Shown piece after piece: positions 1 through 32,000 of a stretch of DNA of 32,000 nt. Made by a program: the position numbers and the translations under genes. Each line of letters begins with the position of its first letter. Position 1 is the stretch's first letter. The notes below the pieces were generated by a model. The model ran no database searches. It was not told the origin of the DNA and worked only from the letters and a program-made list of their open reading frames with translations. The stretch is from Candidatus Electrothrix yaqonensis (lineage in GTDB: Bacteria > Desulfobacterota > Desulfobulbia > Desulfobulbales > Desulfobulbaceae), in contig CP178758.1 of the NCBI GenBank assembly GCA_047651235.1, forward strand, positions 2,700,001-2,732,000. The letters run 5' to 3'.

Positions 1-821
1 AAGGCCTGGTTTGTCCTGGTAAGATCGGCAGTCTTCTCCTCCACGATCTCTTCCAGATGACTTTTATATTTTTCCAAAGCCTGTTGCGCTTGGTATCTCT
101 CGGCAATCTCCTGTTCAAGCATCGCCATATTCGCACCGAGCTTGCCTGTCATCTCGTTGAAGGAGCGCGAAACATCGCTCAGTTCGTCATTATGCCCGAT
201 CTCCAGCCTGTATTTGAATGAGCCGGCTGTGATCCTTCGGGCTGTCGATGCCATAGTGAGCAGGTGGCGACCGACAAGCAGATAGAACAAAAAAAGGATA
301 AACAGCGAAACCAGAAAAGTTTTGATCGTCTGGCTGACCAGAACGAGAAATAGCTTGTTCAGGAGCCGTTTATAGACGACATCCAAATCAGCCAGCACGA
401 TTATCTCACCTAAGCGCACCGTCTTGTCGCGATGAAGATAATTCAGTTCAAAGGATCTTCTGATAATCCGCTGTTCCCTCTGTTTCCCGCGGTGAGCTAT
501 TTTTCTGCCTGATTCATCATTCACCTGAACAGAGAGAATGCCCGGCAGACGCATCATCCCGTCCAGCTGGAGATTCAGGCTCTTTGTGTTATGCACCCAG
601 AGTGAAGTTGAAAGCGTATCCTGATACAGAATTTGTATTTCCTGGAGATGTTTTTCAAGCTCACTGATATCCCGCCAATAATCATACAGCAGCTGCGATG
701 CGGTAATTATCAGAGTGATAACAGAACTGAACAGCAGGATATAGGTTGCAAAACGCCGCCCGATTCCCTTGGACAGAAAGGTGGACAATATAACTTTTCC
801 CTGTGCCGATCCGCTCTGCAT
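1..821 (-). CDS. Sensor histidine kinase, N-terminal part (TM - periplasmic region - TM - HAMP - coiled coil); 3' end runs off the window
   Basis: Absent from the ORF track because it is open at the window edge. Minus-strand ATG at 821..819 gives MQSGSAQGKVILSTFLSKGIGRRFATYILLFSSVITLIITASQLLY... A second hydrophobic span (LFLVLVSQTIKTFLVSLFILFLFYLLVG) is followed by a HAMP-like RHLLTMASTARRITAGSFKYRLEIGHNDELSDVSRSFNEMTGKL and a coiled-coil linker. 273 codons have no stop. Confidence 0.75.
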   Translation of the reverse strand, partial: MQSGSAQGKVILSTFLSKGIGRRFATYILLFSSVITLIITASQLLYDYWRDISELEKHLQEIQILYQDTLSTSLWVHNTKSLNLQLDGMMRLPGILSVQVNDESGRKIAHRGKQREQRIIRRSFELNYLHRDKTVRLGEIIVLADLDVVYKRLLNKLFLVLVSQTIKTFLVSLFILFLFYLLVGRHLLTMASTARRITAGSFKYRLEIGHNDELSDVSRSFNEMTGKLGANMAMLEQEIAERYQAQQALEKYKSHLEEIVEEKTADLTRTNQA

Positions 822-849
822 GAAACTCTTTTATACAAAGGTTGACCGG

Positions 850-1602
850 TCAGCGGGACGGGGAATCCGTCTGCTTACTGAAGCGTTTTAAGACACTGTC
901 AAGAATCCGCTGATGTGATCCGTCTTCCTTCATCCTGCGGATCTCATGATTAATGATCGGCACCAGGTTGCGATGTTTTTTATGCAGGTAGAGATACCAG
1001 TCGCCAGTTAGAAACGCCGGTTCCAGAATGCGGATATCTTTAAGACCAAGATGCCTGACATGCATCATGCCGGTCATCCGCTCAATAACTGCCAGGTCGA
1101 GACGTCCGTCAGCCAGCATGGCGAACAATTGCTCTCCGGCATCCACCAGGGTGACTGTACGGGCGCTTGTGGTGTTCCACTCAATAATCTTCCACCCTTT
1201 GACGACCCCGACGTCGTACGGTTTCAGGTTATCAGGGCCGGTCACTTTAAAATCAGCCGCACGGGAGAAAATGACGTGTTCATACTGCATGATCACTTCC
1301 GGAACCCGCACTAAGTTGGGGTATTTCTCATCCAGCCCGAAGATCCGACAGACATCGCCGTCATCAATCCCCCTGTCGGCATTAACCAATGCCCGCTCGG
1401 CAGGCAAATACTGAATCTCGAATTCTCCGCCCAGCCGTCTAAAAAGCTCCTGGTAAAAAAGATCCAGAACACCTGAGTGATCAGGTGCGGTCAGAGGAGC
1501 TGTATACGAGGTGTTGAGTATCAGCTTAGGCATTGCCGCAAGCGGCATTCCCGCCGGAAACAAACAACAAACAGCCGCTATAAGAACAATACGATCTAAC
1601 AT
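850..1602 (-). CDS. Periplasmic solute-binding protein (family-3 / PBPb-like), probably the ligand-sensing partner of the downstream kinase
   Basis: The track ORF is 850..1794. The internal ATG at 1602..1600 has an AGGAG-type RBS (caaggagtg upstream) and starts a signal peptide, MLDRIVLIAAVCCLFPAGMPLAAMP. The body resembles family-3 binding proteins (YQELFRRLGGEFEIQYLPAERAL...DVGVVKGW...). It ends 28 nt upstream of the kinase start. Confidence 0.7.
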   Translation of the reverse strand: MLDRIVLIAAVCCLFPAGMPLAAMPKLILNTSYTAPLTAPDHSGVLDLFYQELFRRLGGEFEIQYLPAERALVNADRGIDDGDVCRIFGLDEKYPNLVRVPEVIMQYEHVIFSRAADFKVTGPDNLKPYDVGVVKGWKIIEWNTTSARTVTLVDAGEQLFAMLADGRLDLAVIERMTGMMHVRHLGLKDIRILEPAFLTGDWYLYLHKKHRNLVPIINHEIRRMKEDGSHQRILDSVLKRFSKQTDSPSR

Positions 1603-1992
1603 GTTTGACACTCCTTGAATAAGATGATGGTCAATCCCGGCCACACTGTTCCGCTGTCGAGCAGTGCCAGAAAGCTCACCGAAGCGGAACTCACGGACCA
1701 CATCGCCCTGCTCCGGACGGATACAGATGGAGGATTCCATTTTGTCATTATCTTTCCACTGATTAACTATATGAAAAATTAAACAAAAAAACAAAAATAT
1801 TATATCGGGTTATCCGTCGGGACCACTTTTCCACGAAAGAAAAAAATGAAAAACTGACTGAGTCCCCTATTTTTCTATTGTCAAAAAGTCCAAGTCAGTT
1901 TAAAAAGGGTTGCACAGTAATATATCTGGTGCGGCAGGAAGTGAGAAACAAAAAAAGCATCGTGTTCGACTGTTGCTTTTTCAGAGAATTCA

Positions 1993-2078
1993 GGAGAGGT
2001 GACCGAGTGGCTTAAGGTGCACGCCTGGAACGCGTGTGTACGCAAGTACCGTGAGTTCGAATCTCACCCTCTCCGCCA
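1993..2078 (+). tRNA. tRNA-Ser (anticodon GGA), CCA encoded
   Basis: Cloverleaf folded by hand. Acceptor GGAGAGG/CCTCTCC. Anticodon stem CACGC/GCGTG with loop CTGGAAC (anticodon GGA). Long variable arm GTAC-GCAA-GTAC. T arm GTGAG-TTCGAAT-CTCAC. Discriminator G plus CCA. Confidence 0.9.
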
Positions 2079-2102
2079 TTTGACATAGATGACCCAAATT
2101 TG

Positions 2103-2202
2103 AAAGCCGGGTCCTGCGCAATAAAGATTCGTGAACTCCGTCAGGTCCGGGAGGAAGCAGCGGCAGCGAAATTCTTTATGTGCTGCAGGGTTGCCCGGCT
2201 TT
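2103..2202 (+). ncRNA. ffs: Small (4.5S-type) signal recognition particle RNA
   Basis: GTCAGGTCCGGGAGGAAGCAGCGGCAG matches the conserved helix-8 core of bacterial SRP RNA (E. coli GUCAGGUCCGGAAGGAAGCAGCCAAGGCAG), with a GNRA-type GGGA tetraloop. The 5' end AAAGCCGGG..CCTGC pairs with the 3' end GCAGG..CCCGGCTTT, giving one long hairpin of about 100 nt. A T-run follows at 2200-2207. Confidence 0.8.
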
Positions 2203-2286
2203 TTTTATATGCTGCATCAGCTTCTATAGAAAAATATTAATAATATAGACGATTACCTTATTGTCGATCAACTGTCAGGAGGAAAT

Positions 2287-2700
2287 ATGGCGAACTACGA
2301 GTTCACGGTGCAAAATCGGACAGACGTTATTGTCGGCTTTACCCCCGCGCTTTTACAACGTCCCGCAGCTCTGTTTGAAGTCACCGGCAGACAGCGCATA
2401 GATGGGCAGTTCCATATTCATCCCCGGCATTTCAGCGCAAGAATTCCCAGCGCCCCCAATCCTAAGGCTCATGTTGCCTTCGCCCCGGATAAGCATGGTG
2501 AGCCGCCGGAAAAATTCCGCGTTGATCTGCTGATATCAAGCGGCTCCATCCCCGGCCAGATTGAACTGGGCGATCCGCTGTATATTATTGTCACGATCGG
2601 CAACGGCAATCCCCGTCACGGGTTGGTTTACAGCACGCACGAATTTCCCGTGCAGGAAGTTAAAATTCCGCATGGCTCCATGGTGACAATTACTTCGTAG
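2287..2700 (+). CDS. Hypothetical protein (137 aa), no family recognised
   Basis: ATG preceded by AGGAGG at optimal spacing (caggaggaaatATG). The reading frame is intact. No motifs recognised. Confidence 0.55.
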   Translation: MANYEFTVQNRTDVIVGFTPALLQRPAALFEVTGRQRIDGQFHIHPRHFSARIPSAPNPKAHVAFAPDKHGEPPEKFRVDLLISSGSIPGQIELGDPLYIIVTIGNGNPRHGLVYSTHEFPVQEVKIPHGSMVTITS

Positions 2701-2780
2701 TTTATCTGAAAGAACGGACAGCAGCAGGCAGCGGTGAATACGACCGGCACTAGGGCAACCTCTCTTTTCCATGACGATAA

Positions 2781-2808
2781 GTAGGGGCGGTTCGCGAACC
2801 GCCCCTAC
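2781..2808 (+). terminator. Perfect 14-bp-arm palindrome (possible terminator/structured element), no T-run
   Basis: GTAGGGGCGGTTCG|CGAACCGCCCCTAC is fully self-complementary. It lies 80 nt after the stop of ORF 2287..2700 and directly before the dnaX remnant. Confidence 0.4.
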
Positions 2809-2818
2809 TCCGCCGTAA

Positions 2819-3184
2819 TACCCTCTGAAGCACCTTATCCTTGCCCGTAAGTCCCGCCCCCAGACCTTTGCCCAGGTCGTCGGTCAGAAGCCCATTGTCC
2901 GGACTCTGCAGAACGGACTGCGGCAGCCCAGGATTCCTCGTGCCCTGCTCTTCAGCGGGGTACGCGGCACCGGCAAAACCACCCTTGCCCGCATCAGGGC
3001 CAAGGCCCTGAACTGCGAACGGGTTGCCCATGCGGAGCTGGCTGTCCATTTTGCCTCCCTTGCCGAATATGAAAAATTCCGGAAAGGCTTCGGCGGCAAT
3101 AGCATCAAATTCGGCCTCATCCGTTCCAGTATGCCTGTTGCCGGGCAAATACAAATTGATGCTCCTGCAGAAATCAATGTCTAA
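2819..3184 (+). pseudogene. dnaX: Remnant of the 5' end of dnaX (DNA polymerase III gamma/tau), truncated after the Walker A region
   Basis: The frame opening after TAA (2816-2818) reads YPLKHLILARKSRPQTFAQVVGQKPIVRTLQNGLRQPRIPRALLFSGVRGTGKTTLARIRAKALNCE... This matches the canonical DnaX N-terminus (LARKxRPQTFxxVVGQ...LFSGxRGxGKTTxAR...LNCE). There is no ATG; CTG sits where the start Met would be. The zinc-module cysteines are missing and similarity fades. Stop after 121 codons, so Walker B and sensor motifs are absent. Confidence 0.7.
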
Positions 3185-3221
3185 GAGCTGTTATCGGGGC
3201 ATGGGAGCCTACAGATAAGAT

Positions 3222-4271
3222 ATGGCGGAACGGTCAGGTGTTTCATGGATGGCAGGCGCTGGGTTGCTCCTTCTGCTCCTCGGTTCCGTGGTGCTTTCCG
3301 CCACCATGGGATTTATGGAAATCCCGGCCGCAACCGTGCTCCGGGTCATTACCGATGCTCTCCTGTCGCGCAGCAGGGAGGCCGGGACAGACCCGGTGGT
3401 CACGGCAGTGGTCATGGATGTGCGCCTGCCCCGGATTCTGGCGGCCGTGCTGGTGGGCGGTCTGCTGGCAGTCTGCGGCACGGTTTTCCAAGCTATCCTT
3501 CTGAATCCGCTAGCTGACCCCTACACCCTGGGCATTTCTTCCGGAGCTGCCTTCGGGGCCTCCCTGGTCATTGTCCTCCAGGTTATCGGACTGTCCCTGC
3601 CTGCTGATTTCTCCGTGCCTCTCTTTGCCTTTGCAGGCAGCGTCGGCACCCTGTTCACTGTGCTGGCCCTAGCTGCGGAAGACCAGCGGCTGTCCTCAAC
3701 CAGTCTGATTCTCTCCGGCGTTATTGTGGCAGCCATTCTGTCCGCTGCCATCGGTTTTCTGAAATTCATTGCCGATGAACAGGTCGGGATTATTATTTTC
3801 TGGCTCATGGGATCCCTTTCCGGGGTTTCCCGCCAGAATATCCTGCTGCTGCTGCCCACCGCCCTGGCCGGTGTAGGGGTCTGTTTGTTCCACAGCCGGG
3901 ATCTCAACATCATGGCCACCGGGGAACGGGCTGCCGCCACCCTGGGAGTCAATACGGTCCGGCTGCGCTGGATTCTGCTCATCACCTGTTCCCTGATGAC
4001 CGCATTGTGCGTTGCAGTCTCCGGGATTATCGGTTTTGTCGGCCTGATTGTTCCCCACTTGCTCCGGTATCTTATCGGGCCGGATAACCGGCAGCTGATT
4101 CTGCTTTCCTTTCTCGGCGGCGGGCTGTTGCTGCTGCTGGCCGATACTCTGACCAGGGCTGTACTGCCTGCCGAAGTTCCCATCGGCGTGCTCACCGCCC
4201 TGATCGGCGGACCGTTTTTCGCCTGTATCTTTAAAAAACGACAGCAGGAAAATGAGCAGGGCGCCCTCTGA
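3222..4271 (+). CDS. FecCD/BtuC-family ABC permease (iron-chelate or cobalamin type importer)
   Basis: 349 aa and highly hydrophobic. Family-typical stretches include NPLADPYTLGISSGAAFGASL, FWLMGSLSG and PIGVLTALIGGPFFACIF. Confidence 0.9.
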   Translation: MAERSGVSWMAGAGLLLLLLGSVVLSATMGFMEIPAATVLRVITDALLSRSREAGTDPVVTAVVMDVRLPRILAAVLVGGLLAVCGTVFQAILLNPLADPYTLGISSGAAFGASLVIVLQVIGLSLPADFSVPLFAFAGSVGTLFTVLALAAEDQRLSSTSLILSGVIVAAILSAAIGFLKFIADEQVGIIIFWLMGSLSGVSRQNILLLLPTALAGVGVCLFHSRDLNIMATGERAAATLGVNTVRLRWILLITCSLMTALCVAVSGIIGFVGLIVPHLLRYLIGPDNRQLILLSFLGGGLLLLLADTLTRAVLPAEVPIGVLTALIGGPFFACIFKKRQQENEQGAL

Positions 4272-5067
4272 TACCCTGTCTGATATCCTCTGGCAGCTTG
4301 ATCAGGTGGGGTTTGCCTATAAAGAACAGGCTGTTCTGGCGGAGATAACTCTTACCTTATCCGCAGAAAAATGTTACGGTGTCCTCGGTCCCAACGGCAG
4401 CGGCAAGACCACCCTGCTTGACCTGCTCTGCGGTCTTACCCCGGCGGGTACGGGAAAAATACAGTATCGCGGTACCCTGCTGGGTAACTGGCAGGCCCGT
4501 CAGCTGGCCCGCCGGGTGGCGCTGGTGCCCCAGGATTTTGTTGTCCGCTTTGGTTTTTCCGTGCGCGAGGTGGTGGAAATGGGCCGTCATCCTCATCTTG
4601 CCCGATTTGCCTCTCTAACCGGGCAGGAAGTTGCTCTGGTTGATGCTGTGATGCAGGAAATGGGGGTGGCTGAATTTTCCGGCCGCTCCGTAACGCGGCT
4701 GTCCGGCGGCGAAAAGCAGCGGGTTGCGGTTGCGCGGGCCTTGGTACAGGATCCGGAGGTGCTGCTGCTGGATGAGGCCACCTCGAACCTTGATATCTAC
4801 CATTCCCTGTCCATCCTCGGCCTGATTCGCCGTCGGGTCGTAGAGCAGGGGCTGACTGTGGTGGCAGCGATTCATGATCTGAATCTGGCCGCCTATTTCT
4901 GTGACGAGTTGATTTTTCTCAAAAATGGCAGGATTATCTGCCAGGGCTCGACCGACGAAGTTCTGCGCCCTGAGGTCATCCGGGAAGTGTACGGGGTGGA
5001 GGCGCAGGTTCGGGAAGATGCTTTTTCTGCCTGCAGCCAGGTGAGTTACCGGCTTCCTGCTGCATGA
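4252..5067 (+). CDS. ABC transporter ATP-binding protein (FepC/BtuD/HmuV-like)
   Basis: Walker A GPNGSGKTT, signature LSGGEKQRV, Walker B LLLDEATSNLD and the H-loop region AAIHDLN. It overlaps the permease gene by 20 nt. Confidence 0.9.
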   Translation: MSRAPSDTLSDILWQLDQVGFAYKEQAVLAEITLTLSAEKCYGVLGPNGSGKTTLLDLLCGLTPAGTGKIQYRGTLLGNWQARQLARRVALVPQDFVVRFGFSVREVVEMGRHPHLARFASLTGQEVALVDAVMQEMGVAEFSGRSVTRLSGGEKQRVAVARALVQDPEVLLLDEATSNLDIYHSLSILGLIRRRVVEQGLTVVAAIHDLNLAAYFCDELIFLKNGRIICQGSTDEVLRPEVIREVYGVEAQVREDAFSACSQVSYRLPAA

Positions 5068-5092
5068 ATATCTATCCTTCAGGAGTAACGCA

Positions 5093-6019
5093 ATGCGTAA
5101 CCGATTTTCTCTTCTTGTTCTGTTCTCTCTGTTTTCTCTGCTGCTGGCTGCTGGCCCGGCTCTCAGCGCCCCTATTGTGGATAATGACGGCAGGGTGATT
5201 CAGCCGGACAAGCCCTTTGCCCGGATTATTTCCCTGTACGCCGCCCATACCCGCAATCTGATGGATATGGGCGCAGAATCGCAGATTGTGGCCATCGGTC
5301 GCAGTGATAAACAGCTGCCTGATCTGCCTAAACTCAGTTTCCGGGATGATCCGGAACGGCTGCTGGCCCTGCAGCCTAATCTCGTGCTGATCCGCCCCAT
5401 GCTCAGCCGGGCCTATCCGAATATGGTGGAACGCCTTGAACAGAACGGGGTAACCGTGGTTTCTCTGCAGCCCACTTCAGTGGATGAGATGTTCCGGTAC
5501 TGGGAGAATCTGGGCATCCTGAGTGGGCATGCAGAGGAGGCCCGGCAGATGATCACCCGGTTCGGCGTCGCTCTTGCGGAAATCAAAGAGCAGGTGGACA
5601 CGATTCCCGCAGAGAAGAGGAAGCGGGTCTATTTTGAATCCATCCACAAAAGGATGAAGACCTTTGCTCCTGATTCCATGGCCATGTTTGTCCTGGAATC
5701 TGCAGGCGGCATCAACGTGGCCACGGATGCCGTGCAGGTGCGGAAAACGAATATCGCAGAGTACGGCAAAGAGCGTATTCTGGCCAAGGCCGGACAGATC
5801 GATGTTTTTCTGGCCCAGCAGGGCCGGATGAATCAGGTGACCAAGGAAATAATCAGAAATGAACCCGGTTTTCAGGTCATCAAAGCGGTGCAGGAAAATC
5901 AGATTTTTCTGGTTGATGAAAAGCAGGTCTCCCGGCCGACTATGGGCCTGCTGGAAGGAATCAGAACAGTTGTTTCGCTGCTGTATCCCGACGACATCAG
6001 AGACGATGAGCAGCAGTGA
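5093..6019 (+). CDS. Periplasmic binding protein of the iron-siderophore/cobalamin class (Peripla_BP_2-like)
   Basis: AGGAG RBS. Signal peptide MRNRFSLLVLFSLFSLLLAAGPALSA. RIISLYAAHTRNLMDMGAESQIVAIG...LLALQPNLVLI is typical of BtuF/FhuD-class binding proteins. Confidence 0.85.
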   Translation: MRNRFSLLVLFSLFSLLLAAGPALSAPIVDNDGRVIQPDKPFARIISLYAAHTRNLMDMGAESQIVAIGRSDKQLPDLPKLSFRDDPERLLALQPNLVLIRPMLSRAYPNMVERLEQNGVTVVSLQPTSVDEMFRYWENLGILSGHAEEARQMITRFGVALAEIKEQVDTIPAEKRKRVYFESIHKRMKTFAPDSMAMFVLESAGGINVATDAVQVRKTNIAEYGKERILAKAGQIDVFLAQQGRMNQVTKEIIRNEPGFQVIKAVQENQIFLVDEKQVSRPTMGLLEGIRTVVSLLYPDDIRDDEQQ

Positions 6020-6057
6020 TGAGCAGCGATAAATCTGGGTAATCAGGTGATCGTGCT

Positions 6058-6552
6058 ATGCAGCAGGTTATTGGATCGGAAAAGAAACCGATACAATTAT
6101 GGCTCCGGGACATTGAAGAAGGGGCGCTGGAACAGGCCAGGAACTTGGCCAACCTGCCTTTTACCTTCCGCCATGTTCTTATGCCGGATTCTCACCAAGG
6201 CTACGGCATGCCCATCGGCGGGGTTTTGGTAACAAAAGACGCGGTAATTCCCAATGCCGTCGGAGTTGATATCGGCTGCGGCATGTGCGCTGTGCAGACC
6301 TCGCTCCGGGATATTGAGCGCAAGGCGCTGAAGAAAATCATGGGGGAAATACGTCGCGCAGTGCCGGTCGGAGGCATCGCCTTCGGCCTCGACCGCCTGA
6401 TGATGCTCCTCACCGGCTCCAGCTCCATCCGGGACATGATCGCCTTCCCAAAGACCCAGAAGGCCACCTGTCCCCTCACTGAGGATCCTGCTTCTGTTGC
6501 GAGAAAACAACTCACCAAGCTGCATCTCCGGCCCGAATGGAAGGAAGAGTAA
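6058..6552 (+). pseudogene. In-frame chimera: about 105 N-terminal codons of RNA ligase RtcB fused to about 58 C-terminal codons of aspartyl-tRNA synthetase
   Basis: Residues 1-105 carry RtcB hallmarks: [26 protein letters not shown] and [10 protein letters not shown]. From about nt 6373 the frame reads [42 protein letters not shown]..., the class II motif-3/C-terminal tail of AspRS. It is neither a complete RtcB nor a complete AspRS. Confidence 0.75.
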
Positions 6553-6580
6553 GGCCGAAGCTTGACGCTGTACGGAACGG

Positions 6581-6611
6581 ACGATCAGCTCCTGATCGTT
6601 CATCTTCTTTC
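6581..6611 (+). terminator. Candidate intrinsic terminator after the chimeric ORF
   Basis: ACGATCAG-ctc-CTGATCGT (8-bp stem, very small loop) followed by the T-rich tcatcttctttc. Confidence 0.3.
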
Positions 6612-6642
6612 ATAATTACTGCCGAACCGATACCGGAGGATC

Positions 6643-8172
6643 ATGCGCAAGCTGCCTATAGGTATTCAGACCTTCAGCGAAATCCGTGAAGAAGAATACC
6701 GCTACGTTGATAAAACACAATTCGCTGTTGAGCTGATCAACAACGGCAAATACTATTTTCTCTCCCGGCCTCGCCGCTTCGGCAAGAGCCTTTTTCTTTC
6801 CACCTTACAGGCTGTGTTCGAGGGACAGAAGGAACTGTTTCACGGCCTGTCCATCCATGATACCTGGGATTGGGGCGCGGTCTATCCGGTCGTCAAAATC
6901 AGTTTTGCCGGAGTGGCCCGCAATGTTGCCGCCATGCAGCAGGATATCAGAAATATCCTCAAGGATAACCAGGAACGCCTGGACATCGACTGCCTGCTTG
7001 ATGAAGATACAGGGGGCTGCTTGCGGGAGCTGATCAGAAAGGCTTTTGAGAAATATCAGCAGAAAGTCGTTATCCTGGTGGATGAGTACGACAAGCTGAT
7101 CCTGGATAATCTGGATCAGATGGAGGTTGCCGGGGAGGCAAGGGAAATACTCAAAGACCTGTACACAATTATCAAGGACTGCGACGAGTATATCAAATTC
7201 TCCTTTTTTACCGGGGTCAGTAAATTCGCCAAGGTTTCTGTGTTCAGCGGCCTGAACAATCTTTCCGATATCTCCCTTGACAGCCGTTACGCCACTGTCT
7301 GCGGCTATACCCAGGATGATCTGGAGACCGTTTTTGCCGACCTCCTGCGGGATGCAGATATGGAGAAGGTGCGGGACTGGTACAACGGTTATAATTTTAT
7401 CGGGGAAAAGGTCTATAATCCCTTTGATATCCTGCTCTTCATCGACAAGGGATGTATCTTTAATAATTACTGGTTCGCGACCGGTACGCCCACCTTTCTG
7501 CTCAAGCTGATCCGGCAGAATAACTATTTTCTTCCTCGTCTGTCCGACCTGCGGGTTGACAGCTCGCTTCTCGACGGTTTTGATATTGATCATATCAGGC
7601 TGGAACCTGTCCTGTTTCAGGCTGGTTACCTGACCATCAAAAAGATTTACGAACTGGAGTTCGGAGGCTTTGAATATACCCTGCACTACCCGAACAGGGA
7701 GGTCGCCCTTTCCTTTAATGACGCGCTTATCCGCTTTCTGACGGACGCGACAACATATACCCCCACCAAGACCGGCCTGTTTTCCGCATTAAAAAACGGT
7801 GATATTGAAGCATTGGAAGATGTACTTGTTTCCCTGTTTGCCTCCATCCCCTATAATAATTATGTCAAAAACACCCTTGCCGAGTATGAGGGCTATTATG
7901 CCAGTGTGATTTATGCCTACCTCGCAAGCCTGGGTATCCGCATCATTGCTGAGGATGTGACCAATACCGGGCGCATTGATTTAACGCTCTTTTTGGATGA
8001 TAACATCTATATTGTCGAGTTTAAAGTCGATGGTGGCGTGGAACCCCTTGAGCAGATTAAAGAAAGGAAGTATGCGCAGAAGTATACAGGCCAGGGGACA
8101 GTGTATTTGGTCGGTATTCTCTTCAGCAGTACAAAGAAAAATATTGCGGCGTTTTCTTGGGAAAGGGTCTGA
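6643..8172 (+). CDS. AAA-ATPase-like N-terminal domain + PD-(D/E)XK nuclease-like C-terminal domain protein (family of unknown function)
   Basis: The N-terminus KLPIGIQTFSEIREEEYRYVDKTQF...YYFLSRPRRFGKSLFLSTLQAVFEG is the hallmark of the 'predicted AAA-ATPase' family. The C-terminus YEGYYASVIYAYLASLG...GRIDLTL...IYIVEFKVD...QIKERKY fits the associated PD-(D/E)XK module. Confidence 0.8.
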   Translation: MRKLPIGIQTFSEIREEEYRYVDKTQFAVELINNGKYYFLSRPRRFGKSLFLSTLQAVFEGQKELFHGLSIHDTWDWGAVYPVVKISFAGVARNVAAMQQDIRNILKDNQERLDIDCLLDEDTGGCLRELIRKAFEKYQQKVVILVDEYDKLILDNLDQMEVAGEAREILKDLYTIIKDCDEYIKFSFFTGVSKFAKVSVFSGLNNLSDISLDSRYATVCGYTQDDLETVFADLLRDADMEKVRDWYNGYNFIGEKVYNPFDILLFIDKGCIFNNYWFATGTPTFLLKLIRQNNYFLPRLSDLRVDSSLLDGFDIDHIRLEPVLFQAGYLTIKKIYELEFGGFEYTLHYPNREVALSFNDALIRFLTDATTYTPTKTGLFSALKNGDIEALEDVLVSLFASIPYNNYVKNTLAEYEGYYASVIYAYLASLGIRIIAEDVTNTGRIDLTLFLDDNIYIVEFKVDGGVEPLEQIKERKYAQKYTGQGTVYLVGILFSSTKKNIAAFSWERV

Positions 8173-8524
8173 TGCGCTCTGCGTCTCCGCCTTTGGGATG
8201 TGATTGTCTTCCTTCCGATTTTTAATAGCAAATGATTTGATTTCGTTATCAAACCGTTCTGTTTGTTTATCTAAATATTTGATGAGCAGATCAAATTGCT
8301 GGATGAGCAGATCAAATTTTTTGATCTTTTTATCTAAATTTTAGATAATCTCATCTTATTTTTGGATGGGATTATCGAGGATACTGATAGGGAGATTGAA
8401 TTGATTTTATATTTTTTTGATATCTTTTATGTGCCCGATTAAGTGGTTAAATTGATTGTAGTTATCCTCTATATAATAATAATGTTCAATCGAAAAACGG
8501 ATTTGATTTCGCTAATAAAGTTAA

Positions 8525-9778
8525 ATGTCTAATATTTTTAATGCAATAATAGCGGGCCTGAGTATATCAATTAGAAAAATTGGACTCTTCTTTACTTCCG
8601 TTATTGCCGGGATTAAAATTATCTTGCTTAAGATAAAGGATTTTATATTATATTCTATAAATATTATTATCGATGGAATTATTCGTTTATGTAATTTGCT
8701 GATTGAAAAAATTGTTTCTTTAGTAAATTATCTGCTAAGAATATACTTATCTTTTGAATCCGGGGTAGTAAAATTTATACAGATCGTACTAAAATTTCTT
8801 ATAAAAATAAGATGGGGATGTGTAATTTTCACTTGTTTGTATGGTATTTGGATTTTTTTTGGATTTATTGCTTTTGTTGCCGCAATTTTTACATGCTTCA
8901 TTCTTTGGTTTATTGGACGTTCGAGTGCAGAGGAACAGGAAGAAAAATGGAATGAACGAATTGATAAAATTAATAGATTTATTGAAAATCCGTTAAGGTA
9001 TACTGTACGAATTATTTTAATAATTGTTCCTTTCGCTTTCTCTATTTATTATTTATTTAATGGTAGAAATCATACAGATAAAGGAAATAAAATTAATAAC
9101 GAGCTTATAGGTGATGAAAAAATAATACAAGATAGAGTCCTTCCTGAATTAAAAAAGAAACCATTACAGAAAAAACAAGTCAGTAAGCCTAATTTAGGCA
9201 AACAGGAGAAGGATAAGAAGAAAAATTATGATTTATTTAAGCCGGTAATCAAAAACGAACAAGATGTGATAGATAAATTGCCAATACCTTATTATGATTA
9301 TGATGCTTGTCCGTTTGAAGGTTGCGTCTATCGAGGGTGGACAGTTATGGAAAACACTCGGGTTAGAAAAGAAAAAGATATAAATTCTAATGTTTCATTT
9401 TATGTAAGAAAAGGAGAAACCGTTACTGCGTTAACTGGTGTTGTTGTAACTTTAAAACCGTCGAAGATATTGGTTTTAAACACATATAAAATTGACCAAG
9501 AAATAACTGTCAAAAAAGGAGATATTTTATATGAGTATACTTATTTAGGAGAAGGTTTTTCGAAAATATGGTTTAAAGGAAAAATGTACCATGATGGAAT
9601 ACCTATTAATCCAACTGATTTTGATATATTAAAAAAGGGAGAATCTGTCTGGTGGATTAAAATTAGAAACAAAGAAGGAAAAGAGGGCTGGACAAAAGAA
9701 GCAGAACATTTTGGTAATAAAGATTTATTTGGGATAAAAAACTATAAAAGTTTACCTTTATTTACAGTTTCAGATTAA
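8525..9778 (+). CDS. Hypothetical membrane protein. N-terminus is Ile/Leu-rich amphipathic with TM segments, the linker is Lys-rich, and the C-terminal half is beta-rich and SH3-like
   Basis: A 417-aa intact ORF in a strongly AT-rich segment. TM candidates are GCVIFTCLYGIWIFFGFIAFVAAIFTCFILWFIG and VRIILIIVPFAFSIYYLF. The linker is KKKPLQKKQVSKPNLGKQEKDKKKN. The C-terminal region (YDACPFEGCVYRGWTV...GESVWWIKIRNKEGKEGW) looks like bacterial SH3-type folds. This is an impression only. Confidence 0.6.
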   Translation: MSNIFNAIIAGLSISIRKIGLFFTSVIAGIKIILLKIKDFILYSINIIIDGIIRLCNLLIEKIVSLVNYLLRIYLSFESGVVKFIQIVLKFLIKIRWGCVIFTCLYGIWIFFGFIAFVAAIFTCFILWFIGRSSAEEQEEKWNERIDKINRFIENPLRYTVRIILIIVPFAFSIYYLFNGRNHTDKGNKINNELIGDEKIIQDRVLPELKKKPLQKKQVSKPNLGKQEKDKKKNYDLFKPVIKNEQDVIDKLPIPYYDYDACPFEGCVYRGWTVMENTRVRKEKDINSNVSFYVRKGETVTALTGVVVTLKPSKILVLNTYKIDQEITVKKGDILYEYTYLGEGFSKIWFKGKMYHDGIPINPTDFDILKKGESVWWIKIRNKEGKEGWTKEAEHFGNKDLFGIKNYKSLPLFTVSD

Positions 9779-9807
9779 GAAAGGAAGGGCTTAAGTTTTT
9801 CGTAAAC

Positions 9808-9916
9808 CTTAACAGGAAGTATCACCATGCCGCAAAATAACCTCATCGAACAAATCGCCCAACTCCTGGGCGTGGAATTTCCACGCCCCTTGATCCCTCT
9901 GAAGTAAAATCCCTGC
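9808..9916 (+). repeat. Copy 1 of a ~110-bp diverged direct repeat; contains RBS + ATG (9827) and a 26-codon ORF ending at 9907
   Basis: cttaacaggaagtatcaccATGccgcaaaataacctcatcgaacaaatcgcccaactcctgggcgtggaatttccacgccccttgatccctctgaagtaaaatccctgc aligns with 10718..10827. The core caaatcgcccaactcctgggcgtggaatt is identical. Peptide: MPQNNLIEQIAQLLGVEFPRPLIPLK*. Confidence 0.8.
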
Positions 9917-10027
9917 CCGGCTATGAGGTCGTTGCCGCCCGCTTTTCTTTTCTTGCTGTAATATGCTAAAATAAAAAAACAGGTTCTGATCGCCAACTGA
10001 CTTTCTGAAAATTACAAGGAGGATGCC

Positions 10028-10267
10028 ATGCCTTCAAATGCTGCCGGAGTAAAAAACAGTATCTCTGTTCAACCGCACGCTCTCAGCAATGTACAGATGG
10101 AACTTATCAAATTATATTCTACCAATTTAAATGATAACGAATTGCTGGAACTGAAAAATATTCTTGTGCAGCACTTCAGCCGAAAAGCGATCAACGAGGC
10201 TGACCGCTTATGGGAAGAAAAAAGAATGTCGGCACAGACTATGGATGACTGGCTGAATGAAAATTAA
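10028..10267 (+). CDS. Small protein, putative antitoxin partner of the downstream PIN gene
   Basis: 79 aa with RBS aaggaggatgccATG. It overlaps the PIN start by 11 nt, an operon geometry typical of type II toxin-antitoxin pairs. No DNA-binding fold recognised with certainty. Confidence 0.5.
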   Translation: MPSNAAGVKNSISVQPHALSNVQMELIKLYSTNLNDNELLELKNILVQHFSRKAINEADRLWEEKRMSAQTMDDWLNEN

Positions 10268-10804
10268 GCCGATATTTGTCATTGATACCAATGTGCTGCT
10301 CGTTTCAATATCCGGCAAATCACAGTATCATTGGATATTCCAAGGCTTGATCAATCAGGAATTCGAGATTGCCTTTACCACGGAAATCCTTTCGGAATAC
10401 GAAGAGATTATTGCAGCAAAGTATTCTCCATCAGTCGCTCAAAATGTCATCAGGACGCTTCTCGTTCTGCCGAATGCGGTTCAGACCGTTGTTATTACAA
10501 CTGGTGCTTACTATCGGACGATGACGACAATAAATTTGTCGATTGCGCTGTAGCGGCAAATGTCGATGCAGTCGTCACGCATGATAAACATTTCAATATT
10601 CTTGCAACCATTCCGTTCCCTTCTGTAAACGTTATTGACATTCCAAAGCTGGAAGATATGCTGAAGTTGCAGAGCAGGAAAATACAGCAAATTCAAAGCA
10701 GATTCATTTGTTGCAATCTTAACAAGGAGAATCACCATGCCGAACAACAACATCACCGACCAAATCGCCCAACTCCTGGGCGTGGAATTCCCGCCTCCCC
10801 TTGA
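10257..10804 (+). pseudogene. PIN-domain toxin (TIGR00305-like) interrupted by a 1-nt frameshift near 10485-10505
   Basis: Frame A (from 10257) gives MKIKPIFVIDTNVLLVSISGKSQYHWIFQGLINQEFEIAFTTEILSEYEEII... and stops at 10553. Frame B carries the expected continuation ...LLSDDDDNKFVDCAVAANVDAVVTHDKHFNIL... The conserved acidic residues are therefore split between two frames. Frame B then reads through into repeat copy 2. Confidence 0.7.
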
Positions 10805-10827
10805 TCCCTCGGAAATAAAATCCCTGC
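10718..10827 (+). repeat. Copy 2 of the ~110-bp direct repeat; contains RBS + ATG (10737) and a 35-codon ORF ending at 10844, 3 nt before the OMP start
   Basis: cttaacaaggagaatcaccATGccgaacaacaacatcaccgaccaaatcgcccaactcctgggcgtggaattcccgcctccccttgatccctcggaaataaaatccctgc. Peptide: MPNNNITDQIAQLLGVEFPPPLDPSEIKSLQKARP*. Confidence 0.8.
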
Positions 10828-10847
10828 AAAAGGCCCGGCCCTAACTG

Positions 10848-12389
10848 ATGCATTATAAAAAGATTAATATACTTTGTAGAACTTCTGCAGGCCTTACAGT
10901 ACTGCTTGCAGTTTCTTTGTTTATTTCCCCATTATCTGTTTTAGCCCAATCTGATACTCCAAATGAATTGGATGCCGTCCTTGAGGGCTTTGATGACAGC
11001 CCGGCAGAGCAATCATCTGACCGATCCGCTGGCCAGCCGGTCGATAGCGGCCTTGATGCTGTGCTGGATGGTTTTGAAGAACCTGAAGAATCAGAAGAGG
11101 TTGAAGGAGAGCAGCAGTCTGCCGTTTCGGTCAAAGACCCGGAAAAATCAAAGCCAGTTCTCCCTGCGTGGCTGAGCATAGACGGCTGGCTGCAGTTCGG
11201 CGCTGCCTATAATGTCGCCCACAACGCACCGGCAGACGGAAAGACCGACTGGCGTGGTTTGTCCAAGGCACGCACAGACCTGCAGATTGATCTTGAGGCC
11301 CGGTTTTCCGATGCCTGGTCCGGGAAGATAGGGGGCAAGGGATTCTATGACGCCGTCTATTCCCTGAAGGGCCGGGATGAGTACACCGATGCTGTGCTGG
11401 GCGAATACGAGGATGAACTGGAGCTGCGTGAGGCCTATGTCCAGGGCAAGCTCACAGATGATCTGGATCTCAAGGCGGGCCGTCAGATCGTGGTCTGGGG
11501 AAAATCCGACAACATCCGGGTGACGGATGTGCTCAACCCGTTGGATATGCGCGAGCCGGGCCTGACCGACATCGAAGACCTGCGCCTTCCTCTGACCATG
11601 ACCAAGCTGGACTATTACTTCGGAGACTGGAACCTGAGCGGCATGGCCATCCACGAAATCCGCTTCAACAAGCTCCCGGCCTACGGATATGATTTTTATC
11701 CGATCGATATGCTGATGCCGCCTGAAGATAAACCGGAAAATAGCCTGAAAAATACCGAATGGGCCCTCTCTCTCAGCGGCATATTCAGCGGCTGGGATCT
11801 CGACCTTTATTATGCCCGGATATTCAACGACGCCGCGCATATGGAATATGTTCTGGACGGCGAATCCGCGCAGATACGACAGAAGCACAGACGGCTGCAC
11901 ATGTTCGGCTTTGCCTACAACAGGGCTGCGGGCAACTGGCTGCTCAAAAGTGAGGGTGCCCTGCTGAACAGAGTGCAGTACAGCAACCGTCCCGGTGCGG
12001 GATATTCCCGCTTTGATGTGCTTGTCGGGGCGGAATATTCCGGTTTTGACGAAACCACGGTGTCTCTGGAAATCGCCAACCGCCATATCAACAACCACAG
12101 AGCAGATCTGGAGGCTGCACCGGACGGCGTGCTGCAGGATATGTTTCAGCTCGCCTTCCGCTGCAGTCGCGATTTTTTCAATGATACCCTGTCGCTTACC
12201 CTGCTGGCCATGCTCTACGGCCCTTCTTCTGCAGACGCTGCCTTTGAGCGGCTTTCTCTGGAATATGATCTGACCGACACGGTTATGCTGCGCGGCGGCG
12301 CAGTGCTGTATCAGTCCGGCGACCTGCTGAACATGTCCGGCATCGGCTATAATGACCGGCTGTTTGCTGAGATCCGCTATTCTTTCTGA
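10848..12389 (+). CDS. Outer-membrane beta-barrel protein, DUF1302-like
   Basis: Signal peptide ...LLAVSLFISPLSVLAQS. The acidic N-terminal region has a duplicated motif LDAVLEGFDD / LDAVLDGFEE. Core LKAGRQIVVWGKSDNIRVTDVLNPLDMREPG...LRLPL resembles DUF1302. The alternating beta-strand pattern and C-terminal ...AEIRYSF (terminal Phe) are typical of barrel OMPs. Confidence 0.65.
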   Translation: MHYKKINILCRTSAGLTVLLAVSLFISPLSVLAQSDTPNELDAVLEGFDDSPAEQSSDRSAGQPVDSGLDAVLDGFEEPEESEEVEGEQQSAVSVKDPEKSKPVLPAWLSIDGWLQFGAAYNVAHNAPADGKTDWRGLSKARTDLQIDLEARFSDAWSGKIGGKGFYDAVYSLKGRDEYTDAVLGEYEDELELREAYVQGKLTDDLDLKAGRQIVVWGKSDNIRVTDVLNPLDMREPGLTDIEDLRLPLTMTKLDYYFGDWNLSGMAIHEIRFNKLPAYGYDFYPIDMLMPPEDKPENSLKNTEWALSLSGIFSGWDLDLYYARIFNDAAHMEYVLDGESAQIRQKHRRLHMFGFAYNRAAGNWLLKSEGALLNRVQYSNRPGAGYSRFDVLVGAEYSGFDETTVSLEIANRHINNHRADLEAAPDGVLQDMFQLAFRCSRDFFNDTLSLTLLAMLYGPSSADAAFERLSLEYDLTDTVMLRGGAVLYQSGDLLNMSGIGYNDRLFAEIRYSF

Positions 12390-12467
12390 TTTTCCGATCT
12401 GTTCTGATCAGCCGATTTTTCTGCTGTTTCCTGCGGAGGACAGCGAGAAAGATGCATCGGATCCATC

Positions 12468-12491
12468 CGGTCAGCTTTGCTCAACTCTGCA
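12468..12491. repeat. Upstream copy of a 24-nt direct repeat flanking the giant gene
   Basis: cggtcagctTtgctcaactctgca matches 21440..21463 (cggtcagctCtgctcaactctgca), 23/24 identical. Weaker similarity extends about 17 nt to the left. After a ~10-nt indel it resumes on the right (gcagcagt). Confidence 0.85.
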
Positions 12492-12551
12492 ACCGGCTTC
12501 CGCAGCAGTGACTCCTTCCTTTCAGGCAAGCTCTCCCCATATTTATTTTCA

Positions 12552-12580
12552 TTGACAGTAAGATAATTTTTCCTCATAAA
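12552..12580 (+). promoter_or_regulatory. Candidate sigma70-type promoter P1 (TTGACA-N17-CATAAA)
   Basis: TTGACA at 12552-12557 and CATAAA at 12575-12580, followed by gaaagtaaaagtttt. It lies in the AT-rich leader of the giant gene. Confidence 0.25.
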
Positions 12581-12793
12581 GAAAGTAAAAGTTTTTTGTT
12601 TTTTCTACCAGTGATACTCCGCTGTTTCCCCCATGCCTTGCCCTTTCCAGGTCCTCTCTGGAAACTCAGAAAAATTGACCCGTCCCTGAGTTCTTTGCCG
12701 GAAAACTTCGCTAACAAGCTGTTCTTTCATAAAAGAAAATAGTTATCTTTTTTACTTGACCTTTTTTGTTTACAGGAAAAATTATTTTTTTTG

Positions 12794-12823
12794 TTGACAT
12801 GTATAGAGTATATCAAATATAAA
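12794..12823 (+). promoter_or_regulatory. Candidate sigma70-type promoter P2 (TTGACA-N18-TATAAA)
   Basis: TTGACA at 12794-12799 and TATAAA at 12818-12823, followed by aagtaaagtttt. It sits about 125 nt upstream of the AGGAGG RBS/ATG at 12949. Confidence 0.35.
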
Positions 12824-12948
12824 AAGTAAAGTTTTCTGAATTTTTTAATGTAATCATTGTTCGTCATATCTGCAATACCACAACAGCAAGGTTATATGGT
12901 ATTGCGGATGTAACCCGTCAAACATCCTTAAAAAGGAGGAGCTGAAAA

Positions 12949-15900
12949 ATGAAAAGAAGATTAGGGCACAAAAAACGAGGCCGCCCATGGCGCCTTACCG
13001 CTGCCGCGTTCAGTTTGGCAGCAGGTTTGGTTCTCGGCGTCCAGACAGCCCAGGCTGATGGCGCTGGCAACGCCGATGTCATACCCGATGTTGGGTGTAT
13101 GGAGGACGTTGCTGGCTTTGGTCTCAACTGTACGGCGAATGATGTGCAGCTCGCCAACGCAACAAACATCGTTATTTTGGATTCGGATGGCGGCTGTGCT
13201 TTTCCGGGTGATACGGTTACGTTTACGGCCGACTTTGAGGTGCTGTTGACCGCCCAGGCACGCCATGATGTGGGCATCTGGTTCGCCCAGGACGGCGACC
13301 CGAACGGCGACGGGGCGTTGACCGGTGCCTGTACCGCTGCCACGCCCGCCTATGCGCCTGATCTGCCCTGGTTGGATCTGGACGGGACAAGTGATCCATT
13401 GCCGGGTGATAATAAGCCATCGGGTACTCAGGATACCTGTGGTGATATAGACGACAGCCACAACCCGCTTTTCCCGTCGATTACGCTTACTGTCACCTGT
13501 ATCGATCCGGACGGTAACGGCAAACTGAATCTTCCCAACTGCACCAGTTGGCGTCAACCTGGGGCGAATGACCTCTGCACCAGCCCCCTCGGTGCTTTCC
13601 CAGGGGCACCCTCCAAATGCCGCTGCGATGACGGGTTTGAGGTTGATATTAATGTGCCTCCGGCTGAACTCAAAGTGGTCAAGACCGCCATTCCGGACAG
13701 CATCCCTGAACCGGGCGGCACAGTGGATTTTCAGGTTGAGGTAACCAACGCCTCGACTTTGTCTTCGGTGACACTCACGCAGATTGCCGATGATGAGAAT
13801 AATGACGGTACGAATGATATCTCGTACAATGCTTCTGAGGTTTGTCTTGATACCGAATTAAGTTCTTTAGAGACAACCACCTGTACCTTTACCCGCACTT
13901 TGTCCGGTAATGCCGGCGATATGCTGACGGATAAGGTAACTGCTTTCGGTATCGATGAAAACAGTAACGAGATTGAAGGTGGTGACACCGCAACCGTCGA
14001 GATTACAGATGTACCTTCAGCTGTTCAGGTGGAGAAGACTGTTGACCCGACCAGTGTTGATGAGCCGGGCGGCGAGGTGACCTACACCATAAAGGTGACC
14101 AATACCTCGACAGTAGACGCTGTGACCATTGACACGGTCAATGATCCCGATCTTGATGGTGACATCAGAGCCTTCTGCGGTAACCCGCCTTTGACGTTTC
14201 CGGTGACGCTGGCACCAAATGAATTTTTTACCTGTACCGTGCCGAGTTCAGTTGAGGGTAATGCAGGTGATCTGATTGACAATACAGCGTCGGCATCAGG
14301 CATTGATGACGACGGCAACCCGGTCAGTGATGATGACATAGCGACTGTCGCTATCAACAATGTGCCGTCTTCAATCATGCTGACCAAGAGCGTCGCACCC
14401 GAACAGGTGAACGAGCCTGGCGGCGATGTAATATACACTTTTGATGTGACGAATACCTCTAAGGTGGATAACGTCACGATTAACAGCATCAACGATCCTA
14501 ACTTGGGCGGTGACATCAGCGCGGCAGACTGTTCACCGAATCTGCCAGCAGCCTTGGCGCCGAGTGAAATGGTAACCTGCACTGTCAGCAGCTCCGTGAC
14601 CGGCAATGCTGGTGACAATATTCCGAATACCGCAACGGCTTACGGTGTTGATGATGATGGGTATTCGCTCAGTGCTGTGGATAGTGCCAATGTGGCGATT
14701 CTTAACTTACCGTCATCCATTCAGGTCATCAAGAGCGTTGATCCGACGATGGTGGATGAGCCTGGCGGCCCGGTGACCTACACCATAAGAATCACCAACA
14801 CTTCATCAGTAGATGAAGTCACCATCGATACAGTCAATGATGAACTCTTAGGCGGCGACATCAGCGCGGATTGTGACGCAACGGTGCCCGTGACGCTGGC
14901 CCCGAATGCTTACTTTACCTGTACCGTATCGGGTTCGGTTGAGGGTGCGGCAGGTGATATGATTCCTAATACAGCCTCTGCCAGCGGTACTGATGATGAT
15001 GGAGAATCTGTTTCCGGCAGTGATGGAGCACTGGTGGAAATTAAAGATGTGCCTTCCTCGGTAGTTTTGACGAAAACAGCAAATCCAACTTCCTTGGACG
15101 AACCAGGCGGCGAGGTCAGTTTTACCGTTGTTATAGAGAATACTTCGCCGGTGGATGCACTTACCTTGACCGGGTTGAACGATAATATCTACGGTGACCT
15201 GAACGGGCAGGGCGACTGCTCTGTACCGCAAACCATCGCGGTAGGCGACAGCTACAGCTGCTCATTTACCGGACAAGTGAACGGCAATGCTGGTGAAACC
15301 CACATCGATACGGTGACCGGTACCCTGAACGACGATGACGAGCAGACGCATAATCCGTCTGACGATGCGACGGTGGAAATTATCACGGCTCCACCGGAAC
15401 TTGCTGTAGTAAAGGATAACGATGCTGACGGCAATGGTAGTTTTACTGATACGGAGACGGTACCGGCTACGGCAACATATCCGAAGACTATCCCTTATCA
15501 AGTGGCCATCACAAATAACAGCGGTTCTGCCGCAACTATCACCGCCATCGGTGATACTCCCCATGACATCATGGGATCAAGCTGCGCAGCGTTGCTGAAT
15601 ACAACGATCAATGCGGATCAAACCGTAACATGTACCTTTAATGCGACTTTTGTCAATGCTGATAGCGGTTCTGTTACCAACACTTTTGAGGTGACGGCAG
15701 ATAATACCGCTGGTTCAGATACAGCGAGTGACACGTCAAAGGTTAATTTCGAGCAGAACCCGGCAATGACTGTGGAGAAAAGCTCAACCACAACAGGGCT
15801 TTCCGCTCCGGCAACGGTTCCTTACAGCTATCTGGTCAGCAACACCGGTAACGTGACGCTGACAGGTATCAGTCTGGCAGACAATAATATCGATGCAGAG

Positions 15901-18900
15901 ACAATGAACTGTCCGGCAACCACCTTGGCGGTTGGCGACAACATGACCTGCACCGCAACCCATACCTTTACCCAGGATGAGCTGAACGCTGGCGGCACCC
16001 TGGACAACACCGTCACGGCCGACTCCGAGGAAACCGATCCGGTAACTGACGATCTGTCGATTCCGATCGAGCAGAACCCGGCAATGACTGTGGAGAAAAG
16101 CTCAACCACAACAGGGCTTTCCGCTCCGGCAACGGTTCCTTACAGCTATCTGGTCAGCAACACCGGTAACGTGACGCTGACAGGTATCAGTCTGGCAGAC
16201 AATAATATCGATGCAGAGACAATGAACTGTCCGGCAACCACCTTGGCGGTTGGCGACAACATGACCTGCACCGCAACCCATACCTTTACCCAGGATGAGC
16301 TGAACGCTGGCGGCACTCTGGACAACACCGTCACGGCCGACTCCGAGGAAACCGATCCGGTAACTGACGATCTGTCGATTCCGATCGAGCAGAACCCGGC
16401 AATGACTGTGGAGAAAAGCTCAACCACAACAGGGCTTTCCGCTCCGGCAACGGTTCCTTACAGCTATCTGGTCAGCAACACCGGTAACGTGACGCTGACA
16501 GGTATCAGTCTGGCAGACAATAATATCGATGCAGAGACAATGAACTGTCCGGCAACCACCTTGGCGGTTGGCGACAACATGACCTGCACCGCAACCCATA
16601 CCTTTACCCAGGATGAGCTGAACGCTGGCGGCACTCTGGACAACACCGTCACGGCCGACTCCGAGGAAACCGATCCGGTAACTGACGATCTGTCGATTCC
16701 GATCGAGCAGAACCCGGCAATGACTGTGGAGAAAAGCTCAACCACAACAGGGCTTTCCGCTCCGGCAACGGTTCCTTACAGCTATCTGGTCAGCAACACC
16801 GGTAACGTGACGCTGACAGGTATCAGTCTGGCAGACAATAATATCGATGCAGAGACAATGAACTGTCCGGCAACCACCTTGGCGGTTGGCGACAACATGA
16901 CCTGCACCGCAACCCATACCTTTACCCAGGATGAGCTGAACGCTGGCGGCACCCTGGACAACACCGTCACGGCCGACTCCGAGGAAACCGATCCGGTAAC
17001 TGACGATCTGTCGATTCCGATCGAGCAGAACCCGGCAATGACTGTGGAGAAAAGCTCAACCACAACAGGGCTTTCCGCTCCGGCAACGGTTCCTTACAGC
17101 TATCTGGTCAGCAACACCGGTAACGTGACGCTGACAGGTATCAGTCTGGCAGACAATAATATCGATGCAGAGACAATGAACTGTCCGGCAACCACCTTGG
17201 CGGTTGGCGACAACATGACCTGCACCGCAACCCATACCTTTACCCAGGATGAGCTGAACGCTGGCGGCACCCTGGACAACACCGTCACGGCCGACTCCGA
17301 GGAAACCGATCCGGTAACTGACGATCTGTCGATTCCGATCGAGCAGAACCCGGCAATGACTGTGGAGAAAAGCTCAACCACAACAGGGCTTTCCGCTCCG
17401 GCAACGGTTCCTTACAGCTATCTGGTCAGCAACACCGGTAACGTGACGCTGACAGGTATCAGTCTGGCAGACAATAATATCGATGCAGAGACAATGAACT
17501 GTCCGGCAACCACCTTGGCGGTTGGCGACAACATGACCTGCACCGCAACCCATACCTTTACCCAGGATGAGCTGAACGCTGGCGGCACCCTGGACAACAC
17601 CGTCACGGCCGACTCCGAGGAAACCGATCCGGTAACTGACGATCTGTCGATTCCGATCGAGCAGAACCCGGCAATGACTGTGGAGAAAAGCTCAACCACA
17701 ACAGGGCTTTCCGCTCCGGCAACGGTTCCTTACAGCTATCTGGTCAGCAACACCGGTAACGTGACGCTGACAGGTATCAGTCTGGCAGACAATAATATCG
17801 ATGCAGAGACAATGAACTGTCCGGCAACCACCTTGGCGGTTGGCGACAACATGACCTGCACCGCAACCCATACCTTTACCCAGGATGAGCTGAACGCTGG
17901 CGGCACCCTGGACAACACCGTCACGGCCGACTCCGAGGAAACCGATCCGGTAACTGACGATCTGTCGATTCCGATCGAGCAGAACCCGGCAATGACTGTG
18001 GAGAAAAGCTCAACCACAACAGGGCTTTCCGCTCCGGCAACGGTTCCTTACAGCTATCTGGTCAGCAACACCGGTAACGTGACGCTGACAGGTATCAGTC
18101 TGGCAGACAATAATATCGATGCAGAGACAATGAACTGTCCGGCAACCACCTTGGCGGTTGGCGACAACATGACCTGCACCGCAACCCATACCTTTACCCA
18201 GGATGAGCTGAACGCTGGCGGCACCCTGGACAACACCGTCACGGCCGACTCCGAGGAAACCGATCCGGTAACTGACGATCTGTCGATTCCGATCGAGCAG
18301 AACCCGGCAATGACTGTGGAGAAAAGCTCAACCACAACAGGGCTTTCCGCTCCGGCAACGGTTCCTTACAGCTATCTGGTCAGCAACACCGGTAACGTGA
18401 CGCTGACAGGTATCAGTCTGGCAGACAATAATATCGATGCAGAGACAATGAACTGTCCGGCAACCACCTTGGCGGTTGGCGACAACATGACCTGCACCGC
18501 AACCCATACCTTTACCCAGGATGAGCTGAACGCTGGCGGCACTCTGGACAACACCGTCACGGCCGACTCCGAGGAAACCGATCCGGTAACTGACGATCTG
18601 TCGATTCCGATCGAGCAGAACCCGGCAATGACTGTGGAGAAAAGCTCAACCACAACAGGGCTTTCCGCTCCGGCAACGGTTCCTTACAGCTATCTGGTCA
18701 GCAACACCGGTAACGTGACGCTGACAGGTATCAGTCTGGCAGACAATAATATCGATGCAGAGACAATGAACTGTCCGGCAACCACCTTGGCGGTTGGCGA
18801 CAACATGACCTGCACCGCAACCCATACCTTTACCCAGGATGAGCTGAACGCTGGCGGCACCCTGGACAACACCGTCACGGCCGACTCCGAGGAAACCGAT

Positions 18901-21189
18901 CCGGTAACTGACGATCTGTCGATTCCGATCGAGCAGAACCCGGCAATGACTGTGGAGAAAAGCTCAACCACAACAGGGCTTTCCGCTCCGGCAACGGTTC
19001 CTTACAGCTATCTGGTCAGCAACACCGGTAACGTGACGCTGACAGGTATCAGTCTGGCAGACAATAATATCGATGCAGAGACAATGAACTGTCCGGCAAC
19101 CACCTTGGCGGTTGGCGACAACATGACCTGCACCGCAACCCATACCTTTACCCAGGATGAGCTGAACGCTGGCGGCACCCTGGACAACACCGTCACGGCC
19201 GACTCCGAGGAAACCGATCCGGTAACTGACGATCTGTCGATTCCGATCGAGCAGAACCCGGCAATGACTGTGGAGAAAAGCTCAACCACAACAGGGCTTT
19301 CCGCTCCGGCAACGGTTCCTTACAGCTATCTGGTCAGCAACACCGGTAACGTGACGCTGACAGGTATCAGTCTGGCAGACAATAATATCGATGCAGAGAC
19401 AATGAACTGTCCGGCAACCACCTTGGCGGTTGGCGACAACATGACCTGCACCGCAACCCATACCTTTACCCAGGATGAGCTGAACGCTGGCGGCACCCTG
19501 GACAACACCGTCACGGCCGACTCCGAGGAAACCGATCCGGTAACTGACGATCTGTCGATTCCGATCGAGCAGAACCCGGCAATGACTGTGGAGAAAAGCT
19601 CAACCACAACAGGGCTTTCCGCTCCGGCAACGGTTCCTTACAGCTATCTGGTCAGCAACACCGGTAACGTGACGCTGACAGGTATCAGTCTGGCAGACAA
19701 TAATATCGATGCAGAGACAATGAACTGTCCGGCAACCACCTTGGCGGTTGGCGACAACATGACCTGCACCGCAACCCATACCTTTACCCAGGATGAGCTG
19801 AACGCTGGCGGCACTCTGGACAACACCGTCACGGCCGACTCCGAGGAAACCGATCCGGTAACTGACGATCTGTCGATTCCGATCGAGCAGAACCCGGCAA
19901 TGACTGTGGAGAAAAGCTCAACCACAACAGGGCTTTCCGCTCCGGCAACGGTTCCTTACAGCTATCTGGTCAGCAACACCGGTAACGTGACGCTGACAGG
20001 TATCAGTCTGGCAGACAATAATATCGATGCAGAGACAATGAACTGTCCGGCAACCACCTTGGCGGTTGGCGACAACATGACCTGCACCGCAACCCATACC
20101 TTTACCCAGGATGAGCTGAACGCTGGCGGCACCCTGGACAACACCGTCACGGCCGACTCCGAGGAAACCGATCCGGTAACTGACGATCTGTCGATTCCGA
20201 TCGAGCAGAACCCGGCAATGACTGTGGAGAAAAGCTCAACCACAACAGGGCTTTCCGCTCCGGCAACGGTTCCTTACAGCTATCTGGTCAGCAACACCGG
20301 TAACGTGACGCTGACAGGTATCAGTCTGGCAGACAATAATATCGATGCAGAGACAATGAACTGTCCGGCAACCACCTTGGCGGTTGGCGACAACATGACC
20401 TGCACCGCAACCCATACCTTTACCCAGGATGAGCTGAACGCTGGCGGCACCCTGGACAACACCGTCACGGCCGACTCCGAGGAAACCGATCCGGTAACTG
20501 ACGATCTGTCGATTCCGATCGAGCAGAACCCGGCAATGACCCTTGTCAAGTCCGCAGATCCGGCCACCTACAGCGCGGTCGGTGATATGATCAGCTACAG
20601 CTACGAGGTGACCAACAGCGGCAACGTGACCGTCAGCGGTCAGATCACGGTGGCTGACGACAAGTCCGACGATGAGTCCTGTCCGGCAGGCGATCTGGCG
20701 CCCGGCGCGGCAATGACCTGTACGGCGAGCTACACCATAACCCAGGACGACCTGGACAACGGTTCGGTGACCAACGTGGCCACTGCCACGGGCAAGGATC
20801 CGAACGACAGTCCGGTAACTTCAAATCAGGACGACGAGACGGTGACTGCGGATATCGTGCAGGAATGCGCACCCTGCGACGGTAAAATCACAGACCTGAC
20901 CCTGAAGTATACAGGTGCATCAGAAGCCGTTATCAGGGTTAAAACGAAGGGTAAAAAAGGCACCGTGGTATTTGAAAAGTCAGTTGCACCTGGCGAAGAA
21001 TTTCAATTCATCGGTCAGGATAAGAAAGGAACCCTCGGAACCGAAATAACCATATATGTAGACGGTATCGAAAACACCAAGATTCACACAAGCTGTTCCG
21101 TTCCTATCGGCCCGGGCCTTGTAAGCGGTGATTTCGAAGTCATCGAAGCACACTCCAGAAACGGAGGATTGACATGCCCGGTAGACTAA
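12949..21189 (+). CDS. Giant secreted/surface repeat protein (2746 aa). Order: Sec signal peptide, Cys-rich N-terminal domain, 6 diverged Ig-like repeats, 15 identical DUF11/DUF7507-type repeats, 1 diverged repeat, Cys-containing C-terminal module
   Basis: Strong RBS (aaaaaggaggagctgaaaaATG). Signal peptide MKRRLGHKKRGRPWRLTAAAFSLAAGLVLGVQTAQA|DG. Repeats carry the 'conserved repeat domain' signature (EPGGxVTYTIxVTNTS...; ...YSYLVSNTGNVTLTGISLAD...). The 8.2-kb frame is uninterrupted and an intrinsic terminator lies downstream. Confidence 0.95.
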   Translation: MKRRLGHKKRGRPWRLTAAAFSLAAGLVLGVQTAQADGAGNADVIPDVGCMEDVAGFGLNCTANDVQLANATNIVILDSDGGCAFPGDTVTFTADFEVLLTAQARHDVGIWFAQDGDPNGDGALTGACTAATPAYAPDLPWLDLDGTSDPLPGDNKPSGTQDTCGDIDDSHNPLFPSITLTVTCIDPDGNGKLNLPNCTSWRQPGANDLCTSPLGAFPGAPSKCRCDDGFEVDINVPPAELKVVKTAIPDSIPEPGGTVDFQVEVTNASTLSSVTLTQIADDENNDGTNDISYNASEVCLDTELSSLETTTCTFTRTLSGNAGDMLTDKVTAFGIDENSNEIEGGDTATVEITDVPSAVQVEKTVDPTSVDEPGGEVTYTIKVTNTSTVDAVTIDTVNDPDLDGDIRAFCGNPPLTFPVTLAPNEFFTCTVPSSVEGNAGDLIDNTASASGIDDDGNPVSDDDIATVAINNVPSSIMLTKSVAPEQVNEPGGDVIYTFDVTNTSKVDNVTINSINDPNLGGDISAADCSPNLPAALAPSEMVTCTVSSSVTGNAGDNIPNTATAYGVDDDGYSLSAVDSANVAILNLPSSIQVIKSVDPTMVDEPGGPVTYTIRITNTSSVDEVTIDTVNDELLGGDISADCDATVPVTLAPNAYFTCTVSGSVEGAAGDMIPNTASASGTDDDGESVSGSDGALVEIKDVPSSVVLTKTANPTSLDEPGGEVSFTVVIENTSPVDALTLTGLNDNIYGDLNGQGDCSVPQTIAVGDSYSCSFTGQVNGNAGETHIDTVTGTLNDDDEQTHNPSDDATVEIITAPPELAVVKDNDADGNGSFTDTETVPATATYPKTIPYQVAITNNSGSAATITAIGDTPHDIMGSSCAALLNTTINADQTVTCTFNATFVNADSGSVTNTFEVTADNTAGSDTASDTSKVNFEQNPAMTVEKSSTTTGLSAPATVPYSYLVSNTGNVTLTGISLADNNIDAETMNCPATTLAVGDNMTCTATHTFTQDELNAGGTLDNTVTADSEETDPVTDDLSIPIEQNPAMTVEKSSTTTGLSAPATVPYSYLVSNTGNVTLTGISLADNNIDAETMNCPATTLAVGDNMTCTATHTFTQDELNAGGTLDNTVTADSEETDPVTDDLSIPIEQNPAMTVEKSSTTTGLSAPATVPYSYLVSNTGNVTLTGISLADNNIDAETMNCPATTLAVGDNMTCTATHTFTQDELNAGGTLDNTVTADSEETDPVTDDLSIPIEQNPAMTVEKSSTTTGLSAPATVPYSYLVSNTGNVTLTGISLADNNIDAETMNCPATTLAVGDNMTCTATHTFTQDELNAGGTLDNTVTADSEETDPVTDDLSIPIEQNPAMTVEKSSTTTGLSAPATVPYSYLVSNTGNVTLTGISLADNNIDAETMNCPATTLAVGDNMTCTATHTFTQDELNAGGTLDNTVTADSEETDPVTDDLSIPIEQNPAMTVEKSSTTTGLSAPATVPYSYLVSNTGNVTLTGISLADNNIDAETMNCPATTLAVGDNMTCTATHTFTQDELNAGGTLDNTVTADSEETDPVTDDLSIPIEQNPAMTVEKSSTTTGLSAPATVPYSYLVSNTGNVTLTGISLADNNIDAETMNCPATTLAVGDNMTCTATHTFTQDELNAGGTLDNTVTADSEETDPVTDDLSIPIEQNPAMTVEKSSTTTGLSAPATVPYSYLVSNTGNVTLTGISLADNNIDAETMNCPATTLAVGDNMTCTATHTFTQDELNAGGTLDNTVTADSEETDPVTDDLSIPIEQNPAMTVEKSSTTTGLSAPATVPYSYLVSNTGNVTLTGISLADNNIDAETMNCPATTLAVGDNMTCTATHTFTQDELNAGGTLDNTVTADSEETDPVTDDLSIPIEQNPAMTVEKSSTTTGLSAPATVPYSYLVSNTGNVTLTGISLADNNIDAETMNCPATTLAVGDNMTCTATHTFTQDELNAGGTLDNTVTADSEETDPVTDDLSIPIEQNPAMTVEKSSTTTGLSAPATVPYSYLVSNTGNVTLTGISLADNNIDAETMNCPATTLAVGDNMTCTATHTFTQDELNAGGTLDNTVTADSEETDPVTDDLSIPIEQNPAMTVEKSSTTTGLSAPATVPYSYLVSNTGNVTLTGISLADNNIDAETMNCPATTLAVGDNMTCTATHTFTQDELNAGGTLDNTVTADSEETDPVTDDLSIPIEQNPAMTVEKSSTTTGLSAPATVPYSYLVSNTGNVTLTGISLADNNIDAETMNCPATTLAVGDNMTCTATHTFTQDELNAGGTLDNTVTADSEETDPVTDDLSIPIEQNPAMTVEKSSTTTGLSAPATVPYSYLVSNTGNVTLTGISLADNNIDAETMNCPATTLAVGDNMTCTATHTFTQDELNAGGTLDNTVTADSEETDPVTDDLSIPIEQNPAMTVEKSSTTTGLSAPATVPYSYLVSNTGNVTLTGISLADNNIDAETMNCPATTLAVGDNMTCTATHTFTQDELNAGGTLDNTVTADSEETDPVTDDLSIPIEQNPAMTLVKSADPATYSAVGDMISYSYEVTNSGNVTVSGQITVADDKSDDESCPAGDLAPGAAMTCTASYTITQDDLDNGSVTNVATATGKDPNDSPVTSNQDDETVTADIVQECAPCDGKITDLTLKYTGASEAVIRVKTKGKKGTVVFEKSVAPGEEFQFIGQDKKGTLGTEITIYVDGIENTKIHTSCSVPIGPGLVSGDFEVIEAHSRNGGLTCPVD
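13654..15750 (+). repeat. Six diverged coding repeats of about 113-121 codons (unit starts 13654, 14011, 14362, 14707, 15049, 15388)
   Basis: Each unit starts (V/L/A)P(S/P)... and contains (D/N/P)EPGG.V.(Y/F)(T/Q) and (V/I).N.S. It also has two Cys and NAGD, and ends in an acidic segment. Units are related at protein level only. Confidence 0.75.
15751..20520 (+). repeat. Tandem array of 15 x 318 bp (106 codons each), essentially identical at nucleotide level
   Basis: Unit starts at 15751 + 318n (n = 0-14). Unit peptide: EQNPAMTVEKSSTTTGLSAPATVPYSYLVSNTGNVTLTGISLADNNIDAETMNCPATTLAVGDNMTCTATHTFTQDELNAGGTLDNTVTADSEETDPVTDDLSIPI. The only difference I found is C/T at unit position 249. T occurs at 16317, 16635, 18543 and 19815. 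Confidence 0.97.
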
Positions 21190-21321
21190 ACGGCGACGAC
21201 GGAAGTTCTGACGACAAAGACAAAGGAGGGCGCTAACCCGGCGAGACCAAGTAGCTCTGCTCTATACGTGATATGTAATCACACCCTCACAATCAATTAA
21301 GCTCCGTTTAGGAGCACAGCA

Positions 21322-21358
21322 GGAGATCAGACCGGAAGGTCTGGTCTCCTTTTTTTTT
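21322..21358 (+). terminator. Rho-independent terminator of the giant gene
   Basis: GGAGATCAGACC-ggaa-GGTCTGGTCTCC (12-bp stem with one G-U pair, GGAA loop) followed by a run of nine T. Confidence 0.8.
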
Positions 21359-21439
21359 CGTACACGCCGGGTCAGGCAGCCGATTGAATAATTTTTTGAT
21401 TTTGAGTAAAAATTACAGGATGGATAAATCGGGGCATAG

Positions 21440-21463
21440 CGGTCAGCTCTGCTCAACTCTGCA
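21440..21463. repeat. Downstream copy of the 24-nt direct repeat; overlaps the stop codon and last three codons of tsaC
   Basis: cggtcagctCtgctcaactctgca. On the minus strand positions 21453-21455 are the TGA stop of tsaC (...LLQS*). Confidence 0.85.
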
Positions 21464-22106
21464 GCAGTATATCTCCGAACGCGATTTTGCCCTCCCGCAG
21501 GCAGCAAAGCTGCTGATCCGGGCTGCAGGCAACCAGGGTTGAGCCTGCTCCGCCGGGGGTGGTGCCGCCGTCAAGAACAAGATCAACCTCTGCGCCGAAG
21601 GCATTTTTAACTTCAGCGGCTGTGGTGGCAGGAGGACAGCCGGAGCGGTTGGCGCTGGTCGCGGTGGTCGGCCCGCCAAAGGCGTGCAGCAGGCGGTTAG
21701 CCAGAGGATGCGGAGAATGCCGGATACCGATGGTGCCGGTGCCACCGGTGAGCAGAGCAGGCAGGGTAGGGCGGGCCGGGCAGACCAGAGTCAGCGGGCC
21801 GGGCCAGAATCGCGCCATGAGTCGCCTGAAAGGAGCGGGGACATCGGCAGCCAGCACGGGCACCTGTTCCTCTCCGGCAACCAGGACTAGGACAGGTTTT
21901 TCCGGTTTCCGCTGTTTTACGGCAAAAAGCCGCTGCAGGGCCCCGATGTTCAGCGGATCAACCCCGAGGCCGTAATAAGTTTCCGTGGGAAAAGCGATCA
22001 GGCCGCCCCGGCGCAGCAGCCTGACTGCCTCGCCGAGCCCGGCGGCATCAGCAGCCGGACAGACCGGGCAGGGCACAGCTGCAGCCTGCCTCTTACCCTT
22101 GGGCAA
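21453..22106 (-). CDS. tsaC: L-threonylcarbamoyladenylate synthase (YrdC/TsaC family)
   Basis: LIAFPTETYYGLGVDP is the YrdC-domain signature, and ...GPTTATSANRSG... is also typical. The start is uncertain: the track start at 22106 is a TTG overlapping the purD-purE stop, and an in-frame GTG lies 30 nt further in. Confidence 0.8.
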   Translation of the reverse strand: MPKGKRQAAAVPCPVCPAADAAGLGEAVRLLRRGGLIAFPTETYYGLGVDPLNIGALQRLFAVKQRKPEKPVLVLVAGEEQVPVLAADVPAPFRRLMARFWPGPLTLVCPARPTLPALLTGGTGTIGIRHSPHPLANRLLHAFGGPTTATSANRSGCPPATTAAEVKNAFGAEVDLVLDGGTTPGGAGSTLVACSPDQQLCCLREGKIAFGDILLQS

Positions 22107-23868
22107 GGGCCTGATTCTTTGCTTCTACCTGTTCCGCCATCTCCCGGCTGTACTGCTCAAGAGCGGCCGTCAGATCCGGATTGTGCGCGGCAAGAATTCT
22201 GGCGGCAAACACGGCTGCGTTTTTTGCCCCGGCCTTGCCGATGCCCATCGTACCCACCGGGATACCCGGGGGCATCTGCACGGTTGAAAGCAGGGCGTCC
22301 AGCCCGTTCAGCGACGAGGCGTCAATGGGCACCCCGATCACCGGCAGGGTGGTATGGGCCGCCAGCACTCCGGCAAGATGGGCCGCCATGCCGGCACCGG
22401 CGATAATAACCTTCAGCCCCCGATGAGCAGCCATTCTGGCGTATTCGGCAGCTAGCTCAGGGGTACGATGGGCCGAGGCGATTTTTACCTCGTTTTTGAT
22501 CCCCATAGTATTGAGAAAATCTGTTGCCGTCTTCATCACCGGCAGATCCGAATCTGATCCCATAACCACGCCCACCAGCGGTCCGGTATTCTTCTGCATA
22601 TGCGAGATAGCCCGGTGGCCGATATCCCGGCGGAAATAACTGCCCTTCCATCTGATTTTGTCTACGGCCTTGTAGGCCCGTTCAATGGCTTTGTTGATGG
22701 TGCTGTCCAGCGCGGTCACCCCCAGTACCCTGCCGCCGGAAGTGACGGTCCGCCGGTTCTCAATCGTGGTACCGGCATGAAAAATCATTACATCCTTCAG
22801 TTTTCCGGCATTCATCAGGCCGCTGATTGCCTTGCCGGTGACATAGGCCCCCGGATAGCCCTCTGACGCCATGACCACGCAGACAGCGGCGCGCGGATCG
22901 ATCTCCAGTTCAATCTCGCTCAGCCTGCCGTCAATGACCTTTTCCAGAATCTCAACAAGGTCAGTCTGCAGGCGCATGAGCAGGGGCTGGCATTCCGGAT
23001 CACCAAAGCGGCAGTTGAACTCCAGCACATTGATCTCATCGCCGTCAATCATCATTCCGGCATACAGCATGCCCTTGAAGGGTCTGCCTTCTTCCGCCAT
23101 GCCGCGCACCGTGGGCAGCATGACCTCGTTCATCACCCGCATGCACATGCCGTCATCCATTACCGGGGCCGGAGAATAGGCCCCCATCCCGCCGGTATTC
23201 GGGCCGCGGTCACCCTCAAACACGGCCTTGTGATCCTGAGAAGAAGGCAGCGGCAGCACGGTTTCCCCGTCAACAAAGGCGATGAACGAAGCCTCTTCTC
23301 CGGTGAGGAACTGCTCCACCACAACAGAATGACCTGCCTCGCCGAAAGCACCTTCCTTCATCATCTGATCAACCGTGTCCTTGGCCTCCTCAACGCTTTC
23401 ACAGACAACAACCCCTTTGCCGGCTGCCAGCCCGTTCGCCTTGACCACACAGGGAGAGCCGATCTCATCAATGTATTTCTTGGCCGCACCCGGCTTGTCA
23501 AACGCCTGATATTCTGCACTGGGAATGTTATGTTTTTTGAGGAATTCCTTGCAAAAAACCTTGCTGCTTTCCAGCTCAGCAGCAGCCGCGTTCGGTCCGA
23601 AAATCCGCAGCCCTTTTTCTGCAAAACGGTCCACGATGCCTGCGGCCAAGGCATTTTCCGGCCCGACCACGGTCAGGTCGAAATTTTCTTTCAGAGCGAA
23701 TTCCAGCAGCCCGTCAATATCATCAGCAGCAATCCGGACACAGTTGGCCAGCTTTTTTATTCCGGCATTTCCGGGGGCACAGCAGATAGACCTTACCTTT
23801 TCAGACTGGCTCAGCTTCCATACCAGGGCATGTTCTCTGCCGCCGGAACCAATGACCAGAACCTTCAT
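22093..23868 (-). CDS. purD-purE: Fused phosphoribosylamine-glycine ligase (PurD) / N5-CAIR mutase-type PurE (591 aa)
   Basis: GAGGAGG RBS. The N-terminal ~425 aa reads MKVLVIGSGGREHALVWKL...ATP-grasp...YFRRDIGHRAISH (PurD). It continues without a stop into MQKNTGPLVGVVMGSDSDLPVM...SAHRTPE...IIAGAGMAAHLAG...VIGVP (PurE, class I-like SAHRTP motif). Confidence 0.9.
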   Translation of the reverse strand: MKVLVIGSGGREHALVWKLSQSEKVRSICCAPGNAGIKKLANCVRIAADDIDGLLEFALKENFDLTVVGPENALAAGIVDRFAEKGLRIFGPNAAAAELESSKVFCKEFLKKHNIPSAEYQAFDKPGAAKKYIDEIGSPCVVKANGLAAGKGVVVCESVEEAKDTVDQMMKEGAFGEAGHSVVVEQFLTGEEASFIAFVDGETVLPLPSSQDHKAVFEGDRGPNTGGMGAYSPAPVMDDGMCMRVMNEVMLPTVRGMAEEGRPFKGMLYAGMMIDGDEINVLEFNCRFGDPECQPLLMRLQTDLVEILEKVIDGRLSEIELEIDPRAAVCVVMASEGYPGAYVTGKAISGLMNAGKLKDVMIFHAGTTIENRRTVTSGGRVLGVTALDSTINKAIERAYKAVDKIRWKGSYFRRDIGHRAISHMQKNTGPLVGVVMGSDSDLPVMKTATDFLNTMGIKNEVKIASAHRTPELAAEYARMAAHRGLKVIIAGAGMAAHLAGVLAAHTTLPVIGVPIDASSLNGLDALLSTVQMPPGIPVGTMGIGKAGAKNAAVFAARILAAHNPDLTAALEQYSREMAEQVEAKNQALAQG

Positions 23869-24087
23869 ACATCCTCCTCAATACGGTCTCTTGGATAAAA
23901 TTTGACCCACTACCCGTGTATCTTTTGTTTTGGATAAATAAAAGATGTCAGCCGAACGCACACCGGCGGACAGCTGCCGACAGTTGACTGTACACTACCT
24001 ACAATTTGGAACAGCCTAACAGAAAGCAGCTCCTTCCTCAACTGCTGACTCGATTTTCGACGAATTTCCGGCGAAAAAACAGCCGAA

Positions 24088-24522
24088 TCATTCCGCAGCC
24101 TGCTGGCGGGTGCGCGCCTTTTTTTCCTCTTTTTTTATCTGCTCCCACTGCTCCCGAAGCTGCTGTTCGGACAACGGCGGATCGTTGCTGCTTGCCGCAA
24201 AGACATGCGGATGCCTGCGCACCATCTTTTCACAGGCAAGATGCAGGGCATCATCTGCGGAAAAGCTGCTCTGCTCCTCAAAAACAGTCGTCAGCAGGGC
24301 CAGAATAAAGTACAGATCGCCGATCTCCTCGCAGATATGCTGCGGATCACCCAGCTCAACAGCTTCAGCCAGTTCCGCAGCCTCTTCCAGCAGATATTTC
24401 TTCAGAGTCTGCGGCGTCTGTTTCCGGTCCCAGGGGCAGCCGCCATCAGAGCGCAGCGTCCTGACGATCTGCTGAAGCCGCTGAAACGGATTGACATCCT
24501 GCTCCTGTTTATTATGATGCAT
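24088..24522 (-). CDS. mazG: MazG-family nucleoside triphosphate pyrophosphohydrolase (single-domain)
   Basis: LRSDGGCPWDRKQTPQTLKKYLLEEAAELAEAVE...EEIGDLYF...KMVRRHPHVF matches the MazG EExxE/D motif architecture. Confidence 0.8.
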   Translation of the reverse strand: MHHNKQEQDVNPFQRLQQIVRTLRSDGGCPWDRKQTPQTLKKYLLEEAAELAEAVELGDPQHICEEIGDLYFILALLTTVFEEQSSFSADDALHLACEKMVRRHPHVFAASSNDPPLSEQQLREQWEQIKKEEKKARTRQQAAE

Positions 24523-24615
24523 TGTGATCCTGGTGCGATGAAGAGAATGAACCAGTCGTCGGGGCGGTAAAATTATGCACCCCAGGCTTAATCAAGGAAG
24601 CCAAGGAGGACAGCA

Positions 24616-24834
24616 ATGACGGAACCGGTAATTTTTTTCAGGCGATACCCTTTTTCTCCGGGTCAGAAAATCCATATTGAAGACGGCTCCCGCAAGGGCG
24701 ACTGGCTTGTCACGGCGGTTGACGAAAGAAAGGTCTCTCTCCGCTGCCCGATCTCTGATACTGAGGTTACTTGGGACCGCTTCTGCTATTTCACCGAAGA
24801 AAAGGATGCAGTTTTCCCGGCCAAAAACGACTGA
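24616..24834 (+). CDS. Small hypothetical protein (72 aa)
   Basis: Good RBS (ccaaggaggacagcaATG) and an intact ORF. No family recognised. Confidence 0.5.
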   Translation: MTEPVIFFRRYPFSPGQKIHIEDGSRKGDWLVTAVDERKVSLRCPISDTEVTWDRFCYFTEEKDAVFPAKND

Positions 24835-24860
24835 CCACCGGGGTGAATGTAATGACGTGG

Positions 24861-25301
24861 TCAGGTGTTGATGCTGACCAGAGTGACCGTATACACAATC
24901 GCCTGTCCGGCAAGGGGATGGTTGTAGTCCACCGTGACCGTCTCATTCTGCACCCTGGTGACTGTGGCCGGAACTTTGTGCGGTTCGCCGTCCCTGTCCA
25001 CGGTCAGGGATAAAATCATGCCCGGCTGCGGGCTGAATTTGCCCTGAAAATGGGCAAGGGGAATCTGCTGCACCAGCTCTTCCCGGTGCGGACCATAGGC
25101 ATCCTCCGGCTCCACCCGGATCACTCTGCACTGGCCCGGTTCCATACCGAACAGACAGGCCTCCACCGCTTTGCACAGATGGCCGCTGCCGATGGCTACG
25201 GTAATCGGGTCTGTCTCGTATTGCCTGTCAATAACCTCGCCTGTTTCAAGAGCGGCGGTATAGGTAACGGTTACGGTGTCTGTGAGAGCGACTGGGCACA
25301 T
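24861..25301 (-). CDS. FKBP-type peptidyl-prolyl cis-trans isomerase, SlyD-like (with insert-in-flap region)
   Basis: VTVTYTAALETGEVID...AIGSGHLCKAVEACLFGMEPGQ...PEDAYGP...TVDYNHPLAGQAIVYTVTLVSI parallels SlyD (…DGNHMLAGQNLKFNVEVV…). GAGGA RBS. Confidence 0.85.
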   Translation of the reverse strand: MCPVALTDTVTVTYTAALETGEVIDRQYETDPITVAIGSGHLCKAVEACLFGMEPGQCRVIRVEPEDAYGPHREELVQQIPLAHFQGKFSPQPGMILSLTVDRDGEPHKVPATVTRVQNETVTVDYNHPLAGQAIVYTVTLVSINT

Positions 25302-25568
25302 GTTTTTTCCTCGATAATAACGATAACGTGTTCACTTTCGATTCCGCTGCCCCTGTATAGCCGAATACTGCTGATTTGACAAGCCTGCTGACGGTGAGGG
25401 GTGTGAAAGTGCGGTTTTTTCCGTTATCCGGTGCATGATTGCCCCTTGTACTATGAAATTGGGATGAGTTACCATGGTTCATCCCGATGAAAGGAGAACC
25501 GGACGCCCTGCAGCCCTGCATCGAGATATTTCTGTCTCAATGCAGGACTTGCCGAACCGATTATCGCT

Positions 25569-26396
25569 CTACTCCGACTTCTCTACCGGCAACCCGGCTT
25601 CCTGCCAGTCAAAGAACAGAGTCTGCCGGATATCCTTGTAGCCGAGTTTCATCAGCTTGCGGTAGGCATTGTAGCTTCTGCCGCCGCCGCTGCAGTAGAC
25701 GATGATCTGCCTGTCTTTCTCCAGCATCCCTGACCGGGAGGCAAAAGTCGGCGAAGGAATATTGATCGCTCCGGGTATATGCCCCTTCCGAAACTCCTCC
25801 GGGTCCCGGACATCGACCACGGTAAAGGTATCTGCCTTGGCCTTGCTCTGGATGAGTGCGTTCAGCTCCTGCGGAGAGAGCTTGTTTGTTTCGATCCGCT
25901 TTTCATATTCCGGCCCGGCATAGATGGGCATCCCCTTTTCCTCCCAGACCGGCATACCCTCGGCATAGACAATCACCTGGGTGTAGCCCAGCTTCAGAGC
26001 CTCTTTTGCCGCCTTTTTACTCTTGCCGCATTTTACGCCATTGCAGTAGAAAATGATCCGGGCAGATTTATCCTTGGGCAGGAGATGGGCATACTTTTTA
26101 AACTTCTTCTGCGGTACATTGATCGCCCCTTTGATGTGCACTTCCTGGTACTCTTCCGGATTACGGGCATCAACCACCACAAGATCAGCAGGTTCCGTAT
26201 CTATGGATTTTTTCAGACCGGCTGTATCGATCAGTGCATAGCCGTCCTTTGTCGGCCGGACAGTGACTGGGGCGATAACAGCACTGTCGGAACTGCCCGG
26301 CTGCTGCTGCGTTGCATCTCCGGCATTTTCTCCCCAGGCACCCGTAACGGACAGGGCATAGACAAGCAGGGTCAGCAGGAATGTTCTCTTCTTCAT
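25569..26396 (-). CDS. Periplasmic tandem rhodanese-domain protein (sulfurtransferase-like)
   Basis: Signal peptide MKKRTFLLTLLVYALSVTGAWG. Two rhodanese modules are present: VVVDARNPEEYQEVHIKGAINVP...IIFYCNGVKCGKS and TVVDVRDPEEFRKGHIPGAINIP...IIVYCSGGGRS. AGAGGAG RBS. Confidence 0.85.
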   Translation of the reverse strand: MKKRTFLLTLLVYALSVTGAWGENAGDATQQQPGSSDSAVIAPVTVRPTKDGYALIDTAGLKKSIDTEPADLVVVDARNPEEYQEVHIKGAINVPQKKFKKYAHLLPKDKSARIIFYCNGVKCGKSKKAAKEALKLGYTQVIVYAEGMPVWEEKGMPIYAGPEYEKRIETNKLSPQELNALIQSKAKADTFTVVDVRDPEEFRKGHIPGAINIPSPTFASRSGMLEKDRQIIVYCSGGGRSYNAYRKLMKLGYKDIRQTLFFDWQEAGLPVEKSE

Positions 26397-26608
26397 TGGT
26401 ACTCCTCTTGGTTTATTTTGCTAAGATGTTCAATCTGTTGCTCAGTATATGATCAGAACAGCAGCGGTTCATCGACCGTTCTCCGCACGAAAAATAAGCC
26501 CGCGCAACGGACAACGGTACCCTCAGCGCAACGGCGATGGGCAAATGAACCGGTTATCCTGTTGTCGTGAACAGCAGCTGAAAAATAGATTGAACAGAAA
26601 GGGCTGTT

Positions 26609-26956
26609 TCAATCCTTCAAATAACCTGATGGGCCTGAAAAGAGCAGGCGAGATCTCATCTGCGGCTTCTTGAAGGTCTGAAACTCTGAGGAGAGTTGGT
26701 TCAGGAAGAGAAGAGGGAAATGCGCCTGCAATTCGTCCACCCGACCCGGGGCGGCTCCTTTCGGCACATTCAGTAAAAAAAAAGGAAGAAAGCGATCATA
26801 CTTTTTTAGCGTTTTGAAGAAGGTTGTTTGGTGTAGGCCGACAGCTATACGGGAAATCGGCAGCTCCGTCAAATCGGAAAATTTGGGCAAGGGCTCAGTA
26901 GCGTCGAAGTCACGGGGAGACCAGCTTTTGAAAATGATTTTCGGGACCAGCTCCAT
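26609..26956 (-). CDS. Hypothetical protein (115 aa); coding status uncertain
   Basis: The only sizeable ORF in the 625-bp gap between tatC and the rhodanese gene, and on the same strand as both. Weak RBS. An AT-rich hairpin plus T-run on the minus strand lies at about 26581-26616. No family recognised. Confidence 0.3.
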   Translation of the reverse strand: MELVPKIIFKSWSPRDFDATEPLPKFSDLTELPISRIAVGLHQTTFFKTLKKYDRFLPFFLLNVPKGAAPGRVDELQAHFPLLFLNQLSSEFQTFKKPQMRSRLLFSGPSGYLKD

Positions 26957-27021
26957 ACCCTGATCCGGTTTTATCTGCAGGAATAATTCATCGCGCCGGA
27001 CGGAGGTCGTTCCGACCGGTC

Positions 27022-27765
27022 TCAGACCTGCCCCTTTTCTTCCGGTTTCCGGACGAAAAGGCCACCGGCAAGAATTCCGGCTTCATACAGGCCGAATAAA
27101 GGAAAGGCAAGCAGAACAGCGGCGGTGATTTCGCCAGCAGTGAGCAGGAAGGAAAGCGCGGCAATGGCGACGTAGAAATACTTGCGCTTGCTTGTAAAGT
27201 GTTCACGGCTGACAAGCCCGGTCGCTGAAGTCAGGACCATGAGGAAGGGGATTTCAAAGGAGATGGCAAAGGCCAGCACCATACGGGCAACAAACGTCAG
27301 GTAAAGGCCGAGTTTGGGCATGGGTTCGAGGTAGTCCCCGGCATAGCTCATAAAAAAGGCCAGGGTTCTGGGCAGGACAATAAAGAAGGCAAACAGGGCA
27401 CCTGCCAGAAACAGCCCGATCGACCAGAAGATGATTCTGCGGGCCAGCAGCTTTTCCCGGTCCACCAGTCCCGGCGCAACAAACATCCAGACCTGGTACA
27501 GGAGATAGGGAAACGTGCCTGTAATGCCGAACAGCAGGGCCAGTTTGATATAGGCAATAAAGGCGTCGGTCAGTTTGGTGTAAACCAGCTTTTTGAGGGT
27601 CGGGTGGGCCAGGAACAGCGGACGGGTGCAGAATGCGGCAAGGTCGTCAATGAACAGGTAGGCGACAGCTGTGCCGAGGGCAACCGCAAGAAAGGATTTC
27701 AGCAGGCGCTGGCGCAGTTCCTGGTGGTGCGGCCGGAAAAGTTCAACTGCCTCGGTGAGGTTCAT
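27022..27765 (-). CDS. tatC: Twin-arginine translocase subunit TatC
   Basis: 247 aa with six hydrophobic spans. The N-terminus (...HHQELRQRLLKSFLAVALGTAVAYLF...) and ...FFMSY... are typical of TatC. The start overlaps the tatB stop by 4 nt. Confidence 0.9.
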   Translation of the reverse strand: MNLTEAVELFRPHHQELRQRLLKSFLAVALGTAVAYLFIDDLAAFCTRPLFLAHPTLKKLVYTKLTDAFIAYIKLALLFGITGTFPYLLYQVWMFVAPGLVDREKLLARRIIFWSIGLFLAGALFAFFIVLPRTLAFFMSYAGDYLEPMPKLGLYLTFVARMVLAFAISFEIPFLMVLTSATGLVSREHFTSKRKYFYVAIAALSFLLTAGEITAAVLLAFPLFGLYEAGILAGGLFVRKPEEKGQV

Positions 27766-28337
27766 GCAGCTGTGGGCGTATCGGAAGATGCCGCAGTGTC
27801 GTTGGTGTCGCTGCTGCGTTGTTCGTCGTCCGGGGCTGCATCCGCCTTATCTGCAACCGTATCAGCCTGCCTGTTTTGTTCACCGCCGTTTTTTTCATCA
27901 TTTCCCAGCTGCGGCTCTGCAGTGAGGTTCTGCGGACTGTCTTCCGTCTGTTCCTTCTCCTGCGCTCCAGCTGCTCCATCTTCTTCCTGAAGATGGGACG
28001 GCAGAGATTCTGCTTCAATGACCCCGTTGTTCTCTGCGTCTTCTACATCCTCTACGTCTTTCGCGCCACCTTCCTGTTTCCAATGCGTAGGGTTGCTGGT
28101 GATGTCGTCCAGCAGATGCGTCTTCATCTGCCCGGCTGTTTTCTGCAGATCCTGCTGCACTGAGCTGACCACCTTGGTCTCTTCGCTCAGGCTTTCTTTA
28201 ACCTGATTCATGGCGTTGCGCATCTCATTGATGCCTTTTGCCAGGGAGCGGGCCAGGTCCGGCAGTTTATCCGGGCCGACCACGATCAGCGCCACTGCCA
28301 GAATCACTATCATTTCAGGTAGACCGATACCGAACAT
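27762..28337 (-). CDS. tatB: Tat translocase TatA/TatB-family protein (TatB-like length, long acidic tail)
   Basis: MFGIGLPEMIVILAVALIVVGPDKLPDLARSLAKGINEMRN is the canonical TatA/B TM + amphipathic helix. About 140 residues of acidic, low-complexity tail follow. Confidence 0.85.
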   Translation of the reverse strand: MFGIGLPEMIVILAVALIVVGPDKLPDLARSLAKGINEMRNAMNQVKESLSEETKVVSSVQQDLQKTAGQMKTHLLDDITSNPTHWKQEGGAKDVEDVEDAENNGVIEAESLPSHLQEEDGAAGAQEKEQTEDSPQNLTAEPQLGNDEKNGGEQNRQADTVADKADAAPDDEQRSSDTNDTAASSDTPTAA

Positions 28338-28343
28338 ATCTTA

Positions 28344-28880
28344 TTATTGCTGAAAAACGGCTGCTGTATTCCTGCCGAGGTGTTGCCGGGCCAGCAGTTT
28401 ATCACAGGCTTCCTCCGACCCCGGAAGCGTGAGCACCATAGGATTAATGGTCAGCTCGGTAAACCCGTATCTGGCATAAAATTTTTTGATCTGGTCGTTC
28501 AGGGTATGCACAACAAGCGCCCGGATATCAATTTTTCTGGCCACATACAGAGAGCGGACAACAGCATCTTTCAGCAAGCCGAAACCGAATCCCCGGCCCT
28601 GCCAGGAGGAATCAACAGCCAGACGGCTCAACACGAGAACAGGAATCGTTCGGGATGGCGCCGCATCCGTCCCTTTCCCGCAGATCACTCTGCCGGTGGC
28701 AAACGAGTAGAAGCCGATCACCTTGTCTCCGTCGGCAACCACATAGGTCCTTGTTTCTCCGGACACCTCATTGCGTAATGCCTGTTTGCGGAGCCAGTCG
28801 TCCAGCGAAGCCACACCGCAGTGAAAACAGGCAGTATTATGCTCCGGCGTCAGCGGCTCCGGTGCGGTTATTTCTCCCAC
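28344..28880 (-). CDS. GNAT-family acetyltransferase toxin (TacT/AtaT/KacT-like)
   Basis: F.CG..SLDDWL, then ...RTYVV...GFYS..., then ...LSRLAVDSSWQGRGFGFGLLKDA...KKFYARYGF. This pattern is typical of the DUF1778-associated GNAT toxins. GTG start overlapping the antitoxin stop by 13 nt. Confidence 0.85.
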   Translation of the reverse strand: MGEITAPEPLTPEHNTACFHCGVASLDDWLRKQALRNEVSGETRTYVVADGDKVIGFYSFATGRVICGKGTDAAPSRTIPVLVLSRLAVDSSWQGRGFGFGLLKDAVVRSLYVARKIDIRALVVHTLNDQIKKFYARYGFTELTINPMVLTLPGSEEACDKLLARQHLGRNTAAVFQQ

Positions 28881-29146
28881 GGCGCGTTCTCCTCAAGCAG
28901 CTTCTGAATATGCTCATTGTCGGCAAACTGCTGCTGCAGAGCAGCGTCAAATTCGGCAAACTGCTGTTCGTCCAGCAGAAAAAGCCGCTGATCGAGCAGG
29001 ACGTTTTCCGCCTCCCTGCACGATGCGTCCAGCATAAAATCCGTCCGATTTTTATTCAGCAAAGCAGCGGCCCGGTCGATCAGTTCCCGCTGACTCTTCC
29101 GCGCCCGAATGTTGATGGGCGCATTTCGTATTTCTGACTGCGGCAT
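28868..29146 (-). CDS. DUF1778 (ribbon-helix-helix) antitoxin, TacA-like
   Basis: Strong RBS (ggaggaggaaacaATG). INIRARKSQRELIDRAAALLNKNRTDFMLDASCREAENVLLDQRLFLLDEQQFAEF matches the DUF1778 pattern. Confidence 0.85.
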   Translation of the reverse strand: MPQSEIRNAPINIRARKSQRELIDRAAALLNKNRTDFMLDASCREAENVLLDQRLFLLDEQQFAEFDAALQQQFADNEHIQKLLEENAPWEK

Positions 29147-29186
29147 TGTTTCCTCCTCCTTTTTTTATCCATGCAGGATACAGCAG

Positions 29187-29202
29187 GACGGAACTGTCCG
29201 TC
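29187..29202. promoter_or_regulatory. Palindrome GACGGA-actg-TCCGTC upstream of the antitoxin gene (candidate operator)
   Basis: Perfect 6-bp arms, 41 nt upstream of the tacA-like ATG. On the minus strand it lies just after a TTGACG hexamer. RHH antitoxins commonly autoregulate through such palindromes. Confidence 0.3.
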
Positions 29203-29258
29203 AAGCAGGAAGAGTAACAGACGGAGCTGAGTTGCCAGATTATCTCCATCATTTCAAA

Positions 29259-31442
29259 TTATTCCACAATATCAAGTTTGGCATAATCGGGATGCAGGAT
29301 TTTATCCCCATGCCGGTCAAAACAGACCTCGATCCGGCTCGGGGCCGGGACTTCTTTAATCCTGCCGATCCCGAAAAAGGGGTGCCTGACCCGCATGCCC
29401 TTGCTTAAAACAGCACCGGCAGGTTGCGCACCGTGAACACCGAATTTTTCCTGCAGGGCCGAGGGCTCGGCAAATTTCCGTTCCGGGCCGCTCCGGGAGA
29501 AACAGGAAGAGGAGGCGGAAACCGGGGCCGGATCGTCAAGCTCGTACAGGCCGGGATTGATCTCCCGGAGAAAGGGGGACATGACCACGTTGAGAAACTT
29601 TCTGTCCGGGGTCATGAGCGTCCTGGGATAAGTGAGAAAGAGCTGCTGCTTTGCTCTAGTCGCGGCCACGTAAAGCAGTCTGCGCTCCTCTTCCCACTGG
29701 TCCCCGGTCACGGTCTTCTGGTGCGGAAAACGCCCTTCAGCCAGGCTGATAACAAAGACCGCATTCCATTCCAGACCCTTGGCCGAGTGGATGGTAGAAA
29801 GGATCAGTTTATCACTGCCTGCTCCGGCAGGCTCCGGGCCGGATTCCGGCGGATCCAGGGCGGTGTCATCGACAAAGGACTGCAGGTCGCCGTAGTCACC
29901 GATCAGAGTAGCGAGCTGGTCAAGGTCGCGCCGTCGTTTCGGATAATCGTCGTGATACACCCGTTCAAAAATCGGCTCATAATATGCCATGACCAGATCA
30001 AAAATGCCGGAAGGTGTCAGGCCGGGACGGCACATATCTGCCAGAGCATGGGCCAGCTGACGGAGATTGTCTTTCCATTTGGCAGCGGTCTGGTACTGCA
30101 TCAGAGCGGCAACAGGATCATCCTGGCCCGTGACAGTGTCCAGGATTTTCTGCGCCGTCTTGGGCCCGACCTTTTCCATCTGCAGGAGGATACGGCTCCA
30201 GGACAGATTATCCCAGGGATTGATCAGGACCCGGAGAAAGGCCAGAGCATCCTTGATATGGGCTGATTCAGTCAGCTTCATGCCGCCGCGTTTCTCGAAT
30301 TCCAGGCCGTGGCTGGTCAGCTCCATTTCCAGCTTATATGAGTGGAAACCGGAGCGGAACAGCACGGCAATTTCGTCATTCGGCGTTCCGGCAGCCAGCA
30401 GCTCCTTAATCCGGTCAACCACAAACCGGGCCTCGCCGCCTTCATTGCGGGCCGCATAAACCACCGGCCTGTTCCCGCCTTCGATTTCGCTGAACAACTC
30501 TTTCGCGTACTTTTCTTCAGCTTTGTCGATAATGGCGTTGGTCAGGGCAAGGACAGGCTGGACCGAGCGGTAATTCTGTTCCAGCTTAATGATTTCGGTA
30601 TCAGGAAACTGATCCTGAAAACGCATGATGTTCTGAAAATCCGCGCCCCGGAAGCTGTAGATGGACTGGGCATCATCGCCGACCACCATCACGTTGTCGT
30701 GCTCAGCCGCCAGCAGGCGGACGATCTCGGCCTGAATCAGGTTGGTGTCCTGGTATTCATCCACTAGGATATAGCGGAACTGGGAGCAGATTTCCTGCTG
30801 GGCCTGATCCGATTCACTGAGCAGGCGGTGCCAGTTGACCAGCAGATCATCGTAATCCATCAGACCGTTATTCAACTTGAACTCCCGGTATTCTTTGCGG
30901 ACATTCAGGATGTCATCGGTGAACTCAAGCAGATGGGAGTGGTTTTCAAAGAGCAGGTCTTCCAGAGGACGGGACTTGTTCACTGCGCCGGAGATCAGGT
31001 TGAGGATCACCCGTTTGCCGGGGAAACGCTTTCCGGCCCCGGACAGGCCCAGGGAGGTCCTGAGCAGATTGATGATGCCCTCGGCATCACCCCGGTCGAT
31101 GATGGTGAATCCGGAACCGAAGCCCAGATGATGTCCGTGCCTGCGCAGCAGCATGTTGGCCGTGGCATGAAAGGTCCCGCCGACCACCCGGCTGCAGGAA
31201 TGCCCGGAGATCCGTGTAGCCCGATTGAGCATTTCCTGAGCAGCTCTGCGGGTAAAGGTCAGCAGAAGGATGGATTCCGGTTCCACGCCCCGGTCCAGCA
31301 GCCGGGCCATACGGTGCACCAAAGTACGGGTCTTGCCGCTGCCTGCTCCGGCAATAACCAGCACCGGCCCGTCTCCATGAGTGACCGCTCTGCGCTGGGC
31401 AGCATTCAGCTCGGCTTCCTGTGACGATAGAGTATGCATCAT
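29259..31442 (-). CDS. UvrD/PcrA/Rep-family ATP-dependent DNA helicase
   Basis: LNAAQRRAV...VIAGAGSGKTRTLVHR (motifs Q/I), ILVDEYQDTN (II), ...FRSGFHS..., ...STIHSAKGLEW..VF... (V), and LLYVAATRAKQ (VI). The C-terminal GMRVRHPFFGIGRI is a Tudor-like tail. The track start at 31478 is a TTG; the first ATG is at 31442, so the start is uncertain. Confidence 0.9.
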   Translation of the reverse strand: MMHTLSSQEAELNAAQRRAVTHGDGPVLVIAGAGSGKTRTLVHRMARLLDRGVEPESILLLTFTRRAAQEMLNRATRISGHSCSRVVGGTFHATANMLLRRHGHHLGFGSGFTIIDRGDAEGIINLLRTSLGLSGAGKRFPGKRVILNLISGAVNKSRPLEDLLFENHSHLLEFTDDILNVRKEYREFKLNNGLMDYDDLLVNWHRLLSESDQAQQEICSQFRYILVDEYQDTNLIQAEIVRLLAAEHDNVMVVGDDAQSIYSFRGADFQNIMRFQDQFPDTEIIKLEQNYRSVQPVLALTNAIIDKAEEKYAKELFSEIEGGNRPVVYAARNEGGEARFVVDRIKELLAAGTPNDEIAVLFRSGFHSYKLEMELTSHGLEFEKRGGMKLTESAHIKDALAFLRVLINPWDNLSWSRILLQMEKVGPKTAQKILDTVTGQDDPVAALMQYQTAAKWKDNLRQLAHALADMCRPGLTPSGIFDLVMAYYEPIFERVYHDDYPKRRRDLDQLATLIGDYGDLQSFVDDTALDPPESGPEPAGAGSDKLILSTIHSAKGLEWNAVFVISLAEGRFPHQKTVTGDQWEEERRLLYVAATRAKQQLFLTYPRTLMTPDRKFLNVVMSPFLREINPGLYELDDPAPVSASSSCFSRSGPERKFAEPSALQEKFGVHGAQPAGAVLSKGMRVRHPFFGIGRIKEVPAPSRIEVCFDRHGDKILHPDYAKLDIVE

Positions 31443-31675
31443 GGCGCATGGTTTACCACAACCGACCACTCCCTGCAACGGATGTTGACAGGTTTCCGCT
31501 TTTTGGGGTACATTTACCTGCTGTATCAGTGTACAGCAGAAGCCTCACCGGCTCCGGCAGAGTACGTGGAAACGGACAGCTCCGCCTGCCGGATGCACAG
31601 CCGTGTATATGTGGCATCAGCAACACATCAACCCATCAAACTCAACTCAATAGAGAACAACAGAGCAGAACGCAA

Positions 31676-32000
31676 ATGGAATCCATGCATGATGTATTTA
31701 CCGAGGATGTACTGAAGGAACTTTTTCCGGCCCAACGGGCTGATGAATTTTTTGAAGCCCTGTTCGGCGATGCGGACGAAGGCGCCTATGACATTGCCCT
31801 GAGCTTTCAGGGCCACGATGAGCATACCAACACCCTGAACTTCACCCTGGACCTGAACGAACGTCCCGGCCGCTGCCTGGCCTGCAACCTGACCAGCGGC
31901 CTGCCCCAAGTGTTCTCCCGCCACAAGGTAATTAATATTGACGGGCTGGTTACGGATGTAGAAAAGAAGCTGCAGGGCAGGGCCAAATGCGGGGCCTGGA
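31676..32000 (+). CDS. Conserved-looking hypothetical protein, 5' part (runs off the window)
   Basis: Not in the ORF track because it is open-ended. ATG at 31676 (or 31685) gives MESMHDVFTEDVLKELFPAQRADEFFEALFGDADEGAYDIALSFQGHDEHTNTLNFTLDLNERPGRCLACNLTSGLPQVFSRHKVINIDGLV... with no stop to the window end. Confidence 0.55.
   Translation, partial: MESMHDVFTEDVLKELFPAQRADEFFEALFGDADEGAYDIALSFQGHDEHTNTLNFTLDLNERPGRCLACNLTSGLPQVFSRHKVINIDGLVTDVEKKLQGRAKCGAW

Follow-up and report, generated by a model that had tools for sequence, protein, structure and literature searches.

What is a reading frame that begins as rtcB and ends as aspS: a new protein, an error of assembly, or what is left of a rearrangement? 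The question is raised by a stretch of 32,000 nucleotides (from here on the window; G000:C1:2700001-2732000) of the genome of Candidatus Electrothrix yaqonensis (G000), which is closed, 3.74 Mb long and consists of a single contig.

The hybrid frame and its junction

The list of open reading frames of the window and the sequence itself give an uninterrupted frame of 164 aa with an ATG start at 6058-6552 of the forward strand. The original prediction had described it as an in-frame splice of rtcB and aspS with a switch at about 6373, and this is what we have found: codons 1-105 of rtcB (6058..6372, +, identified by the Pfam RtcB domain and by alignment to relatives) pass at nt 6372/6373, without a change of frame, into the final 59 codons of the gene for aspartyl-tRNA synthetase (AspRS). 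The rtcB share had been put at the 5' third; it is indeed the 5' part, but amounts to about a quarter of the gene (105 of ~392 residues, ~27%), followed by the original last tenth of aspS.

The domain content follows the same division. The Pfam RtcB domain (PF01139) covers aa 26-106 of the hybrid (profile 1-83/426, E 2.8e-24), the Pfam family tRNA-synt_2, here the end of the class II synthetase core, covers aa 101-134 (profile 275-308/308, E 8.3e-11) and the NCBIfam model of aspartate--tRNA ligase covers aa 103-160 (profile 530-587/590, E 1.5e-20). When the two halves are searched apart, as had been advised, each still gives its own domain match. The rtcB stump is 71-76% identical at the amino acid level to the full-length RtcB of nine genomes of the same genus, in which the gene is a frame of 393-434 aa, and every match of these same-genus proteins to the hybrid ends at residue 105.

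The junction was placed by alignment against the nine same-genus rtcB genes and aspS. The sequence reads ...CCGGTCGGA and then GGCATCGCC..., with the switch falling between CCGGTCGGA and GGCATCGCC. After CCGGTNGGN the rtcB of the relatives continues with TTY (Phe), where the hybrid instead runs on as aspS with GGCATCGCC; aspS itself carries CACGGC ahead of this point. Within the junction (6369..6373, +) about 3 nt, CGG at 6369-6371, are common to both parents. This is the microhomology expected of illegitimate recombination, the mechanism that had been proposed. It had been suggested to look for shared bases (GG/GGC) around 6370-6376 by alignment to the full-length rtcB of the same genome, but no such gene exists in G000. 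A search for repeats or insertion sequence (IS) ends at the junctions gave nothing significant. A 21-nt inverted match that spans the junction (2731-2751 / 6360-6380) is at the level expected by chance for 6.4 kb.

The hybrid protein is a singleton among 5.8 billion clustered proteins, and none of the database matches listed has both an RtcB and an AspRS domain. The frame is thus, as far as these comparisons go, not a conserved fusion, in line with the prediction. Two candidates for such a fusion had to be discarded, a match in the related genome G010 to residues 79-164, which could have been taken for a shared hybrid, and a group of database matches with 95% coverage of the hybrid; all of them are alignment extensions without RtcB-AspRS architecture.

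Content, decay and expression of the two parts

The RtcB part corresponds to residues 41-132 of the 481-residue RtcB of P. horikoshii and falls short of the full domain (~390-480 aa). Active-site motifs of RtcB had been predicted before the switch. The N-terminal Asp/Cys metal-binding motif (GxDIxCG) is present, with GVDIGCGM of the hybrid aligning with GYDINCG of PH1602, but it is not the whole active site: the histidine nucleophile and the other His ligands are not in the hybrid, whose RtcB sequence stops at residue 105. We take the guanylylation His and the other His ligands of metal and GTP to lie in the C-terminal three quarters of the protein, as in the P. horikoshii and E. coli enzymes.

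On the other side of the switch, the expected motif 3 (GLDR) and C-terminal extension of AspRS are both there, and the stretch with ...AFPKTQ corresponds in alignment to residues 534-592 in 4wj3 and to 526-581 in the AspRS of E. coli. The synthetase models are matched only at their very end (527-582/586 and 530-587/590), with 65-73 bits against cut-offs of 374-443 (TIGR00459 / NF001750), and the anticodon-binding OB fold, class II motifs 1 and 2 and the insertion domain are not found in the hybrid. Because nearly all the catalytic parts of both parents are missing, the frame is regarded as non-catalytic, and the protein is predicted to have neither ligase nor synthetase activity. That neither half could be complete had been foreseen, and the short profile spans (1-83/426 for RtcB) bear it out.

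The remainder of rtcB is not elsewhere in the genome either. A Pfam search of the whole closed genome recovered no other RtcB, and tblastn with the 392-aa RtcB of G010 found only residues 1-106, residues 107-392 being absent from G000. The organism appears to be without any functional RtcB. In the relatives, the neighbours of rtcB map collinearly to G000 1770295-1776761, where synteny breaks, and no remnant of rtcB was found at this native locus (~1.777 Mb). Around the stump in the window, there is no flanking gene in common with any of eleven relatives. Because the native locus near 1.777 Mb is empty, the stump is best described as a displaced piece. From G000:C1:1776754 onward (L036), the synteny with G010 and G001 stops ~90 nt short of their rtcB stop codon.

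As a separate observation, many RtcB N-terminal proteins of ~130-165 aa appear among the database matches, on long contigs (36 kb to 3 Mb). They include P0008, P0015, P0023, P0029, P0030, P0085 and P0112, and one is assigned by name to Ca. Electrothrix aarhusensis. Such a pattern could come from split genes, inteins or recoding, or from an rtcB that is often truncated.

The decay of each part was compared with the divergence of intact genes of the same genome. Within the genus, G000 is the outgroup species, with an AspRS that shares 84-87% identity with those of the other members, vs 92-97% among these, and an RtcB N-terminus that shares 71-76% vs 85-99%, a divergence ratio similar to that of AspRS. 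Fast evolution of the stump had been considered from its 71-76% identity and was rejected, since this raw identity is what is expected for the outgroup. We have therefore used the sites that are invariant in the same five relatives, with the intact AspRS and the AAA gene (see below) of G000 as reference; these differ at 7.9% of such sites. The rtcB stump differs at 16/87 (18.4%; odds ratio 2.6, p = 0.002), a modest excess, and has lost one codon within the conserved FRH(I/V)A(L/I)MPD motif. The aspS tail of the hybrid differs at 7/56 (12.5%; p = 0.21), which is not significant, and the tail of the functional aspS at 8.9%. Four unique replacements in the hybrid's tail had been taken as a candidate sign of decay, and this was also rejected, the excess over the intact G000 genes not being significant. 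The excess and the codon deletion in the stump, together with the lack of a significant excess in the tail, fit a stump that is older and a tail that was orphaned more recently.

Just upstream of the hybrid lies an intact operon for a FecCD-type ABC importer (permease, ATPase and binding protein; 3222..6019, +, Pfam), which ends 38 nt before it and is a likely source of read-through. The terminator scan found no terminator-like site on the + strand between this operon and position 6579. A Shine-Dalgarno-like AGGTGA (6045..6050, +) precedes the ATG at 6058 by 7 nt and would allow translation. The hybrid may, to judge by this arrangement, be transcribed as a passenger of the ABC operon. The start codon and the terminator-like hairpin that the prediction had pointed out are both in place, the latter with a T-tract at 6579-6601. 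The same features, an intact frame with a Shine-Dalgarno-like site, no terminator between it and the operon and one after its stop, could be read as those of a genuine new small protein, one that is produced and has acquired a role such as that of a regulator or binding module. We consider this highly improbable. The protein is a singleton, a join of this kind has a 1-in-3 chance of being in frame, the rtcB part shows relaxed constraint, and both pieces are cut out of larger single folds.

The original end of aspS and its inverted counterpart

The origin of the aspS part becomes clearer when its downstream surroundings are compared with those of aspS in the genus. The tail starts with 63 nt (block 'a'; 6373..6435, +) that are 100% identical to the functional aspS copy of G000 (3029130-3029192, -). 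The rest of the original tail with its stop (a2 + b1; 6436..6552, +) is of the type ending in KEE that is also found in the relative G011, and is collinear with the G011 aspS 3' end. It is followed by native aspS downstream sequence (6553..6601, +, terminator scan), in which G011 shares the bases after the stop and G001 has the hairpin at 89% identity. Next comes an AAA-ATPase_like/PDDEXK_9 gene (6643..8172, +; Pfam PF09820 and PF08011). Its orthologs, with 90-92% amino acid identity, are found 0.1-5 kb downstream of aspS and on the same strand in G011, G010, G003, G001 and G005, that is, in 5/5 of the relatives that have one. In G011 the upstream neighbour, an intact aspS, a 94-nt spacer and the AAA gene form one block, and window positions 6369-6700 align to the aspS-AAA stretch of this genome contiguously.

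The conservation of the AAA gene behind aspS in the genus marks the 2.706-Mb site as the ancestral aspS locus, and by this synteny the tail of the hybrid is the original aspS 3' end, still at its ancestral site. The prediction had seen in the frame the fossil of a duplicated or rearranged segment. The segment is rearranged and partly duplicated, but the tail did not come to rtcB as a copy; the native end has stayed in its own place.

The AAA-ATPase_like/PDDEXK_9 family is represented by 4-12 full-length paralogs in each relative genome, at 37-56% identity and some of them in tandem. Window 8000-10500 is an abrupt AT-rich island (29-38% G+C vs ~55% in the flanks); it contains a 417-aa frame to which no Pfam family could be confidently assigned and, after it, an ORF for a PIN_3 fragment (10331-10804).

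A functional aspS had been expected to exist elsewhere in the genome, and it does. The sole full aspS of G000 (3029013-3030806, -) encodes 598 aa and lies 323 kb from the hybrid on the opposite strand, so that the two tail copies are inverted (2706373-2706552, +, vs 3029013-3029192, -). The block seen in G011 is split in G000: the upstream neighbour (72% amino acid identity) and the body of aspS are at 3.03 Mb (-), the tail and the AAA gene at 2.706 Mb (+). The two tails differ from each other in a graded manner. Block 'a' shows 0/63 differences, where orthologous aspS genes differ from G000 by 17-25%, and is a candidate crossover or conversion tract. The following 36 nt are 89% identical, and the last 78 nt (block b) only 77%, no closer than to other species. 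The functional aspS ends in a different tail and a different type of terminator, after which comes a segment, here called X, with 86% identity to the region downstream of aspS in G010.

Two further observations were made on aspS surroundings in G000. Directly after segment X, a 180-aa ORF (G000:C1:3028087-3028626, -; L024 11088-11627) carries a bacterial EndoU nuclease domain (E 4e-14), and after it come thiamine-synthesis genes in the opposite orientation. The ORF could represent a toxin-type module left as an orphan at a breakpoint. A third scrap of aspS, 123 nt with 86% identity to nt 1535-1657 of 1794, is found at G000:C1:3589667-3589786 (-; L025 7667-7786). Its frame is broken by 1 nt, and it reaches across the position of the hybrid's breakpoint and ends inside block 'a'.

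The differences between the two tails also bear on whether the hybrid exists at all. A misassembly, in the form of a false join of an rtcB read to aspS reads, would be expected to reproduce the sequence of the real aspS, and a full rtcB should then remain elsewhere. Instead, the tail 6436..6552 differs from the functional one at 22 of 117 nt and runs into a conserved terminator of its own and the syntenic AAA gene, no full rtcB is present and the genome is a single closed contig. Misassembly is, judged from these data, very unlikely as the source of the hybrid, and we give the false join next to no probability.

A different explanation would be that the genome gained a second complete aspS at 3.03 Mb, by duplication or from outside, and that the original copy beside the AAA gene decayed, by a deletion running from a neighbouring rtcB pseudogene into aspS. 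Partial paralogs do decay in this very window. A 5' stump of dnaX (2832-3066, +) is found just before the ABC operon and follows a tRNA gene (1993-2075) and the adjacent SRP RNA gene (2105-2203); over positions 2832-3023 it shares 89% identity with 517285-517476 in the dnaX of this genome, and 3018-3066 match 517804-517852, which amounts to an internal deletion of ~330 nt with respect to the full dnaX at 0.517 Mb. For aspS, by contrast, the copy at 3.03 Mb keeps the ancestral upstream neighbour (the one with 72% identity to G011) together with X, and 2.706 Mb has only the downstream side. That each site holds one side of the locus is the signature of one split locus and not of two copies. No remnant of the upstream neighbour or of the aspS body was found near window position 6000, no relative with two full aspS genes was seen, and rtcB and aspS are far from each other in all closed relatives, which also speaks against a deletion between them. 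Duplication of aspS with decay of the original copy is accordingly an improbable origin.

The ABC operon upstream is conserved in five relatives with a different downstream content in each, and its end is a synteny breakpoint because what follows differs in every relative. The hybrid is one junction in a patchwork of rearranged DNA. Just upstream of the dnaX stump, window 2780-2809 is a perfect GC-rich palindrome of 30 nt (15+15 nt) with near-identical copies at many sites of G000, such as 849392, 1002594, 1356248 and 2978316, and looks like a REP-type dispersed repeat.

Origin of the scar and the aspS-AAA interval in the genus

These observations taken together leave us about 90% confident that the hybrid is a non-functional scar which holds the orphaned native tail of aspS. 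For the way in which it arose, we would give roughly even odds to a swap of tails between inverted repeats. In an older step, illegitimate recombination at the 3-nt microhomology would have joined the genome's own rtcB stump (codons 1-105) to a partial aspS 3' end, producing a small scar of the form rtcB'-a-b2-X (rtcB' being the stump, and b1 and b2 the native and the replacement tail), inverted and ~323 kb from aspS; the remainder of rtcB would then have been lost from the genome. Later, RecA-type homologous recombination in block 'a' between the real aspS and the inverted scar would have flipped the 323-kb segment and exchanged both tails. The gene aspS would have kept its body and its upstream neighbour and gained the replacement tail b2 with X, and the native tail b1 would have remained where aspS ancestrally lay, together with its terminator and the AAA gene, in frame behind rtcB'.

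When a crossover inside the 63-nt block is undone on paper, the order upstream neighbour, aspS, b1, terminator, AAA gene is exactly that of G011, and the other end becomes ABC operon, rtcB', a, b2, X. We infer the order of events and the crossover within 'a' from a single genome of this species. Several points count against the tail swap. It presupposes a scar, rtcB'-a-b2-X, for which no explanation is at hand and whose making would take at least three additional breakpoints, and the 63-nt identity could be due to gene conversion without crossover. Neither GC skew (0.007 +/- 0.008 in the 323-kb segment vs 0.008 and -0.004 in the flanks) nor gene-orientation bias gives a mark of inversion for the segment, although both signals are too weak across this genome to decide either way.

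Chromosomal inversions arise by homologous recombination between inverted repeats such as rrn operons or IS copies. The arrangement in G000 shares the features of such inversions, with inverted copies at the ends of the flipped segment and the ancestral gene order restored on turning it back. It differs in that the repeat is 63-180 nt of the 3' end of an essential gene and that the flip also exchanges the last 38 codons. Exchange of C-terminal ends by inversion is well known from the Gin-dependent S/S' tail fibre of Mu, the R64 shufflon and hsdS, where a dedicated site-specific invertase brings about phase variation. There too, alternative 3' ends are put on one constant gene body by inversion, but here we have found no invertase, the segment measures 323 kb and there is no hint of switching that is regulated or recurs. 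With one-off chimeric pseudogenes produced by deletion or illegitimate recombination, the hybrid has in common the in-frame fusion of two truncated parents, its singleton status and the microhomology at the joint. Unlike in these, an essential gene has contributed its original end as one of the parent pieces, and this gene was saved only by a spare tail.

The tails of aspS in the relatives suggest another route. Between aspS and the AAA gene the relatives carry variable inserts of low GC. In G010 two extra aspS tail copies separate genes for a FAD-dependent protein, a GNAT acetyltransferase and an uncharacterized protein of 160 aa; a single additional tail is present in G003, and G001 and G005 have inserts of 4.6-5 kb and duplicated 5' fragments of the AAA gene. 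The aspS tail types are swapped between genomes. A cassette of 0.7 kb and low GC (34%; L022 4783-5507 in G010 and L023 4137-5057 in G003) is 99% identical between these two genomes, although their AspRS are only 94% identical. It encodes a 160-aa protein without a Pfam match, is found only in G010 and G003, and occurs only at aspS, between aspS tail copies in both. The displaced tandem tail of G010 has an identity block of 38 nt at its left edge and that of G003 likewise has one.

Foreign DNA with an aspS tail of its own (b2 and X) could in the same way have inserted into the 3' end of aspS, giving a tandem array, aspS-a-b2-X...a-b1-terminator-AAA, on one strand. This would have been followed by an inversion or translocation whose illegitimate breaks fell within the displaced copy of the tail and at rtcB codon 105, and then by deletion of the reciprocal rtcB 3' junction. 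The displaced tails with identity blocks, the swapped tails and the 99% identical cassette all favour such a history, the 3-nt microhomology fits an illegitimate break, and tandem arrays at an in-gene integration site with RecA-mediated reshuffling are described for integrative and conjugative elements (ICEs; PMC5812530). Nevertheless, a further deletion is needed to erase all of the 3' part of rtcB, no integrase is near either tail copy, and the array alone leaves unexplained the exact inversion in which one crossover in 'a' restores the order of G011. Moreover, the hybrid's tail would have been non-functional for longer than under the tail swap, and yet shows no significant decay. We regard the array followed by illegitimate inversion as possible but doubtful. 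It agrees with the tail swap in that the tail is an orphaned native end and the frame a scar.

The comparison with integrated elements can be taken further. Duplicated 3' ends of target genes flank genomic islands and ICEs at their integration sites (attL/attR) and accumulate by tandem accretion, as with SXT/R391 in prfC and ICESt1/ICESt3 at fda (PMC5812530). The situation at aspS is alike in the partial 3'-end copies of a housekeeping gene, in an incoming surrogate tail that completes the gene and displaces the native one, in the identity block at the edge of the repeat and in the arrays and swapped cassettes of G010 and G003. It is unlike in several respects. None of the six tyrosine-recombinase matches of G000 is within 25 kb of the aspS tail copies, the cassettes measure only 0.7-5 kb, and the G000 copies are inverted and 323 kb apart instead of being direct repeats around an island. 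Even in G010 and G003, where the tails are direct repeats, the left boundaries are not the same between events; the left edges lie at codon -59 in G000, whereas relatives have them at about -66 and -42, and G001 downstream of the stop codon. A literature search gave nothing relevant on aspS as an island integration site. By analogy, the interval would resemble in-gene tandem accretion without the hallmarks of one site-specific recombinase.

These patterns hint that the aspS-AAA interval is a recurrent insertion hotspot without integrase in the genus. Taken to its end, this would make it an integrase-independent cassette-exchange hotspot of the cable-bacteria genus, of which the G000 hybrid is one by-product, a reading that we find rather unlikely. 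Short circles or fragments with an aspS tail, a terminator and cargo would enter by homologous recombination in the aspS 3' end, and at least three alternative AspRS C-terminal tails would circulate between species. The adjacent multi-copy nuclease-fold (AAA/PDDEXK) gene may promote breaks.

The hybrid is a real but ordinary rearrangement scar and not a working enzyme, and there is no sign of a new enzyme or system here. For annotation, the frame should be marked as a pseudogene or scar and not as RtcB or AspRS, and the organism recorded as being without RtcB altogether. The tail cassettes that recur at aspS in the sister species may deserve a study of their own. The locus is one more, well-resolved case for the view that cable-bacteria genomes are heavily reshuffled, and indicates that an essential gene can survive a breakpoint within its coding region when a spare 3' end is available, the tails being merely swapped.
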